Under the pieces are notes generated by a model. It saw nothing but the letters and a program-made list of their open reading frames with translations, made no database searches and was not told the origin of the DNA. A stretch of 64,000 nucleotides of DNA from a virus. The position numbers and the translations under genes were made by a program. Below, piece after piece: positions 1 through 64,000 of the stretch. The DNA is taken from IMG/VR virus record IMGVR_UViG_3300044910_000225, positions 3,698-67,697 of that record; one strand, 5' to 3'. How positions within the stretch are numbered: the stretch's first letter is position 1; every line of letters starts with the position of its first letter.

Positions 1-1068
1 TTCCAACTCAGTGTCTGAAAGACCTACTCTACTACCTGTCAATGGATCACTACCTAAAAGAGCATATACTTGTAGATTATTATTTCTACAGTCATACTTC
101 TTAATAGCATTACCATTGATGGTAAGCATACGCTTCTGAAAGCTGTCACCTTGTGGATTAAGGTATGGACTGCATGAATGCATACGTCCTGAACTATTCT
201 CAAATGCATATGGTACATGGAATGTCTCATCTTGAAATCTATGGATATCTTCTACTAACTTATTCCACTCTTTAGCCATGAATACACCATCTTTATCAAA
301 CCATTTGTCTGAAGTCTTATACTCTTCTAATAAAGGAACTAGTTCTTCATTAGGTATAAGTTTGAATGGTACTGACTGCTGATGATTCAATGCTGATAGT
401 GCTGCTTCACCTTGTGCTGTAAGACCACTAAGCATAGTCTTACCTGATAAATATGTTCCTCCTTTATTCTCTGTAGTATGTGCTACTAGTCTATAAGCTG
501 CTCCTCCACTACGTACTGTAGAAGCTTTAAGATAGAGTCCTTCTTCTTGTAGGAAGGCTTGTAACTTATGACTAGGTTCAATGATATTATGAGTATGAGC
601 TTTGTCTGTCTTAATGATCTTATTTTGTAGAAATCCAGTGTCTTTAAGGAACTGAATTATGTTAGATCCAAGTGTAACTTTAGTGCTATGTGATGAACGT
701 AATCGTTTTGTACTTAATGTTATTACTTTGTTACAAAGCTGTTGACCTAGCTTGTAACCAGCAATCCTGTGCTCAAGGTAGCTGTGGCTGATTACAAGGT
801 CTTCAATGAGGATTGTAAACACTTTAGCCCAGTGTACTTTATGCTGTGATAAGAGCTCATGATGATACTCTTTATGATCTACACTACTAGCTTCTAAAGC
901 AGCTAGATATGCTGTCCAATTACTGTCTAATGTTTCAGCATTAAGCTTAGAAACACTGTCTTTAATTGCTAGTCTAAGACCTGATAAACTGTAGCTAGCT
1001 TCATAAGCTTCTTGCTTAGCTACAACTTCACGGATTTGTGCAAATGTAAGTGTTGATAATGTTTTCAT
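1..1068 (-). CDS. T7-type single-subunit RNA polymerase (N4 RNAPII equivalent), 3' end outside the window
   Basis: Not in the ORF track because it has no stop in the window. ATG at 1068 after a GAGGAG RBS. Manual translation gives ALNHQQSVPFK, ENSSGRMHSCSPYLNPQGDSFQK (DxxGR-like plus NPQG) and YDCRNNNLQVYALL (motif A-like). Confidence 0.85.
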   Translation of the reverse strand, partial: MKTLSTLTFAQIREVVAKQEAYEASYSLSGLRLAIKDSVSKLNAETLDSNWTAYLAALEASSVDHKEYHHELLSQHKVHWAKVFTILIEDLVISHSYLEHRIAGYKLGQQLCNKVITLSTKRLRSSHSTKVTLGSNIIQFLKDTGFLQNKIIKTDKAHTHNIIEPSHKLQAFLQEEGLYLKASTVRSGGAAYRLVAHTTENKGGTYLSGKTMLSGLTAQGEAALSALNHQQSVPFKLIPNEELVPLLEEYKTSDKWFDKDGVFMAKEWNKLVEDIHRFQDETFHVPYAFENSSGRMHSCSPYLNPQGDSFQKRMLTINGNAIKKYDCRNNNLQVYALLGSDPLTGSRVGLSDTELE

Positions 1069-1120
1069 AATATTCTCCTCAGAATAATACAGTCTATGCT
1101 GTATGTTAATGTTATGGTTG

Positions 1121-1150
1121 CCTGATAGTTCTCGTAGAGAACCTATTAGG
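1121..1150 (-). promoter_or_regulatory. Putative virion-RNAP hairpin promoter
   Basis: Template (+) strand CCTGATAG-TTCTC-GTA-GAGAA-C-CTATTAGG with a C-GTA-G triloop; lies upstream of the RNAP gene; second copy at 2065. Confidence 0.7.
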
Positions 1151-1216
1151 TTGTTAGACTATTCACTGATGGTGTTGGACTTATTGACATTGCCTATATA
1201 TTATATTTCTAGTGGG

Positions 1217-1381
1217 TTAGATATCTTCACCTATGTATTTGTAGTCACAATCCCAAGCTTTACCAGCTTCTTCAAGTGCAGTGATATAATCATATACATC
1301 TCTGAATTCTTCCTTACCTACTGTGGTCCATGTATGCTTACCACTTTCATCTGTATATGTAAAATCAAATACTGAGTCCAT
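1217..1381 (-). CDS. Small early protein (54 aa)
   Basis: Manual ORF MDSVFDFTYTDESGKHTW...GEDI with AAGGA RBS. Confidence 0.6.
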   Translation of the reverse strand: MDSVFDFTYTDESGKHTWTTVGKEEFRDVYDYITALEEAGKAWDCDYKYIGEDI

Positions 1382-1571
1382 TGTATTTCCTTTGTAGCAC
1401 TCTTTCGTGCTTGCTCGACTACATACCTACGATGATGCTGATGGCAGCACTACCGTTAGTGTATGTGTTCATGTTCCTCCTATGGAATATGTGTTAGAGT
1501 CTATGCTCAACTATTGTGTACTACCACTTGATAATACATCATGCTACCTCCCTAAGGAAGTAGTAGATGGA

Positions 1572-1980
1572 TTATAGAGCGTCTAGTTCTGCTCTCTTAG
1601 CTGCTAGTTTGGCTTCTAGTTCATCTGCTTTAGCCTTTAGTTCTGCATTCATAGAAGACAGTCCTAATGCATCAGCATGAGATATAGATGATCTGATAGC
1701 TTCTCTAGCTGCACCACCTTTAGATTCAACATCTGAGTTATGTTGTTTCATAGATGCTAGTGTGTCTTGACCTTCTAGTGCTAAGGTTGTACCTGCTATA
1801 CGTCCTGATTGGTATGATGCTGATGCTGCTCCTTTACCAGCTCTGAACAGATATACAATACCGAATGTAAGCATATTAAGTGTACGTCTAATAACGATAG
1901 CTCTCTCTGATGGTGACATAGATTTAAGTGCACCTACTGCAAAGATAGCAACTAGAATGATGATGATAAGTGTAAACATG
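1572..1980 (-). CDS. Early membrane protein with C-terminal coiled coil
   Basis: ORF 1572..2051; better start at 1980 (MFTLIIIILVAIFAV) with AGGAG RBS; hydrophobic N-terminus. Confidence 0.7.
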
Positions 1981-2064
1981 ATGAACTCCTGCCATATAGG
2001 ACTTACTTGTATATACTCTATGGTATAGATTGTAGACGTTGGTATGAACATTATCAGTGACCAG

Positions 2065-2093
2065 CTAATACTTCTCGTAGAGAATGTATTAGG
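2065..2093 (-). promoter_or_regulatory. Putative virion-RNAP hairpin promoter
   Basis: CTAATAC-TTCTC-GTA-GAGAA-T-GTATTAG; same core as 1121..1150 with a compensatory base-pair change. Confidence 0.7.
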
Positions 2094-2146
2094 TATATGT
2101 AGAGCTAGGCTCTATACTACCCACCATATAGATGAGTAGTTAAAGC

Positions 2147-2251
2147 CTAGTGTGCAATGATTGAATAGATCTTAGGAGTCATAATGAATCCAACAATAGT
2201 GAGGAGAAGAGTGCTGTTGTCTACAAGTGTAGAGATGATGATGTGTGACAT
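2147..2251 (-). CDS. Small hydrophobic early protein (34 aa)
   Basis: Manual ORF MSHIIISTLVDNSTLLLTIVGFIMTPKIYSIIAH with AAGGA RBS. Confidence 0.5.
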   Translation of the reverse strand: MSHIIISTLVDNSTLLLTIVGFIMTPKIYSIIAH

Positions 2252-2289
2252 GATAGATCCTTTAATAGTAGTACAGCTCTAAGACTGTC

Positions 2290-2700
2290 TGAATGGAATG
2301 GGTCCCATTAGTTTAAGTGGAGGGGGTACCTTCCCTGTGAAGTTTCCCTACACCTCTACTGGACGCATACAGAATTTTAAAATTTTCCCTAAAGCAAATC
2401 TTAATTATTTCTTAACAGTAGAGTAGTATAAAGACATGGTGTAGTAGTACATAAGAAGTGGTTGTTGTGTATGTTGAAGAAGTAGATGGTTGCTGTCATG
2501 TATCCTGCGGATGGCTAAACCGTTCGCTCACTATACCTTACGGTATGGTCGTTCGACTCACTGCAAGAATCAGTCGATGCTCTCCCAGTCGTTAACCATT
2601 CAGATTCCTGATCGTATCATAGATCGTTATGTATTGTCAAACATAACGCTATAGTGCTCTACTATGCTATGAAAATATACTATAATTTGCATAACAGTAA
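2290..2700. other. Divergent non-coding region, probable genome terminus/packaging region
   Basis: Strand switch between early genes and the terminase module, as expected at N4-like termini; contains GGGGGTACC and several palindromes. Confidence 0.45.
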
Positions 2701-2738
2701 TAACATATGGTATGATTCGGTAAAGTTAAGGAGTATTA

Positions 2739-3419
2739 ATGGCATTAACATTAGAAGTATTACAGGATAGTCTAGGGAAGAAGAAAGGTAATCTTATTAA
2801 TCAAGATACTGTAGAAGAACTGAATAGACTTGTAGATGATCCTGATTATGGTGAAGAATTCGTAGATGCTTATAAGCAATACTTCAATGTACTAGATAAG
2901 AATGGATCATGGTCTACTCCAAAGTATATGAATGCTATGAAGTTCTTTATATTGATAGAGTCTGATCATAGTATAGTGGATGCATATGTTAAAGTGTTTC
3001 CTGAGAGACTAGCAGCAAGGCATGCTAGGGGTGAATCCAAGAGAGATATAGGAGGAGAAGCTAGTAGATATAATGCTAGTGCTCTAGTGAATGAGATACG
3101 TAAGGTAGCTACTATAGGGATCAAATTGACTCATAGGTTTATGTTGACAGATGCATTAGATGTGACACATAAGCTGATGAATGATAGGAATGTAAGTCCT
3201 GCTGTAAGACAGAAAGCTGCTGAGACATTGATTAGAGAGCTGAAGCCTGATGATAAGACAGAGATCAGTATAGAGATCAAGAATGATGTAAGTGCTATTG
3301 ATGAACTGAGAAAAGCTACAGAAGCATTGGTGCTAGAACAACGTAGAAGTATAGAAGCTGGAGTAGCTGTGAAGTTCATAGCAGAATCCAAGATCATAGA
3401 AGGTGAGATATATGAGTAG
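2739..3419 (+). CDS. N4 gp69-like protein (putative small terminase)
   Basis: 226 aa directly upstream of and overlapping the large terminase; N4 synteny. Confidence 0.7.
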   Translation: MALTLEVLQDSLGKKKGNLINQDTVEELNRLVDDPDYGEEFVDAYKQYFNVLDKNGSWSTPKYMNAMKFFILIESDHSIVDAYVKVFPERLAARHARGESKRDIGGEASRYNASALVNEIRKVATIGIKLTHRFMLTDALDVTHKLMNDRNVSPAVRQKAAETLIRELKPDDKTEISIEIKNDVSAIDELRKATEALVLEQRRSIEAGVAVKFIAESKIIEGEIYE

Positions 3420-4995
3420 TCCTGAAAAGAAGACAGTAGTAGAATGGATCAATGGTGTAAGCTATGATGTTGATCCTACGTATGTTCCAAGTGACTTTGC
3501 ACTGAAGTTTGTTACTTTTATAAAGCTAGTAAATGGGGGTAAAGGTGAAGAGAATAAGACTCCTGTAATCCACTATAAGATGCTAGATCAGATAGCAGGT
3601 AAGAAGCAGAATATCACTAATCTATGCTCAAGGGGTATGGCAAAGACAACTATCATGGGTGAATATATGATACTGTATATTGCTACATATGGCGGTATAG
3701 ATGGTTTTGGAGATATACCTCTAGGACTGTATGTAAGTGATAGTATTGAGAATGGTGTAAAGAATATGCGTAAGAATCTAGAGTATAGATGGGAAAATAG
3801 TGAGTTCCTACAGAAGTATATACCAAGGATACGATTCACAGATATAAGATGGGAATTCGAGAATGTAGATGGTAAAGTAACTATCTTTAAAGGGTATGGT
3901 GGTAAGACTGGAGTGAGGGGTAGTAAAGAACTAGGACAAAGACCATATATTGCAATATTGGATGACCTCATATCAGATGAGGATGCAAGATCACAGACAG
4001 TAAGAGCAAGTATAGAGGATACAGTGTATAAGGCTATAGACTATGCTCTACATCCTAGTAGAAGAAAGACTATCTGGAGTGGTACACCATTTAATGCTAA
4101 TGACCCACTGTATAAGGCTGTAGAGTCAGGAGCATGGTATGTTAATGTCTATCCTGTATGTGAAGTATTTCCATGTGAAGAGAAAGACTTCAAAGGTGGA
4201 TGGGAAGATCGTTTCACATATGAGTATGTAAAGACACAGTATGATAAGGCACTGAGAGCTGGTAAGATAGATACGTTCAATCAGGAGCTGATGCTGAGAA
4301 TCATGTCAGACGAAGACCGACTGGTACAAGATAGTGATATTGTATGGTATGATAGAAGTACAGTACTGTCTAATAAAGGAAAGTATAACTTCTATATCAC
4401 CACAGATTTTGCTACAAGTGAGAAGACAAGTGCTGACTACAGTGTGATCAGTGTATGGGCATACAATAACAATGGTGACTGGTTACTAGTGGATGGTGTG
4501 TGTAAGAGACAGCTGATGGATAAGAATATAGATGATCTGTTTAGATTCGTAAACTTGTATAAACCTCAGAGTGTAGGGGTAGAGGTAACAGGGCAGCAAG
4601 GTGGATTCATACAGTGGATACAAGATCAGATGCTAACAAGGAATATCTTCTTCAATCTAGCAAGTGAAGGTAATAGTGGTAATCCAGGACTAAGACCAAA
4701 TACTAATAAGATGGTACGATTCAATACTGTGCTACCACTATTCAAAGCTAGAAAGATATGGATGCCTAAAGCAATGGAGACAAGTGATATCATAGTGGAA
4801 GCAATGGATGAGTTAAGGAATGCAAGTGCAGGGGGATTCAAGAGTAAGCATGATGATTTCATAGATACAGTGAGTATGCTGAGCAGTCTACAGACATGGA
4901 AGCCAAGTGAAGAAGTAGCATATGAGCAAAAGAAAGATGGAGTATGGGAAGAGGTAGACTTTGAAGAAGCAGTACACAATAGTCTAGTATTCTAG
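3412..4995 (+). CDS. terL: Terminase large subunit
   Basis: Walker A SRGMAKTT, Walker B AILDD, nuclease motifs TTDFA and HDDFID. Confidence 0.95.
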   Translation: MSSPEKKTVVEWINGVSYDVDPTYVPSDFALKFVTFIKLVNGGKGEENKTPVIHYKMLDQIAGKKQNITNLCSRGMAKTTIMGEYMILYIATYGGIDGFGDIPLGLYVSDSIENGVKNMRKNLEYRWENSEFLQKYIPRIRFTDIRWEFENVDGKVTIFKGYGGKTGVRGSKELGQRPYIAILDDLISDEDARSQTVRASIEDTVYKAIDYALHPSRRKTIWSGTPFNANDPLYKAVESGAWYVNVYPVCEVFPCEEKDFKGGWEDRFTYEYVKTQYDKALRAGKIDTFNQELMLRIMSDEDRLVQDSDIVWYDRSTVLSNKGKYNFYITTDFATSEKTSADYSVISVWAYNNNGDWLLVDGVCKRQLMDKNIDDLFRFVNLYKPQSVGVEVTGQQGGFIQWIQDQMLTRNIFFNLASEGNSGNPGLRPNTNKMVRFNTVLPLFKARKIWMPKAMETSDIIVEAMDELRNASAGGFKSKHDDFIDTVSMLSSLQTWKPSEEVAYEQKKDGVWEEVDFEEAVHNSLVF

Positions 4996-5022
4996 CGAAG
5001 TATCTAAAAGATACTGAGGTTA

Positions 5023-5031
5023 TGATATAAT
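5023..5031 (+). promoter_or_regulatory. Extended -10 late promoter TGATATAAT
   Basis: Same motif recurs before late genes at 15116, 21396, 26671 and 28644. Confidence 0.65.
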
Positions 5032-5054
5032 ATGCAAAATGAAAAGGAGTAAGC

Positions 5055-5642
5055 ATGATCTATACGAAAGCAAAGATGAGAGAATTCGCTAGAAATCTAG
5101 ATAATCGTTTAGAGAATGATACTGCCTATACTGATACATGGTTAGATGATAGGATAGAGGAAGGAATTGCTTTAGCTCAAGACATAAAGCAAACACTATT
5201 CTATACTAAAGAAAAGTATGATATAGAAGCTAATCTCACAGTAGATATGCTGGGTGTAGTAGAGATCATACCTCAAAGAGAAGTGCATACTATCTGGGCA
5301 GTAGAATATGATACAGCATCAATGACTGTAGAAGTGACTGCAAATAATCATGTAATACTAAGACGCATAGAAGATGCTCCATTGCCTGAAGACTATACAG
5401 TAACAATCAGATACTTCTTCTACCATACTCTACCGTTCATTGAGATAGAGATGAGTATGGAAGTGTATAAGATGGTAAAGCATTGTATTGCAGTAGCATG
5501 CTTCCAATGGTTACAGGATCAAGAGAGTGAGCAATATCATACAGCAATAGCAGAAAGTATGGTAGTGAAGAGTACATTCGATATAGAAAAAGATCTAATG
5601 GAAATACCAGAAGATAGACTGTGGAGAGCATCATGGGCTTGA
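5055..5642 (+). CDS. Putative head-tail adaptor (N4 gp67 position)
   Basis: 195 aa after terL; synteny only. Confidence 0.55.
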   Translation: MIYTKAKMREFARNLDNRLENDTAYTDTWLDDRIEEGIALAQDIKQTLFYTKEKYDIEANLTVDMLGVVEIIPQREVHTIWAVEYDTASMTVEVTANNHVILRRIEDAPLPEDYTVTIRYFFYHTLPFIEIEMSMEVYKMVKHCIAVACFQWLQDQESEQYHTAIAESMVVKSTFDIEKDLMEIPEDRLWRASWA

Positions 5643-5929
5643 TAGTAGAAACAATCCCTGTACATGTTCCAGCCTCAAGAGTATGCACTGACGGTAGCAG
5701 CTCTAGTAACTATGAAGAGACAGGTAGTTTTGATATGAGCATATACAGAATACTGAGTATGCAGAATGATATGAAAACTATAGAGTATCCTATCAAAGTA
5801 TGTAATGAGTTTGATCTGTATCTACAGTATGCTGAAGATAATTATGACGGTATTGTGAATGTAAACTTTGATAGCCTAGATGAGTACCTAGGAACTATCG
5901 GAATAATAACTGAAATGTGTGAGGTATAG
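5633..5929 (+). CDS. Hypothetical virion-associated protein
   Basis: ORF coupled to its neighbours; likely start MGLIVET. Confidence 0.55.
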   Translation: MGLIVETIPVHVPASRVCTDGSSSSNYEETGSFDMSIYRILSMQNDMKTIEYPIKVCNEFDLYLQYAEDNYDGIVNVNFDSLDEYLGTIGIITEMCEV

Positions 5930-5931
5930 AT

Positions 5932-6780
5932 ATGGGCTTTGTAGAAAATGTAAATAAGGTAGCTAACGATCTTACGATAGAACTAGCAGAGAATGTTAAT
6001 ATAGTAGCTGGTATTGCTGATGATGTATCACAACTTGTGGATCTGTATAATGAGGGACAGTTGCCTCTGATTGATGATACTGTACCATCAGCTGATAAAG
6101 TATACAGTTCACTGCAGACTCAGACAATGCATGATGCTCAAGCAGAAGCAATAGGTAATCTAGCTAGTGCAAGTGGTTCTCTGGTAAAGACTGGTGTTCC
6201 AGTAGTACTAACATCAACATTCCAAGATCTAAGCTTTGCTACAAATGTACAATCATCAAATCCACTAGTATTTGAGATAGGTACAAATAATATGATTCTC
6301 AAGTCAAATGGTGATTATAACTTCTTCTCTATAATCACTGTACAGCTTAGCTCTGGTCAAACACAGACCATTCTGTTTGAGGTGTATGATACTGTAAATG
6401 CTACTGTACTAGCTTCATCTACAGGAACTGTAAATCAGTCCAATGGTGATATCATAGTGTTCCCAATCAATACACTAATGAGTGTGCAGAGTGTACCATA
6501 TGATGGGCAGCTTACAGTCAAAGTACGTGCTAAACTAACAGCAGGTTCTGCTACTACTGTTACTGATTTTTCATCTATGATGGTACTGAGTGGGGCAGCA
6601 AGTAGTGGGGGGCAACTGCTGGGTAAAGCACCTATGAAAGCAGTAGCATACCTAGCAGGTACAACTAGTGAAGTATTAGTAACACCAGATGGTTCTAATA
6701 ACTTCTCAATAGACTCACTAGTAATAGAAGATGGTGGCAGTCTAACTGTGTCTAATAACTCAATATATAAGGTACTATAA
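5932..6780 (+). CDS. Tail appendage/tailspike anchor protein
   Basis: Beta-rich 282 aa directly before the tailspikes. Confidence 0.55.
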   Translation: MGFVENVNKVANDLTIELAENVNIVAGIADDVSQLVDLYNEGQLPLIDDTVPSADKVYSSLQTQTMHDAQAEAIGNLASASGSLVKTGVPVVLTSTFQDLSFATNVQSSNPLVFEIGTNNMILKSNGDYNFFSIITVQLSSGQTQTILFEVYDTVNATVLASSTGTVNQSNGDIIVFPINTLMSVQSVPYDGQLTVKVRAKLTAGSATTVTDFSSMMVLSGAASSGGQLLGKAPMKAVAYLAGTTSEVLVTPDGSNNFSIDSLVIEDGGSLTVSNNSIYKVL

Positions 6781-8246
6781 TGAAGATAACACATAATGCA
6801 ATACAGTACAATGTAGATTCAGTAGCAGCTCTACTAACACTAGCTGGTGAAGAGAACCAGGTAACAGTAGTGACTGATGAGAACCAAGGTGGGACATTTG
6901 TGTATAGAGCAGATAATGCTTTAGTTAACAATGGTGGAACTATATTTAATGGGTGGACTAGGCAGTATGATGGCAATGCAAAATATACTTGGTTTGATAC
7001 AAAATCTAATGCTATTATATCTGGTCTTAAACTTGATTTTGTATCAAATGTTACCATTAATGTTCCAGCTGATACTTCAACAATACAAGGTGCATTAAAT
7101 ATTATTGGTAGCATTGCTGATGATGTATATGTAACAATTCAAGTTGCAGACGGTACATACGCAATGACAAGCAGTATTAATCTTGATCATCCAAATGGTA
7201 GTAATATCAGACTAATTGGTAATGAAACAACTGCATCAAGCTGTGTGCTACAAGTTGCTGGAGAGCCAAGTTTTACTATGCTTGTCTGTTCAAATAGCAA
7301 CAAATTTGGGTACATAAATGGATTTAGAATTAATGCTACTACAAAAGCAACATTGGCAAATAACCACTCTGGAATACTTGCATACAATGGAGCATTTATT
7401 CGCTGTGGTGCTGACATTGAAGTAAACAATTTCTACTATGGTATTAACTCATCATATAACTCTACTATTGTTGCAGATTATGCTAAAGTATCAAATGCTG
7501 GTGATGTTGGAATATGGGCTTTCTGTGGTTCATTTGTATCAGCTAGGTATGCGTATGCAACAGATTGTGCTGATGTTGTTAATGGATGGGGTTATGGAAT
7601 ACAGGCTGAATATGGTTCTAACGTGAACTGTGAATATGCCTATACATCAGGCAATAATATTGCTGGTATAGCAGCATTATCAAATTCACAAGTTAGAGCA
7701 TTAAACGCTACTGCATCACTGAATATAGGAAGTGGATTTCTAGCAAGAGATAATAGTTCTATTGAGTGTCACAGTGGTACAGCTTCTAGTAATTCAAGAT
7801 ATGGAATTGAAGAGTACACAAGTGGTAGAGTATTTGGAAATAGTATTACAACATCTACTAATACGCTTGGTAATTATGCTCCAGTAGCTCAGATGGATAA
7901 TACAACATTAGGTGCTAGAGTTATATCTAATAACGGTGATTTAAGACTAGATACAGCTGGAGCGAATAATATTTATTTTAATACATCAGGCGGTCTACAG
8001 TTTGGTGTCTCTCATACTGCTTCATCTGTAAATAGGCTTCAAGTGACTGGAGCATCTACTGGCTCGTCTCCTGTTATACAAGCAGCTGGCAGTGACTCCG
8101 TAATTGACGTAGCGATATTGCCTAAAGGTGCTGGTAGCTATGTAAAACTTGGAGCTGGATATGTAGCAACTCCATCAGCAACAATAGGGTATATATCTGT
8201 AAAAGATAATACTGGTACTATAAGAAAATTAGCAGTAATATCATAA
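6780..8246 (+). CDS. Tailspike 1 (beta-helix)
   Basis: N-terminal GGTFVY...NNGGTIFNGWTRQY domain shared with the other two spikes; Asn/Gly-rich parallel beta-helix repeats. Confidence 0.8.
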   Translation: MKITHNAIQYNVDSVAALLTLAGEENQVTVVTDENQGGTFVYRADNALVNNGGTIFNGWTRQYDGNAKYTWFDTKSNAIISGLKLDFVSNVTINVPADTSTIQGALNIIGSIADDVYVTIQVADGTYAMTSSINLDHPNGSNIRLIGNETTASSCVLQVAGEPSFTMLVCSNSNKFGYINGFRINATTKATLANNHSGILAYNGAFIRCGADIEVNNFYYGINSSYNSTIVADYAKVSNAGDVGIWAFCGSFVSARYAYATDCADVVNGWGYGIQAEYGSNVNCEYAYTSGNNIAGIAALSNSQVRALNATASLNIGSGFLARDNSSIECHSGTASSNSRYGIEEYTSGRVFGNSITTSTNTLGNYAPVAQMDNTTLGARVISNNGDLRLDTAGANNIYFNTSGGLQFGVSHTASSVNRLQVTGASTGSSPVIQAAGSDSVIDVAILPKGAGSYVKLGAGYVATPSATIGYISVKDNTGTIRKLAVIS

Positions 8247-8256
8247 AGGACAAACA

Positions 8257-9876
8257 ATGAGCAGCAAACTAACACTAAAGAATAGCATAGACACAGAGTT
8301 TAGTATTGAACATACAGATGGCAAGTCAGCTAAGACTATCAAAGGTACTGATATAGTAGTAGCAGTAGATACTATCAATGACTTTCCTACAGTAGCTAGT
8401 AATGGTGATGTAGTGATTGTGAGAGATAGCAATAGAGGTGGTACATTCGTATATGATAGTACACAAAGTGCTGTAAATAATGGAGGTACTATATTTGATG
8501 GATGGGTACGTCAGTATAGTGGTGCTGTAAATGTAAAGTGGTTTGGGGCTAAAGGGGATGGGGTTACAGATGATACAGTATCATTAACAAATGTTTTTAA
8601 TTATTGTATAGCTGCAACATATACTATTTATATGCCATCTGGAAACTATATAGTAACTGGAATCTCATTAACACCAAAAATAGTTGGAAATACTCCTATA
8701 AGAATTGTAGGCGATGCTGGTATTTACGTAGGTAATAACTTCACAACAATGATTACTAATATATCAACAACTGGTACAGATTGTATTTCATTTAATGGCA
8801 CCTCAAGTAACGAATTTACTAGAATAGAAATAGAAAACATTAGATTTAAAGGAAATGCACAATCAGGGCACGGACTATATGTTATATATGGAGGAGAACT
8901 TAATTGTGTTAATTCTTCATTTGACCATCACGGAAAGCATGGGGTATATTATAAAGACTCTTGGGTTCCAAGGTTTACAAAGTGTGACTTTAGATATAAT
9001 GGTCAATCATCAGCATTAAAAGATTATCATGGACTATACTTAGAAGGTTCTGCTCTTGTTGGGGTCAATGGCTCGTCATTAATTGATTGTACTACTGAGA
9101 TGAATTATGGTGATGGTATAAAAATAGTTGCCTCTGCAAGTGGTCAAGATTCTAATATAGGAACAATTATTAACTATAATTCAACATCAAATTATGGGGC
9201 TGGGCTTAGGTTGAAAGGAATATCTGCAAGTATAATTGGTGGATTTTCTGAGTTTAATGGCGGAGGAGGAATTGTATCAGGAGTATCAGGAACAACTAGT
9301 GATATGTATGGAATAGAGATTTCAGGAATGTTATTTGATTGTTATGATAGAGACAATCTAAATGGTGGTGTTCCAGTAAAAGCAATAGAACTTAATAGGG
9401 TTAGAGGATGCTCAATATCAGGACTATTTATAAGAAATGCAGTCGAAACTATTCCAATATCTTTATCGTCAGATTGTCTGGATATAAGCATAAACATGCC
9501 TTCGTCATGCTCGGTATATAACTGCACAAAGTTTATTATTTTCGGTACTAAAGAAATTGCTTATTCTATGCGTCCAATTAAAATAGGATATAGTGGTACA
9601 ACATATTCTACTGCTCAAACTGATACATTTGACTTACTAGGTGCATTTTCTCCAAAAATTTATAATATACAAAATAATTCAACAGCAACAAATATTCTTG
9701 CTTATCAATTTAATAGAAGCGGAACTGGGTTATTTGGAATTAGGAACTCTGGTGGTATATGTTCATCAAGCACATCAGTAGCAACAACACTTGGAACTGT
9801 ATCAGGTAAAATGCCTGTTTATGGGATGGACGGAGTATTTATAGGATGGCTTCCACTATACGCAACTATAACATAA
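8257..9876 (+). CDS. Tailspike 2 (pectate-lyase-like depolymerase)
   Basis: NVKWFGAKGDGVTDDT motif followed by a beta-helix region. Confidence 0.85.
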   Translation: MSSKLTLKNSIDTEFSIEHTDGKSAKTIKGTDIVVAVDTINDFPTVASNGDVVIVRDSNRGGTFVYDSTQSAVNNGGTIFDGWVRQYSGAVNVKWFGAKGDGVTDDTVSLTNVFNYCIAATYTIYMPSGNYIVTGISLTPKIVGNTPIRIVGDAGIYVGNNFTTMITNISTTGTDCISFNGTSSNEFTRIEIENIRFKGNAQSGHGLYVIYGGELNCVNSSFDHHGKHGVYYKDSWVPRFTKCDFRYNGQSSALKDYHGLYLEGSALVGVNGSSLIDCTTEMNYGDGIKIVASASGQDSNIGTIINYNSTSNYGAGLRLKGISASIIGGFSEFNGGGGIVSGVSGTTSDMYGIEISGMLFDCYDRDNLNGGVPVKAIELNRVRGCSISGLFIRNAVETIPISLSSDCLDISINMPSSCSVYNCTKFIIFGTKEIAYSMRPIKIGYSGTTYSTAQTDTFDLLGAFSPKIYNIQNNSTATNILAYQFNRSGTGLFGIRNSGGICSSSTSVATTLGTVSGKMPVYGMDGVFIGWLPLYATIT

Positions 9877-9885
9877 AGTATAATT

Positions 9886-10111
9886 ATGAATAAGATAAAG
9901 CAATTCCTAAAATCAACCTTATGGCACAATAACAATAGCAAATAAAAAGTGGTAGTATGAAACACGCTGTGGAGATTGACAATATAAAAAGGACTTACGT
10001 ATCACTCAAGACAGTGTTCTGCTTATCCATCAAGACTTAAAGCAGATGAGCAAAGGAATAGGTGAGATGGCATCATCTATGAAAATCATGGTAGATGTGA
10101 GTGGAGAGTAG
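9886..10111 (+). pseudogene. Remnants of a holin 5' end and a frameshifted coiled-coil gene
   Basis: MNKIKQFLKS matches the start of the 12754 holin (MNKLKQFLKS); the following HAVEIDNIK/DLRITQD frame is broken in an A-run. Confidence 0.55.
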
Positions 10112-10228
10112 TGGTATGTAAAGTGTTAAGTTGGATTGATCCTAGGGATGGTAATCATTGTCTAGAAAGCATTGAGAAGATAGATTAAATTATGGTACAA
10201 TACAAGCAACAAATGTCAAAGGGCTAGT

Positions 10229-10645
10229 ATGGATGAAGCAGTAGTTAGAGAGATGGTAGTGAGACATGATGAAGCAATTGATCATGTATCAAAATCTATT
10301 GAAAGGCTAGCTTCTGCAGTAGAGAAAACTGATGACAAGATGGACAAGGTTATTGATGCCCTGAGTCAGAATGCAGTGATATTAGAACGTATAGCTAACA
10401 TAGATAGCTCGAATAAAGATAGTGTGAATAGATTGCACAAACGTATTGATGATATAGAAAAGACTATTGAGCATAAAGAAGATGCAATGAGCATACGTAT
10501 TACCAGTGTAGCTGTAGATGCTAAGAAAGGTAGAGAGCTGCATGATATGGCTGTCTATACTGTCAAAGCTCTAGCATGGGCATTGCCTTTAGTTACAGGT
10601 ATATTGGTAGGAATATTGTGGTTGATAGATCACTACTCAAAGTAA
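10229..10645 (+). CDS. Coiled-coil protein with C-terminal transmembrane helix (lysis-associated)
   Basis: Heptad region plus ALAWALPLVTGILVGILWLI; precedes the putative endolysin. Confidence 0.6.
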   Translation: MDEAVVREMVVRHDEAIDHVSKSIERLASAVEKTDDKMDKVIDALSQNAVILERIANIDSSNKDSVNRLHKRIDDIEKTIEHKEDAMSIRITSVAVDAKKGRELHDMAVYTVKALAWALPLVTGILVGILWLIDHYSK

Positions 10646-10654
10646 AGGGTTAAC

Positions 10655-11059
10655 ATGAAGTTAAAGCTAGTACGAGGAAAAGCTACTGCAATATCAGTAG
10701 AAGGTAGATTGTATATTGATGATGTATTTGAATGCTTCACAGTAGAGGACAGACCAAGAGATAAGAAGATCTATGGTGTGACTGGTATACCTGCTGGTAC
10801 ATACAATGTTATTGTGTCAGTGAGCAATAGATTCAAGAAGAGACTACCAGAGGTTCTGGATGTTCCAGGATTCAAAGGTATTCGTATCCATAGTGGTAAT
10901 AGCTCAAAGGACACTGAAGGATGCATCATAGTAGGTAGTGTCAATGATCGTATGGATGACGACTGGGTAGGTGGTTCTAAGATTGCAATGGATAGACTAT
11001 TACCAAAGATTGATGATGCTTTAGCTGTCAGAGAAAAAGTAACATTGGAGATAGTATGA
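10655..11059 (+). CDS. Putative endolysin (DUF5675-like)
   Basis: IPAGTY, GIRIHSGN and DTEGCIIVG motifs. Confidence 0.75.
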   Translation: MKLKLVRGKATAISVEGRLYIDDVFECFTVEDRPRDKKIYGVTGIPAGTYNVIVSVSNRFKKRLPEVLDVPGFKGIRIHSGNSSKDTEGCIIVGSVNDRMDDDWVGGSKIAMDRLLPKIDDALAVREKVTLEIV

Positions 11060-11081
11060 ATACTAATATGAGGGATATAAC

Positions 11082-12752
11082 ATGGCAAGTTCTATAAAGC
11101 TAAAGAATGCTAATGGTAAGACATTAACAATAGAGAATAGTGATACTAATACAGTAGATACCACTATTAACATTATGAATGGAGTATATGCTATTGATAC
11201 AGTAGATGACTTTGATACTGTACCAGATGGTATTACTACTGTTATAGTAAAGGATACAAATAGAGGTGGAGACTTCTATTGGGATGCTGTAAGTGTTGAA
11301 GCTGATAATGGTGGTACTATCTTTCAAGTAACTGGAACTACTACTGGTAGATGGAAACGTATTTATAGTGGTAGTGTATCAGTTAAATGGTTTGGAGCAA
11401 AGGGTGATGGAATAGCTTTAGATTCCAGTTCAATACAAAATGCAATTAATACACTGGCATCATTTTCATCAAATTCATTTAATGGGTATAGTGGAGTATA
11501 TATTGGATATTCTCAAGAATTATATTTTCCTCAAGGTAGATATGTTATCAATTCAACTATTACTATTGGTGCTTATGCTGATATGGTCGGCGATAATGCA
11601 ATATTAATACCTGACGCATCTCTTGGCTCCAGTTGGGCTATAACTGGCTCAGGATGGTTGGGTAAAATAGATGGAATTCAATTCATTAATTTTACAAATG
11701 CTTTATATATTAACGTTGGAAATATTGATACTGGAAATACTATTATTAAAAATTGTACATTTTCTAAAAATGGGGTAGCTCTTAAATATAATTCTGTAAG
11801 CTCTATTTGTACAGTTGAAAAATGCCGTTTTGTAGAAAATACAGTAGCTATTTATAACGAAAACTGCGATAGATTCTTTTTACAAAATAGTTGGCTAACC
11901 GATGGAGTATCTATTAATAATTATGATGCACAAATTATAAATCATGGTTATATGGTTATTCAAAATATACTATATGTACCTTTGCCACAAACAGCACTAT
12001 ATACTTCATTAGTAAATAATTACTATTCTATAGAAATAAACAAGTGTAGACTTGGGGGTGAAAGTGGAAACAGAACAATCATAAATAACTATGCAGAAGG
12101 TTTTACAGACAATATTAACATGATAAATGTTTCAATTACTGATTCTTCTATATTTAGTACTGGAGGTACTCCAATTACATTATTTAAGCTTCCAAATAAT
12201 ATAGTATTTACTGGAAATACTGGCTTGAAAAATCAATCTTATGCTATTGTGTACAATAGTAATATAGCTTCTCTGTCATCTGAAATTACAAGAATAGGTT
12301 ATCAATTAAAAATAGTATGTGATATGCTATCTAATAATGGATTAGAGGTTACATCATACTTAAAGTTAGCACCATATATATCTATTTTTAATAATATGGT
12401 TAGCTATGGTTTTTCTAATGAGATTGCAACAAATATTATATCTGATACAATAAAATTTAGACTGAATGTAACAAGTGTAGATTCTGGAGAGTTTGCTAGA
12501 AATGCAGTATATGAGATTGTTATTGGACTTCTTGGAGATACTGTTGGAACTACATCAAAATATTTAGTTAAAGCTAATTATAGTGGCTCTGATATTGCAG
12601 AAATAATACCTATTATACAAGGTGCTACAACAACAGCTCCAGTATTATTTAATAATGCTGGTGTTCTTAGTGTAAAAACAAATGGAGCAACATCTGTTCA
12701 AAACTATCAATATAGTATAACAAGAACTATGTCATGTTTGTTGGTTCCATGA
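11082..12752 (+). CDS. Tailspike 3 (pectate-lyase-like depolymerase)
   Basis: SVKWFGAKGDG motif, shared N-terminal domain, beta-helix region. Confidence 0.85.
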   Translation: MASSIKLKNANGKTLTIENSDTNTVDTTINIMNGVYAIDTVDDFDTVPDGITTVIVKDTNRGGDFYWDAVSVEADNGGTIFQVTGTTTGRWKRIYSGSVSVKWFGAKGDGIALDSSSIQNAINTLASFSSNSFNGYSGVYIGYSQELYFPQGRYVINSTITIGAYADMVGDNAILIPDASLGSSWAITGSGWLGKIDGIQFINFTNALYINVGNIDTGNTIIKNCTFSKNGVALKYNSVSSICTVEKCRFVENTVAIYNENCDRFFLQNSWLTDGVSINNYDAQIINHGYMVIQNILYVPLPQTALYTSLVNNYYSIEINKCRLGGESGNRTIINNYAEGFTDNINMINVSITDSSIFSTGGTPITLFKLPNNIVFTGNTGLKNQSYAIVYNSNIASLSSEITRIGYQLKIVCDMLSNNGLEVTSYLKLAPYISIFNNMVSYGFSNEIATNIISDTIKFRLNVTSVDSGEFARNAVYEIVIGLLGDTVGTTSKYLVKANYSGSDIAEIIPIIQGATTTAPVLFNNAGVLSVKTNGATSVQNYQYSITRTMSCLLVP

Positions 12753-12753
12753 C

Positions 12754-12954
12754 ATGAATAAACTAAAACAATTCCTAAAATCAAAGTCAATTAACTTTGC
12801 ACTCGTTATGGGTGCATTAGGTGTAATTGAATCATATACTGGAGAAATCAAAGATAAGCTAGGGGATACTTATGGTTTAGCTTATGCGATAGTATTCTCT
12901 ATTGGTATGATTTATCTACGTTCTATCACAAGTACTTCACTAAAGGATAAATAG
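12754..12954 (+). CDS. Holin
   Basis: 66 aa, two hydrophobic segments, basic C-terminus, upstream of spanins. Confidence 0.7.
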   Translation: MNKLKQFLKSKSINFALVMGALGVIESYTGEIKDKLGDTYGLAYAIVFSIGMIYLRSITSTSLKDK

Positions 12955-13286
12955 TGTGGATGAATATCTTACTTCAATACTGGAAATATGTTTTAGTGCT
13001 GGTATTCTTCTTGCTATTTTCAGCCTCATTGGGATGGATGAAGATATCAAATACTGAGTTAAGAGCTGAGAGGGATATGTACTCTGCAGCACTGGAATAC
13101 CAGAATGCCTCATTGCTCAAGCAGAAGAAAGAGTATGATGAGAAGTTATCAAAGCTACCTACAGAGATTGAAAAGATCACTGTAAGATACAAAGTCATCT
13201 ACCAAGGTATTGATGACTGGAAAGGAGATGAGAATGCAACAGATGGTGAAAATGCTGGTAACTACCTTCGTAGTTTTAATTATTAG
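12954..13286 (+). CDS. Inner-membrane spanin (Rz-like)
   Basis: N-terminal TM followed by coiled coil. Confidence 0.7.
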   Translation: MWMNILLQYWKYVLVLVFFLLFSASLGWMKISNTELRAERDMYSAALEYQNASLLKQKKEYDEKLSKLPTEIEKITVRYKVIYQGIDDWKGDENATDGENAGNYLRSFNY

Positions 13287-13470
13287 TGGATGTAGTCATA
13301 AGCTGCTATATGTTCCTAGTGAGTGTAATATCCCTGACTACTCAGAAGTGGTCTTAGATCTAACAGATAGGAATACAACTCTAGGAGAATCTAAGAGATG
13401 TACTATCAACTACACAAAACAAAAAGAAGCTAATGAGAAGATGGTGAAAGCCATAAAGCTATGTCAATAA
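13210..13470 (+). CDS. Outer-membrane spanin lipoprotein (Rz1-like); true start probably downstream
   Basis: Lipobox IISGC; overlaps the i-spanin. Confidence 0.7.
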   Translation: MMTGKEMRMQQMVKMLVTTFVVLIISGCSHKLLYVPSECNIPDYSEVVLDLTDRNTTLGESKRCTINYTKQKEANEKMVKAIKLCQ

Positions 13471-13480
13471 AGGAGACAGA

Positions 13481-13837
13481 ATGGATCGTATAGGTAAGAT
13501 AATAGGACTACTAATGATGAGTAGAACAATGGCTCATAAAGCTCATCTAAAGACAGGAAGCTATGCTAAGCATAAAGCACTGAATAGATTCTATGATGAT
13601 GTAGTAGATCTTCTGGATGAGTTAGCAGAAGCATCACAAGGTAAGTATGGTCTCATTGAAGTAGTAGACATGGATGAGAAGGGTGATATAGAGGATCCTG
13701 TAGCAATGCTAGAATCTCATCTGAAGATGTATCAGAATCTAACTAAGAGTATTGATGATAGGTTTCTACAGGGTATCTCTGATGAGATAGAAGCATTGTA
13801 TTACAGTACTCTGTATAAGCTAAAACATCTGAACTAA
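13481..13837 (+). CDS. Ferritin/Dps-like four-helix protein
   Basis: HKAH...SYAKHKALNRFYD...DELAE...QG pattern. Confidence 0.65.
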   Translation: MDRIGKIIGLLMMSRTMAHKAHLKTGSYAKHKALNRFYDDVVDLLDELAEASQGKYGLIEVVDMDEKGDIEDPVAMLESHLKMYQNLTKSIDDRFLQGISDEIEALYYSTLYKLKHLN

Positions 13838-13942
13838 AAGGGAAACCTATGGCATGTAAGTCAAAGACACCTAAGCCACCTAAGAAGTGAGAATACTGTG
13901 CACCTCTAGGGGTGTATAACTATACTCATACTAAGGACACAT

Positions 13943-15118
13943 ATGACTGTGAATAGACTGAAAGAGTTGCTGCAATACGCTAATGAGAGTCAGAGGAAGT
14001 ATATTGAAGCAGCAATAGCTGCTGAGGGTAACTGGGTTAAAGCAGGTAAGCTGATAAATGTACCAGAAGCAACAATACGTTCTTCTGTGAAGAGATTGGA
14101 TCATACAGTGGCTAAAGCAGGGTTCGACCCTGAAGGAAGCCTACAGCATAAAGCTCCAGCAGGATTCAGTATAGACAGGGTAAGTTCTTTCATAGATGAT
14201 GAAGGTAAAGTACAGAGACAATGGGTAATAGCAAATAGAGATAAAGAAGATCAATTCAATGCAATGATGGATGCATGGAATCAAGTCTGTGTAGATCTAC
14301 CTAAGATTGAGCTAACTAAAGTACCTAAGAGTACTACAAAGAATCTGCTATGTGACTATACCATAGGTGATAACCATACTGGTCTATACAGTTGGGCTAA
14401 GGAAGCAGGAGATGACTGGGATCTAGACAAGAGTGTAGACATTCTACGTAAAGCAATGAATCACCTAGTGTATCATGCTCCTGCTGCTGAGACAGCATAC
14501 ATACTGGATGTAGGTGATTTCTTCCATGCTGATAATCAGAGTAATGAGACAAGCCATAGTGGTAACAAACTAGATGTAGATGGTAGATATGCTAAGGTGC
14601 TATCTGCTGGGATACAGTGTGTATGTGATCTCATCATACTAGCACTACAGAAGCATAAGAAGGTAGTGTATAGAAGTGTAATAGGGAATCACAATGAACA
14701 TAGTGCTGTTATGATGAACCTAGCAGTCAAGATGCGATTCCATGATGAACCAAGACTAGAAGTATTGGATAGCCCTAATCATCATCACTACTACCAGTTT
14801 GGTACTAACCTACTGGCTGATACTCATGGGCATACTACAAAAGCTGATAACCTACCTCTCCTAATGGCTGTGGATGTTCCAGAGATGTGGGCTAATACTA
14901 CAAACAGAGTGTGGAGGACTGGGCATATACATCATCTATCACAGAAAGAGTACTCAGGATGTACAGTAGTGTCATACAGAACACTAGCTCCAAAGGATGC
15001 ATGGCATAGTGCAAGTGGCTACAGAAGCAACAGAGAGATGCAAGTAACTGTATATCATAAAGATAAGGGTAAGGTAGGAGCATCATTCGTGAATCCTTCA
15101 ATGCTAGGATATACGTGA
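13943..15118 (+). CDS. Calcineurin-like metallophosphoesterase with N-terminal HTH-like region
   Basis: Motifs DNH, GDFFH, GNHNEH, THGH, GHIHH. Confidence 0.8.
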   Translation: MTVNRLKELLQYANESQRKYIEAAIAAEGNWVKAGKLINVPEATIRSSVKRLDHTVAKAGFDPEGSLQHKAPAGFSIDRVSSFIDDEGKVQRQWVIANRDKEDQFNAMMDAWNQVCVDLPKIELTKVPKSTTKNLLCDYTIGDNHTGLYSWAKEAGDDWDLDKSVDILRKAMNHLVYHAPAAETAYILDVGDFFHADNQSNETSHSGNKLDVDGRYAKVLSAGIQCVCDLIILALQKHKKVVYRSVIGNHNEHSAVMMNLAVKMRFHDEPRLEVLDSPNHHHYYQFGTNLLADTHGHTTKADNLPLLMAVDVPEMWANTTNRVWRTGHIHHLSQKEYSGCTVVSYRTLAPKDAWHSASGYRSNREMQVTVYHKDKGKVGASFVNPSMLGYT

Positions 15119-15151
15119 TATAATGTCAATACTAAAATACAGGACTAAAAT

Positions 15152-17128
15152 ATGGTAAAGAAAAGTGAACTAATAGCAGCATTCAAATGGGATCTGAAAC
15201 AATCAGAGATCAAGAAGAAAGAACTAGATGGTAAGATAGCTATATGGAAGAAAGAATATAATGGTGAACCATACGGTAATGAACGTAATGGTAGATCTAA
15301 GATAGTATCTAGAGACATCAAGAAGCAGAGTGAATGGCAACATGCTGCAATCATAGATCCGTTTGTAAGTAGTAATGATATCATCAAGTGTAGTCCTGTA
15401 ACATACGAAGATAGAGAAGCTGCTATACAGAATGAGATCATACTCAATACACAGTTCTGTAGACAATTCGGTAGATACAACTTCATGACAAAGATGCTGA
15501 AGGTACTGGATCAAGAAGGTACAGCAGTAGTACAATGTGGATGGGAATACGAAGATGCAGAGGAAGAAGTAGAAGTACCTGTATACCAACTAGATCCAAT
15601 GACAATGCAACAAGTACAAGTAGGTACAGAGATGCAGAAACAAACTGTGATCAAGAAGAATCAACCTACTGCTAAAGTATGTAGAAATGAGGATATCTTC
15701 ATAGACCCAACATGTATGGACAACATGGATGAGTGTCAATTCGTAATACATAGATATGAGACTAACATGAGTACTCTCAGAGCTGATGGTAGATACAAGA
15801 ATCTAGATAAGGTAAATCTAACTAGTGCTGAAGCTACTAATAATGGTGAACAGTACTATCCAGAAGACAAGACATACTTCAGATTCAAAGATGATCCTAG
15901 GAAGAAGATCGTAGTATATGAATACTGGGGTAACTATGATATGAATGAAGATGGTATAGCAGAACCAGTGGTATGCTGCTGGGTGAATGATACCATCATA
16001 AGACTGGAGAGCAATCCATATCCTGATGGTAAACCACCATTCATAGTAGTACCGTTCGCTAGTGTACCATTCCAGCTACAAGGTGAAAGCCATGCTGAGA
16101 TGCTGAGTGATACGCAGAAGGTAAAGACTGCTATCCTCAGAGGTGTCATAGACAATATGGCACAGAGTACAAATGGTCAGAAGGGTGTGAAGAAAGGTGC
16201 ACTAGATATAGCAAATAGGAAGAAGTTCCTAGGTGGTGAGAACTTCGAGTTCAACAATAGTCCACAAGACTTCTGGGATGGATCATATAATGAGATACCA
16301 GCTAGTGCATTCAACATGTACACACTGATGACAGGTGAAGCTGAATCAATGACAGGAGTAAAAAGCTTCGGGCAAGGTATCAGTGGACAATCACTAGGAG
16401 CTAGTAGTGCTACAGCCGCAAGAGGTGCTCTAGACGCTACAGCAAGCAGAAGACTTAACATAGTACGGAATGTAGCAGAGAATGGTATCAAACCACTGAT
16501 GAGAAAGTGGATGATGTACAATGCAGAGTTCCTAGAAGAGGAACAAGTAGTACGTATAACCAATGATGAATTCGTACCTATCAAGAGAGATGATCTAATG
16601 GGTGAGATAGACATAGATATTCAAGTAAGTACTAATGAAGATAATGCAGCTAAAGCACAAGAGATAGGATTCGTACTACAGACTATCGGACCAAATGAAG
16701 ATCCTGGTATCAGACGTATACTCATGAGTGAACTACTACGACTACATCGTATGCCAGATGCAGCTAAGAAGATAGAAGAGTATCAACCACAACCAGATCC
16801 GTATGTTGAGCAGATGAAACAGCTAGAGATGCAGAAACTACAAAGTGAGATAGCAGAGAGACAATCTAGAGCAAGTGAGAATGGTGTGGATATAGAAGTC
16901 AAGACTGCTAAAGCTGAACTCGATAGAGCAAAAGCTAGAGCTACAGGGAGCAAAGCAGATCTAGATGATCTCAACTTCCTAGAGAAAGAGAGTGGTATTG
17001 ATCATCAGAAACAAATGGAGATGCAAGACCATAAGAGACTAGGTGATATGGACAAGCTAGCAATGCAAGGTATGCAGAAAGAACGTATAGAAAAGATGAA
17101 ACCTAAACCTAAAGGACTAGCAAGATGA
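15152..17128 (+). CDS. Portal protein (N4 gp59-like)
   Basis: 658 aa, podovirus-portal-like sequence with C-terminal coiled coil; synteny. Confidence 0.9.
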   Translation: MVKKSELIAAFKWDLKQSEIKKKELDGKIAIWKKEYNGEPYGNERNGRSKIVSRDIKKQSEWQHAAIIDPFVSSNDIIKCSPVTYEDREAAIQNEIILNTQFCRQFGRYNFMTKMLKVLDQEGTAVVQCGWEYEDAEEEVEVPVYQLDPMTMQQVQVGTEMQKQTVIKKNQPTAKVCRNEDIFIDPTCMDNMDECQFVIHRYETNMSTLRADGRYKNLDKVNLTSAEATNNGEQYYPEDKTYFRFKDDPRKKIVVYEYWGNYDMNEDGIAEPVVCCWVNDTIIRLESNPYPDGKPPFIVVPFASVPFQLQGESHAEMLSDTQKVKTAILRGVIDNMAQSTNGQKGVKKGALDIANRKKFLGGENFEFNNSPQDFWDGSYNEIPASAFNMYTLMTGEAESMTGVKSFGQGISGQSLGASSATAARGALDATASRRLNIVRNVAENGIKPLMRKWMMYNAEFLEEEQVVRITNDEFVPIKRDDLMGEIDIDIQVSTNEDNAAKAQEIGFVLQTIGPNEDPGIRRILMSELLRLHRMPDAAKKIEEYQPQPDPYVEQMKQLEMQKLQSEIAERQSRASENGVDIEVKTAKAELDRAKARATGSKADLDDLNFLEKESGIDHQKQMEMQDHKRLGDMDKLAMQGMQKERIEKMKPKPKGLAR

Positions 17129-17295
17129 AAGGACTAGCAGGAACAAGAAGCAGTATGAGAGAGTACTGCCTAGGTAAAGGATATGATGGTATCACTGATG
17201 ACTGCATCAAGAAAGCAAAGAAGAGTGGTAACAAAGAAGTACGTAAGCTAGGTACAAAAGCAATGAGTACTAAGAGATTGAATAAAGGAGACTGA
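17125..17295 (+). CDS. Small basic protein (56 aa)
   Basis: Manual ORF MKGLAGTRSSMREY..., ATGA overlap with the portal stop. Confidence 0.6.
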   Translation: MKGLAGTRSSMREYCLGKGYDGITDDCIKKAKKSGNKEVRKLGTKAMSTKRLNKGD

Positions 17296-17296
17296 T

Positions 17297-17479
17297 ATGT
17301 TAAAGCTACTATGCATGATACTACCAATGAAGTACAAGAAAGCTCTAGTGCTAATGCTACTAGATGATATACTAGATAGTAATACTACTACTGTAGATAA
17401 ACAACTAGGAGAACTGATAGTATCTAAAGTGATAAAAAGTACAGGTAACAACATAACAGCATTCATCGTAAAGGACTGA
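17297..17479 (+). CDS. Hypothetical protein
   Basis: ORF with AAGGAG RBS in a tightly packed operon. Confidence 0.6.
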   Translation: MLKLLCMILPMKYKKALVLMLLDDILDSNTTTVDKQLGELIVSKVIKSTGNNITAFIVKD

Positions 17480-17480
17480 T

Positions 17481-17726
17481 ATGACTACTGAAGATATCCC
17501 ACTACAGAAAGATGGTCTATGGGTAGGAATACCACTGATCAGTGAAAGTACTAGTATATACAATGCATCTACTAATGACATGCTGGTAAGACTAGGTGCA
17601 AGCAGTACAAGCTATGGTATCACAGTACCAAAGGGAGCAACAGTACTAGTAGATGAGACAGTATACGTAAGACCACTGAAGCATTCTAATGTACCAAATG
17701 TAGGCTACATCATGGTGACAAGATGA
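17481..17726 (+). CDS. Hypothetical beta-rich protein
   Basis: ORF with RBS, coupled to the collagen-repeat gene. Confidence 0.6.
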   Translation: MTTEDIPLQKDGLWVGIPLISESTSIYNASTNDMLVRLGASSTSYGITVPKGATVLVDETVYVRPLKHSNVPNVGYIMVTR

Positions 17727-18697
17727 TAGCACCTGATAATACAATAGATCTACGAAGACCTGCAACAGGTACAGGTACTACAGAAGTAGTGGTTGGTAGT
17801 GATGGACTATCTGCGTATCAGCTAGCTGTGAACAATGGATTTGTAGGTACTCTACAACAATGGCTCCTATCACTCAAAGGAGCTGATGGGACAATAGGGC
17901 AAGATGGTAGTCCTGGTACTAATGGGCTAGACGGGGCAGATGGATACACCCCTGTGAAAGGGATAGACTACTTCGACGGTGCTACAGGTCCAAAAGGAGA
18001 CAAAGGAGATACTGGTCTGCAAGGTCCTCAAGGAGCACAAGGTATTCAAGGCATACAAGGACCTCAAGGACCTCAAGGTATCAAAGGAGATACGGGTACA
18101 GCAGGCACTAATGGAACTAACGGTACAAATGGCGTAGGAGTGCCAGTAGGCGGGACAGCTGGTCAAGTCTTATCCAAGATAGACGGTACAGACTACAACA
18201 CACAATGGACTACACCATCAGTAGGTGGCGGAGGTTTGACTGCTCAAACAGCAATACTTACTGCAACACAAGCCTCTACTGTAGTCACTATGGCAAACGT
18301 GACAGCATTAGCTTTACCTATGGAAGCCAATGCAGTGTATCAAGTTGTTTGCTTTGTGACATTTCAATCTGCCGCAACTACAACTGGATTAGGCTTAGGC
18401 TATACCTCACCATCAGGGTGTAGATGTATGTGTGAGATAGTAGTGCCATTAACAAGTACAGCTGTAGCCTCTCAACTACGTACAATATTTCCAAGTGCTG
18501 CAATAGCTACTAATACTGGAAGCGTGTTAGGTACTGGTGTAACTGCTATCAACTCTAACCATACTGCAATGATAAGGGGTATCATTCGCAATGGAGCAAC
18601 TGCTGGTAACTTCCAAGTACAGTTTAGAAGCGAGATAGCCTCAAGTGCTGTGACTTTGCAAATAGGTAGTGAGCTGCAGCTCATACGAATAGCTTAA
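17723..18697 (+). CDS. Collagen-like repeat fibre protein
   Basis: G-X-Y repeats (GPQGAQGIQGIQGPQ) and GLSAYQLAVNNGFVGT motif. Confidence 0.8.
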   Translation: MIAPDNTIDLRRPATGTGTTEVVVGSDGLSAYQLAVNNGFVGTLQQWLLSLKGADGTIGQDGSPGTNGLDGADGYTPVKGIDYFDGATGPKGDKGDTGLQGPQGAQGIQGIQGPQGPQGIKGDTGTAGTNGTNGTNGVGVPVGGTAGQVLSKIDGTDYNTQWTTPSVGGGGLTAQTAILTATQASTVVTMANVTALALPMEANAVYQVVCFVTFQSAATTTGLGLGYTSPSGCRCMCEIVVPLTSTAVASQLRTIFPSAAIATNTGSVLGTGVTAINSNHTAMIRGIIRNGATAGNFQVQFRSEIASSAVTLQIGSELQLIRIA

Positions 18698-18786
18698 TTG
18701 ACAATAGCACTAAGTTTCAGCTAAGATTCCAATAACACACCAGAATAGGTATGTGTATAAACTGTCTCAATCTAATAGGAGTCACA

Positions 18787-19101
18787 ATGACCACCCAAAC
18801 AGAAGTAGAATTAGAAATGGTAGAAACTCAACAATGGGTATCTAGATATGAAGCATTACAACGGTTAGAGAAGAATGCTGATTTCATCAATGTAATCAGT
18901 GAAGGTTATATCCGTGACAGAGCACTCAATGGTGTGAGTATGTTGGCTAATGAGGGTGTTAAACGCCAAGGACAACGTGGAGACATCATGGAGATGTTAG
19001 TAGCTGTAAGTGCATTACAAGACTACTTTGGAATGCTAAAGAACCTAGGTGCTATTGCTAAAGATGATATGGACGAGGAAACTGGTCCACTAGCTGAGTA
19101 A
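18787..19101 (+). CDS. N4 gp58-like protein
   Basis: AGGAG RBS before 18787; synteny between portal and scaffold. Confidence 0.6.
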   Translation: MTTQTEVELEMVETQQWVSRYEALQRLEKNADFINVISEGYIRDRALNGVSMLANEGVKRQGQRGDIMEMLVAVSALQDYFGMLKNLGAIAKDDMDEETGPLAE

Positions 19102-19111
19102 GGAGTAAAAC

Positions 19112-20134
19112 ATGAGTACCACTGAAAGTGACTTCATGGAAGTAGATCCTGAAATGGAACGTATCTGGAGAGAAGATGATGAACCATCATTCTCTGAAGT
19201 ACGAGCTACCATGGCTAATGAAGAAGAGACGGTAGAAGAAGAATCGGAACAACCTACAGAAGAAGTAATGGATTCCGTAGAAGATGAAGCTGTAAGTACT
19301 GAGGAAGTAGAAGAGGAGTCAGAAGACGAACCAGAAGCTACAGAAGAGAAAGCAGTAGAAGATAACAGTACGTTCAAGATCAAAGCTAGTGACATGGAAC
19401 TGGATCTCACATTAGATGAGTTGAAAGCTCTAGCTAGTAAAGGTCTAGACTATACAAAGAAGACACAGACACTTGCTCCTTGGAGGAAGACAATCTCAGC
19501 ACTGCAAGAGTCAGGACTGGGAGAGACTGATGTCAGTCTAATGATAGATGTACTGAAAGGTGATAAGCATGCTATTGCAGAAGTATTGAATCGAACAAAG
19601 GTAGATCCTCTCGAACTAGATACTGATAAAGTAGAATACACACCTAAGTCATATGGTAAGGATGATACTCAACTAGCTATAGAAGATGTAGTTAATGAGA
19701 TCAGTATGGACAAGGAATACGAAGTCACTGCTAAGGTAGTAGATGAAGTATGGGATAGTGAGTCTAGACAAAAGATGGCTAAGAATCCAAGTCTTATTCG
19801 TGGTCTACATGAAGAAATCAAAATGGGTAGATATGAAATCGTAGCTCCTATAGCGATGAAGATGAAGACAATGGATATGGTACGTGGAGGACAAGTACAG
19901 AGTGATCTAGACTACTATCAATCAGCTGTGGATGCATATCTACAGTCAGCTCAGCAACAACAAGCTGCACAAAAAGAACAGGGTAAGCAGAAAGATGTAC
20001 AAGATAGATCTACTGCTAGGAAAGCAGCTACTACTACGAAGAGAATGAGTGGTGGTAAATCTGTAATAGACTACCTAGATGACAATGATGATGACTTCGA
20101 CAAGTGGTTATCAGATGTCAAAGCTAGAGCATAA
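19112..20134 (+). CDS. Scaffold-like protein (N4 gp57 position)
   Basis: Acidic N-terminus, GLDYTKKTQ motif, precedes the MCP. Confidence 0.8.
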   Translation: MSTTESDFMEVDPEMERIWREDDEPSFSEVRATMANEEETVEEESEQPTEEVMDSVEDEAVSTEEVEEESEDEPEATEEKAVEDNSTFKIKASDMELDLTLDELKALASKGLDYTKKTQTLAPWRKTISALQESGLGETDVSLMIDVLKGDKHAIAEVLNRTKVDPLELDTDKVEYTPKSYGKDDTQLAIEDVVNEISMDKEYEVTAKVVDEVWDSESRQKMAKNPSLIRGLHEEIKMGRYEIVAPIAMKMKTMDMVRGGQVQSDLDYYQSAVDAYLQSAQQQQAAQKEQGKQKDVQDRSTARKAATTTKRMSGGKSVIDYLDDNDDDFDKWLSDVKARA

Positions 20135-20148
20135 TAAGGAGAATTAAC

Positions 20149-21372
20149 ATGGCAACAAATATTTATGGGAATGGTACTACAACTGCAACTGCAGGTGCTA
20201 ATACTGTTGTACACTACTACGACAAGGCAGGGGTAAAAGCTGCTAATGAAATCAATGTATATGCACAATGGGCTGATCGTAAAGAAATGCCATTGAATAT
20301 GGGTAAGACATTTAAGATCAGTAAATGGTTACACATCTATGATCGTGAGTTGACTGATACTGATTTCAGTACTAAAGGTTATTTGACTGCAAGAGATATC
20401 GCTGATGTCACTGCTGGTTTGACTGCTACTGATGGTTCAGGTGCTAAGCTCACTGAAGGTGCTGGTGCAACTAACAAGCGTTCTATCAAAAAGATCACAA
20501 TGGAAACTGCATTCTCTCGTTATGGTGAGATGGTTGATTATACTGATGAAGTAACAATGTTCTCTGAAGATATCATCCAAGTACGTTACCGTGAAGAGCT
20601 AGGTCGTTTGGCTAATCGTCGTTCAGAGGATTTGGTACAATTGGATATGTTAGGTACTACTAACATCATGTATGCAGGAGTTGCTACAGGTATTTCTGGT
20701 ATTGGTACTGGTGTTGCTGCTAATGGTTCTGACGATGTTGACTTCAAAGTGTCATATGACTTGATCCGTAAAGCTGCTCGTAAGTTGGTACGTAACCGTG
20801 CTGAGAAGAATACAGAGATCGTAACTGGTTCTACTAAGATCGATACTCGTACTATCAACAAAGCGTTCTATGCTATCATCGGACCTGAAGTTAAGTATGA
20901 TCTTGAATCATTGGTACGTAACAGTGGTCAATATTCTGAAGAGATCGCATATGTTCCTGCATACAAATATGCTGGTGCTGCTAACCTCGCTGAAGGTGAA
21001 GTTGGTGCAATGCAAGATGTTCGTTTCATTGAATCAGAGTCTGCTGTTGTGTATGCTGGTCAAGGTGCAGTTCCTCCACAGAACTACGTAGGTACATTGT
21101 CTATCACTGGAGCTACTGACTTGACTTCTGCTACTGCAGGTGATCGTGGTAAGTTTGATGTATTCCCTATCTTGTTCCCTACTAAAGGTTCATTTGCAAC
21201 TGTAGGTCTCAAAGGGTACAACAAGATCAAGTTCAATGCAGAGTCTCCAGAGACTATCAGCTTGACCAATCCGTTTGGAACTAATGGTTTCTTCTCATAC
21301 TCAATGTGGTATGCAGGTATCATCCTCCAACCAGAGAAATTGTTGAAAGTATATGTTGCTGCTACAGCCTAA
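20149..21372 (+). CDS. Major capsid protein (N4 gp56 family)
   Basis: 407 aa, MPLNMGK and GEVGAMQDVRFI motifs, optimised codon usage. Confidence 0.92.
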   Translation: MATNIYGNGTTTATAGANTVVHYYDKAGVKAANEINVYAQWADRKEMPLNMGKTFKISKWLHIYDRELTDTDFSTKGYLTARDIADVTAGLTATDGSGAKLTEGAGATNKRSIKKITMETAFSRYGEMVDYTDEVTMFSEDIIQVRYREELGRLANRRSEDLVQLDMLGTTNIMYAGVATGISGIGTGVAANGSDDVDFKVSYDLIRKAARKLVRNRAEKNTEIVTGSTKIDTRTINKAFYAIIGPEVKYDLESLVRNSGQYSEEIAYVPAYKYAGAANLAEGEVGAMQDVRFIESESAVVYAGQGAVPPQNYVGTLSITGATDLTSATAGDRGKFDVFPILFPTKGSFATVGLKGYNKIKFNAESPETISLTNPFGTNGFFSYSMWYAGIILQPEKLLKVYVAATA

Positions 21373-21377
21373 TAACT

Positions 21378-21393
21378 GATCCCTTCGGGGATC
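21378..21393 (+). terminator. Hairpin GATCCC-TTCG-GGGATC after the MCP
   Basis: Perfect stem with UUCG loop; no U-tract. Confidence 0.55.
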
Positions 21394-21440
21394 TATGATA
21401 TAATGTCAACTAACACATAAACAACCCAAAGGGATTTATA

Positions 21441-21974
21441 ATGGATAAAACACTAGAAGAATTAAAAGCTGAAGCAGATGTACTTGGAGTAGAGTATAGT
21501 CCGAACATTGGTGCTAAGAAGTTAAGTGATAAAATTGAAGCCTACTATATGAATCAGGCAGCTGGTGATTCAGTTAAAGTACAAGCTGAAGTAAAAGAAG
21601 ATGAGCCTGCAGTAACTACGACTACTAGCTCTAAAGGTGAGACAGAAGCTCAACGAGTAATTCGTAAACGTAAAGAGGTAATGGATGCTAAGACTGCTGC
21701 ATTCAAGACAAGAGTAGTAACTGTATCAAATAATGATACAAGAGAAAACAGTGTAATCACTGCAGACTACTTCGGATTTGAGAATCAGCATTTTGGTAAG
21801 TCACTACTAGTACCCTTCAACGTACCAGTAGAACTGCCACAAGGTATCATTGAGATCATCAAGTCTACACCAATGACAATCCATACGGATGAGATCATAG
21901 GAGGTAAGCGTACTGGTAACAAGGTAGCTAAGCATGCTAAGAAATATAACATCTCATATGAAGATATGAAGTAA
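21441..21974 (+). CDS. N4 gp55-like protein
   Basis: LKAEADVLGVEYSPNIGAKKL N-terminal domain; synteny. Confidence 0.7.
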   Translation: MDKTLEELKAEADVLGVEYSPNIGAKKLSDKIEAYYMNQAAGDSVKVQAEVKEDEPAVTTTTSSKGETEAQRVIRKRKEVMDAKTAAFKTRVVTVSNNDTRENSVITADYFGFENQHFGKSLLVPFNVPVELPQGIIEIIKSTPMTIHTDEIIGGKRTGNKVAKHAKKYNISYEDMK

Positions 21975-21978
21975 CTAT

Positions 21979-22000
21979 AGTGCCCTCTACGGAGGGTACT
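21979..22000 (+). terminator. Hairpin AGTGCCCTC-TACG-GAGGGTACT
   Basis: GC stem with UACG loop in the intergenic gap. Confidence 0.5.
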
Positions 22001-22023
22001 GCTAGATACTACAAAGGAATAAC

Positions 22024-22797
22024 ATGGGAATACCTTCAGCTACAATCAATCTATCAAATAACATCCTCACTACTACTACAACATCAGTAGTAACCATATC
22101 ATTCAGTGAAGCTGTGACAGGATTTACAGTAGGAGATATAGCAGTATCCAATGCAACACTAGGCACACTGACAACTACAGACAATATCAACTTCACAGTG
22201 ACAATGACAGGTGCCAGTAACGTACTGGATAATAGCAATACTGTATCCATAGCAGATGCAGTGTGTACAAGTGTATCAACCAGTCAAGCCAATACAGCAG
22301 CAACAAGTACAAACTACACAGTCAATACAGTAGAAGTAGTAATAGATCCAAGTGTAGTAACTGATGGTACAGCGAGTGTAACAGGAGATGGTGTATTTGA
22401 TGTGTTCATGCAAGCAATAGCAGCACATCTCAAAGTAGAATATGATGCAAGACGTATCACATCAGATACATATCCTACAGTCTATCTAGGAGCACTACAG
22501 ACAGCACTGACACAAGCAGTGACATTCTCACTACAAAGACCACTGATAGAGAAACAAGCTAATAGTGAAGATGCTAAGAAAGCACTCATAGAGAGACAGA
22601 CAAAAGGATTTGATGATGATGCTAAACAGAAGCTATTGAAGCAAGCTCTAGATTCATGGTCAGTAGCATACTCAGTGGCTCAAGATGCAAACTCAATCCC
22701 TGATGCTATCAAGGTCAATCCGATAGATAGTATCATGAAGAATGCAATGGACAGTCTAGCTATCGTCAAAGGTAATAACCCTCTAGGAGAAATCTAA
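22024..22797 (+). CDS. N4 gp54-like virion protein with N-terminal Ig-like domain
   Basis: FSEAVTGFTVGDIAVSN Ig-like motif, then GDGVFDVFM gp54-like core. Confidence 0.7.
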   Translation: MGIPSATINLSNNILTTTTTSVVTISFSEAVTGFTVGDIAVSNATLGTLTTTDNINFTVTMTGASNVLDNSNTVSIADAVCTSVSTSQANTAATSTNYTVNTVEVVIDPSVVTDGTASVTGDGVFDVFMQAIAAHLKVEYDARRITSDTYPTVYLGALQTALTQAVTFSLQRPLIEKQANSEDAKKALIERQTKGFDDDAKQKLLKQALDSWSVAYSVAQDANSIPDAIKVNPIDSIMKNAMDSLAIVKGNNPLGEI

Positions 22798-23048
22798 TGG
22801 AAGTACTAGAGTTTCTAAATAAGAAGATAAGAGAAGAACATGGTAACAAAGTCACAATAGAGTCAAAGTGGACTGATGCAGGTATAGACAGTTTTGGATC
22901 TACAATGGTACTGTGTGACATGGATGCAGAATATGGATGCTTTGATAAAGAATGGTTCAATACTACAGACTTCTATACGTTGACCATACAAGATATAGTC
23001 GAAAGGGTTATCAATGAAAGTCCTAAGCTACAAGTACCTACTGCCTAA
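22797..23048 (+). CDS. Acyl carrier protein
   Basis: 83 aa, acidic, with a GIDSFG phosphopantetheine-site motif and a TIQDIV final helix. Confidence 0.8.
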   Translation: MEVLEFLNKKIREEHGNKVTIESKWTDAGIDSFGSTMVLCDMDAEYGCFDKEWFNTTDFYTLTIQDIVERVINESPKLQVPTA

Positions 23049-23847
23049 TACTGAAGGTATCATAGAAGAACTGGATAGAGATGGATATATGACTACACAG
23101 TATATCAGACTGGTAGAAGACTATATCAATACTATAGAACTAAAAGGTAAAGTAGCATTCCTGTATGCAGGTGGTGTAACAGCTACTGTCAGTGAATGTA
23201 GAAATGCTGTGAATACTGATAAGTACAGAGAGAAGCTAAAGCCAAGTGGTATGGGAATACGAGATCTAGCAGCATACAGTATGCATAAGTGGGTAGGTAT
23301 GATGAATGGGAAAGAGAACATATGCTATGCTAATATAAATGGTAATACATGTGCAAGTAGTATGTACTGTATATACGAGGCTCAGGAGCTACTGAAGAAT
23401 GGATATGATGAAGTTATCATAGTAGCAGAAGAAAAGACCTCACACAGTACTCTACGTGTGTTTGATGAGCTACGTATAGATATCAAGATAGGAGAAGCTC
23501 TAGCAATCATACATCTCGGTAAAGGTACTGGTATAAGCAACTGCAAAGTATGGTATGAGTACAACAGCAATCCATTCGGAGTAACACCAACAGGATACTG
23601 TAAAGTGGTGTCAGATAGTGACTATATCAATCCTCATGGCACAGGTACAGCTATCAATGAATGTGCTGAGTCTGAAGTATATGGGGATACTCCACAACTA
23701 CGATACAAAGAGACTATAGGGCATACACAAGGTGTCAGTGGTCTAGTAGAAGTATGTATGGTACTTGATGAAGATGTGAGTGGTAAAGTACTGTGTGTCT
23801 CAAGTGGTCTCGGAGGGTTCTATGCCTCATGCATCGTACACAAGTAA
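23014..23847 (+). CDS. Minimal beta-ketoacyl-ACP synthase (FabB/FabF-like)
   Basis: Cys-His-His triad motifs NTCASS, INPHGTGT, KETIGHTQG; C-terminal SSGLGG. Confidence 0.9.
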   Translation: MKVLSYKYLLPNTEGIIEELDRDGYMTTQYIRLVEDYINTIELKGKVAFLYAGGVTATVSECRNAVNTDKYREKLKPSGMGIRDLAAYSMHKWVGMMNGKENICYANINGNTCASSMYCIYEAQELLKNGYDEVIIVAEEKTSHSTLRVFDELRIDIKIGEALAIIHLGKGTGISNCKVWYEYNSNPFGVTPTGYCKVVSDSDYINPHGTGTAINECAESEVYGDTPQLRYKETIGHTQGVSGLVEVCMVLDEDVSGKVLCVSSGLGGFYASCIVHK

Positions 23848-24310
23848 TGGTGATCTCTACTGTGTAGAGAAAGTCACAGACCACTCAGAAGTAGCAACAG
23901 ATGTATTGATGATACTGGCAGATGCTGAGATAGAGAATGTAGATGAATATAGTGCTAGAATGCATGAAGCAATAGACCAAGGACTAGCATACCATATAAA
24001 GAAGAACGGTGCAACAGTAGGAATCATGTACAACAGAGTCCATGAGGGTAAATATGAAGGATCCTGCATATACTGCAAGAATGATACAGTAGGTATGATG
24101 ATACTACTAAAGACAATGTTTGAAATTAATGATGCACATAAGATATACGTAATGCCTTACAAAGGCAGTATTAAATACTTCCTATCACTAGCAACAGAAG
24201 CAAGCATAAAAGCATATCATGTTAAAGAAGCACCACTAGTAATAGTGAAGAATACAATAGTACCAAAAGGTACAAGAGCTTTCAGATACCTAGAGATAGA
24301 GGAACTATAA
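23822..24310 (+). CDS. Putative GNAT-like acyltransferase
   Basis: GGAGG RBS before ATG 23822; about 160 aa with helix-helix then AYHIKKNGATVGIMY beta-hairpin pattern. Fold inferred by eye only. Confidence 0.45.
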   Translation: MPHASYTSNGDLYCVEKVTDHSEVATDVLMILADAEIENVDEYSARMHEAIDQGLAYHIKKNGATVGIMYNRVHEGKYEGSCIYCKNDTVGMMILLKTMFEINDAHKIYVMPYKGSIKYFLSLATEASIKAYHVKEAPLVIVKNTIVPKGTRAFRYLEIEEL

Positions 24311-26664
24311 TGGGAGCAGTAGTAGATGTAGTGGAAGATACACTAGAAGACTTCGTAGCTATAACAACAATCATACTCATCAACATGTTTCCAGGTGAGG
24401 CACTGATACTAGCATACCTGTGTGATGAGTGTGAATCATTCATGAGTGATCAGATAGGTATAACACTAGGATGGTTAGGCATAGAAGAAGAAGATGTCAT
24501 AACAGTACAGATGCAAGATCAGCTACTGATACAAGACCAGGACTTCTACAAGAACCTCATGACACAAGTAGCAATAGAACACCAAAGAACTCAGAAGGGA
24601 ATCATAGACCTACTAGCTGTAAAGTCACAAGGTGTAAGAGGATCAATGAATAAATACTCAAGTTATGGTAAGAGTACATTCCTAGATGGTGAACCTACTA
24701 CGACTGTCAATACTGTAAACATAGATGAGAGTGTGGTAGAGTTAGCAATAGAGACTGATACTGGCGAGAACATAACTGTGACATCACTATCAATGAGAGT
24801 ACCAACAGAGACAGAATGGGTAGGATACAATCTGACATTCACACATGACTATAATCCTACCACAGGAATACTGATATATACTGGTGTGAGATACATGGTA
24901 TTCTCAAGTACATATAACTATGGTACAGGTAAGTATGATGTGGAGATAGGCAGAGAATGCATACAGACAGTGACAACAACTGTGACAGTAACAAACATAG
25001 ACGCTACAACAGATAATGTGCATACAGTAGTAGAAACAATAGTTACAGCATATGAGGGTATAATCAGCACAACAACAAATACAACTGATGTTGTAGTACC
25101 AATCGGGACAGTCTCAAACAGTACAAATGTAGTAACTACAAACATAGTGGTGGGAACAACACTGTTATATGTAGATGACTTCTTACCAAATCTAGCATAT
25201 GTAGCACACTACACAATCGTAGGAAGCAGTGATGAGTACTACTGGATATACTTCGTAGGATCAGGAAATGCAGCTCTAGACAATGCAAGAAACTACCTCA
25301 CTGACCTTGATATGCTACCAATAGTAGAACTACGAAGTAATGCTACATCAATCACAGCAGACAAAGAAAGTACTAGGTACAAGCAATCAAAAGAGATACT
25401 AGGATTCATAGGCATAGATGTAGATACAATGTGTGAAAGCATAGACAGCAATCCAAATGTGGATGGTATAGCAGCAGCATATGTGTACTTCGGAGCAGAA
25501 CTAGGAAGCAATGACCCAATCCAAGCAGAACTGATATATGCAACAATGGAGTATATCTATGATGATCCAACTCTAGTAACAGATGGTGTGCATACCATAC
25601 GAGTACAAGAAGGAAACTACAACTCATCAATATCATGGGATGAACAAGAACGTCTAACAGTATCAAGAACTGGAGTACCAGTAGGAACGTATGAAGGTGG
25701 TATAGGGGATATAGCAATAGTAGAGGATGTGCCAGATGAGGAAGGTAATGTAATAGATACAGAGACTAAGTATAGATACTATGCATGGGTACGAAAGCAA
25801 GTGACTAGCTCATACTATGTAGAATACAGAGTATATAATGTGTCAGCAATAACACTGATCACCAAAGGTGCAATGTATGATACAGTATTCAAAGTACTAT
25901 CTCCTGACAATACGATAGTAATACCACTGAGCATATACTTCCTGAACAAGCTGACACCAATAGAGCAGGGAGTAGTATTCCCACAGATACTGAGAATGGT
26001 AACATACGCTGCTGATATACAGCATCTAGACTACTACCAGACGGAAGCATTCTTCAACCTGATACAAGTTGTAGTAGTAATTGTAGCAATAGTAATATTC
26101 ATATTTACATGGTACACAGGTGGAGCAACATCAGCAGCATTCATGACAGCAGTAGAGGGTCTACTGATAGGAATGGCAATAGGCTATGCACTACAGATGC
26201 TACTGGCTGCAGTAGACAATCCCTACCTAAAAGCACTGATAGTAGTAGTAGCTGTGATAGTAGCAGTATACACAAACCAATTCAATGGGGATATGCTAAA
26301 AACCGTAGTGTTCTCAGCAGATCTACTACTGACTGCAGTAACACAATATGCAGACTCAATACTAGAAGGAGGATTCTCAGCACTAGCAATGGAATCACAG
26401 AACTTCTTGGAGAAAGCAAAGGAAGCAGAAGATAAACTGAATGAGTATACTGATATGATAGCAAGTGTACTCAGTACAGAGGAAGTACAAAGATTATCTA
26501 GAATGCAAGAAGCTAAAGCATACATAGAAGGATTTGAGCTACAACGATATAGAGCAAGCGTAGACTTCATGTGCAACTGGGATCTAGTAAAGTCAATGAA
26601 GATGAATACAAACATATATGACTATGATCAACACTATAAAGTGAATGTACTAAGCATAGGCTAG
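24310..26664 (+). CDS. N4 gp53-like virion protein with C-terminal membrane segments
   Basis: 784 aa; YYQTEAF followed by long hydrophobic helices; synteny. Confidence 0.75.
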   Translation: MGAVVDVVEDTLEDFVAITTIILINMFPGEALILAYLCDECESFMSDQIGITLGWLGIEEEDVITVQMQDQLLIQDQDFYKNLMTQVAIEHQRTQKGIIDLLAVKSQGVRGSMNKYSSYGKSTFLDGEPTTTVNTVNIDESVVELAIETDTGENITVTSLSMRVPTETEWVGYNLTFTHDYNPTTGILIYTGVRYMVFSSTYNYGTGKYDVEIGRECIQTVTTTVTVTNIDATTDNVHTVVETIVTAYEGIISTTTNTTDVVVPIGTVSNSTNVVTTNIVVGTTLLYVDDFLPNLAYVAHYTIVGSSDEYYWIYFVGSGNAALDNARNYLTDLDMLPIVELRSNATSITADKESTRYKQSKEILGFIGIDVDTMCESIDSNPNVDGIAAAYVYFGAELGSNDPIQAELIYATMEYIYDDPTLVTDGVHTIRVQEGNYNSSISWDEQERLTVSRTGVPVGTYEGGIGDIAIVEDVPDEEGNVIDTETKYRYYAWVRKQVTSSYYVEYRVYNVSAITLITKGAMYDTVFKVLSPDNTIVIPLSIYFLNKLTPIEQGVVFPQILRMVTYAADIQHLDYYQTEAFFNLIQVVVVIVAIVIFIFTWYTGGATSAAFMTAVEGLLIGMAIGYALQMLLAAVDNPYLKALIVVVAVIVAVYTNQFNGDMLKTVVFSADLLLTAVTQYADSILEGGFSALAMESQNFLEKAKEAEDKLNEYTDMIASVLSTEEVQRLSRMQEAKAYIEGFELQRYRASVDFMCNWDLVKSMKMNTNIYDYDQHYKVNVLSIG

Positions 26665-26735
26665 ATAGTATGATATAATATCGAAAAGCTAAATAGCTAA
26701 TAGCTTTAATGTAAATATAAAGTGAGGATATAATT

Positions 26736-27440
26736 ATGGCAGGACTAGCAGGAATGACTCCTATCCAACGGATAAAAGCAATACAAGGTAACAATGCATT
26801 AGCACTAGAACTTCCTGGTAATATGAGAACTGCTAGCCAGCCTAGAGCTAGTAACCTAGTATCAGGTGAGTATGGTCTGAATACCACAGTACCAACAGTG
26901 GCTAATACTCAAACTAATGGACTAGCAACAGCACCACAAGGTGCAACAGGATGGCAAGCAACTGCTAATAAGTATCTAGGTACTGGTTTTGGTAATAAGA
27001 GAGGATTAGAAGGTAATAACTACATGTTTACTAATACAGATGGCACACAAGGCAGTCTAGCTATTGACCCTCAATATCTGCAAGGAGCTGAAGGAGCTGC
27101 TGTGTATGATGCTATCAACAATCCAACACAAGGTTCTGAAGGTTCAGGAGCTGGTGGCATGGGAGACTACATGGGTCTAGCTAATCTAGGTGTAAATGCA
27201 TTCAATGCCTACAACAACTACACACTAGGCAGAGAGAACCTAAAGATGGCAAGAGATAAGTTCGGATTTGAGAAAGCAGCTACCACTGCAAACTATGCTA
27301 ACCAAGCTAAGCTGGCTAATAATCAGATACAGAATGCAGGTGAAGTAGGTATGGGTCTAGCAGGTAATACAATGGATGCTACAGCTAGAGCTGCAAGACA
27401 AGCACAGATGGATGCATCTAAAGTACGAGAGACAATATAA
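26736..27440 (+). CDS. Ejection/internal virion protein (N4 gp52 position)
   Basis: Gly/Ala/Asn-rich, Cys-free, upstream of the vRNAP. Confidence 0.65.
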   Translation: MAGLAGMTPIQRIKAIQGNNALALELPGNMRTASQPRASNLVSGEYGLNTTVPTVANTQTNGLATAPQGATGWQATANKYLGTGFGNKRGLEGNNYMFTNTDGTQGSLAIDPQYLQGAEGAAVYDAINNPTQGSEGSGAGGMGDYMGLANLGVNAFNAYNNYTLGRENLKMARDKFGFEKAATTANYANQAKLANNQIQNAGEVGMGLAGNTMDATARAARQAQMDASKVRETI

Positions 27441-27449
27441 AGGATCATC

Positions 27450-28631
27450 ATGCCGATACCAACACAATGGAATAATATAATGCCTAACTTCAGTGGTAGT
27501 GCTCAAAGCATGAATACTGCTACTGAGAACTTCAACCAAGTAGGTAATGTAGCAAATCAATACATGCAAGGGTTAAAACAGGAACAAGAGCGTAAGGATA
27601 AACTAGCTAGAGAAGCAAAGCAAGATGCTCAATGGGATAAGCAATTCTCTCTACAAGAGATGGCAAATACAAGAGCAGGTCTACAGGCTGATAGAGAAGC
27701 ACAAAAGTATGTGCAAGAATTAGCTACAGATGAAGCTCAAGCAAAAGCAAGTGAGTACCTCAACGCAGCGAGATCAAATGTGGTGACACCCCAACAAGCA
27801 GATCAAATCCTAGCAGCATATAATAAGAACCCTAAAGCAGATGTTTTAGGGCTACAAGCAAAAGCTGTTAAACAGTACGAAGCATCTCCAACTATGCAGA
27901 AGAACTTCATTGGAAATGTAAGTATAGATCAAGGACCAATGGAAAAAACCATACAAACTATAGATCCTACTACAGGTGAAGTTGTAGATAAAATTCTACA
28001 AGCTGCTCCAGATATGAAAGAAGCTCAGGCTAGAAAGGATATGATACTCTCTGACTTAGATAAGAAGATCCAACAAGACTCACTAATGGCATGGGATAAA
28101 GAGAAGTTTGGTACAGAAGTTGGGTTTAAAAAGCAAGAACTAGGGTTAAGAAGGAAAGCACTAGAAGTTGATAAAGCCCCTAAGTTTCAGCCATATACAG
28201 TAACTGTAGGTTATGACAGTAAAGGTCAATATACAAATGATCCTTCTAAAATTGCATATAAATCACAAGTCAATATAAATAGTCCTAGAATGGAAGCTGC
28301 TGTATCAGGTAAATACGGTACTGATGCACTACAACTTGGGACTCTCAGTGACTTCATACCTAATAGGGATAGAACAAGTAAGACTCAAAAGAGTGTGTAC
28401 AGTGGAGGTATGCTAAAAACTATGCAGGATAGATGGGGAGGATACGATGCATCTAAAATACTCAGTATGGCAGAAGTTGTTCTAAAAGCAAACCCTAATA
28501 TAAGTCCAGATGCAGCAATTGGTGTTGTAGAGGATGTGGCTTCTAAAGGGGTTACTGATGCTGTATATGTCAAAGATGTAAATGATAGACTATTAGATCT
28601 TGGATATACAGGTACTATACTGAAAAAATAA
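27450..28631 (+). CDS. Ejection/internal virion protein (N4 gp51 position)
   Basis: Helical, Gln/Ala-rich, Cys-free. Confidence 0.65.
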   Translation: MPIPTQWNNIMPNFSGSAQSMNTATENFNQVGNVANQYMQGLKQEQERKDKLAREAKQDAQWDKQFSLQEMANTRAGLQADREAQKYVQELATDEAQAKASEYLNAARSNVVTPQQADQILAAYNKNPKADVLGLQAKAVKQYEASPTMQKNFIGNVSIDQGPMEKTIQTIDPTTGEVVDKILQAAPDMKEAQARKDMILSDLDKKIQQDSLMAWDKEKFGTEVGFKKQELGLRRKALEVDKAPKFQPYTVTVGYDSKGQYTNDPSKIAYKSQVNINSPRMEAAVSGKYGTDALQLGTLSDFIPNRDRTSKTQKSVYSGGMLKTMQDRWGGYDASKILSMAEVVLKANPNISPDAAIGVVEDVASKGVTDAVYVKDVNDRLLDLGYTGTILKK

Positions 28632-28681
28632 ACAACTACCATATGCTATAATGCTATAATCAATACACAAAGGTATAGCAT

Positions 28682-31600
28682 ATGGGACTCCTAGAAGACT
28701 TCACCAATACAAACAATTCCTCATCCAAAGCACAAAACCTACTACAAAGAAAAGATACAAAACTGTTAGAGATGATGGGTGCACCAAAAGTACCATTAGA
28801 GCAACAGCTAAGACAGTTGGACACTCAGAGAGATATTGCATTAGAAAATGCACAAGGAGATGAGCTTAAAATAAATAGAATACTCAGTGAACATACAAAT
28901 GCAACTGGAGATGCTATATCAAGTACCTCTCCTACTCCCTATCAAAATACCTCATACTCTTCTCCTTCAATAGCAGAACTCCGTAAGCGTAATGAAGAAT
29001 TGAATGGTGGAGGTGATCTACTGAATCTCCCTAAAGCTGCTGGAAGTGGTGCACTTAACCTATTCTCTAAAGGTGCTCAGCTAATAGGAAAAGGTGGTGA
29101 AGTTCTAGGTGATAGCATATCCGCAGTAGGAGACATGCAAGAGAACTTTGATGCAAAACATACAGTTCCTGGTAGTGGTATGGACACTCTCGGTAAACTC
29201 TTTACTAAAGGTACAAGAGCTGTTGGAGACTTCATTTCAAATGAAGCTATACAACTGCAGCAAGAACAGGCACAGTCTAGAAAGTCTGGACTATTTGATA
29301 AAGTAGTAGGGTATAATCCAGAAACAGTACGTAAAATGGGGAGTCAGTTCGCTGATGATGTTCAAAAAGGTGAGTACTTCACTGCTGTAAGAAATGTACT
29401 ATCAAATCCTGAAGGTATGGCTACTGCTTTTGTACAGAGTGCACCAGAAATGGCTGCTATGTGGACACCTATAGGATTTGCTGCTACAGCTACTTCTAAC
29501 GCTAATGCAGCTGTATATGATTTAGAGCAGAGTGCTCAAGCACAAGGCAGAGAAGCTACTGTAGCCGAAAAAGGAATAGCAACTGGAATATCTGTAGTAT
29601 CCACATATTTGGATAGACTTGGAGATAAAGTATCTATGGGTGCTGTTAAAATATCAGAACCTGCTAAAGATACTCTAATAAAAACAATCAATGCTATGAC
29701 CCCTGATGTAAAGAATGCGGTACTCAAACAGTTTGGAGGCACTCTTGCTACTATAGGGTTAAAAGGAGGAGAATTTCTTGGTAAGGCTGGAGTAGAAGGT
29801 GCTACTGAATATGCTCAAACTATAGGAGAAGGTAAAGCTTCTGATGTCAATAAATTGAATACTGAGCTGTCTGATGTAGAACATCGTCAAGGGTTAGAAG
29901 CTATGGGGATAGGATTTGGAGCTGGGGGTGTACCTGCTGCTGCAACAACTATACCAGGTGTGGTATCAAGTGTATCCGATCTCACCAATAAAGGATTAGA
30001 TTCTATAGCCAAAGACTATCGTACTGGTAAAGTAGCAGATATAAATGCTGCTAAAGCTGAAAGAGAAGCATTCACTGCTGATATAGACTCAAGACGAGTA
30101 CCTATCACTGAAGACATGAGTGAAAGAGATGTGAAACTAGCAGAAGGTATCAATGATCATATAGACAAGATTCAAGAGCTAGATCCAAAGACTGAAGCAT
30201 ATAGTGATACTGTGTCTAAAATGATAGAAGACACTAATAGATGGAAAGCTAAAATGGATACTGCAGTGACTCCTACTACAACTACAGAAGTAGAGTCTAC
30301 TACTGCTGAGGAAACTATACCTACAGTACAAGAGTCTAAAGTACAAGTAGAAGAAGATACTCAACTGGATGAGGTGCAGCAAGAGAGACTGCATAAAGCT
30401 GGTATGTCAAAGATCACTACGCTCAATGATAGAACATCCAAAGTAAAGGTATCTCCAATAGAAGGTACAAGAGTATCAGAGACTTCAAAGAAGAAGGGTA
30501 AGCTATTTGATCCTATGAGTACTACTGATGAGAAGATCAATGAAGTGGTAGCAGAAGGATATGATAAAGACAATAAAGATACTACATTCATGAAACGTAT
30601 AGCAAAGAAGCTAGGATACGGTAAGCAAGAACATACACAGATACAGAACCTAGCAAAAGAGATAGAAGGTAAACTGGATGTAGCACAAGAAGCTATGTCT
30701 AATATTCTACCAGATGGTGAGACAGCTACTGTGGCTAATGTACTAAGAGCTGTAGCAATAGGTATGAGCAACATAAGAAGTGGTCAGACTGCAGAGTATG
30801 ATATCAGTAACAAGTATGGTATGGAACATAAGACAAGTGGTGCAAGAAAGCTACAGCTGGTGAACCAGATAGGACAAGCATACACTAATGCATTCGGATT
30901 CAAGCTAACAGGTACAGCAGAAGATGTAGCTAAAGCGTATGCTGAGAGAGGTCAACATATCATACAGCTGATGCAAGATCTAGGTATGGTAACAGAGACT
31001 GAAGAGAATCTTCCAGTGCACAATATTGTAGAGAGTGATCCTATGAATCCTGCTATGAGGTATGCTGATAAGAAGAAGCGTACAGCTATGATGAAAGTAT
31101 TGACACTAACATCAAATGAGAGTACTGGCAGTAGAAAGAATAAGAATAGATTGGTAGATGCAGTGAGTACATTCAGTAAGCTGTTCACTCCTCCTAATGT
31201 GGAAATACCTGCTACAGAAGGGCAGACTGCTGTAGTAATGTCAAAAGGTGCTGAAGATGTAAAGATCTCAAAAGAACACCAAGACATCATAAAACAGTAC
31301 AGTGAGCTGAAATACAAGATCAAACCAGAAGCAATGAGTATACTGAAAGATCTCAAGAAGCTATATGATAAGCATGATCAGGATATTGACAAACTCATAG
31401 CAGAAGAAAAGGATGTAGTAGAAGCACTGCAACTGGTAGATGGAAACTCAGCATTGACTAAGATGAGTGAAGTAGGACGAAAGATAAATCGTACTGGAAA
31501 CCTAGCAGCTGTACTTGAAAGTCTGGATGAGATAGAAGCTATGATGTCAGAAGAAGGTGGATTCAACTACCACTATGAAAGTGCTATCAATGAACGTATA

Positions 31601-34600
31601 CATGTACTGCAGACTGTGCTGGAGTTCCAAGGTGATAAGTACATGGCAAGACAGATGGTGACAGGTGGTGAGTACACTACAGCCAATGAGGATGCATTCA
31701 ACATACTGGTAGCAAATGTGGCTGATGAGATGGGAATATCAGAAGATGAAGTGAAGAATCCTACTGGTAAACTGGGTAAGGTCATAGAGAGCATAAAAGG
31801 GAAGAATGGAACAATATCTCTAGCAGACCTGGTGTATCTATCAGGAAAGTTCGATGTAGGATCACCATTCAAACTACTGTCTCTACTGAGAGCTGTACAT
31901 GATATCAGTAAAGCAGATGGCTACAAAGTGACTACATCATACATGGTAGAGAGTGATGCTACTGCAAGTGGTGTGGTAAATACTCTATTGAACATCTCAG
32001 GGTTTGAATCTATCCAGAAGATACTAGGGAAGCTAGGTATAGGAAAGTATGCTGTAGAAGGTGAAGTACAAGATCCATACAACATACTATCAGATGTAGC
32101 AGTGGCTAATGATACCATGAGATACAATGAAGAGGTCAAACCTATAGTGGACAGACTGACTACTGTAATGTCAAATGGTAAAGAAGGTGGTGCTAATAAG
32201 TTCCTACGTGAACTGGTGAAGTATGCAATGATGCCCTGGTTCTACGGACAGAAGGGGGACAATACAGGACACAGCATGGGTAACTCTATAGCAGTGGATA
32301 TGGTGAAGTCAGCTATCAATGGTAATGCTCCTGCACTGAAATGGGTGAATGAGATACTAGGTACAGAATATACTACAACAGATACAGCAAAGATCAGCAG
32401 TGTGACAGGAAAGCTACAGCCTATGATAAAAGAAGTATCTCAAAAGGATATAGAGACTCTATCAAAGTTCTTCGGTGAGACTGTTGGTGATCACTATGTT
32501 CGTACTCTAGAAGATACCTTCAGTGATGTCAAAGAGTACAGAAAGATGATGAATGATATGTATACTCTTCTGGACAAGAGTGGAAAGTGGGAAGGTACTA
32601 TCAAGAGTGCAATGGGTACAGAACTAGGAACAAATGAGAAGATGTCCATACAGAAGCTCAAGTCAATGACTCTCAAAGACATCGACAAAGAACTTCTAGT
32701 AGTGAACAAGATGCTGAATAATAAGACATCATTCAACGTCAACCTACAACATGCTACAGATGCTGCTCTACTACTACTGACATTGAGAGATGTAATGGCT
32801 TCTAAAGGTAATACTGATGGAATCATGACAGTGCATGATGCACTCTATTCAGATGCTAATACAGCAAAGAGTATCATGAAAGCATACAACAAATATACGG
32901 TACAACTGGCAAAGGACTATGACTACCTCACTGCTGCACTGAATGAAGTGGAGGAAGTATATAAAGACAATACTTCTAAAGCTGTAGCAAAACAGATCCA
33001 GACTCTAAAGGATAAGATCACTGAGCTAAAGAAGAATAAGGTAGAGTTCCTATCTCCAGTAAAGACAAACATACTGGGGCAGAAGGATGCTGTAGATCTA
33101 TGGGGAACTGAAACTGAAGTAGAGACTGATGCAGAAACAGTAGTCCAGAATACAAATACTGAAGCAAAAGAAGGAATCAAAAGACTACTGACTCCAATAC
33201 GAAAAGACATTAGAGATGGAGATCTACTTGGAGCACTACAGAAGATTGAAGAACTACCTATAGATGAGAGTCATAAAGAGCTTCTAGGTAAGGTAATGAA
33301 AGCATTAAAGGAAGGAGTACAATTAAAGATAGGAAAAGAGTTTGCAGGAGCATATGGTGAAGTGACTGTAGGAAACATGAAAGGACTCACTCCTAATACA
33401 CTCGTAGAAGTACTGGCACATGAAGTAGATCATGCTATTCAATTCCAATGGATGCAGCATAATCTTGATAGCATAGAAATGAAGTACTTAGGAAGAGTGC
33501 TGAATAAACTACCATCTATGAAAGGTAAGGTATCAGCAGATGTACAGGCACGTATAGACTATATCCTAGACCCAAAAGTCTCCTATAAGAAACCTGAGCA
33601 TAAGAGACTGTATCAGACAGCTGAGCTAGTATCTATACTATCAAATGAGCCTAAGATATCTGAAGCTATTCTAGGACAATTTGGAACGTCTCAGAAGACT
33701 ATAATGGAAGTGATCAAAGATCTCATAATAAAAGCATACAAAGCATTCAAAGATCTGGGAGATATCAACAGTCTAGAACTGGATACAGATACAATCATGA
33801 GTGCAATACAGTCTATAGATGACAATGCTAAGCTGAATGCTACTGTGAGCACTAAGAAGCTCTCTCCTGCTAACATGGTGAAGGAGACTGATCATAATGG
33901 TGGAATCATAATGGCACCATATAATGCTATCAATGATACTATCTCTAAGAGTAACAGCTTCATGTCAGACTGGATGATAATCTGGGGTGATACTATGGTG
34001 GGGCATATGGGTCCTCCTCTGAAGAAAGCACATGTCAACATGAAGAGAAACTCTGCGCTGTATAAGACTGCTGTGAGTATGCTACGTAATGGATTCTACA
34101 GTGGAGACTTCGCTCAACGTATGCACTATATTCTAGGACTGGCAGGAGATGTGAAAGATAAAGTGGTGAAAGAAGCACTGAAGCTATCCAATCAGTATCA
34201 GCAAGAATCAGTGAAAGAACTGGAGAATATGGCTAAGCTGGATAGACTACTGAAAGATACATACTCTAAAGGAGATCAGAAGAAGATCCATAGAATGTTC
34301 GCTGATACAGGCATAGCAAATCTGGTATTGAATGAGACAATGTTCAATAATATTCTGGAAGGCAAGATCACCATAAAAGAGGCAATGGTAGAGGTAAGCT
34401 CTAAGATGACTGCTGAGAGCATATCAAAACTGGATGATGTAGCAAACTACTGGACTACAGGTGAGACTGCCGCCAATAAGACGAATGTGTATGCTACAGG
34501 AATCTTCAGCAAGGAAGCACTGCTGTATACAACACTCAAAGCAATGAGTACAATCCCTGGAAGTCAGAAGCTACTACAGGATATGGATACTGATACTAGA

Positions 34601-36655
34601 AACTGGATGATGTCTCTAGCATTGATCAACAAGAAGATGAATGATGAGCTGAATGAGAAGGGTGTAGACTACAGAGGAATGAACTACTCTGATGATGCAG
34701 GATATCATGGTATGTATGATGGAAGCTATAGCATGGATATCCATGATAAAGTCTTCGAGTACAAAGCAGTAACATTGTCTGAGATGAGAAGAAGTGATAA
34801 CTCAAGTGAGAATGGGTGGATAGTAGTAAAAGAAGCTACAAAAGATACTGTAGGAATCCTAGCAAGAGAGAACTATGAGTCAGGATACAATACTGGTGTA
34901 GGGCTAGAACTCAACAGATACTCCAATGGTGCACTGCTATCAAGAGATCAAAGCAAACCTATAGTGGATAAGCTACGAACACTCAACAGTGATGAAGCAA
35001 GAGAGTCATGGTTATTCCATAATGGCATGGTACAAGAAGGATCAAGATTCAGAGTGCTACTGAGCAAAGAGATGAAGACAGAGAAACTACATATGGTAGA
35101 GAATGCTGCTCATAGTCTATACAGAACATATCTCCATAACAAAGATCTGATAGCATCAGAAGCAGTACGAAGAACTCTACTGGAGAATGGTACAAGAACT
35201 ATCAAGAATGAAAACGGCATGAAAGAACTGGAAAGAATACTAAAGCAGAATGATAGAGTAGGTCTAAAAGGTGAAAGAACAGAAGTAGAACCATTCATCA
35301 ACATAGACTATACTGCTCCTTCACTGAAGCATATCAAAAGCTTCGATGATCTAAAGAAAGAATACCCTATGATAGCTCAATACTATAGAACTCCAGAAGG
35401 ACTGACAACATTCAACAACTTCAACAAGAAAGTATCTCTGGTAAAGAGAGGTGTATCAGAAGTACTACTGGGATATAAGAATGGACAGATATTCGGTAAT
35501 GATAATAGAGATGCTGCAAGATGGGAGAACATGTTCAAGAAGATGGTGATATTGGCTAAGCAGAAGATGGTAGTAATGAATCCAGTGAAACTACTGAATG
35601 ATACTGTAACGAATGTGGGAGTACTATCTATGATGGACATGACACCTACAGAGATCTACTATGGTATGAAAGATGGGTACAGAGCATACGGTGAATACTC
35701 TAAAGCAAGAGGTAAGCTGGTAGAGCTACAGATGTCTGCTAGAATGGCAGATGCTACATATGAAATGAACAAGACAAAAGAGAATGAGACTGCTAAGAAG
35801 AAAGCAGTGAATGTTCTGGATAAGCATATAGCAGACATGAAAGAAATGGACTTCCATGAAGCATACAATGCAGGATTCGTACAATCATACAGTACAGATC
35901 TGGTAATAAAAGAGTTCGATACTATCAGTGGTATACAAAAAGATATAGACAATGTTATTGATAAGTATACACATGATAAGAAAGGTAATCCTAATAAGCT
36001 ATTCGATGCTATCAAGTGGTTTGCAAACACTGGTCCTCAAATGGATGAGTGGCTGATAGCAGCAGGTACAAGTTCTAAAATGAAAGGTACTGATGTAGGA
36101 ACTGAACTGGTAGAGATAGCTGAGAGATTGAAGAATAAGAAGAATGATAAGGAAAGTGTGAGCAGATATGTAAGTGAATTCCTAGGAAGTCCAGCATCAG
36201 AAGCTGCAGCATATGGTAGTGCCTACATGGTACTGGGAGATGTAATGGCAAAGTATACACTGGCTAAACATCTGATAGGAAGAGAGAATCCCAGAAGTGG
36301 TTCAAGAGGAAACAGACGAAAGTATACGAGTGAAGAAGCATATGCTCTAGCAAATGATACATTCATAGACTACAGAGCAAATCTTCCTAAAGAGATCAAA
36401 GTACTTAGTGACTATGGTATCCTGATGTTCCCAGCATACTGGATGAGAGTACAGAAGGTGATAGCAGGACTACTAAGATATCATCCTGTAAGTGCACTGG
36501 GAAGCTATGCTGTAGAGACTGCAATGGGAGTGGAAAATCTGAATGTACTAAATCAGAATATCGTGACTAAAGCTGGAGGATACTATGGTATAGTCCACAG
36601 TCCTACTGAGACTATATCGTTAGAATCAGTACTACTGGGAGCTGGGATGTTCTAA
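28682..36655 (+). CDS. Virion-encapsidated RNA polymerase (N4 gp50-like)
   Basis: 2657 aa; motif A VESDATASG, motif B RELVKYAMMPWFYG, motif C VHDA; no Cys seen. Confidence 0.92.
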   Translation: MGLLEDFTNTNNSSSKAQNLLQRKDTKLLEMMGAPKVPLEQQLRQLDTQRDIALENAQGDELKINRILSEHTNATGDAISSTSPTPYQNTSYSSPSIAELRKRNEELNGGGDLLNLPKAAGSGALNLFSKGAQLIGKGGEVLGDSISAVGDMQENFDAKHTVPGSGMDTLGKLFTKGTRAVGDFISNEAIQLQQEQAQSRKSGLFDKVVGYNPETVRKMGSQFADDVQKGEYFTAVRNVLSNPEGMATAFVQSAPEMAAMWTPIGFAATATSNANAAVYDLEQSAQAQGREATVAEKGIATGISVVSTYLDRLGDKVSMGAVKISEPAKDTLIKTINAMTPDVKNAVLKQFGGTLATIGLKGGEFLGKAGVEGATEYAQTIGEGKASDVNKLNTELSDVEHRQGLEAMGIGFGAGGVPAAATTIPGVVSSVSDLTNKGLDSIAKDYRTGKVADINAAKAEREAFTADIDSRRVPITEDMSERDVKLAEGINDHIDKIQELDPKTEAYSDTVSKMIEDTNRWKAKMDTAVTPTTTTEVESTTAEETIPTVQESKVQVEEDTQLDEVQQERLHKAGMSKITTLNDRTSKVKVSPIEGTRVSETSKKKGKLFDPMSTTDEKINEVVAEGYDKDNKDTTFMKRIAKKLGYGKQEHTQIQNLAKEIEGKLDVAQEAMSNILPDGETATVANVLRAVAIGMSNIRSGQTAEYDISNKYGMEHKTSGARKLQLVNQIGQAYTNAFGFKLTGTAEDVAKAYAERGQHIIQLMQDLGMVTETEENLPVHNIVESDPMNPAMRYADKKKRTAMMKVLTLTSNESTGSRKNKNRLVDAVSTFSKLFTPPNVEIPATEGQTAVVMSKGAEDVKISKEHQDIIKQYSELKYKIKPEAMSILKDLKKLYDKHDQDIDKLIAEEKDVVEALQLVDGNSALTKMSEVGRKINRTGNLAAVLESLDEIEAMMSEEGGFNYHYESAINERIHVLQTVLEFQGDKYMARQMVTGGEYTTANEDAFNILVANVADEMGISEDEVKNPTGKLGKVIESIKGKNGTISLADLVYLSGKFDVGSPFKLLSLLRAVHDISKADGYKVTTSYMVESDATASGVVNTLLNISGFESIQKILGKLGIGKYAVEGEVQDPYNILSDVAVANDTMRYNEEVKPIVDRLTTVMSNGKEGGANKFLRELVKYAMMPWFYGQKGDNTGHSMGNSIAVDMVKSAINGNAPALKWVNEILGTEYTTTDTAKISSVTGKLQPMIKEVSQKDIETLSKFFGETVGDHYVRTLEDTFSDVKEYRKMMNDMYTLLDKSGKWEGTIKSAMGTELGTNEKMSIQKLKSMTLKDIDKELLVVNKMLNNKTSFNVNLQHATDAALLLLTLRDVMASKGNTDGIMTVHDALYSDANTAKSIMKAYNKYTVQLAKDYDYLTAALNEVEEVYKDNTSKAVAKQIQTLKDKITELKKNKVEFLSPVKTNILGQKDAVDLWGTETEVETDAETVVQNTNTEAKEGIKRLLTPIRKDIRDGDLLGALQKIEELPIDESHKELLGKVMKALKEGVQLKIGKEFAGAYGEVTVGNMKGLTPNTLVEVLAHEVDHAIQFQWMQHNLDSIEMKYLGRVLNKLPSMKGKVSADVQARIDYILDPKVSYKKPEHKRLYQTAELVSILSNEPKISEAILGQFGTSQKTIMEVIKDLIIKAYKAFKDLGDINSLELDTDTIMSAIQSIDDNAKLNATVSTKKLSPANMVKETDHNGGIIMAPYNAINDTISKSNSFMSDWMIIWGDTMVGHMGPPLKKAHVNMKRNSALYKTAVSMLRNGFYSGDFAQRMHYILGLAGDVKDKVVKEALKLSNQYQQESVKELENMAKLDRLLKDTYSKGDQKKIHRMFADTGIANLVLNETMFNNILEGKITIKEAMVEVSSKMTAESISKLDDVANYWTTGETAANKTNVYATGIFSKEALLYTTLKAMSTIPGSQKLLQDMDTDTRNWMMSLALINKKMNDELNEKGVDYRGMNYSDDAGYHGMYDGSYSMDIHDKVFEYKAVTLSEMRRSDNSSENGWIVVKEATKDTVGILARENYESGYNTGVGLELNRYSNGALLSRDQSKPIVDKLRTLNSDEARESWLFHNGMVQEGSRFRVLLSKEMKTEKLHMVENAAHSLYRTYLHNKDLIASEAVRRTLLENGTRTIKNENGMKELERILKQNDRVGLKGERTEVEPFINIDYTAPSLKHIKSFDDLKKEYPMIAQYYRTPEGLTTFNNFNKKVSLVKRGVSEVLLGYKNGQIFGNDNRDAARWENMFKKMVILAKQKMVVMNPVKLLNDTVTNVGVLSMMDMTPTEIYYGMKDGYRAYGEYSKARGKLVELQMSARMADATYEMNKTKENETAKKKAVNVLDKHIADMKEMDFHEAYNAGFVQSYSTDLVIKEFDTISGIQKDIDNVIDKYTHDKKGNPNKLFDAIKWFANTGPQMDEWLIAAGTSSKMKGTDVGTELVEIAERLKNKKNDKESVSRYVSEFLGSPASEAAAYGSAYMVLGDVMAKYTLAKHLIGRENPRSGSRGNRRKYTSEEAYALANDTFIDYRANLPKEIKVLSDYGILMFPAYWMRVQKVIAGLLRYHPVSALGSYAVETAMGVENLNVLNQNIVTKAGGYYGIVHSPTETISLESVLLGAGMF

Positions 36656-36658
36656 TGA

Positions 36659-36676
36659 CAGTCTCCTAAGAGACTG
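36659..36676. terminator. Hairpin at the convergence of late and middle transcription
   Basis: CAGTCTC-CTAA-GAGACTG. Confidence 0.6.
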
Positions 36677-36708
36677 CTTTAGATAATCGACAGATAGTAT
36701 AGTCTGGC

Positions 36709-37242
36709 TCATATAAGGAATCTGCTGGTTGTGACTTCCACTTCTGGAGATATAGCATTAAGTTCTTTCAAAAGCATTTCCTGGACTACAGCTGAAGCTT
36801 CCTCAGGTGTAGCATAACTACCTAGATACACTTCTTTAGAACCTCGTCTAACACGAGCTACAAATCTTCCACTTTTATTGGACACACCATAGTATCCTGT
36901 GGCATTATTACTATACTTTATACCAACAGGCTTCAGGCCTGTATCTCTCATATGTTTAAGATTATCTATGTTAGAACACCATTCTAAATTGTCTACAGAG
37001 TTGTCATGCTTAACACCATTCTTATGATTGATATGTTCTCCATCAAAAGGTGGTATGAAAGCTTTGCCTACCTCACGATGTATCTTCTTACAAAATACTT
37101 TACCATTAAGTTTTATGTTAACAGTCATATATCCATTTTTATCAGGTACTAGTTTGCGTTCTGTAACATTCCCATTCTTGTGGAATAAAACTCTACCATC
37201 CCTAGTTATTTCATATCTATCTTCAAAGCCTTTAATCCACAT
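36709..37242 (-). mobile_element. Free-standing HNH-AP2 homing endonuclease
   Basis: INHKNGVKHDNSVDNLEW plus YLGSYATPEEA AP2-like domain. Confidence 0.85.
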
Positions 37243-37300
37243 AATACTTCCTTATACATTTAGGTAAGTGGAGTATACCATTTACCTTCTTATAGTATTC

Positions 37301-37753
37301 TTATAGTGTATCTCGTTTATCAAGGATCTTCTGTAGCTCAGCTTCTGGTCCAACAAATGAATCAGGTTTAAGCTGTTTACCCTGCTCATCTTTGCCAGCA
37401 TGAAGTTTCTGCATATTAGCTTGCATAACAATCTCAAGCGCATGTGCTGCTTGCTGAGGTGAAAGACCTAATTTAAAAATAGAGCCAAAGCAAAACACAA
37501 TAGCATCAAGATGTTTATCTAATCTCTCTACTTCTCTCATATCCATAGGTACTGACACTAAGTGCATGATATGACGAGAAATGCCTTTAGGTCCTACATC
37601 AGGTATGCCTAATGATTGGGATAGCTCAGAAGTAACAAGCCCTTCAAGCATCTCCTCAATAGGATAAGCACATTCTCTCTCATCAATATATCCTTGATCT
37701 AAAAGCCCTGCTTCCAAGTTAAACTTATAGATGGTTTTAATAGGGTTATTCAT
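37301..37753 (-). CDS. MazG-like NTP pyrophosphohydrolase
   Basis: EEMLE...LDKHLD...VMQANMQK...GKQLKP pattern. Confidence 0.65.
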   Translation of the reverse strand: MNNPIKTIYKFNLEAGLLDQGYIDERECAYPIEEMLEGLVTSELSQSLGIPDVGPKGISRHIMHLVSVPMDMREVERLDKHLDAIVFCFGSIFKLGLSPQQAAHALEIVMQANMQKLHAGKDEQGKQLKPDSFVGPEAELQKILDKRDTL

Positions 37754-38046
37754 TTGCCTTCTCCATGAAGTTCATCTACTACAAGCTGGGCATAGCCTGC
37801 AATGTCAATCCATGAGTCATCATAGAAAGGATCTCCGTTACCAATACGACCAATCTTATGGAAGATCATATCTAAGGATTCTCTCATGGCAGGAGTAAGT
37901 CTGCTGAAGTTGTTAGAGTGCTTAATGAAAGCATCTTTCAATGCTTGAGTAAGCTCTGCATGACCTGAGAACTTACCATAACGATTACCTCGTTCTAGTA
38001 GAATATCTTCTACACCTGTATACTGTTTTTCTAATGATGGTGACAC
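37750..38046 (-). CDS. DUF6378-like nucleotide-metabolism-associated protein
   Basis: ERGNRYG...KIGRI...DSWIDIAGYA. Confidence 0.7.
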   Translation of the reverse strand: MSPSLEKQYTGVEDILLERGNRYGKFSGHAELTQALKDAFIKHSNNFSRLTPAMRESLDMIFHKIGRIGNGDPFYDDSWIDIAGYAQLVVDELHGEGK

Positions 38047-38229
38047 TTAATCTCCTTTAGGTAGGTCTGGTGCAGAGTCAATTATGACCTGCATGGCTTT
38101 AAAGTATACGCCTTTGTATTGTTCATTCAGTTTAGCAAGTGCTTCAGCTTTCACTTTAGCAGATGCTTCTGATGTAGCAATAGCATCATACTTCTTACTG
38201 TATTCTTTTGGTGTCATACACTGCTCCAT
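38047..38229 (-). CDS. Hypothetical protein
   Basis: Short coupled ORF. Confidence 0.5.
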   Translation of the reverse strand: MEQCMTPKEYSKKYDAIATSEASAKVKAEALAKLNEQYKGVYFKAMQVIIDSAPDLPKGD

Positions 38230-40275
38230 TTACTATAGTCTATGTCTTCCCAATCACCATCTACAGATTTGCTGTAGGTTGTTACACGACCACTGAAGAA
38301 GTCAGTGAGCACTGTACCTACAACATCATCCATGTATGGTAATGGGTTGACAGTAGTATTATAGTTAGGTTTCATACCAAGTTCCTTTAAAGCAATATCA
38401 GCACGATACTGAATGTAACGCTTCAAGTCACTGTTGGCAATGTGAGCATAATCAAAGTAATCTACTAGAGCTTCTTCATATGCTACCATCTCACGGATAC
38501 CCTGATAGATATCGTACTTCAACTCATCATCCCAAATATCAGGATTCTCAGATATGAATGTACGGAACAAGTAACAGTTTCCAATGAAGTGCATATTCTC
38601 TTCTCTTCGCTGTATTCACTACGTGACGCTAATACGTAGCAGTTCTCTTATGAACTTCTGTATATTTCTATACAGGCTGGACTATATCATACTCCTTATG
38701 GAGTGGTTCCGCTTCCCATCGCTTGACGGTACTCTACTAACTCTGATGGTGTCATCAGGTTTTCGATAGTCTCTGAACTTTGTTGTTTGTAAATATTTAG
38801 TGCATCAACCCATGCAGGTTTACTTCTAGTTCTAACCCTAGAAATCCCAGATGGATGCACATTAAATAATTCCCCTATACGTTTATTAGATATAGTTGTT
38901 GTTAATGCGAAGTGCAGTATTTTCAAAATATTATTAAGATTATTTCCACTTGTCAAAGGACTCTTTGGAGGAATATAGCCTTTAAACTCATCTTCATCAA
39001 AAATGAATTTCCATCGAGTCTTGTACCTTATTAAAGATACATGCTTTGGTTCCATGTAATACTTTTCACCTAATTCTATATTTGATACTACACTATTATG
39101 CATTATATCTCTTATGATATTTCTAACTGTCTCTGCTGTAATAGTAGCACATCCATTTAATTCGCCTTTCTTAGGCGCACATAGACCAGTAGCAAAAGCA
39201 TGTAGAGTGTTCTCTTTGTAAGTTATTTCCTCTAGATTAGAAATAGCATTATTGAGCTTATTCCCGTCTATATGGTTTATAACAAAACCATCTCTAATAG
39301 GTCTTCCTAGAAAACACTCATAGATAAATCTATGTGCTCTGTACTGCTTTTGTTCATTACCTTCGCGTAATGTAACTACTGCATAACCAGTTGTCTTATT
39401 TGTCATTACAGATACCATTGGTTTTCTAATACCATAGATATTGCCATCTGTATCTGCACTATATCTTTTAAACTTATGATGAAACTTTCTCATGTATGTC
39501 CTTCGTGTATTATTTCATCACTATAACATATGAATGATTAGTTTCATCTTAGGGTAGCAACCTTAGCTGCTGATTACCATATGCTTATGCACTTAGGCTT
39601 CCCAGCAATTCAAAACCTTTTAATTCGACTAGTGTCTTCGTTAATCGAATACTCTACTATGGTACAAAGACCAGGGTATTTCCCAGAGAACTGATACTTA
39701 AGGAGTGCTGCAAACTGTGCCATGAGAGAGATACCTTCAGCACCTCCCGCATAGATGGCAAGCATACGAGCTACATCTCTACGAAATACTTTATCAAGAG
39801 CAAGCTCTGATAAGTTCATAGCCTTGTACTCTTCGTACTTCTTCACCTTAGCTTTCTCAAGGTAATCAGCTTTAGAAGCCATAACAGGTATATCAAGGAA
39901 GTCCTGATAAATACTGTTAGGGAGTCCTATGGTTTCAGTGAATAGAGAGTAGTTCTCAATGTGAGTGAACTCTCTAGCCATGAAGTTCGATAGCATAGCC
40001 TGTACTTCAATAGGTTTGAATATACGAAGTAAGACTGCATAGCCATTCTCAACTGAGACTTCCTGCTGAGTAAAGAGTCTCATGGTACGAGTGATGTCAT
40101 CCTTCTCTTTAGGAGAAGCTCTATCAAAGTCCTGAATGTCTTTAGCCAGTGATATGATATCAGCAGTCCAGTGAGCACGATCATGTTCTTTGTAATAGTT
40201 CCAGAATTCAGGGTATCGGAAGCCTTTAGAAGACTTGAATGTGGGAATACCATTAATGTGAATTAGGGTACTCAT
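38214..40275 (-). CDS. nrdB: Ribonucleotide reductase class I beta subunit, spliced (exon 1 40275-39644, exon 2 38607-38214)
   Basis: Splicing restores IVEYS-I-REENMH (canonical SIRDExxH); E..H iron ligands present; C-terminal DFFSGRVTTY. Confidence 0.9.
38608..39643 (-). ncRNA. Group I intron in nrdB
   Basis: P AATTGCTGGGAA, Q AATCAGCAGC, R GTTCAGAGACTA, S TGATATAGTCC; P1 exon TTCGAT pairs with GTCGAA (U.G); terminal G. Confidence 0.92.
38696..39493 (-). CDS. Intron-encoded HNH homing endonuclease
   Basis: INHIDGNKLNNAISNLE; its 3' end overlaps the intron core. Confidence 0.9.
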   Translation of the reverse strand: MRKFHHKFKRYSADTDGNIYGIRKPMVSVMTNKTTGYAVVTLREGNEQKQYRAHRFIYECFLGRPIRDGFVINHIDGNKLNNAISNLEEITYKENTLHAFATGLCAPKKGELNGCATITAETVRNIIRDIMHNSVVSNIELGEKYYMEPKHVSLIRYKTRWKFIFDEDEFKGYIPPKSPLTSGNNLNNILKILHFALTTTISNKRIGELFNVHPSGISRVRTRSKPAWVDALNIYKQQSSETIENLMTPSELVEYRQAMGSGTTP

Positions 40276-42074
40276 GTGCAGCCCAAGCAGGTATCAGACA
40301 TCATATCTATTTCCTTATGTTGTATTTGTTTACGTTCACCTGATGCAGTAGAAGCGGATACTCCTGCTGTAGAACGAACGTAGTATAGTGACTTGATCTT
40401 CTTCTTCCAAGCAAGGATATGAAGGTCTGAGATGTACTGAACTGATGATCCTGCTGGAATGAAGATGTTAAGGGATTGTCCCTGATCAACCAGTGGTGAA
40501 CGATCACCAGCAAGCTCTAGGAGCCAACGCTGATCTAACTCAAATGCAGTCTTGAATACATCCTTGATATCCTGTGACATCCAATCCAGATGCTGTACAG
40601 AACCACCGTTCTTCTTGATGGAATCCCACTGCTGCTCAATCCATACATGTTCATAACGATCATCAGGTGTAGCGAGGAATCCTGCATTAGCTTCTATAAC
40701 TTTCTCAAGATATTTATTCTTAATAGCAAAAGATCCCTGCTTAACCTTCTTAGTGAAAGCATTCGTAACCCAAGGCTCAATACCACTAGAAGTAACACCA
40801 CATAGTGATGAGATACTCATGGTAGGAGCTATGGCTGTGACATGAATGTTACGCTTGTAGTCAGTACCATTAGTAGTGCGTCTAGCTAGGGGACAACCTG
40901 ATCCACCTGCAATAAGGTTATGCTTATCAGCTGATTCCTTAATCATACTGAAGATCTTCATGTTGAGACCTTTAGCAATAGAAGATTCCCAGGGAATAAG
41001 CTTAGACTGAAGCAGTGAATGGAAGCCCATTACTCCAAGTCCGATACTTCTTTCATCAATGGCTCCAGCTCTAGCTCGTTCAAAGCCAGGAAGATTCTCT
41101 GTCGAGTCTATAAAAGACTGAAGTACATTGTCAAGATAATCAGAGCAATCAGCAATGAACTGATCAAAACAATGTTGATACTCATCCCAATACTCAAGAT
41201 TAATGCTACCAAGACAACAAACTCCACTATGGTTATCGTCAGTTCGAAGCGTAATCTCAGTACAGAGGTTAGATGTTGTAACTTTGATGTTTTCATGTTT
41301 ATACTCCTCTGGTGCTAAGTCATTGACAGTATCAATGAATAGTAGGTATGGTTCTCCTGTAGTAATACGAGCTTCTAGGATCTGAGACCATAGCTTACGA
41401 GCTGATACAGTACGGATAGACTCACCAGTCTTAGGAGATGTAAGTACCCACAGTTTATCTTCAAGCACTGACTCCATAAATAAGTCTGATATTACAACAC
41501 CATGATGAAGGTTAGGAGTACGTCGGCTACTGTCACCAGTCTCTTTACGAATGTCAATGAACTCCTCAATCTCAGGATGTGAGATATCAAGGTAAGCTGC
41601 TTCAGAAGCTCTACGAAGTCCCCCCTGAGATATGGCAAGGGTACTACGGTCTGACACTCCAAGGAAAGGGATAAGTCCAGAAGACTTACCACCATGAGTA
41701 CCTACAGATTCATTCACTGAACGAACAGCAGACCAGTCAGTACCAATACCTCCACCATAAGCACCAAGGTTAAATGCTTCGTTATAGTTCTGGAAGATAG
41801 AAGGTTTGTTGTCAGCAACACTCTTAGTGAAGCATGATATAGGAAGTCCTCTATCTGTACCAGCGTTAGATGCTATAGGTGTGCTAGGATGGAACCATAG
41901 AGACTGCATGTATGATCTCATCCGAAGACCATGAGCAGTATCATTCTGATATGCTGATGATACTCTATCTAACCATCCATCGTAATCTTCTGATGGTAGG
42001 AAGTAAGTCTCCTTATAGAGAGCCTGTGAGAAAGCTGGGAGAGTGTTCCAATCTCTATTCATTTGCATTTGCAT
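40272..42074 (-). CDS. nrdA: Ribonucleotide reductase class I alpha subunit (no ATP cone)
   Basis: PISCF, SNLCTEI, IAPT, KSLYY and C-terminal CLGC. Confidence 0.95.
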   Translation of the reverse strand: MQMQMNRDWNTLPAFSQALYKETYFLPSEDYDGWLDRVSSAYQNDTAHGLRMRSYMQSLWFHPSTPIASNAGTDRGLPISCFTKSVADNKPSIFQNYNEAFNLGAYGGGIGTDWSAVRSVNESVGTHGGKSSGLIPFLGVSDRSTLAISQGGLRRASEAAYLDISHPEIEEFIDIRKETGDSSRRTPNLHHGVVISDLFMESVLEDKLWVLTSPKTGESIRTVSARKLWSQILEARITTGEPYLLFIDTVNDLAPEEYKHENIKVTTSNLCTEITLRTDDNHSGVCCLGSINLEYWDEYQHCFDQFIADCSDYLDNVLQSFIDSTENLPGFERARAGAIDERSIGLGVMGFHSLLQSKLIPWESSIAKGLNMKIFSMIKESADKHNLIAGGSGCPLARRTTNGTDYKRNIHVTAIAPTMSISSLCGVTSSGIEPWVTNAFTKKVKQGSFAIKNKYLEKVIEANAGFLATPDDRYEHVWIEQQWDSIKKNGGSVQHLDWMSQDIKDVFKTAFELDQRWLLELAGDRSPLVDQGQSLNIFIPAGSSVQYISDLHILAWKKKIKSLYYVRSTAGVSASTASGERKQIQHKEIDMMSDTCLGCT

Positions 42075-42360
42075 TTCCTCTAGTGAATGATGGTTTATTG
42101 AGTGTAGGAAACTCTGGTTTTTCTACTACTACTCTAGTTAAGTCATATGCTTCTTCCCATGTAATACCATCTGTATTAGCTGGAGGCTTATAACCAATGA
42201 TAGGATCTAGTGTGGCTTCTATACGAGTCCCAGCACCACTATCAGTACGTCCAGCAATAGTACGAGTACTAATACTGTAACGGTCAGTACTGAAGCCTTG
42301 CTCCTTGAGCCAAAGTAGTACAGCCTCATCGAATTCCTTTGTGTTAAGTGTGATAGTCAT
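42055..42360 (-). CDS. Hypothetical protein
   Basis: Coupled ORF. Confidence 0.6.
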   Translation of the reverse strand: MTITLNTKEFDEAVLLWLKEQGFSTDRYSISTRTIAGRTDSGAGTRIEATLDPIIGYKPPANTDGITWEEAYDLTRVVVEKPEFPTLNKPSFTRGNANANE

Positions 42361-42465
42361 TTATACTCCAATGTGACGTAATACTTTACGTTTAGTCATA
42401 CTAGCAATAATGCTAATAATGGTAGAGATAAGTACTCTCCATGCAAATTTCAAGAAGAGAGCCAT
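42361..42465 (-). CDS. Small hydrophobic/basic protein (34 aa)
   Basis: Manual ORF MALFLKFAWRVLIST... that exactly fills the gap between neighbours. Confidence 0.5.
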   Translation of the reverse strand: MALFLKFAWRVLISTIISIIASMTKRKVLRHIGV

Positions 42466-42636
42466 CTACTCTCCCTTGTCTGCCGCTAATAGTTCTGCTT
42501 TAGCTGCTGTAGCAATCTTCTTCATCTGGTTGATGAGACCACGTAAACGCTTAGATGATGCCTTAGTAGGCTTAGAAGCATATAGTGATACTTCAGACTG
42601 ATACTTCGATACGAGTGTGTTGAATTGTTCTAACAT
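42466..42636 (-). CDS. Small basic helical protein, resembles bacterial histone-H1-like (Hc1) proteins
   Basis: Manual ORF MLEQFNTLVSKY...PTKASSKRLRGLINQMKK, AAGGA RBS. Confidence 0.55.
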   Translation of the reverse strand: MLEQFNTLVSKYQSEVSLYASKPTKASSKRLRGLINQMKKIATAAKAELLAADKGE

Positions 42637-42644
42637 GGTGATCC

Positions 42645-43196
42645 TTAGATTTGGTTGTTATTTTGTTTAGAGGTATTTAGTTTTATCCACTTAAATCCTC
42701 CTGCCGTTTTTTGTTTCCCTGCTACTGCTAGAGAGATGTATCTGAAGTCAACTCCAGTATGCAATGCTGCATCTGTTTGTGAGATAAACTCTTTTATCAG
42801 TACGCCTTCTAACGTTAACTGTGCGACAGGTACTAGCCCATTATGAGGCAGCATATGATAGCTATGCATAACGTTGTTAAAAGAGGTAGCCCATTCTAGA
42901 TTTGTTATAAAGTTATTTTCTTTATTCCCATCTATATGATTAACCTGTTTCTTATTAAGGGGATTAGGTATAAAAGTCTCAGCTACTAATCTGTGTACAT
43001 TACAGAGTTTCCCACTTAATACTTTTTTATTAACTCTATCCCTAACTCTTAAGTCATAGTATAAATAACCAGTTTGTTTATTCTTTTGTGGTTTAAGGTA
43101 TTGTGCTTTTCCGATAGAATATACTCTACCATCATTAAAGACTATGTATTTATCATAAATGATAACTCCACCACTATTCAATAATTCATTTAACAT
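42645..43196 (-). mobile_element. HNH endonuclease with NUMOD1-like C-terminus
   Basis: VHRLVAETF...VNHIDGNKENN; KQKTAGGFKW. Confidence 0.88.
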
Positions 43197-43241
43197 TAAT
43201 ACTCCTTATTGGGTTCTCCCAGTAGTATATCAGAGTTAAAC

Positions 43242-43418
43242 TTAAATCTGGTTATTGTCACTCCAATACTTTAGTTCATTATATAAAGCTCTAGCAATAG
43301 TAGGATCAAGATCCTTCAATGCCTGAGCAACTAAGTGTGAATTCTCAAATGTAATAGTAGTAGCAATGATGCAAGGATCTACATCAAAAGCATCTATTGC
43401 TTCTGATACGAGTTCCAT
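43242..43418 (-). CDS. Hypothetical protein (58 aa)
   Basis: Manual ORF MELVSEAIDAFD...SDNNQI with TAATG coupling. Confidence 0.6.
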   Translation of the reverse strand: MELVSEAIDAFDVDPCIIATTITFENSHLVAQALKDLDPTIARALYNELKYWSDNNQI

Positions 43419-43621
43419 TACTTCTTCTCCTGTAGATGGATATGCTGTAAATCACTAGCTTTAACCCATCCTTCAATGTGAACAAGGTTATGCTTAGTAC
43501 GATATTCACTCATATTAAAGTCATGAGCAAAAATACTGCCCATACCATACATAGCAATGACTGCTACGATGAATAAGAATAGAGGTCCTCCCTCTATATT
43601 TCTGTTGATCCAATCTTTCAT
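43418..43621 (-). CDS. Small membrane protein
   Basis: One TM segment; coupled ORF. Confidence 0.6.
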   Translation of the reverse strand: MKDWINRNIEGGPLFLFIVAVIAMYGMGSIFAHDFNMSEYRTKHNLVHIEGWVKASDLQHIHLQEKK

Positions 43622-44307
43622 TACTTTTTACCGAATGATGGCTTACCGAAAGATGCTTTAGGTGCTGCTTTGGTTGTGGCTGCTGGAGCTGATCCAGAGT
43701 CACGTCCACCAGCAATCCATGCAGTGATAGCTTCTTCAGTTAGACCATCTTTGTATGTGACGTTCTCAGCATATGCTAAGTCTTTAGCAAGCTTGACACC
43801 AGCTTCTGTCTCATTGAGGATCTCTTCTGCTGAAGCACCAAAGTCTGTATAGAATGCTTTGATGACTTTCTTCTCAGAGATCTGTCCTGCTTTAGCGTAG
43901 CCTTCTGGAACGATAGAGTATTCCATCTGTACACGCATCTTAAGTTCGATGTCCTGGAAGTCAGGAAGGATAGCTACTTCTTTCATAGCTCCACCTTTAG
44001 CGATAGGGAGTTCTGCTTCTTCTGGATCAGAGATGTCTTCGATATTACAGACTACTGCTAGTTTAGAGAAGAGACTTGCTTGGAAGTTAGGTGTACCATC
44101 GTTGTTATCAAGACGGATAGCACCATACATTACTTGAGCTGTACCGTTGTTGTCTACGAATAGATTAAGAGTACGAGCACCTTTGTCGTTGATGTCAACG
44201 ATGATGTTCTTGAGTGTGACATCATAGATGCCTGACTTATTAATGGTATTGCTACCGCCTTCGTTCTTGGATGCGGCAGCGAGATCAACTTTGAAAAAAC
44301 TTGACAT
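43621..44307 (-). CDS. Single-stranded DNA-binding protein (N4 gp45-like)
   Basis: 228 aa, Ala/Lys-rich tail ending in Phe-Gly motifs; synteny after the AAA gene. Confidence 0.7.
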   Translation of the reverse strand: MSSFFKVDLAAASKNEGGSNTINKSGIYDVTLKNIIVDINDKGARTLNLFVDNNGTAQVMYGAIRLDNNDGTPNFQASLFSKLAVVCNIEDISDPEEAELPIAKGGAMKEVAILPDFQDIELKMRVQMEYSIVPEGYAKAGQISEKKVIKAFYTDFGASAEEILNETEAGVKLAKDLAYAENVTYKDGLTEEAITAWIAGGRDSGSAPAATTKAAPKASFGKPSFGKK

Positions 44308-44342
44308 TATATTATTCCTTTTATATTTAAACTCTATGAGTA

Positions 44343-44834
44343 TTAGGCTGCACCATGATTCTCATGAAACATGTACAGCACCTCAGCTTCTTTACGTAAC
44401 TCTATTGCTTTAGTCATATCCTTAGACCTACCTAAATGCAATCTCTTTTTATTAACTGTTATCTGAGCTTCCCATACTTTATCTCTTTTATGCCATTTCA
44501 CACCCATAACACCTGATGTGTTAGATGAGTACATAGATAAATTTTGACAATTTATTTGTATTGGTACTTCTCGTAGGTTACTGAGGGAGTTATTACTTCT
44601 ATCATGGTCTATATGGTCAATATGCTGAGTAGGTATGTAACCATACATATACAACCATACTAACCTATGAGCAAGATAATTCTCCCTCTTAACTTTAATA
44701 GCAATGTACCCTTTATTATGAAGAGCACCAGCTATAGATCCTATTTTTACGTGGTTAGAACTTACCTTCCAACGGAAAATACCTGTAGCAGGATCATAAG
44801 ATAGTAGTTCTTTAAGTGTTTCTTGTGTGAGCAT
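44343..44834 (-). mobile_element. HNH-AP2 homing endonuclease
   Basis: LLSYDPATGIF, IDHIDHDRSNN, NTSGVMGV, AP2-like domain. Confidence 0.88.
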
Positions 44835-45026
44835 ATTAACCCCTTACGTGATGTAAGGTTCTGGAACTGTGTTTCAAGTTCCTTGTGAGACCTGCCTTGT
44901 TATAGGACTTATACCACAATTATACACCAACTATTATTTAACAATACTTAGTTTCAGCACATTTCGGTGCAACATGCCGTGAACGATACTGTTAACGACA
45001 TCAATGTCGTCGACATGTATCAACTA

Positions 45027-45797
45027 TTAAAATGACCACTCAGCTAGATCTGTCTGCTGTGAAAGTAGGAGATCAATGTGAGCTTTAAGTGAGAAGTATT
45101 CTTCACCTTCTTTGAGTGACTTGCTTTTAGATGGGTCTACTGTGTTGGCTACATACATCTTATCTGGAAGATCAATGATAGCTGTACGAGCTTGCTTGTC
45201 TTCACCTCTCATGTGTACTGCACGATGTTTCATCTCAGATACAAGAGTGATAGATTCATTGACTGTGCTGTAGAAGCCACCCTTCTCAAGGAACTTTCCA
45301 GATCCAAATGAGATGTAGTTACCAGTAGTCTTACCATCAGCTTTCTCTTCAATAACATGATTGAGTAAGATGACAGAGATGCCATTGAGTTCTAATGTCT
45401 CATGAATGAAGCTAGTGAGGATAGCCATCTCTTTAGTGACTTCAGCTCCCTGGCTACCATAGACGTTAGGCTTCTGTGAAGCTTTATCAATGACATCCAT
45501 GAAGATCTGAGATACTGAATCAATAGCAACAATTTCTGGGTATGATCCAAAGCGTTCATTGAACAGTTCTAGCTTATCCATGATACCATCAATGTGAGTC
45601 TTCTCTCCATCTACTATGATGTCTCCACCAAAGCAGAGAGTCTTCATATCATAGAATGTATCTACAAGCATATGAGGGACTTTTAATGAGAAAGACTTAG
45701 CATCTCTAGATACAACGAATGATTCTTTTCCTAGGGTACGTAGAAGGTCTGTCTTACCAGCTCCTGCTTTACCATTGATTAGTAATTTAACTGCCAT
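45027..45797 (-). CDS. AAA/Sak4-like NTPase (N4 gp44 position)
   Basis: GKAGAGKT and VAIDS. Confidence 0.8.
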   Translation of the reverse strand: MAVKLLINGKAGAGKTDLLRTLGKESFVVSRDAKSFSLKVPHMLVDTFYDMKTLCFGGDIIVDGEKTHIDGIMDKLELFNERFGSYPEIVAIDSVSQIFMDVIDKASQKPNVYGSQGAEVTKEMAILTSFIHETLELNGISVILLNHVIEEKADGKTTGNYISFGSGKFLEKGGFYSTVNESITLVSEMKHRAVHMRGEDKQARTAIIDLPDKMYVANTVDPSKSKSLKEGEEYFSLKAHIDLLLSQQTDLAEWSF

Positions 45798-46599
45798 TAG
45801 TATTTTCCTTTAGTGACATTGATTTGAATATGATGTGTGTTAGTTCTGGGTAAGAACGGACTGCTTGTATGGATTCTGCCATGAGTGTAAGAGTATCAGT
45901 TATCATCTTCCAGTCATCTTCTGTAATGACTTCTGTGAGTACTGTAACTCTAGGTGGTGTAATCTTCCCAATAGGCTTCCCTGTCTTATCAGAGATGCTT
46001 CTTGTGTCGATAGGACGGTTAACATATACTAGACGTATTCTGTTAATGGGGATGCCATTGTAGCGAAACATGAAAGCATATGCAAGAGCTTGGATCTTAT
46101 AATCAAATGAGATCTTAGTAGGCTCAGTAGCACTGCTATATGATTTGTAGTCTATGATGGTGTCACCTGTACGGTTGTCACAAGTACCACCAATGTAGAT
46201 GTTATCTAGGATAGGACACCATAGAGAACGTTCTACTTCAGTAGGTGGATTGTGACGGATGTAATCGTTGATGAGAGTCATAGCCATATCAGGATAAGCA
46301 TTACGGATAGTGTCTAACTGTATAGCATCTTCAGTGAGAGGTTGCTTCTTAGCAGTCTCAGTGATGTACTCTTCTACCATCTCTCTGGTGAAAGTAGTCT
46401 TCTCTGCATAGCTCTGAGCTGCTGCATGTACAATAGTTCCTAATACTGTAGAAGTAGAAGCAGTAAATGACTTCTCTCCTAATACGTTGTCCTTATACCA
46501 TACCGAAGGGTATGAAAAGAACTTGCCTATAGATGAAGGACTGATCTTGAAGGAACAGTCAGGAATACTCAATTTTTTATATGTGAAAATGTCATGCAT
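45787..46599 (-). CDS. PD-(D/E)XK nuclease
   Basis: ISPSS, GTIVH, GTCD, IIDYK, QALAY. Confidence 0.8.
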   Translation of the reverse strand: MHDIFTYKKLSIPDCSFKISPSSIGKFFSYPSVWYKDNVLGEKSFTASTSTVLGTIVHAAAQSYAEKTTFTREMVEEYITETAKKQPLTEDAIQLDTIRNAYPDMAMTLINDYIRHNPPTEVERSLWCPILDNIYIGGTCDNRTGDTIIDYKSYSSATEPTKISFDYKIQALAYAFMFRYNGIPINRIRLVYVNRPIDTRSISDKTGKPIGKITPPRVTVLTEVITEDDWKMITDTLTLMAESIQAVRSYPELTHIIFKSMSLKENTNGS

Positions 46600-46756
46600 A
46601 ATAAATATCCTCGTACTCAAAACCATACTTATCAGCTACAGATCGTAGCACATCATTAACATACCACTCATCATGGTAGCATTCTAACGCTGCTATAACA
46701 AACCTATCAAATTCTTCTTGAGTGATAGGAACTCTTTGTGTTAAATCTTCATGCAT
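46592..46756 (-). CDS. Hypothetical protein
   Basis: MHEDLTQ start with AAGGAG RBS. Confidence 0.55.
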   Translation of the reverse strand: MHEDLTQRVPITQEEFDRFVIAALECYHDEWYVNDVLRSVADKYGFEYEDIYYA

Positions 46757-47222
46757 TATTCTCCTTTTGTTTGGGTTGAATACGTGGATGTACAATACCC
46801 TTCTTGATAGTTCCACCAAGATGATAGATCATAGCAGTGACTGAAGCTTCTGTACGTTCAGGGAATAATGCTCTGATCATATCGAATGTACGATCAATAC
46901 CATAATACTTCCCAGTCATAAAGATACGATTGGTAAGCATTTCTTTGTCCCTAATACTCCATCTAACAGAAGTGTGTTCTTCCCTAGTGGTATCAGTAGG
47001 ATAGGCATGTGTACGTAGTACTTCCATAGCAGTATTGTATGCTTCAGTATGTTCATTAGTTAGTAGATCAGAGAATTTGTACTTAAGCTGTAAGTCATAA
47101 ATATCTTTATTCAATGATTTAATCTCTTCTGACAATTCAGCAATACGTTCTTTGTATTCTGCAATGTCATCTCTCATGTCCATGTACTGATGAGCTTCCT
47201 CATCTACAAGTATAATCTTCAT
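46749..47222 (-). CDS. Hypothetical protein with coiled coil
   Basis: Coupled ORF. Confidence 0.6.
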   Translation of the reverse strand: MKIILVDEEAHQYMDMRDDIAEYKERIAELSEEIKSLNKDIYDLQLKYKFSDLLTNEHTEAYNTAMEVLRTHAYPTDTTREEHTSVRWSIRDKEMLTNRIFMTGKYYGIDRTFDMIRALFPERTEASVTAMIYHLGGTIKKGIVHPRIQPKQKENNA

Positions 47223-47416
47223 TTGATTTCCTTTATTTTCATAATTGTTTCATCAATCCCGTACTCTTCTGCTACTCTATCAAATTCTCTAAGACTGAAA
47301 TCTCCTGCAGTACCTCCGTCATTAGCATGATACACTGTATACTCCAACTCACCATCTGAGTTCTCAAATCCTATGATGACTTTCTCATCATCATATGCTA
47401 TATACGTTTTAGACAT
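47219..47416 (-). CDS. Hypothetical protein
   Basis: ORF with AAGGA RBS. Confidence 0.55.
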   Translation of the reverse strand: MSKTYIAYDDEKVIIGFENSDGELEYTVYHANDGGTAGDFSLREFDRVAEEYGIDETIMKIKEIK

Positions 47417-47425
47417 GGTATTCCT

Positions 47426-47884
47426 TTATTGTAAATTATCACGGTAGAATTTACCGAGAATGTTAATGTTGAGATACTTCTCATCCTCAATAGCATTAAG
47501 ACAGAAGAGAGCTTTACACTCCATGTAGGTGAGTTCTCTTTTAGATATACAAAATGCTAGTATTGTTTTCCGTATGATAGTCTTCCCTTTAGTAAGGTCA
47601 GAAGATCCTTTGTATGATTTCCAGTTGTTCTCTTTACGCATAACATCAAACTGTACTCTCTTGCCTTTTATGTTACGACCAATACGATACAGTGATCCTG
47701 GTCTAACAATGCCTGACTTCAATGCTGGAAGATGAGTCTCAGAATAGCACTGCTTCTTTCCGAGATACATAGTACCATCATCATACTCTATCTGATAAAT
47801 GAAACCATAAGTGTCCTCTGGTAGAGACTCTACTGGCTGATCCTCATATGTCCAAGTCATTTTAAAGATCCAATATATTCCCAT
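47426..47884 (-). CDS. GIY-YIG-like (Seg-like) endonuclease
   Basis: YGFIYQI...YLGKK, WKSYKGSS, YLNINI. Confidence 0.7.
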   Translation of the reverse strand: MGIYWIFKMTWTYEDQPVESLPEDTYGFIYQIEYDDGTMYLGKKQCYSETHLPALKSGIVRPGSLYRIGRNIKGKRVQFDVMRKENNWKSYKGSSDLTKGKTIIRKTILAFCISKRELTYMECKALFCLNAIEDEKYLNINILGKFYRDNLQ

Positions 47885-48249
47885 ACTGCATCTAATATTT
47901 TCTCCATATCAGCAGCTATCTTAGCAGCAATCTCTCTATCTTTCTGTATACCATTATCAACTGATGTGATATGAGCACCTCCTCGATAGTAAACCTCATA
48001 AGCCTCTTTAAGAGCGTAAGCCTGTTTAAAATACTCAAGTATTTTGTACCAATCATTCTGAGTTATTATGGTTAATCTGAAGACATCTGAGATATTGAAA
48101 TGCTTACCATCAAGATATTCTTCAAAATGGTAATGCATATTATTGTTACCTAAGTAACCCATTCCCCAATACCAATCACAATCCCATGTATGCTTAGTAA
48201 GGTATATTTTTTCATTATCTAAATCTATCCCTAGTAGAATCTTACCCAT
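47857..48249 (-). CDS. Hypothetical protein
   Basis: WDCDWYWGMGYL motif; AT-rich codons. Confidence 0.6.
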   Translation of the reverse strand: MGKILLGIDLDNEKIYLTKHTWDCDWYWGMGYLGNNNMHYHFEEYLDGKHFNISDVFRLTIITQNDWYKILEYFKQAYALKEAYEVYYRGGAHITSVDNGIQKDREIAAKIAADMEKILDAVWEYIGSLK

Positions 48250-50441
48250 CAGAAAATCCTTTTAATCATAGTATGAATATTACGTATAGCATTATCAGAT
48301 GCAGGTTCATCCCAGTAAGCATTGACTGCTTCAACTAAGTCAGAGGTGTAATCAATGTCAGCACCTAAGTCATGAGCATGGTATACAAGTCGCACTAAAG
48401 AACGGTATCGTTCTCCAGGGACTGCATTGTATGCATATGAGAATGTCTCAAGTTCATCAGAGAGCAATGCTCTAGACTGAGCAGATGAAAGCTTCTGAGG
48501 TTCCTTACGTGGTTCTGTAGATGATGCTACAAGAAGGTGTTCCTTCACTTCTATAGGAGACTGATCAGTGACTGATAGTACTGTTCGTCCTGTATAAGCA
48601 AAGTAGATCTGAGACTTCGGTAGAAGGTCAGTCTTCAGCGATAGAGATTCAGCAATGGACTTAATGAATGGTCTCCACTGCATATCAGGAATGTCAACTA
48701 CAGCATCAAGCTCTAGAAGGATACGGAACTTGAATGGGTTGGTACTGTCTGAAGTACGGGCAATATGGTGGTTAATGTCCTGAAGGATGAAGTGGCATTC
48801 TTCGTCAGTGATAGCAGAGTCATCAATGTCAAGACATATCCACTTACAACCACCAATGATGTTCTCCTTAGAACGCTTACCACCTTTGAAGTTAAATGGT
48901 GAATATGCTAAGTCATACTTGAGTACCTCGTCTAAGTCTTTGAATAAAGTCTCAGAGAATTCATATCCTGAAGCACACTGAGACTGTCGTTCTTCTTTAG
49001 TGCCTGAGACAGTGAGGTATGATACTCCAATAACGTCAGTCTTCTGGATGGCTTCATAACAGATACCATCATCACATATGGTGTAGATACCTGTCTTATC
49101 ATATGATGTAGCAAGTGTTACAAGCTCCTTCATCTTAACAGCAGGTACTCCAGTGGTAGGAATGTAACCATGCTTACGAAGTTCATGGAGGCTGATGAAG
49201 GATCGTCCGTCTTTAGATTTGGTGTGCATGAAGTCAACGAAGAGTTCGTATGGTTCCTTCACCATAGCTACCTCAAAGTTGATCATGTCTTCATCTAGCA
49301 TCTCACAATATGTTATTGCAGCAATGTAGTCTTCTGCTAGGATGCTGTTGTGCTTGTTGAATATTGCAATAGCTCCAGAGAACTTCAGTGCTTTCCACTG
49401 CATATGCATACGTACAAGCTTAGAGATCTTGAACTGAGGATCAAGTGTTGCTGAGAGTTCCTCGTTGTATCTCTTGTAAGTGATGAAGAGTTCTCGTACT
49501 TCTGGTGATACTTCTAATGGTGCTCCAGCTCCTTTAACAGCTTCTGCTGCTATGGTCTTGATGAGACCTGATACATGCTTTCTAGCTGCTAATGCTGCAT
49601 CCTCAGCTGCTGTCTCAGCCGCTAACATCTCAGATACTGTAGGGTATTGAATGGACGGTACAGTGGTAGGTGAGAAGTTGAAGAATGATCTACGAGCAAG
49701 CTTAGTGGAGAACTCTCTGTCGAATATCTTCTTCACTGGTGCTTCATACAGAATGTTGTCCTGAGAACCTACGAAGAGAGCAGTAACAGGAAAGTTCTTC
49801 AGAGGCTTACCCTGTTCTTCCTTGTTACCAATAAGCTTCACTTCTTTAGAACCTTCATCATAGACTTCAGACATGAACTGCAGAAGTGGTACGATAGAGC
49901 CAGATGTGAGTTCTCCTCCGAATTCACCTGAGTAGACGAATCCTCCTCCAATACCAGATTCTTCTAGGGTGTTGAAGTGCTTCATGAGACCCTTCTGTGT
50001 ACTATCTACTGATGCAAATAGTTCTTCAGGTTTCTCATAGAATTCCTTGTAGGTGTTCCATTCAGTAGGGTCAGGCTTACCAGCAAGCTGAGCAGAACGT
50101 ATAGCATTGGATGTGGCTACTGCTTTACGCTTGTCTTCTATGATGCTGTAGCCTTCATTGAAACACTTACGTGCTGCATTAACTGCTGAGTCTTTACCAA
50201 ACCCACTAGCTGCAATAGCAAAGGAGATAGCATTGATAGGAATCATAGATCCATTCCAATGCTTGATGTTACGTCTAAGATGTGATGCAAATAAGACGAG
50301 TTCTGATGCAGCAATGGTAAGCTTAAAACGGTATGGAGCTTGTGGATTGTTAATGGAATCAACGGTCTGCCTAACAATGTCAGGCAATGCTCCAGAGAAA
50401 GCTCCTTTAGCCTGGAGATCTTGTTTAAGTAGGTCTAACAT
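48249..50441 (-). CDS. Primase/helicase-like replication protein (N4 gp43-like)
   Basis: N-terminal ASGFGKD NTPase region; C-terminal CLDID...HIART prim-pol-like motifs. Confidence 0.8.
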   Translation of the reverse strand: MLDLLKQDLQAKGAFSGALPDIVRQTVDSINNPQAPYRFKLTIAASELVLFASHLRRNIKHWNGSMIPINAISFAIAASGFGKDSAVNAARKCFNEGYSIIEDKRKAVATSNAIRSAQLAGKPDPTEWNTYKEFYEKPEELFASVDSTQKGLMKHFNTLEESGIGGGFVYSGEFGGELTSGSIVPLLQFMSEVYDEGSKEVKLIGNKEEQGKPLKNFPVTALFVGSQDNILYEAPVKKIFDREFSTKLARRSFFNFSPTTVPSIQYPTVSEMLAAETAAEDAALAARKHVSGLIKTIAAEAVKGAGAPLEVSPEVRELFITYKRYNEELSATLDPQFKISKLVRMHMQWKALKFSGAIAIFNKHNSILAEDYIAAITYCEMLDEDMINFEVAMVKEPYELFVDFMHTKSKDGRSFISLHELRKHGYIPTTGVPAVKMKELVTLATSYDKTGIYTICDDGICYEAIQKTDVIGVSYLTVSGTKEERQSQCASGYEFSETLFKDLDEVLKYDLAYSPFNFKGGKRSKENIIGGCKWICLDIDDSAITDEECHFILQDINHHIARTSDSTNPFKFRILLELDAVVDIPDMQWRPFIKSIAESLSLKTDLLPKSQIYFAYTGRTVLSVTDQSPIEVKEHLLVASSTEPRKEPQKLSSAQSRALLSDELETFSYAYNAVPGERYRSLVRLVYHAHDLGADIDYTSDLVEAVNAYWDEPASDNAIRNIHTMIKRIF

Positions 50442-50450
50442 AATGGTCCT

Positions 50451-50633
50451 TTAATCTGTGTGAAAATCTTCTAAGTATCTAGTGTAGGCATCCCACATAT
50501 CATCTATAACTGCTGAGCCATGTTCTTTGACCCAAGCAGTAGCCTTCTTCTCAGTGAAATCGTAGTTGTCCATAAGATCATCTACAAGCATCTCTAAGAT
50601 AACTTCATCATTGATAGCATAACCTTCTGCCAT
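50451..50633 (-). CDS. Hypothetical acidic protein
   Basis: MAEGYAIN start with AAGGA RBS. Confidence 0.6.
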   Translation of the reverse strand: MAEGYAINDEVILEMLVDDLMDNYDFTEKKATAWVKEHGSAVIDDMWDAYTRYLEDFHTD

Positions 50634-50643
50634 AGTGTTTCCT

Positions 50644-51108
50644 TTAGTCGCATGAAATAGTTGAGTAAGACATAGCTCTAGCTTTGTATTTACTATTGGA
50701 TACTGCTCTACCATTTACCTTCTTGCTGTAATACTCCTGCAAAGCTGTAGTAGCCTGACAGTAGTATAAATGTTCAAGCTCAGGAATGAACTTCTTGTAC
50801 TGCTTATCATCATGGAAGATATGATCACACTTATCTTTCAATAGCTTGTAGTTCTCAAGTGTCTTAATCTTCTTAGCTTCATATTGTTCTTTAGCTAGCT
50901 TAGTAACATGAGACTGTTCTTTTTTAGACATGTCTGCAAATGACTTATACTTACTATGATAGCTATTGATAGAGAAGAAGCTATCAGCTAGTGTAACAAC
51001 ATAGTCATGTTTGAATGTAGCAAAGTACTTCTTAGCATCAGAGACCACAGCTTCTTTAATGATGTCTTCTACTTTGTAGTTATTAATATCAAACTCTCTG
51101 GTTTTCAT
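50644..51108 (-). CDS. Hypothetical protein
   Basis: ORF with RBS. Confidence 0.6.
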   Translation of the reverse strand: MKTREFDINNYKVEDIIKEAVVSDAKKYFATFKHDYVVTLADSFFSINSYHSKYKSFADMSKKEQSHVTKLAKEQYEAKKIKTLENYKLLKDKCDHIFHDDKQYKKFIPELEHLYYCQATTALQEYYSKKVNGRAVSNSKYKARAMSYSTISCD

Positions 51109-51116
51109 AGTGGTCC

Positions 51117-51932
51117 TTATTTTATGATTACTTTGTCTAGAATAGACTGGCAGAATTCAACTTCATCTAGCGTATCACCAACATTAATAACGTCAGGTAC
51201 TGTAATAGCAATACCATAGTTACTATTGAGAGTGGTTCCAAATGTATCTTCTAATACTGCAAAGAAGAACTTACGTAAGAGTCTATCGTTGAGGACTGCT
51301 GACATGGTAGCAATGGACTTCTGATCTCTGTGAGAGAAGAGTGGAATAGTAGCAAGAAAATTCTTCTTGTCTCCTGAGCTACATGACTGGTCAGGGAATA
51401 CAAGTGAGATCTTGCAGTAGATGTGTTCACGTTCTAGCAGTTCTATCGTAGCAAGAATCTTCGCCATGTTCTCACGGATAGTACTGTTAGAAACATAGTG
51501 AGGATAGGAGATGCTGATGTATAGCTCATAGAAGTATGAGATGTATTTCTCAGTAGGAACTAGGAAACAAGCAGGGTCTTCTGCAATGACTTTAGCAACA
51601 TCCCAGAGTTCTCCCTCTACATCATAGTGATATGACTCATATACTGATTCAGAGATGAGTCCTCGTTTAAGCAGAGACTGCTTCACTCTGTTCTTGATGA
51701 TCTCATACTCACCTTCAGTGATAGTAGGAGTATCAGTAAGAAGCTGCTTCAATGCAGAATCGTATGATATTCCACAAGATGAAGGATCTGCCTGAGTCAG
51801 AGTCTTCACATGTGACTTAAAGTGTAGAAGATTACGGTAATTGAATATCACTGTATCTTTTGTAGGAAGCTTCTGTAGCCACGACTGTGGGTGAATATCT
51901 GGTAGAGCTGAATGTGTAATGATAGGTTTCAT
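51117..51932 (-). CDS. MoxR-associated vWA-like partner
   Basis: Located two genes after the MoxR ATPase; weak vWA-like pattern. Confidence 0.5.
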   Translation of the reverse strand: MKPIITHSALPDIHPQSWLQKLPTKDTVIFNYRNLLHFKSHVKTLTQADPSSCGISYDSALKQLLTDTPTITEGEYEIIKNRVKQSLLKRGLISESVYESYHYDVEGELWDVAKVIAEDPACFLVPTEKYISYFYELYISISYPHYVSNSTIRENMAKILATIELLEREHIYCKISLVFPDQSCSSGDKKNFLATIPLFSHRDQKSIATMSAVLNDRLLRKFFFAVLEDTFGTTLNSNYGIAITVPDVINVGDTLDEVEFCQSILDKVIIK

Positions 51933-52114
51933 ATAGTTTCTCCTGAATAAAAGTCATCAAACCAGTACTGAAGTTCTCGTACTGGTTGATCATTATCTAC
52001 TTCATACATATCTATAGATATGCCTACATTGTTATGCTTGATATGTAAAGTAAGATTGTTAGATACTACAATAACAGTATCATCCTCATCTGTTTCTAAT
52101 GTAAAAGGTTTCAT
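51929..52114 (-). CDS. Hypothetical protein
   Basis: Short ORF. Confidence 0.5.
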   Translation of the reverse strand: MKPFTLETDEDDTVIVVSNNLTLHIKHNNVGISIDMYEVDNDQPVRELQYWFDDFYSGETI

Positions 52115-52124
52115 TGTTGTGCCT

Positions 52125-53141
52125 TTAGAATGGTATGAATTCTGACTCTTTAAATATAAACTCTGTATTGCTAGGGATATGCACAGTTCTGTAGCTAGTA
52201 TAGTAAGGATTCTCTGCTGAAGCAGTTCTTTTCTCTACTGACCAATCAGCTGGTGGTTTGAATACACCAGAGGTGTCAGATATTAAGTTCTGTATGATTA
52301 GATGAGCATGCTCTCTGCTAATAGTATCTTCAGTACCATAATCTACTGTTGTAGTATATTGTGCTTCTCGTTGAATGACTTCCCATAGCTCATCTACTGA
52401 TGTAGCTTCTGATTGTGTCATAGACTTCTTCTTAGCTTCTGTAGCTTTAAGGTTAAGCTGCATATTAAATTCACGATATAGGTCTGTATGCTTATGGAAT
52501 ACAACATCATGGTAGATACAGTCTGAGATATCAAGCTGTGATAGCTGATGCATACGGATAGCATCCCTCATGGTAACTGTTGAGGTCACACCATGAGATG
52601 ATAGAATAGATCTTGCAATATCAGCATGTTCTACAATCTCAGGGGAAGTGAGTGAGAGTTCAAGCTCAGGGTCTCTATCAAGTGTGATGTGGAAGTATCT
52701 ATCAATAGTACTAAAGTCTAGTTTAGAACGTCCAGTATAAGTGGCATGAGCATCTGCTGGATTGGATGTAGCAATGAGTCTGAAGTCAGGATGCATCTTA
52801 ATGATACCATCAGGGAATGAAATGAATCCATTCTCTATGGTGTTCAAACAGAGAAGTACGTTAGGGTCAGCAGCATCAATCTCATCAAGGAGAAATACTT
52901 TACCGTTCTCAAATGCATCTCTGAATTGTGTAGGAATGTATACTCCGTTGATAGAGATGAAGCCAAGTAGAGCATTTACTGACATCTGCTTCGTACATGA
53001 TACTGACGAGAAGGGTAAGTCTAAATCTTCTGCTATCTGCATAGCCATAGTGGACTTTCCACTACCAGCAGGACCAGATAGAAGGACTGGCATACCTGAT
53101 GATACTACTTTTTTAACGTAGGAGTATTTACTGTGGTGCAT
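52125..53141 (-). CDS. MoxR/CobS-like AAA+ ATPase
   Basis: GPAGSGKS, FLLDEID, HPDFRLIATSN, IDRY. Confidence 0.9.
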   Translation of the reverse strand: MHHSKYSYVKKVVSSGMPVLLSGPAGSGKSTMAMQIAEDLDLPFSSVSCTKQMSVNALLGFISINGVYIPTQFRDAFENGKVFLLDEIDAADPNVLLCLNTIENGFISFPDGIIKMHPDFRLIATSNPADAHATYTGRSKLDFSTIDRYFHITLDRDPELELSLTSPEIVEHADIARSILSSHGVTSTVTMRDAIRMHQLSQLDISDCIYHDVVFHKHTDLYREFNMQLNLKATEAKKKSMTQSEATSVDELWEVIQREAQYTTTVDYGTEDTISREHAHLIIQNLISDTSGVFKPPADWSVEKRTASAENPYYTSYRTVHIPSNTEFIFKESEFIPF

Positions 53142-53808
53142 CTGAGCCTCCTAATGTGAATGGTTTAATAGATATTCTTCTAGAATAGTCAAAGATATGA
53201 TTATCTGAATCCTCAAGGTAATCATACATGTACTTACCAAGGCTACGTCGTACATCTAACTGAGACGTTACCATCTCTGGTACAAAGTTATCATGGATAG
53301 CAAAGATATCAGAATACTTCTCAGCAATGATATCATTACCATAGTACCAAAGCTTATATGCTGTGATGGATTTAGAGATAGGTCTAAGATCCCCTACAAG
53401 ATGATTCTCTTCCATCTCAGTAGCAGTCTCTCTATCAAAGAGTTTCCCCCATAGATCTGCTTTAACAGCACCTAACTGCTTCATCATGTAGTATGGAATG
53501 TACAACATATGGTCTACCCATAATGGTAGATCTGCTGGTGGTACTCGTAATGGAGATGCTGGCTGTGCTGAGGGGAGAACAAGAAGATCTTTAACAGCTA
53601 CATAAAGTTCAGTAGTTCTAGACTCGTAATTGTTGCACAGTTCTTTAGCTGCTTTGAAGTCTTCTCGTAACTGAAGTACAACAAACATATAGAATCTGAT
53701 CTCATCTACAGTGTATCCTGAAGTGGCTGTGATGTCATGATGACAAAGTGTACCCCAAATGGTAGCTGCATTAGGCTTGACTGTAGTGAATTGAAATAGT
53801 GGTTTCAT
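53128..53808 (-). CDS. Hypothetical protein
   Basis: 226-aa ORF with RBS. Confidence 0.65.
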   Translation of the reverse strand: MKPLFQFTTVKPNAATIWGTLCHHDITATSGYTVDEIRFYMFVVLQLREDFKAAKELCNNYESRTTELYVAVKDLLVLPSAQPASPLRVPPADLPLWVDHMLYIPYYMMKQLGAVKADLWGKLFDRETATEMEENHLVGDLRPISKSITAYKLWYYGNDIIAEKYSDIFAIHDNFVPEMVTSQLDVRRSLGKYMYDYLEDSDNHIFDYSRRISIKPFTLGGSDAPQ

Positions 53809-54014
53809 AGTAGGTTCCTTTTCTTGGTGTTGTGTATACTCAAAATAGCTTTGATATTTTTCGTCAAATGATACTTCTGCAAATGGGTGTCTGCTAGCTT
53901 GTTTAGCTGCTTCTTTGAGATCTTTCCACGTTAAGTCTATCTGCCATATGACTCCTTTGAAATATAATAAAGTATACCAATGTATACTATGGTATATCCC
54001 AAAAGGGATACACT

Positions 54015-54359
54015 TTAGATGTACTTACTGCTAGTTGTAACAGCAAGATTACAAAGGATAGGGCATACTGCAATGAGAGCCTCAATCTCTTTATCAAGGA
54101 CTGCTCCTTGTGTAGATTCACAGATCTCAACTGCTTCTACTGTAGCATCACGTACTGCTTTACCAGCGTATACTACTTTAGATTCTGCATCAAGATACTT
54201 GAAAGATACTGTACCTTCAGGTGTATTGACGTAAGGGATGTCAATCTCAACGTCTGAATTACCATACTCTTTACGAATACCAGCAACTAATGCTGTAAGG
54301 TCTGTTAGTTTGGCTTCTGCTGAAGCATCTTTGTTTTTAAGAATATCGTTGAAAGTCAT
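54015..54359 (-). CDS. Hypothetical protein with highly-expressed-type codons
   Basis: AGGAG RBS; followed by a hairpin at about 53992-54013. Confidence 0.65.
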   Translation of the reverse strand: MTFNDILKNKDASAEAKLTDLTALVAGIRKEYGNSDVEIDIPYVNTPEGTVSFKYLDAESKVVYAGKAVRDATVEAVEICESTQGAVLDKEIEALIAVCPILCNLAVTTSSKYI

Positions 54360-54668
54360 TTAAGACTCCTATAGTGGGATGGTGGATTGCTCCATATAAA
54401 AGTTTAGCATGGGAGCTTACCACATGCTGATTTACACTATCCTAAGAATCACCAGAGGAATCATGCACAGGAGCTTGCACCTGAATACATTTTCTACTTA
54501 AAGCCATATGAGTATGTTAAACTACTATCTGCAATGTGTGATCTGCTACATTTCGTTATCTGATATTCGTACTGAAGGTTCGGACTGATCAAGTCATACT
54601 AACTTACTGCCAGGTGTCTGATTCTCAAAGTAACCACCATAACAATCTCCGAAGAGAGTGCTAGGTGG

Positions 54669-56771
54669 TTAATGAGTGGAAGACCAATCAGGTCCAGATG
54701 TAGCATCAGCACGAATGGGAAGATTCATACTGAACTGCTGTGTGACCATAGCTGCTCCATCTTCAAGACACTGCATGAGAGTAGAGGTGTGCTGTGGTAA
54801 GACTGTGCACTGATATTCATCATGAATGTATGCTGACTGCCAATAGTCTCTTCCTAAGACGAGATCATTCTCTGCTGCAAGATGATGGTAGTTCACCATC
54901 CACTGCTTAGCGATGACACCAGCTGATCCCTGTAGGAGGAGGTTCAAAGCTGAGTGTGGAGATCTGCTGTATAGCAGACGACCATCAATAGCTTTAACAT
55001 ATCCTGTGTCTTTAGACTGTTTAGCACAATCAGCAATGAGTTCTTTGATTCCAGTCATACGTTCCAAGAAGGTGTCAGCAATACGTTTACCATAGATAGT
55101 CTTCAAGATGAGAGACTCATCATAGACAACATACTCATCCTTTTTAAGCGGGAACAATGTCATATCGTTGATTGTGACAAGACGCTTCTGAATACGTTCA
55201 TTAGCTAGATCATACTCTTCTTGAGCGTAGTCTGGTAGACAGTCATCAGACCATAGAGTATGACCACGAATGGTATCACCCTGACCATAGAGATATCCGA
55301 AGAAGAATCCCTTGGACTTAGCTCTAGCTTTCTTATGAATAGGATTATGTTCATCATAGTCAATGTCAGGTTTGATGAATCCAGCTATTCCAGCATGATA
55401 CCAATGCATGTCCTTCGATAGGACAGCTTCAGCATATACTCCACCATCATATGGATAGAGGTAGTGAGCAAGTACTCGTACTTCAATGTTAGCAAGATCA
55501 GCACCTACAAGTACCATACCAGGAGGAGCAGTATAAAGCTTTCTGAATGAAGGGTCTTGTGAAGTCTGAGCAACATTAGGTGAACTGTGGGTACAACGAT
55601 GAGTAGCTGCTCCAAGAGTATCAACTCTACCATGTACTGAATGAGAATGTTCTTTAACTATCTCAAGGATACCTCGTACTTCAGAGATATCTTTAGTAAC
55701 TTTTAGATAACGCATAAGGTCTTTAGCTGAATCACCAAGGAACTCAAGCTGATCACCATCTACCTTAGCATTACCTTTATCAGTATACGTACTGAATTCA
55801 AAATCATACTGCTGCTTAAGCCAATGACGAATCTTATGACGAGAACCTGGATCAAACTTCGTAAGCTCTACTGGAGTGTAATCACCACCACTGTAGTGTG
55901 TGTATACAATACGATGAGGTCTATCAAACCAAGCATACTTCTTGAAACGTATCTTCTTATTCTTCAGTATGGTGTACTGAAATGGATGATATGCTATAGC
56001 AGTGAGATACTGATAGTTCTCATCAGGAATATACTGCTTAGTCCTACGAGGCTTAGCAGGAGTAACGTCAGGACCTTTACGTAGAATCAAAGGCTTGAAT
56101 GTACGTGACAGTCTGATAGAGATACTAAGCTGTTCATGCATGAGCTTCTGCATCAAAGCTCTGCCATTATCTACGTCATAGTAGAAACCATAATGTACCT
56201 GCTGAGCAATGAGATATGCTACTTCATGCTCCAAGTCAATGACTGACTGAGACGGGAAGTTCTTAGCTGACAGCAAGTTCTGGTAAAGCTGATACGTAAC
56301 GTCTACGTCCTGAATACAATACTTCATCATAGAAGTAGTAAGTTTACTCCAATCAGAATGAGAACCTTTAGGATACTGCATACGATCACCAAAGGCTTCA
56401 AGTGAGAATGAACCATACTTTGATTTATTGAAGTCAGGTATGGTATAGTCAAGTTCTGATAGTTCATCCTTGGTGTAGATAAGCTTAGCAAGAAGCATAG
56501 TATCAAGACATGGAGTGTGGAGAGTTCCTAGTATGTTATTCACAACGATACAGTCAAAACCAATACCATTATGAGCTATAACGAGATCAACGCTATTAAG
56601 TACCTCTAATGCGTTCCTTAGAGTACCACTACTACCAGGAAGATAATGTGATGTATAGATCTGTGTAGGATTATCGTCTACTTTAATAGCAATACAATGG
56701 ATATGGTCTACAGCATATACACCTTCTACTGGGATGGCAGATGTTTCAATATCGAATACTGCTGTAGTCAT
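54669..56771 (-). CDS. Family A DNA polymerase (T7-like)
   Basis: Exo I DIET, motif A DLANIEVR, motif B KGFFFGYLYG, motif C IHDE. Confidence 0.95.
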   Translation of the reverse strand: MTTAVFDIETSAIPVEGVYAVDHIHCIAIKVDDNPTQIYTSHYLPGSSGTLRNALEVLNSVDLVIAHNGIGFDCIVVNNILGTLHTPCLDTMLLAKLIYTKDELSELDYTIPDFNKSKYGSFSLEAFGDRMQYPKGSHSDWSKLTTSMMKYCIQDVDVTYQLYQNLLSAKNFPSQSVIDLEHEVAYLIAQQVHYGFYYDVDNGRALMQKLMHEQLSISIRLSRTFKPLILRKGPDVTPAKPRRTKQYIPDENYQYLTAIAYHPFQYTILKNKKIRFKKYAWFDRPHRIVYTHYSGGDYTPVELTKFDPGSRHKIRHWLKQQYDFEFSTYTDKGNAKVDGDQLEFLGDSAKDLMRYLKVTKDISEVRGILEIVKEHSHSVHGRVDTLGAATHRCTHSSPNVAQTSQDPSFRKLYTAPPGMVLVGADLANIEVRVLAHYLYPYDGGVYAEAVLSKDMHWYHAGIAGFIKPDIDYDEHNPIHKKARAKSKGFFFGYLYGQGDTIRGHTLWSDDCLPDYAQEEYDLANERIQKRLVTINDMTLFPLKKDEYVVYDESLILKTIYGKRIADTFLERMTGIKELIADCAKQSKDTGYVKAIDGRLLYSRSPHSALNLLLQGSAGVIAKQWMVNYHHLAAENDLVLGRDYWQSAYIHDEYQCTVLPQHTSTLMQCLEDGAAMVTQQFSMNLPIRADATSGPDWSSTH

Positions 56772-56829
56772 AAGTCCTCCTATTTGTTAATGTATATAGC
56801 ATTATTCAGCTGCAGTCTAGTACGACTGT

Positions 56830-57753
56830 TTAGTAGTATTTCCATATGAAGCCTCCAGCTGTTTTTGCTTTTCCGTTACAGACCTTAGAGATGTTTCCAG
56901 ATCTAATGTTAGTAGCTTGTGAAGCCTCACTCATAGAAGTGAAGAGATTAATGACTTCTCCTTCTAATGATAATTGAAGTATAGGTTTAGGTAGGTACTT
57001 TGTATTCACGGTAACTATAACTTCTTCTGGGGACAAATAGCTCTTACTCCAAAAGAATCCATTGTGAGTATAGTAGTCTCCTCGTATGACACTACGAACT
57101 TTCATCTGTTCAAACTCAGGTTCAGGTATTTCTACTATAGAAGAGTACACTTCTACAATATCTCCTGTGATAGGATCATACTGAAATATCTCACATAAGT
57201 AAGACTCATTGACTATAAGAGGAGGTATGCTAGGTCCTTCATCTGTATATAACCATACATAACCATAAGCTGTAGGAATTTTACCTTGACAGCAACTTGT
57301 GATATTACGTTGATCTAATGTGGAGTCTTTTCTACAAGCTTCAGCAATAGAAAGATGCTTAGCAACAAATTTCCCAGAAGCTAAGTATTGATATACAGTA
57401 GTCTGGGTAGTATTTATGATGTTATTTTTAACATCTCTATTTGCTCGCTCTTTATTTACCTTCCAAGTGACTAGTTCAATGTTAGAGAATGAGTATCCTT
57501 TAGAATTATCTAGTCTATCACAAGATGGTCTAAAGTCAGATGTAAAGTTTGAATCAACCCAGTCATTATATAAAGCTTCAAAGTTTGGTTGGGATATAAG
57601 CCACTTAGTGAGTTCTTCTTTAGTATACAATGGAGGTATATGCCCTCTGCTTTTAGAGCTATAGCATTGATCATAGAATATTCTATAGCATAATCCTTTA
57701 GGTGTCCTTTCATAAGGTCTATTTACGTAACAGTCTGTAGTTCTTCTTTTCAT
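56830..57753 (-). mobile_element. Homing endonuclease (HNH-like domain plus three NUMOD1-like repeats)
   Basis: PSCDRLDNSKGYSFSNIELV; repeated ..AYGYVW/HNGFFW/AGGFIW modules. Confidence 0.8.
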
Positions 57754-57812
57754 GAGTATCCTTTGATTGAGTACCTAAGTATACTCTATGTTATATAAAA
57801 CTAGTCTTAATG

Positions 57813-59290
57813 CTACTTATTCAAGTATATAGCGTTGTTTAACTGTAATCGAGACCTGCTTGCGCAGACGTAATACAAACGTAGCTCTTCCTCTTCTGAG
57901 TGAGAGCGTTCTGATGGTTTCATCTCAAGGATGTCAGCAAGATCAAAGTCATGAGCTATGGTCACTGAATCAAAAGTAAGCCCCTTACTGCTGTGGCAGG
58001 TACTTAAGGTGATGAAGTGATCGTCAGGATGCTTCTCTGCCTGCTGAGCATGCTTGTATGCATCATAGATCTTAGATGCTCCATGTCTCATGATAGTCTG
58101 TGCTGCTGTCTTTATGTTACGGTCCTCTTCACCATGAAGCATAAGGATGTATGCAAGACAAGTACGATACTTCCCAGGTAGAGTCTTCGATGAATAGTAA
58201 TGATCAACATCCTTCTGAATATACTTCAAAGCATTGTCATATATTTTACAGTCCTTCTTCAAGTTCATCAGAGTAAGCATATTAGAGAATATCTCCTTAG
58301 CCTGTCTGGTGAGGTTGAATGGTGTATGCTGAGCAGTGAGGGTGATCATGTATTCAATGAGACCACTATTGGTACGAGAGATGATGGCTTCACTACGAAT
58401 GGTAGTGTCAGAATGATCTGTACCTTTGAATGCAATGGTATCATCAAGGTGACGATGGATGAAGTCCTCAATGCTACTAGCAATGGCTGTAGAGCAACGA
58501 AAGGACTGAGATAGGGTTTTGGTCACTCCAACATTAGCAAGAGCTTTAAAGCCATTAATGGTGTGATTAAAGCTATAGATATTCTGTAGTGGATCACCTA
58601 CCATGATCTTCAGGTTAGCTGGAAGTAATAGGAAGATCTCAAGAGTAACAGCGTTAATGTCTCCTGCTTCATCCAACATGATGACATCAAATGGAACATC
58701 ATAATGGATACAACCAAGATCAAGAAGCATATGATAAAGCTTCAGATAGAATGCATGAGTACATGGTATAGTCTTATTGACCATAGCATTGAAATATCTA
58801 GATATGATCTGCTGATTAGAAGGTTCATGTTCATCATAGTATTGCTGAAGAGTAGTGTATTTGGATAGACAGAATGCTTCTAGATGCTGAACTACTAATA
58901 CCTTATCATCATAGTCTATTCTCTCAGAGATGTCACGATATGTGAATGATGCAACTTCTCTCTTCTTCCCAACATCACCCTCAAGTGAAAGACCATGAGT
59001 AACGGTAGGAAGATATGCTAAAGAGTGGGTAGTCTTACATGCTACGTATGAAGGGAACTTAGACTTAGATTCATCAGCAATAGCTTTGTTGTATGCAAGA
59101 TAGAGCTGTGCAGTATGAGGCAATGACTCAGCTACTTTCAGTAGAGTATAAGTTTTAGAAGCTAAGCTCCCGCAACAGCTGATATTTTAAGTATGTTGCT
59201 AGTTGCGGGAATTCCTCCTGTGTTGGAGTTAGACAGTTGAATAGCTGTCTCTATAATAGATTCTTGTTCTTGTGTTAATTTGTACGGCAT
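57813..59290 (-). CDS. SF1 (UvrD-like) helicase; Walker A split across frames at 59160-59167
   Basis: LAYNK, LDEAGD, VGDPLQ, SQSFR, TCHSSKG, YVCASR; a 42-aa N-terminal ORF (59290-59162) ends SAVAGA-stop and SKT follows in another frame. Confidence 0.85.
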
Positions 59291-59925
59291 TTTGATTTTC
59301 CTGTTCCACCTAATCTGCTACCACATGATTGGCATACATGTTGTTTATCTTGATTTAACTGGTATCGTTCTTTACTAATAACTTTACCAGAATTACATAA
59401 TGTACAAGTACATTGTAACAATATACGTTTATGCCCTGTTACCCTGCTAATACGCTCTTTTACATAAGGCAATACTTTCAAGTATCCAAATACTTTATGA
59501 TAGTAATTTGTTTCAATATCCCGCATAGTTGTTTCATATTTAGCAGCAACAGAAGCTGCTTGAGCTTTACGAGTAGTCTCAGTAAGTCTGCCTTGTTTAC
59601 CAGCATGTAGCATATTCTCAGAGTGTGTAACCCATTCTAGATTAGATACATGATTATTAGTTCCATCATTATCAATATGATTTATATGCAACTTATTTTC
59701 TGGGTTAGGTATGAATGCTTTCGCCACTAATCTATGTACAGAAAAAGTAGTAGCTTTACCATACTTGCTTAGTGCAACTGTATGGTAAGACGTATGATTC
59801 TTTTCTTGTATATTTAGGTTTAAGAACTTTGCTGGCTTACCATCAAGAGGAGTAGAATAAACTCTCCCATAGTTTGATATCTGGTATCTGCCTTCATATT
59901 CTTCTATATCTTTAAACTCTTCCAT
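59275..59925 (-). mobile_element. NUMOD4-HNH homing endonuclease
   Basis: YQISNYGRV, VHRLVAKAF, INHIDNDGTNN. Confidence 0.9.
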
Positions 59926-59984
59926 GTGTATCCTTTTATTTATATAATAAGATTATAGCAGTAGCATCCTTAATGTTTCATTAT

Positions 59985-60080
59985 TTAAGCAACAGCTGAT
60001 ACCTTCAGGATAGATCCTACTGGTAATAACTGAGCTGTTTGTATGATGTCGTTCTGTTCATCAGTGAGAGTATATGACAT
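59985..60080 (-). pseudogene. Stranded original 5' end of the helicase
   Basis: MSYTLTDEQNDIIQTAQLLPVGSILKVSAVA-stop with RBS; paralogous to 59290-59162. Confidence 0.85.
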
Positions 60081-60098
60081 GAAGTTCCTTTATGGTAA

Positions 60099-60320
60099 TT
60101 AATAGACTGGACTATGAATAACATCATAATAACCCCAGTCATTGTATCGTTCAATACTAGCCCATTTACTTGCAGTTAATTCATAATAATCAGTATCTTC
60201 TGTTTTATGTTTAATCAACATACCTGGTTTAGGATAGCTTTCTTCTAAAGCATATAACTCATTCAGATGTTGTTGTGTTCTAATAATCTCAGTATGTAAA
60301 GAAGTAAAGTTATATCTCAT
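60099..60320 (-). CDS. Hypothetical protein
   Basis: ORF with AAGGA RBS. Confidence 0.6.
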   Translation of the reverse strand: MRYNFTSLHTEIIRTQQHLNELYALEESYPKPGMLIKHKTEDTDYYELTASKWASIERYNDWGYYDVIHSPVY

Positions 60321-60513
60321 AGCATAATCCTTATAGTTAATATGTTATCTACACTAGGCAGTCCTCTGTATTTATCGTCCATATATTACGTAATTCAGAC
60401 ACAGGCATTCAGGTTATATTCTATAGCTAATAGAAAGGATGGGAATATATAACTGTGATTCCAATGTAACTCACAGTACCTGTAGAGGACTATCTAGTGA
60501 AGATGGATGGTGG

Positions 60514-60590
60514 TGGTCTCATCTAGTGAACTCGAATCACTGACCTAGTCATTAGAAGTGACTTGCTCTATCCAACTGAGCTAAGATGAG
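60514..60590 (-). tRNA. tRNA-Arg(UCU)
   Basis: Cloverleaf CTCATCT/AGATGAG, anticodon loop CTTCTAA, T-loop TTCGAGT, encoded CCA. Confidence 0.92.
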
Positions 60591-60593
60591 ATA

Positions 60594-60669
60594 TGGTGGG
60601 CTAGGTAGGGTATGATCCTACAACCGCTCCCTTATGAGGGGAGAACTCTGCCAATTGAGTTACTAGCCC
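60594..60669 (-). tRNA. tRNA with CAU anticodon (Ile2 or elongator Met)
   Basis: GGGCTAG/CTAGCCC acceptor, loop CTCATAA, encoded CCA; atypical T-loop ATCATAC. Confidence 0.85.
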
Positions 60670-60931
60670 ACAAGCCATACGTGCATGCAGAGGTATGGCG
60701 TAGTACCTAGTATAAACTGCCTCATAGGTGAGAGTACTGCAAATGCTTTTATAGACTGCATTGCTTAGTCTTTATAGCAGTGGTCATACTTCCAATTATT
60801 ACACTGTTGTACAGCTTCCGTTAGTACTGTACATGAGAGATAGCTCTTACCTCAACTACAATCCATGAGTTCCTACACTCCGACTGCTGTCACCCTCTGT
60901 AAGTAGGTATCTGGTGACATGTAAATGAGGT

Positions 60932-61297
60932 TTAGATTATACCTCGTAATCTCTTAACAACATGTTTGATAAAAGGAATATTCCCTGTATCAGAACGTAT
61001 CATATTCCAGTCAGCTATGTCATGGAAGTAATAGAATGCCATAGTAAAGAGCTGAAGTCTGTTGTATCGTATGTTGTATGGTAAGTCTGTAAGATGAATC
61101 TCTAGTAGGATGTTAGCCATCTCTGCTGTATCATATATGGTGATGTTAGACTCAGGGTCTACAAGATCAGCATACAAACACACTTCTGCTTCACAGATGA
61201 AGAGGTCAGGATTAACAGTGATGTTCTTCAGGATGTATCGCTGAATATAACTGTAAAGAGTAAAGAGCTGTTTATCATACTTTTGTGTTAATTTCAT
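60932..61297 (-). CDS. Hypothetical protein
   Basis: Likely start MKLTQKY with AAGGA RBS. Confidence 0.6.
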   Translation of the reverse strand: MKLTQKYDKQLFTLYSYIQRYILKNITVNPDLFICEAEVCLYADLVDPESNITIYDTAEMANILLEIHLTDLPYNIRYNRLQLFTMAFYYFHDIADWNMIRSDTGNIPFIKHVVKRLRGII

Positions 61298-61499
61298 CGA
61301 AAAGTTCCTTCCAATGTTCGATAGCCTTAGAGATTTTATTGATACGAGAACTATCTCTCTCCATATACGGTACAAATAATAGATCATTGATGGTAGAGTC
61401 TGCTGCTTGAATCCTAGCAGTAAGCCAGTCTGAAGCAAGCATAGTGGTAGCATCAACATGATTGAAGTGGTGAGAGCAGTAGTATTGTAATGGTTTCAT
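61275..61499 (-). CDS. Hypothetical protein
   Basis: ORF with AAGGA RBS. Confidence 0.6.
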   Translation of the reverse strand: MKPLQYYCSHHFNHVDATTMLASDWLTARIQAADSTINDLLFVPYMERDSSRINKISKAIEHWKELFDEINTKV

Positions 61500-62082
61500 A
61501 TTATTCCTTTATGATTTAGTGGTGGACAATGCATATATAGGTCTTCTATAGTCCCAGTGTCCTCTAATCAACCAACTCTATTGGCTCACTAAAGGTGATA
61601 TACTTCATTAAATATTTTGTGAAACATACTGCTCCCTGACTTTTCAGGGCTTGGCTACTACTACCAAGTCAAACATCTATACAGGTTTTAACACTTCTTA
61701 GGGTGCTGTAGTCATTAACTGTATTAGCAGTATACTTCATTAAATATTTAATGTGATATAGCGAATGACAGTGAAACATTCCTATATCGTGACTAAATCT
61801 TTAGACTTTTATTTAAAAGTTTATCACTGTAAGTTTTTTGATAGCTAATACCTCGTGCTATCAGCGAGGATAACAGTTGCAATCTCAACCAATTGAGACC
61901 ACTGCTATACGATTAAACACACATAGATTGGTTTGTGACAGTATCTTCTCTAGATGACTGTGGAGAGTACACTCCAATTTGCATTTAGTTGGGTCTCTGC
62001 TATAGTGTACTCCACACAACCATCCTAAGATGGTGGCTCTAATGATTAAAAATTAGTCACAACCCATATGAGGGTTTAATGA

Positions 62083-62340
62083 TTATTTTAGATCGTTGAT
62101 GCCTTGTTTTCTTAACCAGTGTTTGGCAGCATCTTCTTTTTTTTCATAGCAACTATCTTCTTTTGCTGAAATTCCATTAAGAAGGTATGTAATAATGGTA
62201 GCTGTTTTGATACTAGCATTAGTTATTGGATTTACTTGAGAACAGTCTATCTTTATTCCATTTATTCTTCTATGCTCAATAGAGCCACCATTTAGAATGA
62301 ATATTTCATCACCTATATTAAATTTAGTTTCTATTTTCAT
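62083..62340 (-). CDS. Hypothetical protein
   Basis: Start MKIETKFNIGD overlaps the thyX stop. Confidence 0.65.
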   Translation of the reverse strand: MKIETKFNIGDEIFILNGGSIEHRRINGIKIDCSQVNPITNASIKTATIITYLLNGISAKEDSCYEKKEDAAKHWLRKQGINDLK

Positions 62341-63098
62341 AACTCTTCCTTGAGATGGTCTGCAAATAGATATGTATGTTCTTCTGGCAATGCATCGTAA
62401 ATGGCATGTGCTAATTGACGAATCTCCCATAGAGCTGATTTATCGCTACGTAGAGATAGAAGATTCTGAAGGCTGCGAGCATTGATAGTGAGTTGTTCTT
62501 CTGTCTTGTAGGCTTCTGGAAGACAATACTTTGCAAGATCATTGCTTGTTCCAGATTGGATACATTGTCTAAGATTTTCAAGAGCACGGATACTCATAAG
62601 ATCTACTAGATCATTTCCAGTGAAAACAAGATATTTATGAGCTCTAGCTTTTTCATCTTTTTCAAAATATCCTTCTTCGTCAGTAAATGAATCTTCTTCT
62701 TTTAACTCTTTGAGAGTGTATCGTGTAGATTTTACGCTTGGTGATGTCATACGATGGCGACTAAGCTCTTGAAGCAGAGCACGACTAATGTCTGTGATAT
62801 AGAAACAATATGTTAAGTGTTCCAAAATCGAAGCATGCTTGAATTTATTGCCAACACGATCTAAGAGTTCTGCATCTTTAGGTCCACATTGTGGTTCAAG
62901 AATGTTTGCTGAAGTTGTTTTGCCGCATAATTTGCATTTTGAATAATAACATTTTTTATTTCCATTCCATTTGTTTTCAAGTTGATGGATGCAAGTATCT
63001 GATTTATCTCCTGAGTCCCAACAAGTACGAGCTCCATTTGCTCCGATCCAAAGTGGTGAATTATGTAACAATCGCACTTTACATTGTGGTTCTAACAT
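62337..63098 (-). CDS. thyX: Flavin-dependent thymidylate synthase
   Basis: HASILEH and RHRxxxxxxxS (RHRMTSPSVKS) motifs. Confidence 0.95.
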   Translation of the reverse strand: MLEPQCKVRLLHNSPLWIGANGARTCWDSGDKSDTCIHQLENKWNGNKKCYYSKCKLCGKTTSANILEPQCGPKDAELLDRVGNKFKHASILEHLTYCFYITDISRALLQELSRHRMTSPSVKSTRYTLKELKEEDSFTDEEGYFEKDEKARAHKYLVFTGNDLVDLMSIRALENLRQCIQSGTSNDLAKYCLPEAYKTEEQLTINARSLQNLLSLRSDKSALWEIRQLAHAIYDALPEEHTYLFADHLKEEL

Positions 63099-63128
63099 GG
63101 TTTATCCTTTAGTTTATTTTTCATATTG

Positions 63129-63389
63129 TTATTTCGTTTTCTCTGCAATACATATGTCGCCATATTGTTTGTCTAGTATTTTTATGTTACCTTCATAAGT
63201 AACTTCATATAGTTCGCCATCAATACATTCGATTGGGATTGCAGTTAGCCAAGACATATACTGTATTGCTGTAGATATTGTTAATATTGTTACTACTATT
63301 ACTACAAATATTACTACTTCGCTAGATAAGTCCTTACAAGTCATTTTGAGTCCTTTGTTGTAAGCATTGATATAACTGCTGCTATACAT
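63129..63389 (-). CDS. Small membrane protein
   Basis: One TM segment; true start probably MTCKDL. Confidence 0.55.
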   Translation of the reverse strand: MYSSSYINAYNKGLKMTCKDLSSEVVIFVVIVVTILTISTAIQYMSWLTAIPIECIDGELYEVTYEGNIKILDKQYGDICIAEKTK

Positions 63390-63428
63390 AATGCTGATGC
63401 TGATAGCAGTAGTATTGAGAATGATAGT

Positions 63429-63659
63429 TCAAGCATCTTTCACCTCAATCCAGCTTCCCATGATATCTTCAGGTGTAAACCATGCTGACATATTATCTTC
63501 ATTCAATAGTATAGAGTTTCCGTCAATTTTACCACAACCGATAAGATGATTGTTTTCTACTATAATCCAATAGTCGTCAGTATCATTAATAGGTCTCATC
63601 TTCTTCCCACCATAACGCATCAAATGTAATGCTCGTGAGAATGTGTATGTTTCAATCAT
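63429..63659 (-). CDS. Hypothetical protein
   Basis: Coupled ORF. Confidence 0.6.
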   Translation of the reverse strand: MIETYTFSRALHLMRYGGKKMRPINDTDDYWIIVENNHLIGCGKIDGNSILLNEDNMSAWFTPEDIMGSWIEVKDA

Positions 63660-63928
63660 TTTGAGTCCTTTGTTGCAAGCTCTAACTGCTTCTTTAAATC
63701 AGAATACATATCCCATAGTTTAGAGTATTGCAATTGTCCATTGTCATATTTTGGTTGAAATGCTTCGATGTGTGCTTCAAGCTCTGCAATGCGTAGGTTT
63801 AATAGTTCATATTGCTCTGAGGCATAAGACATAGTTTGCATAAATATCTCAGGCGATAGCTTGAAACCAGTTTTGAATATATATTCTACATCTTGCATTA
63901 ACTTGCTATAAAATTCATCTTGTGTCAT
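63656..63928 (-). CDS. Hypothetical protein
   Basis: Coupled ORF. Confidence 0.6.
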   Translation of the reverse strand: MTQDEFYSKLMQDVEYIFKTGFKLSPEIFMQTMSYASEQYELLNLRIAELEAHIEAFQPKYDNGQLQYSKLWDMYSDLKKQLELATKDSK

Positions 63929-64000
63929 TTCACAAATCCTTCTGGAAGCGTACCATCAAATGGAGCACAGTATTGCCAAGAACTATTCAAACTATCTATA

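Follow-up and report, generated by a model that had tools for sequence, protein, structure and literature searches.

The window analysed here, a stretch of 64,000 nucleotides, comes from a marine N4-like phage in which three coupled ORFs at 22797-24310 encode an acyl carrier protein (ACP), a mini-ketosynthase (KS) and a GNAT-fold protein. No description of this cassette was found in the literature searched. The cassette and the two genes that flank it are laid out as follows.

22024..22797, + strand: gp54-like tail-tube protein, N-terminal domain Ig-like (Big_12); its gene immediately precedes the cassette
22797..23048, + strand: ACP-like protein, 83 aa, containing D-A-G-I-D-S-F-G, with Ser32 as the presumed phosphopantetheine site
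23014..23847, + strand: mini-ketosynthase, 277 aa, with Cys113, His208, Lys232 and His237
23822..24310, + strand: ORF3, GNAT-fold protein, 162 aa, a presumed acyl-ACP-dependent acyltransferase
24310..26664, + strand: gp53-like tail-plug protein, 784 aa, the candidate acceptor

The preliminary description of this DNA had the three ORFs coupled or overlapping between the gp54-like and gp53-like genes, and so they are. TAATG junctions link the stop of the gp54-like gene to the start of the ACP gene (at 22795) and the stop of ORF3 to the start of the gp53-like gene (at 24308), and the reading frames overlap by 35 nt between ACP and KS and by 26 nt between KS and ORF3. The start of ORF3 is set at the ATG at 23822, from which its relatives align; the mechanical ORF list gives a GTG at 23780. 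Terminator-like sites were absent from the + strand between 19000 and 29000, and the promoter scan was uninformative because sigma-70-like sites were fewer than in shuffles. The GC content of the cassette genes (0.365-0.397) compares with 0.38-0.43 in neighbouring genes, third-position A amounts to 0.35-0.47 in the composition comparison of cassette and neighbours, and relative synonymous codon usage of the cassette correlates with that of the structural genes at r = 0.935 over 59 codons. The trio had been taken for a resident that shares the codon style of its neighbours, a view that this correlation upholds and to which an ancient linkage with the gp54/gp53 junction can be added.

That the first ORF is an ACP-type carrier, as its GIDS motif had suggested, is borne out by its relatives. 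Asp31-Ser32 is invariant in 34/34 aligned relatives, the window sequence being GIDSFG, and Ser32 is the presumed attachment site of phosphopantetheine. The best solved match of the carrier family profile against the PDB is NodF (1fh1, E 5.4e-6), followed by dozens of ACPs at E 0.002-0.5 and also by D-alanyl carrier proteins. The Pfam PP-binding model (PF00550) matches 8 of the 34 carrier relatives, with a best E of 1.8e-4, and a Pfam scan gave no PF00550 match to the copy in the window.

The second ORF, described earlier as a miniature Cys-His-His ketosynthase, keeps that identity. Cys113, His208, Lys232 and His237 are conserved in all 120 relatives listed, which argues that KS chemistry is retained, and these residues align with the FabF Cys and with the HGT and GH motifs. 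The AF2 model (pLDDT 88.8) retrieves FabB, FabF, act-KS and FAS KS in Foldseek at E 2e-11 to 2e-9, with TM scores by query of 0.58-0.70 and by target of only 0.42-0.49. A profile search against the PDB gives FabF 8z5c at E 6e-5. The Pfam model Ketoacyl-synt_C matches with 22.7 bits (cut-off 20.8), and the N-terminal ketoacyl-synt domain was not detected in the 277-aa protein by the Pfam scan. The model predicts a thiolase fold in a chain that falls short of the full-length two-domain architecture of about 400 aa. With all its catalytic residues retained in a chain roughly two thirds as long as normal, the KS is of interest for enzyme engineering. All the KS family members found come from viral or metagenomic sequence, and a cluster look-up gave no named NCBI members. 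A search for cellular mini-KS relatives with narrow patterns in the genomes of 185,579 species returned 50 pattern stretches and confirmed none of them, which is moderate evidence; no fused KS forms appeared among longer proteins at E <= 1e-5, which is weak evidence.

For ORF3, the fold is modelled with confidence. The GNAT fold anticipated for it is predicted by AF2 (pLDDT 92.9, pTM 0.86), whose model gave 36 Foldseek PDB matches at E <= 0.001 (TM by query 0.44-0.57), and the named proteins among the matches listed are all GNAT-type acetyltransferases. Structure rows of the ESM Atlas place ORF3 with GNAT clusters at TM 0.62-0.68, and BFVD matches are phage 'NAT_SF' or acetyltransferase proteins. 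The predicted GNAT fold is thus supported by two independent model sources. At the sequence level, Acetyltransf Pfam families match none of the 33 ORF3 members scanned at E <= 0.1, the ORF3 profile finds no GNAT among PDB sequences at E <= 10, and Pfam, PHROG and Atlas feature searches yield no named family beyond weak acetyltransferase leads. GNATs bind the CoA pyrophosphate through the motif Q/R-x-x-G-x-G/A, which is not seen by eye at the beta4-alpha3 junction of the window ORF3 (K-N-D-T-V-G-M-M). The family of the T7 internal virion protein A (PF11090), that of P22 gp14-type proteins (PF11039) and the HlyC family (PF02794) have no match in the phage genome at E <= 10. An exhaustive profile search recovered 212 cluster representatives of the ORF3 family, of which a single-sequence word search gave only 2 proteins; together with the 241 KS relatives at E <= 0.001, these numbers put the cassette families beyond chance. 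Across an alignment of 140 sequences, 99% have Tyr70 and 94% have a His at the site of window residue 113, although the window ORF3 and an 88%-identical relative have Tyr in place of that His. An alignment of 26 sequences contains no invariant residue.

A complex of carrier and GNAT, which the preliminary description had envisaged, is predicted with an ipSAE of 0.68, a model confidence that compares with 0.00 for the best of three controls. This mark is reached by 58 of 80 solved complexes and by 2 of 110 mismatched pairs. At least 96% of contacts are common to the prediction runs, with a pLDDT of 86 or more for the partners. On the ACP side the predicted interface comprises residues 29-37, which include D31 and S32, and helix II; on the ORF3 side it comprises residues 89-96, 118-129 and 149-158. 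In the predicted complex, the Ser32 face of the carrier docks on the cofactor side of the GNAT.

The other genes of an acyl pathway are not in evidence. Scanned with Pfam models over its full 67,697 bp, the phage record gave no match to a PPTase (PF01648), FabA/FabZ (PF07977), a short-chain reductase (PF13561), a malonyl transferase (PF00698) or an AMP-ligase (PF00501). The same scan finds the KS with PF02801 and misses the diverged ACP with PF00550, so that very diverged pathway genes could escape it. With that limit, the absence of reductase, dehydratase and PPTase noted earlier for the window extends to the entire record.

The cassette is not peculiar to this phage. Its gene order recurs in dozens of uncultured phage contigs, with an ACP-like gene directly upstream of the KS in 41/41 loci with upstream sequence and an ORF3-like gene directly downstream in 31/42 loci with downstream sequence, counts that include several identical copies from different samples. 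The synteny of the trio is seen across related phage loci, where its homologues adjoin gp54-like and gp53-like genes, and this place between the tail-tube and tail-plug genes has been held through deep divergence, with KS identity down to about 32%. Three phages (R22Y, PT11-V19 and L071) have the ACP and GNAT genes only and are nested inside the KS-bearing clade; the KS is dispensable to the system, being absent in three lineages that keep carrier and GNAT. R22Y and PT11-V19 are cultured Alteromonas phages with the two-gene version between their gp54-like and gp53-like genes. The PT11-V19 hypothetical proteins 00023 and 00024 are the carrier and ORF3 homologues (hhalign 99.2% and 99.8%), and the corresponding R22Y homologues are found at HMM E 4e-25 and 3e-40. 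The paper on Alteromonas phage vB_AmeP-R22Y annotates an 'ACP' as a fatty-acid AMG and makes no mention of a GNAT partner or a tail context; its gp30 is the putative counterpart of the carrier ORF, the R22Y record being without annotation. A more distant phage record, MW202545.1, encodes a small DIDSL protein, then a KS and then a 146-aa ORF, after which come a protein with the N-terminus MGGVV and a transglycosylase block. The 146-aa ORF was considered as an ORF3 homologue and rejected by hhalign, and BLASTP found no significant similarity between the window gp53-like protein and the 639-aa protein that follows the MW202545.1 cassette.

The gp54-like gene matches Pfam Big_12 (E 7e-17) and phrog_2050, 'virion structural protein' (E 1e-32), and the gene at its position in the phi50-12 record is labelled 'N4 gp54', a correspondence by position. 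The gp53-like protein matches phrog_2220 (E 6e-37), and tblastn with it reaches N4-like phages of Vibrio and Alteromonas, including the phi50-12 gene labelled 'N4 gp53'. According to the available text of the N4 study (PMC13434306), gp54 is the tail tube, the tail plug is gp53, in which residues 29-56 and 670-716 make up a hydrophobic knot, and the ejection channel consists of gp52/gp51, so the earlier designation of the gp53-like protein as part of the ejection channel does not hold. Hydropathy places the hydrophobic segments of the gp53-like protein at residues 15-38 and 576-660, and its first Lys is residue 81.

The gp53-like protein is a candidate target of the cassette. Its N-terminus, MGAVVD, and that of the 2657-aa vRNAP, MGLLED, are as given in the preliminary description, which regarded Gly2 as a plausible acylation site by analogy with N-myristoyltransferase. 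Comparison lends no specific support to Gly2 in gp53. Among 21 distinct gp53-like proteins beside a cassette, 9 begin with MG, 10 with MS and 2 with MP, while the gp53-like proteins of cassette-less relatives begin with MG in 6/9, as does gp53 of Vibrio phage phi50-12. Gly2 as a cassette-specific acceptor was rejected on these grounds, being common to cassette-less gp53 while Ser2 and Pro2 occur beside the cassette. N-myristoyltransferase has two GNAT-like halves in a chain of about 400 aa, takes acyl-CoA as donor and strictly requires an N-terminal Gly on its acceptor. The analogy fails both on ORF3, which is a single 162-aa GNAT domain, and on the Ser2 and Pro2 of so many neighbouring gp53 proteins. 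The adjacency to gp53 may simply reflect inheritance of one ancient insertion into a fixed gp54-gp53 order.

We propose, with a probability of about 0.5, that the three genes form a phage-private acyl-transfer system that is made with the tail and acts late on a candidate acceptor related to the tail or to entry. Translation of the cassette would be coupled to that of gp54 and gp53 on the late structural transcript. Because the phage lacks a PPTase, a host AcpS-type enzyme would be needed to add phosphopantetheine to Ser32 of the carrier. Cys113 of the KS would then take an acyl chain from the host pool and condense it with malonyl-carrier by means of His208, His237 and Lys232, leaving a chain longer by two carbons, possibly still 3-oxo, on the private carrier; where the KS has been lost, host enzymes would charge the carrier. 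Docking of the GNAT-fold protein is predicted at the Ser32/helix-II face of the carrier, through what is the usual CoA side of GNATs, and this protein would then acylate an amine of an acceptor that serves entry or the assembly of the tail. If one acceptor is to be singled out, the likeliest is the tail plug gp53 next door, through its N-terminal amine or a lysine, in which case the system would resemble HlyC acting on pro-haemolysin or the NodF/NodE/NodA system. A bolder version, which we regard as tentative and on balance unlikely, is that these phages lipidate their own tail. Here the KS-fed carrier and GNAT would place a fatty or 3-oxo-acyl group on a lysine of gp53 or on its N-terminus, which is Gly2 or Ser2 once Met has been removed, and the released plug would anchor in, or breach, the outer membrane at the cell surface.

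An alternative possibility is that the same chemistry serves a non-protein acceptor, that is, a small molecule or envelope lipid made or modified late, for which the tail operon provides the timing only. Products of this kind could be N-acyl amino acids, signals resembling acyl-homoserine lactones, or lipids or sugar amines that bear an acyl group. Precedents exist: acyl-ACP-using, GNAT-like enzymes include the small-molecule synthases of the LuxI family and the N-acyl amino acid synthases, and NodF/NodE/NodA acylates a sugar amine, NodF being the best solved match of the carrier. The lack of any gp53 acceptor residue specific to cassette carriers also fits. We nonetheless consider this reading unlikely, as the same tail-tube/tail-plug site is kept down to a KS identity of ~32%, a phage of another type has the cassette ahead of a comparable MGGVV protein, and the ORF3 Foldseek matches listed include no LuxI- or NodA-type protein. 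It is also conceivable that the GNAT acts at the loading or priming step, placing or generating a starter unit on the carrier in the manner of the loading GNAT domains of some PKSs or of the malonyl-ACP decarboxylase YiiD/MadA, and that a homodimeric mini-KS then builds a short poly-beta-keto or fatty chain. In the KS-less lineages with carrier and GNAT the pathway would then end at a primed carrier, and the search of selected families turned up no chain-length factor, cyclase or thioesterase, which makes a loading role very doubtful even though docking at Ser32, as predicted, would suit a loader just as well and an ACP plus KS without reductase or dehydratase resembles a minimal polyketide system. 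A GNAT-containing protein that acts on malonyl-ACP provides a precedent in Proteobacteria, as far as the available text of PMC8666670 describes it.

Two further explanations were considered. ORF3 could be a non-catalytic GNAT-fold morphogenesis factor like T7 gp13, with the carrier as its binding partner or assembly chaperone and the KS either unrelated to the virion or setting the acylation state of the carrier. Podoviruses repeatedly have GNAT-fold genes beside those for internal-virion or tail proteins, and the 26-sequence alignment with no invariant ORF3 residue, like the window copy without the common His, would suit a non-catalytic protein. The conservation of Tyr70 (99%) and His113 (94%) across 140 sequences speaks the other way, ORF3 has no sequence match to PF11090 or PF11039, and the carrier Asp-Ser (34/34) and the KS tetrad (120/120 listed) are hard to explain without chemistry, so that we rate this role as distinctly improbable. 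The FabB/FabF-like fold of the KS might also suggest an AMG set that boosts host fatty-acid synthesis, in line with the annotation of the carrier in the R22Y paper. Such a function is extremely improbable for a carrier too diverged for Pfam and a KS about 130 residues shorter than FabF, in a phage genome where no other FAS gene was found; the mini-KS has no confirmed cellular relative (0 of 50 stretches confirmed in the genomes of 185,579 species), and the set occupies a fixed site inside the tail module, beside a GNAT predicted to bind the carrier.

The proposed phage-private acyl-transfer system bears on how such genes are interpreted. Phage carrier proteins are usually filed as metabolic helpers, and here one belongs, with a uniquely small ketosynthase and a partner of GNAT fold, to a virus-only module wired into tail genes in a widespread group, the cassette-bearing N4-like marine phages. 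If a tail or entry protein is acylated, covalent lipidation would join the known podovirus routes across the Gram-negative envelope, and a conserved block of 'hypothetical' genes would be explained. Should tail lipidation prove true, bacteriophages would have their first example of protein lipidation by a virus-encoded system that depends on a carrier protein. With two cultured phages, R22Y and PT11-V19, carrying the two-gene version, the question is directly testable at the bench.

Several known systems resemble the cassette in part. In podoviruses, according to the available text of PMC6775973, GNAT-fold or GNAT-annotated genes adjoin tail and internal-virion genes and are thought to act in morphogenesis. 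ORF3 is likewise a GNAT-fold gene beside tail genes, as are T7 gp13 (internal virion protein A, PF11090), the P22 gp14-type DUF2824 (PF11039) and the cobavirus GNAT; a carrier or ketosynthase alongside is not reported for these. As described in the available text of PMC8339906, HlyC-type enzymes use an acyl-ACP donor, have a GNAT-like fold without CoA-binding elements and are encoded beside the gene for their substrate. ORF3 (162 aa) is close in length to HlyC/RtxC proteins such as E. coli HlyC and ApxIC (about 170 aa) and shares the GNAT fold. ORF3 further resembles HlyC in having no sequence match to CoA-using GNAT families and in its predicted docking on the Ser32 face of the ACP. It differs in that HlyC uses host AcpP, whereas these phages encode a carrier themselves and often a ketosynthase as well. 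The catalytic His23 of HlyC lies near the N-terminus, whereas the His of the ORF3 family is at 113 and is Tyr in the window, and ORF3 has no PF02794 match.

With type II FAS (AcpP and FabB/FabF) the phage carrier shares its DS(L/F) motif, and the KS shares the thiolase fold together with the Cys-His-His triad, the Lys and the motifs HGTGT and GH. Unlike in type II FAS, MAT, KR, DH and ER are missing, and the KS is without the N-terminal Pfam domain and measures 277 aa against about 405-413 in the matched solved chains, with both halves trimmed. In rhizobia, NodF is a dedicated ACP, NodE a dedicated ketosynthase and NodA an N-acyltransferase that uses an acyl-carrier donor. NodE is a full-length KAS II-type enzyme, unlike the 277-aa phage KS, and the Nod acceptor is a chitin oligosaccharide, whereas nothing points to such an acceptor in the tail operon; the likeness lies in this set of functions and in the carrier, whose profile has NodF 1fh1 as its best solved match. 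The systems of R22Y and PT11-V19 differ from the window cassette in being without a ketosynthase, and in them both the carrier and ORF3 are true homologues at the same gp54-like/gp53-like site.

The virus record is 67,697 bp long with direct terminal repeats, and the window covers its bases 3698-67697. This repeat class suggests a complete genome, yet the same table gives a completeness estimate of 67 for the record. The phage is N4-like, as it carries an SU10-type portal and an ORF of 2657 aa for a virion RNA polymerase. Its closest cultured relatives, N4-like phages of Alteromonas and Vibrio, are distant, sharing 66-76% nucleotide identity across a few hundred bases of the capsid gene. Two plus-strand ORFs, at 8257-9876 (539 aa) and 11082-12752 (556 aa), each encode a pectate-lyase-like beta-helix domain (Pect-lyase_RHGA_epim, E 2e-8 and 1e-11) and are likely tailspikes or capsule depolymerases. 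The three-gene cassette that concerns us here lies within the following block.

Genes of the cassette and its flanks
22024-22797, + strand, gp54-like upstream gene with an Ig-like Big_12 domain; phrog_2050 'virion structural protein'
22797-23048, + strand, ORF1, putative carrier protein, 83 aa
23014-23847, + strand, ORF2, mini-ketosynthase (KS), 277 aa
23822-24310, + strand, ORF3, predicted GNAT-fold protein, 162 aa counted from the ATG where relatives start
24310-26664, + strand, gp53-like downstream gene, 784 aa; phrog_2220

The preliminary description of a coupled cassette in the codon style of the structural genes was borne out. TAATG at 22795 links the upstream gene to ORF1, TAATG at 24308 links ORF3 to the downstream gene, and the ORFs overlap by 35 nt and 26 nt. 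In GC content and third-position A use the cassette lies within the span of the structural genes on either side, its relative synonymous codon usage correlates with theirs at r = 0.935, and no terminator-like site was found on the plus strand between 19000 and 29000.

A tblastn search with the downstream protein reached a gene labelled 'N4 gp53' in Vibrio phage phi50-12, in whose record a gene labelled 'N4 gp54' directly precedes it with nothing between. In the 2026 N4 structure paper (PMC13434306), the tail tube is formed by twelve copies of gp54, the tail plug is gp53, whose residues 29-56 and 670-716 make a hydrophobic knot that corks the tube, and the ejection channel consists of gp52 (outer membrane) and gp51 (periplasm). 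Thus, the cassette is placed between tail tube and tail plug, and the 'ejection channel' label previously given to the gp53-like protein needs correcting accordingly. Hydrophobic stretches of the window protein (15-38 and 576-660) match the knot segments in relative position, and there is no lysine before residue 81. Among tail-tube homologues (alignment A5) the N-terminal add-on varies, being a Big_12 Ig-like domain in the window (22024-22797) and locus L001, a far longer insert in L002 and absent from many others, while the C-terminal part is strongly conserved, with the motif RQTKGFDDDAKQKLLKQ...DSWSVAYSVA. The cassette-less locus L072 (4935-6181) apparently has two gp54-like genes in tandem, the second beginning MTITIDTLTNNEITGAGVFDEIM.

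ORF1 is, judged from its sequence family, a carrier protein. The window copy by itself falls below Pfam PP-binding, which 8 of 34 family members match individually. When these 34 positional homologues from related loci were aligned, the sole invariant columns were Asp31 and Ser32, and the family profile reached NodF (1fh1, E 5.4e-6) and then many acyl and D-alanyl carrier proteins in the PDB, in agreement with the original ACP assignment.

ORF2 is a miniature ketosynthase. It barely exceeds the Pfam Ketoacyl-synt_C cut-off (22.7 against 20.8 bits), and the N-terminal KS Pfam domain was not detected in it. The family numbers 241 proteins at E <= 0.001, from 1134 candidates; the 120 listed are almost all 264-290 aa long, and every one keeps Cys113, His208, Lys232, His237 and the HGTGT threonines, which upholds the Cys-His-His triad noted earlier. 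The KS profile aligns with FabF (8z5c, E 6e-5) at the Cys and both His motifs. The AlphaFold model (pLDDT 88.8) resembles FabB, FabF, the actinorhodin KS and FAS/PKS KS domains (E 2e-11 to 2e-9, TM by query 0.58-0.70), but the window protein is about 130 residues shorter than these. No longer fused forms were found, which is weak evidence, and a pattern scan of the genomes of 185,579 species for cellular relatives gave 50 stretches, none of them confirmed.

ORF3 is, by its predicted structure, a GNAT fold, but one without a sequence family: searches of Pfam and PHROGs, and of the PDB with a profile, returned nothing, and HlyC (PF02794) gave no match either. Exhaustive profile searching gathered 212 cluster representatives; the 150 listed include a few shorter fragments but are almost all complete, unfused proteins of about 140-185 aa. 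The AlphaFold model, built with 26 homologues, is confident (pLDDT 92.9, pTM 0.86). It matches 36 PDB structures at E <= 0.001, and the listed matches that carry a name are GNAT-type acetyltransferases, among them Naa50, Naa10 and NatD (TM by query 0.44-0.57). The Atlas's own model gives TM 0.62-0.68 to GNAT clusters, and a viral structure library returned phage 'NAT_SF' or acetyltransferase proteins. The GNAT-like label is therefore favoured by the modelled fold. An alignment of 140 sequences shows Tyr70 conserved in 99%, Met47 in 95% and, at window position 113, a His in 94%; the window and its 88%-identical relative have Tyr at this last position.

An ACP-GNAT complex, as envisaged in the preliminary description, is also predicted. 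With ORF3 (26-row alignment) and the carrier (34 rows) as input, the complex scored 0.68, against 0.00 for the best of three controls; of 80 solved complexes 58 attain the mark for this score, as do 2 of 110 mismatched pairs. The runs share at least 96% of their contacts, and partner pLDDT is at least 86. The modelled interface joins carrier residues 29-37 (with Asp31 and Ser32) and helix II to ORF3 residues 89-96 (where helix alpha3 begins), 118-129 (the loop and helix that follow strand beta5) and 149-158. In GNAT structures this side accommodates the pantetheine-diphosphate of CoA, so that a pantetheine attached to Ser32 could extend into the usual active-site cleft. The prediction supports binding between carrier and ORF3.

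A viral-contig scan with the KS alignment yielded 45 loci, which are not independent since several are identical copies across samples (e.g., L010=L011, L017=L018=L019). In 43 of them the KS ORF is complete. All 41 loci that extend upstream have an ACP-like gene immediately before the KS; of the 42 that extend downstream, 31 have an ORF3-like gene (HMM E <= 1e-3) immediately after it, and in 25 a gp53-like protein detectable by BLASTP follows. Where no ORF3 match was obtained (11 loci), the slot mostly contains an ORF of 99-180 aa; L044 has a 302-aa ORF there, and in L006 the KS directly adjoins the large protein. L033 (5730-8350) and L009 (5796-9870) have carrier and KS, then a 99-103-aa ORF instead of the GNAT of about 160 aa, and the large protein that follows begins differently (MN..I..L.YFFTPIKLYGG, leading into a stretch rich in Gly, Ser and Asp). 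Another scan, for which the gp54-like gene served as anchor, yielded 33 loci, 32 of which had new ids.

States of the 32 loci by HMM tally (gp54-anchored scan)
Full trio: 14 loci
ACP, KS and a diverged 160-168-aa ORF: 3 loci
ACP and ORF3, no KS (L071): 1 locus
Cut after ACP: 1 locus
No cassette gene: 12 loci
517-bp fragment: 1 locus

Two cassette-less relatives, L076 (5392-5715, 107 aa) and L078 (544-969, 141 aa), have a single small ORF between the gp54-like and gp53-like genes. The cultured Alteromonas phages PT11-V19 and R22Y carry a two-gene form, in the order gp54-like, ACP-like, ORF3-like and gp53-like (hhalign 99.2% for carrier and 99.8% for ORF3 in PT11-V19; HMM E 4e-25 and 3e-40, respectively, in R22Y), and tblastn with the KS found nothing in either. 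An ORF3 tree was built from 29 sequences, with L009, L032, L033, L037, L039, L040, L042 and L066-68 excluded because they were doubtful or had diverged too far. The rows without a KS sit within an 11-row clade (support 98/93) whose remaining eight members have the KS, with L071 on a long branch of unsure placement. From this nesting, the KS was probably lost secondarily in the two-gene lineages.

MW202545.1 (L047, 5351-9092), a 57-kb phage of quite different type, encodes a small DIDSL protein, which hhalign aligns to the carrier profile at E 6.6e-5, and then a 314-aa annotated KS. Next come a 146-aa ORF, unrelated to ORF3 by hhalign, a 639-aa protein with the start MGGVV and a block that ends with an SLT transglycosylase. 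Here a carrier-KS pair may have been placed before entry proteins a second time, independently.

What might the cassette do? We give about an even chance (roughly 0.5) to an acyl-ACP-dependent transfer system whose acceptor is needed for tail assembly or entry. The host would activate the carrier, which would be charged via the mini-KS where one is present and at least in part by the host; ORF3 would then dock on the carrier and pass the acyl group to the acceptor. Pfam models detected no PPTase, malonyl transferase, reductase, dehydratase or acyl ligase anywhere in the phage genome, so activation of the carrier, and at least part of its charging, must fall to the host. The missing reductase, dehydratase and PPTase had already been held against a general fatty-acid role, and we regard a plain fatty-acid auxiliary metabolic gene, as published for R22Y, as very improbable; the available part of the R22Y paper lists the ACP as such a gene, with neither GNAT partner nor tail context. 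It is somewhat less improbable that the GNAT serves to load or prime a short polyketide-like chain. ORF3 could instead be a non-catalytic morphogenesis factor resembling T7 gp13, which we consider unlikely; it matches neither PF11090 (T7 gp13) nor DUF2824 (PF11039). The same chemistry directed at a small molecule or lipid is the foremost of these alternatives, with a modest chance.

If acyl transfer to a protein is the function, the gp53-like tail plug is a suggestive target given its adjacency, translational coupling, lysine-free hydrophobic N-terminus and the repeat of the arrangement in MW202545.1. We name it only tentatively as the single most likely acceptor. The earlier argument from Gly2 for acylation at that site did not hold up on comparison. 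Distinct gp53-like proteins beside the cassette (n=21) start with MG in 9, MS in 10 and MP in 2, 6 of 9 distinct cassette-less relatives start with MG, and gp53 of phi50-12, which has no cassette, begins MGFFSK. A small residue 2 thus belongs to the family as a whole and does not mark the cassette.

A full-text literature search on phage-encoded ACPs and ketosynthases and on N4-like phages/Schitoviridae found no description of the cassette, and 'acyl' and 'fatty acid' do not occur in the main text of an N4-like survey (PMC10654107). The parts are of known kinds; what is new among acyl-ACP-dependent transfer systems is that they are combined, miniaturised and fixed in position within a phage tail module.

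What the first reader, a model, noticed from the sequence alone, without database searches (positions are those of the whole stretch)
59157..59290. Helicase Walker A interrupted by GCT-TA-GCT: possible programmed ribosomal hop with an upstream hairpin
Seen: the minus strand reads GCT GTT GCG GGA GCT TAG CT TCT AAA ACT. The 42-aa frame stops at TAG after SAVAGA. Re-pairing from GCT (59167-59165) to an identical GCT 5 nt on (59162-59160) gives AVAGASKT in frame with the remaining 400+ codons. Relative to the original start (60080), this N-terminus has about 9 extra codons whose sequence (TTCCCGCAACTAGC) is complementary to GCTGTTGCGGGAG, forming a strong hairpin that ends at the take-off codon. 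Established: matched take-off/landing codons around a stop plus RNA structure define T4 gene 60 bypassing and stop-hopping. Inference: recoding produces the full helicase. Alternatives are a 5-nt duplication mutation or an assembly error.
Basis: partly seen in the sequence, partly recalled or inferred. Interest (0 to 1): 0.75.

Follow-up and report, generated by a model that had tools for sequence, protein, structure and literature searches.

The report
Five-base ribosome-hop gap in phage helicase
A selfish endonuclease cassette in this uncultured phage brought in a new start for the helicase gene that carries five untranslatable bases inside the ATP-binding loop, and ribosomes most likely hop over them, a miniature and bench-untested counterpart of the phage T4 gene 60 jump.

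Summary
On the minus strand the helicase reads GCG GGA GCT [TAGCT] TCT AAA ACT (gap 59164-59160). Removing 5 nt restores AVAGASKT, the Walker A of its closest relatives.

It is not an assembly error. The truncated 436-aa gene call, the HNH and the relic N-terminus each occur on 5 contigs.

Two diverged mini-ORFs, 88% and 74% identical, also stop after AVAGA.

The gap came in with an HNH cassette that also carries a replacement N-terminus and about 120 nt of donor helicase.

Four more distant helicase loci carry stop-led gaps of 6, 7, 7 and 8 nt at the same codon boundary. That is at least 5 independent changes on the family tree.

All 5 gapped loci have AGGAG just 5' of a long hairpin whose 3' arm is the Walker A codons. 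Only 1 of 65 intact loci folds as well, and 4 of 65 have AGGAG there.

Best reading: a programmed 5-nt hop from GCU to GCU. No translation experiment exists, and 3 of the 5 gaps lack matched codons.

The scan noted like cases before on other DNA.

The parts
59985..60080 (-). Relic of the phage's own helicase N-terminus: 31 codons, MSYTLTDEQ...KVSAVA, then TAA. It is cut off inside the Walker A codons.
   Evidence: ORF list. It aligns with the N-termini of L013, L005 and L004 up to GCTGTTGCT and then diverges. The exact 31-aa product is on 5 contigs.
59275..59925 (-). Free-standing HNH homing endonuclease gene, 216 aa. Its last 16 nt overlap the start of the replacement helicase N-terminus.
   Evidence: Pfam HNH_3 (5e-10) and NUMOD4 (1.9e-9). 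PHROG 59 HNH endonuclease, 1e-43. It is absent at this place in L004, L005, L010, L013 and L021. There is no group I intron signal around it.
59165..59290 (-). Replacement helicase N-terminus brought by the cassette: 42 codons, MPYKLT...KISAVAGA.
   Evidence: It resembles the L021/P0019 lineage rather than the relic. Mini-ORFs P0137 (88% identical) and P0138 (74%) end at the same residue.
59214..59219 (-). Internal Shine-Dalgarno-like AGGAGG, 2 nt 5' of the hairpin. It is read here as part of T-G-G.
   Evidence: AGGAG sits at -50 to -55 in 5 of 5 gapped loci. Among 65 intact loci, 4 have it at -44 to -58. In other loci it lies in another reading frame (AAG GAG GAU).
59167..59211 (-). RNA hairpin: 5' arm 59211-59198, loop 59197-59180, 3' arm 59179-59167. 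The 3' arm is the Walker A codons, and its last pair uses the first base of the take-off codon.
59165..59167 (-). Proposed take-off codon GCT (Ala).
   Evidence: It is followed directly by TAG.
59160..59164 (-). The 5-nt coding gap TAGCT: stop TAG 59164-59162 and landing codon GCT 59162-59160. It is equivalent to one copy of the AGCTT tandem repeat 59168-59159.
57813..59159 (-). Body of the UvrD-like SF1 helicase, from the resume codon TCT (SKTYTLLK...) to the stop. The first 120 nt or so are donor-like; the rest is native.
   Evidence: Pfam UvrD_C and UvrD-helicase. 94% amino-acid identity to L005/P0006. Nucleotide identity to L005 is 70-73% in the first 120 nt, 85% in the next 60, then mostly 88-97%.

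Best explanation
The window holds a mobile homing-endonuclease cassette inserted into the Walker A codons of the phage's UvrD-like helicase gene. The cassette consists of an HNH gene, a replacement helicase N-terminus and about 120 nt of donor helicase. Inside that donor DNA there is a 5-nt untranslatable gap (TAGCT) between codon 5 (Ala) and codon 6 (Ser) of the motif AVAGA|SKT.

Full-length helicase is most likely made by a short translational bypass. With GCU in the P site and the poorly terminating UAG-C in the A site, peptidyl-tRNA-Ala lets go. The mRNA slides 5 nt, the tRNA re-pairs with the second GCU, and decoding resumes at UCU. This gives the clade's normal AVAGASKT.

The inferred drive is the refolding of a 13-bp hairpin directly behind the ribosome, together with an AGGAGG at its 5' foot that can pair with 16S rRNA. 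Together they would pull mRNA out of the exit side.

Also inferred, by analogy with T4 MobA: the gap spoils the endonuclease's own target site.

Shown here: the anatomy, its inheritance, its recurrence, and the link between gap, hairpin and AGGAG. Inferred: the hop, its efficiency and the immunity role.
For: 1. The gap is real and inherited. The 436-aa truncated call, the HNH and the relic are each on 5 contigs, the longest 68,190 nt against 67,697 for this record. P0137 and P0138 (88% and 74% identical) stop after the same AVAGA. The gap lies inside a tract that is 70-73% identical to L005, where the rest of the gene is mostly 88-97%.

2. Removing 5 nt gives AVAGASKT, as in L004, L005, L010 and L013.

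3. Take-off and landing codons match perfectly (GCT/GCT), with a stop directly after take-off.

4. Stop-led gaps recur at the identical codon boundary. L125 has 6 nt, L069 and L083 have 7 nt, and L123 has 8 nt with matched TCC/TCC. All 5 of 5 start with TAA or TAG. The tree needs 5 changes for the DNA-verified cases and 9 when N-truncated gene calls are included.

5. The N-terminal mini-ORFs keep start codons with AAGGA-type ribosome sites. The downstream frames stay open for 442-452 codons in L069, L123 and L125 and 448 in the window. P0081 and P0089 share the break yet differ at 18 of 451 residues without gaps.

6. Over the 60 nt ending at the take-off codon, the gapped loci fold at -18.9 to -23.7 kcal/mol. 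The 65 intact loci average -10.4 (sd 4.0), and 1 of 65 reaches -18.9. Mann-Whitney p = 1.4e-4. The arms follow each locus's own Walker codons, and 6 of 15 consensus pairs show compensatory changes.

7. AGGAG lies 5' of the hairpin in 5 of 5 gapped loci against 4 of 65 intact, and in different reading frames.

8. In the window lineage, all 16 residue differences in P0137 and P0138 fall outside the codons of the AGGAGG and the two stem arms (my count).

9. Gaps of 5, 6, 7 and 8 nt cover all three frames. Only a full bypass gives one product length.
Against: No protein, reporter or ribosome-profiling data exist, and no reads could be mapped.

The matched codons and the stop follow automatically from a tandem AGCTT duplication, so on their own they are not evidence of selection.

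Of the 5 DNA-verified gaps, 3 have no matched landing codon: L069 TCC/ACT, L083 TCG/TTA, L125 TCT/CCA.

The L083 contig has Ns and a second frameshift.

DNA of the closest gapped relatives (P0137, P0138) could not be fetched, so covariation inside the window's own lineage is untested.

The hairpin alone is matched by about 45 other places in the window. One intact relative, L004, folds at -20.6, but as two small hairpins.

Unstimulated stop-hops are described as low-level (passages of 10.1101/2024.12.09.627546).

The loci compared are related, so the p-values are approximate.
Confidence: 0.6

Rival explanations
1. Recoding occurs, but not as a full hop. A forward shift of +2 (or a -1 shift) at GCU UAG would give a P-loop with one or two extra residues. 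Likewise +1 would serve the 7-nt gaps, readthrough or +3 the 6-nt gap, and +2 the 8-nt gap.
For: An upstream hairpin next to the shift site, and an internal SD, are described as stimulating +1 shifts. I saw only the abstract starts of PMC3639245 and PMC6321510 in the listing. SD plus shift codon plus stop resembles the RF2 site (recalled). With two extra residues every gapped locus would still fit [AG]x4[GS]K[ST]. Three gaps lack a matched landing codon.
Against: It needs a different event for each gap length. For the window, +1 runs into TAA after two codons, and neither +2 (UUA) nor -1 (AGC) offers re-pairing, whereas +5 is perfect. No intact family member among the 65 plus 17 examined varies in P-loop length.
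Confidence: 0.15
2. The gap is a dead end. It would be a repair scar or resistance allele at an endonuclease cut site that simply inactivates a dispensable helicase. No full-length protein is made.
For: The gap sits in a gene riddled with selfish elements. The window has 6 HNH-type genes in the replication module. A separate 730-aa primase is present. The 5 contigs of the window's strain show no divergence, so selection after the gap arose cannot be measured in that strain.
Against: Both flanking frames stay intact in every lineage, including pairs that share a break yet differ (P0081/P0089, 18 of 451 residues; P0068/P0112, 68% identity). All 5 gaps start with a stop at one exact codon boundary. 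A hairpin and AGGAG accompany the gap in 5 of 5 loci. A dead gene does not explain these features.
Confidence: 0.12
3. The helicase is made in two pieces. The 42-aa N-terminal peptide ends at the stop. Ribosomes then re-initiate nearby using the AGGAGG, which the hairpin brings close, and the two pieces assemble.
For: SD-hairpin-start arrangements exist for initiation in T4 (recalled). Split genes made by Mob endonucleases work as complexes (section 12 of 10.1101/2022.08.31.505936).
Against: There is no ATG, GTG or TTG at or just after the gap in the window, L123 or L125. The first possible starts lie beyond the SKT/GKT codons, so the Walker lysine would be lost.
Confidence: 0.05
4. Sequencing or assembly artefact.
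For: The data are metagenome-only, and no read mapping was possible.
Against: The same truncated call is on 5 contigs of differing length. Diverged relatives have the same end point. Independent assemblies of other lineages show gaps at the same boundary.
Confidence: 0.03

Closest known systems
Phage T4 MobA / gene 39 / gene 60 element with its 50-nt translational bypass. Sources: Manning & Atkins preprint 10.1101/2022.08.31.505936 (abstract and sections 12 and 19 read); Wills et al. preprint 10.1101/2024.12.09.627546 (abstract and passages); review PMC5009743 (passages). Bonocora et al. 2011 is known to me only through these.
   Same: An HNH endonuclease cassette sits inside an essential replication gene. 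Donor-derived flanking DNA contains an untranslatable gap about 40-46 codons into the downstream ORF. Take-off and landing codons match, and a stop follows take-off directly. There is a stem-loop 5' of take-off and a role for an SD-like sequence. Some relatives keep the gap without an adjacent endonuclease (L069, L123, L125), as reported for MobA elements.
   Different: The gap is 5 nt, not 50. No stable stem-loop contains the stop. The hairpin abuts the take-off codon instead of lying 9 nt upstream. The SD lies 5' of the hairpin, not inside the gap. The host gene is an SF1 helicase, not a topoisomerase. The gene is not split into two working halves: the cassette supplies a whole new N-terminus and leaves a 31-codon relic. 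Homology of the HNH to MobA was not tested.
[quoted passage not shown] Weiss et al. 1987 as cited in passages of PMC5009743 and 10.1101/2024.12.09.627546; the original was not read.
   Same: Peptidyl-tRNA re-pairs at an identical codon just beyond a stop.
   Different: Those were artificial, low-level and without stimulators. Here the site is natural, recurrent, and accompanied by a hairpin and AGGAGG.
RF2 (prfB) +1 frameshift site and frameshifting stimulated by an upstream refolding hairpin. PMC3639245 and PMC6321510 were seen as abstract starts in the search listing only; prfB details are recalled.
   Same: An SD or duplex behind the ribosome plus a stop in the A site pushes the ribosome forward.
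   Different: In the window the +1 frame is closed after two codons. The movement needed is 5 nt. The SD is 46 nt upstream in sequence and close only if the hairpin forms.
Short inserts bypassed in yeast mitochondrial mRNAs, and the candidate bypass in the Streptomyces phage Hau3 terminase. Passages of PMC5009743; PMC10732093 seen in the listing only.
   Same: Natural coding gaps that must be skipped to make the protein.
   Different: A different system and, for the mitochondrial inserts, longer gap lengths (lengths are from recall). Neither is tied to P-loop codons or to an SD-hairpin module.

Membership tests
T4 gene 60-type programmed bypass (MobA element) | Matched take-off and landing codons | tested here: met
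   GCT 59167-59165 and GCT 59162-59160.
T4 gene 60-type programmed bypass (MobA element) | Stop codon directly 3' of the take-off codon | tested here: met
   TAG 59164-59162. All 5 gapped loci start with TAA or TAG.
T4 gene 60-type programmed bypass (MobA element) | Take-off (A-site) stem-loop that contains the stop | tested here: not met
   Only a weak pairing of AGCUUAGCU with downstream AGCUGAGU appears in the MFE, not in the centroid. L083 alone has a clear stem-loop over its stop.
T4 gene 60-type programmed bypass (MobA element) | [quoted passage not shown] | tested here: met
   A 13-bp hairpin ends at the take-off codon. It is present in 5 of 5 gapped loci; 1 of 65 intact loci folds as well.
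T4 gene 60-type programmed bypass (MobA element) | Nascent-peptide signal | not testable with these tools
   The block TGGIPATS is invariant in 3 relatives, but it is equally explained by the AGGAGG and the 5' arm.
T4 gene 60-type programmed bypass (MobA element) | About 50-nt gap in the topoisomerase large-subunit gene, with sequence homology to the cassette | tested here: not met
   The gap is 5 nt and lies in a UvrD-like helicase.
T4 gene 60-type programmed bypass (MobA element) | Bypass shown at the protein level | not testable with these tools
Free-standing HNH homing-endonuclease cassette (intronless homing) | HNH nuclease domain with a DNA-binding module | tested here: met
   HNH_3 and NUMOD4.
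Free-standing HNH homing-endonuclease cassette (intronless homing) | Present or absent between close relatives at one site, with a co-converted flank | tested here: met
   Absent in L004, L005, L010 and L013. The donor-like tract covers about 120 nt past the gap.
Free-standing HNH homing-endonuclease cassette (intronless homing) | Cleaves the cassette-free allele; its own allele is immune | not testable with these tools
   Needs a cleavage assay.
Group I intron carrying the HNH ORF | Match to the group I catalytic core around the ORF | tested here: not met
   No Intron_gpI hit at E <= 1 in 58900-60400. The same search does find one around the HNH in nrdB.
RF2-type +1 programmed frameshift | The +1 frame is open into the downstream ORF | tested here: not met
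   In the window the +1 frame reads AGC TTC TAA. It would fit the 7-nt gaps of L069 and L083.

The most novel reading that the evidence does not exclude
Phage genomes would hold a so far undescribed class of miniature bypass modules. Each has an internal Shine-Dalgarno sequence, a hairpin whose 3' arm is the P-loop codons, a stop, and a 5-8 nt gap. The modules arise or spread again and again at the Walker A codons of replication helicases. Notes from this scan suggest they also occur in other P-loop genes. On this reading they protect the gene from homing endonucleases, while the ribosome is pulled across the gap by refolding of the exiting mRNA. That would be a simple natural model of the driving force debated for T4 gene 60.
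Probability: 0.45. Interest if true: 0.9.

Novelty: new variant of a known kind. Interest (0 to 1): 0.8.

Why it matters
Programmed translational bypassing has rested on one natural bacterial case. The 2022 preprint still says of the T4 gene 60 cassette that it "remains unique".

A second, much simpler kind would give the field a minimal system. It has a 5-8 nt gap, no long coding gap to scan, and a clear hairpin-plus-SD module that covaries across lineages.

Such a system could test whether pairing of mRNA leaving the ribosome drives forward sliding.

It would also change annotation practice. These helicases are now called as N-terminally truncated genes or pseudogenes; P0126, P0021, P0068, P0075, P0089 and P0112 are examples.

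Finally, it would link homing-endonuclease conflict to the evolution of recoding.

Tried and rejected
**Group I intron around the HNH.** No hit.

**Another genetic code or plain readthrough.** The zero frame after TAG meets TGA seven codons on.

**Suppressor or odd tRNA.** Only tRNA-Arg(tct) and tRNA-Met(cat) were found.

**Transcriptional slippage.** No long homopolymer is present.

**Intrinsic terminator.** No U-run follows the hairpin.

**Relatives with the same cassette.** None was found by:
- a gap pattern in viral contigs;
- the HNH protein in viral contigs;
- a back-translated GGIPATSNILK pattern in viral contigs and genome contigs.

Records very near the window are withheld by the tools.

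**Cultured phages.**
- No near DNA match.
- The best protein matches are intact and at most 44% identical.

**Pattern GCNGGNTCNTAANNNNGGNAARAC.** Of 22 hits, 20 were ordinary genes read in another frame (for example Walker A-like ...GKT ORFs). Only L069 and L083 were true cases.

**A common origin for the N-terminal regions of the gapped loci.** Pairwise identities do not group them, so this is inconclusive.

**My earlier idea that the 5-nt duplication marks the recombination junction.** Rejected: the donor-like tract runs about 120 nt past it.

**Covariance model R1.** It finds only its own 5 training sites among 87 sources. The best other hit is L051 at 24.9 bits. It adds no independent evidence.

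**Search for longer proteins with the 42-aa N-terminus.** None found, which is weak evidence.

Full report
**What is there**

The window is most of a 67.7-kb uncultured virus record with direct terminal repeats. The region of interest reads on the minus strand, in this order:
- a 73-codon gene at 60320-60099;
- a 31-codon helicase N-terminus (60080-59985, MSYTLTDEQ...KVSAVA) that stops inside the Walker A codons;
- a 216-aa HNH_3/NUMOD4 endonuclease (59925-59275);
- a second helicase N-terminus of 42 codons (59290-59165, MPYKLT...KISAVAGA) that ends at TAG;
- in another frame, 448 codons of a UvrD-like SF1 helicase (59159-57813).

The break reads GCG GGA GCT TAG CT TCT AAA ACT. An alignment with five relatives shows exactly five extra bases. 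They can be written as a tandem AGCTT.

Without them the motif is AVAGASKT. The closest relatives have this motif uninterrupted: L005 at 94% amino-acid identity, L010 at 88%, L004 at 87%, and L013. None of these relatives has the HNH.

**Not an artefact, and not made on the spot**

The exact HNH protein, the exact 31-aa relic and the 436-aa truncated helicase call (P0126) each lie on 5 contigs. P0126 is identical to the window's ORF from TTG 59123. The longest contig is 68,190 nt, so they are not all this record.

A profile of N-terminal mini-ORFs, searched against short proteins, found two relatives that also end exactly after AVAGA. They are P0137 (62 aa, 88% identical over the 42 residues) and P0138 (42 aa, 74% identical).

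P0138 comes from contigs of the same greatest length (3,368 nt) as P0021. P0021 is an N-terminally truncated helicase 65% identical to the window's.

A search of 1.84 billion representatives found no other true relative of the 42-aa piece.

Nucleotide identity of the window's helicase body to L005 is 70-73% in the first 120 nt after the gap and 85% in the next 60. After that it is mostly 88-97%, with a dip to 80% at one 60-nt step. It falls to 65-74% over the last 120 nt or so. So the gap lies inside imported DNA.

The cassette is therefore HNH + donor N-terminus + gap + about 120 nt of donor helicase. I had first thought that the duplication marked the recombination junction; rejects that.

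**The same boundary is hit again and again**

I surveyed 69 helicase loci from the virus collection:
- 65 have an in-frame Walker A;
- 2 (L074, L075) have an intein there;
- 2 have short gaps.

Reading the DNA gives:
- L069: GGC TCC [TAACACT] GGA AAA ACT;
- L083: GGC TCG [TAAGTTA] GGT AAA ACC;
- L123 (from the genome collection): GGG TCC [TAAATTCC] GGG AAA ACT, with matched TCC codons;
- L125: GGC TCT [TAACCA] GGT AAA ACA, in frame.

With the window's TAGCT, all five gaps begin with a stop codon. All lie between codon 5 and codon 6 of the motif.

Protein calls that begin at or just after the motif point the same way, but I could not see their DNA:
- P0075, which is 95-99.7% identical to L083;
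- P0081, P0089 and P0095, with 22 + 2 + 2 members;
- P0068, P0112, P0021 and P0041;
- P0136, a mini-ORF like that of L125.

On a quick maximum-likelihood tree of 75 helicases, the gapped rows stand apart, each beside intact rows. The fewest changes are 5 for the DNA-verified rows and 9 with all truncated calls. For that tree I left out loci with partial genes, and L083 was represented by P0075.

L083's contig has Ns and a second frameshift, so it counts for less.

No HNH lies beside the helicase in L069, L123 or L125 within the flanks held.

**Signs that the gene is still used**

Every N-terminal mini-ORF keeps a start codon behind an AAGGA-type ribosome site.

The downstream frames are open for 442-452 codons in L069, L123 and L125, and for 448 codons in the window.

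P0081 and P0089 both begin at the break and differ at 18 of 451 residues without a gap. P0068 and P0112 are 68% identical.

**A shared RNA module**

I folded the 60 nt that end at the take-off codon. The gapped loci gave:
- window: -18.9 kcal/mol;
- L069: -19.1;
- L083: -23.7;
- L123: -19.8;
- L125: -22.3.

Each forms one long hairpin whose 3' arm is the Walker A codons and which closes at the take-off codon.

Sixty-five distinct intact loci average -10.4 (sd 4.0). Only L004 reaches -18.9, and it does so with two small hairpins. Mann-Whitney p = 1.4e-4, which is approximate because the rows are related.

The 5' arms follow each locus's own codons: UCCCGC with GCGGGA in the window, CCGGC with GCCGG in L123, and GCCAG with CUGGC in the others. 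A consensus fold has 15 pairs, 6 of them with compensatory changes, although the window is misaligned there because its loop is longer.

One to five bases 5' of each hairpin lies AGGAG(G). It sits at -50 to -55 in 5 of 5 gapped loci, against 4 of 65 intact loci at -44 to -58.

The motif is read in different frames: A-CA GGA GGA in the window and AAG GAG GAU in L123 and L125. This points to a signal in the RNA, not in the protein.

AGGAGG occurs 19 times on both strands of the 64 kb, which is no more than chance.

In the window's own lineage, the 11 + 5 residue differences of P0138 and P0137 all fall outside the codons of the AGGAGG and the two arms. Two of them fall in the loop (my count).

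**Mechanism**

Gaps of 5, 6, 7 and 8 nt cover all three frames. A single kind of frameshift therefore cannot serve them all. Skipping the whole gap gives the normal P-loop in every case.

In the window, +1 meets TAA after two codons. Neither +2 nor -1 offers re-pairing. At +5 the second GCU is a perfect match.

The stop is followed by C in the window, L069 and L125. I recall that this is a weak termination context.

The literature I read gives three relevant points:
- Pairing of mRNA leaving the ribosome is proposed to drive forward bypassing in gene 60. There a 5' stem-loop lies 9 nt before take-off and a mini-SD helps landing (abstract and passages of 10.1101/2024.12.09.627546).
- An upstream hairpin next to a shift site attenuates -1 and stimulates +1 shifts and mimics an internal SD duplex (abstract starts of PMC3639245 and PMC6321510 in the listing).
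- The MobA cassette carries its bypass inside donor-derived DNA, and the insert blocks MobA nicking (section 12 of 10.1101/2022.08.31.505936).

From this I infer a sequence of events. At the UAG, the hairpin re-forms behind the ribosome, with the AGGAGG at its foot held by 16S rRNA. This pulls about 5 nt of mRNA through until tRNA-Ala re-pairs.

This is inference. So is the idea that the gap makes the allele immune to the HNH.

The weak points:
- three gaps lack matched codons;
- unstimulated stop-hops are low-level;
- nothing has been tested at the bench.

**Known or new**

Three literature searches found no paper on a bypass or frameshift in a helicase Walker A. I read no supplements.

The 2022 preprint says the gene 60 cassette "remains unique".

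Earlier notes of this scan describe like cases on other DNA: SNF2 and UvsW helicases, terminase and Pnk. Several are at the edge of endonuclease cassettes. These are unchecked AI notes and I did not test them. They agree with this reading and suggest it is general.

I class the finding as a new variant of a known kind.

**Scores**

- Best explanation: 0.6.
- Any recoding that makes full-length helicase: about 0.75-0.8.
- Interest: 0.8.

Noticed in passing
window 38214-40275 (-): The ribonucleotide reductase small-subunit gene is in two pieces, 39610-40275 and 38214-38594, around an HNH gene at 38696-39493. Sub-threshold group I intron matches flank the HNH: 38658-38899 (E 5e-7) and 39434-39675 (E 2.6e-4). 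This is probably a group I intron carrying a homing endonuclease.
   Followed up: partly
window 36709-37242, 42645-43196, 44343-44834, 56830-57753 (-): There are four more HNH or I-HmuI-like endonuclease genes in the replication module. The last 120 nt of the helicase, next to 56830-57753, drop to 65-74% identity with L005, as if this were a second co-conversion tract.
   Followed up: partly
L005, L004, L010, L013, L021; P0016, P0019: The window's helicase clade has Ser where Walker A normally has its last Gly: AGASKT, AGSSKS, AGSSKT. More distant relatives have AGSGKT.
   Followed up: no
L074 and L075 about 2360-2500; P0025 residues about 215-365: Inteins occur in the same helicase family. 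One lies within the Walker A codons (...VTHN|T) in L074 and L075. One lies in the DEAGD motif of P0025.
   Followed up: no
L069 4359-5875: The family A DNA polymerase of this gapped relative stops after ...DLSALNFSGVLCRNV. It resumes in an ORF 230 nt later. This may be an intron or another interruption.
   Followed up: no
window 60514-60669 (-): tRNA-Arg(tct) and tRNA-Met(cat) genes lie just upstream of the helicase region.
   Followed up: yes
L083 2606-2640: In L083 the stop and the 7-nt gap sit in their own stem-loop (GUAAGU...ACUUAC), directly after the 5' hairpin. This resembles the gene 60 take-off stem-loop. It was not seen in the other four loci.
   Followed up: no
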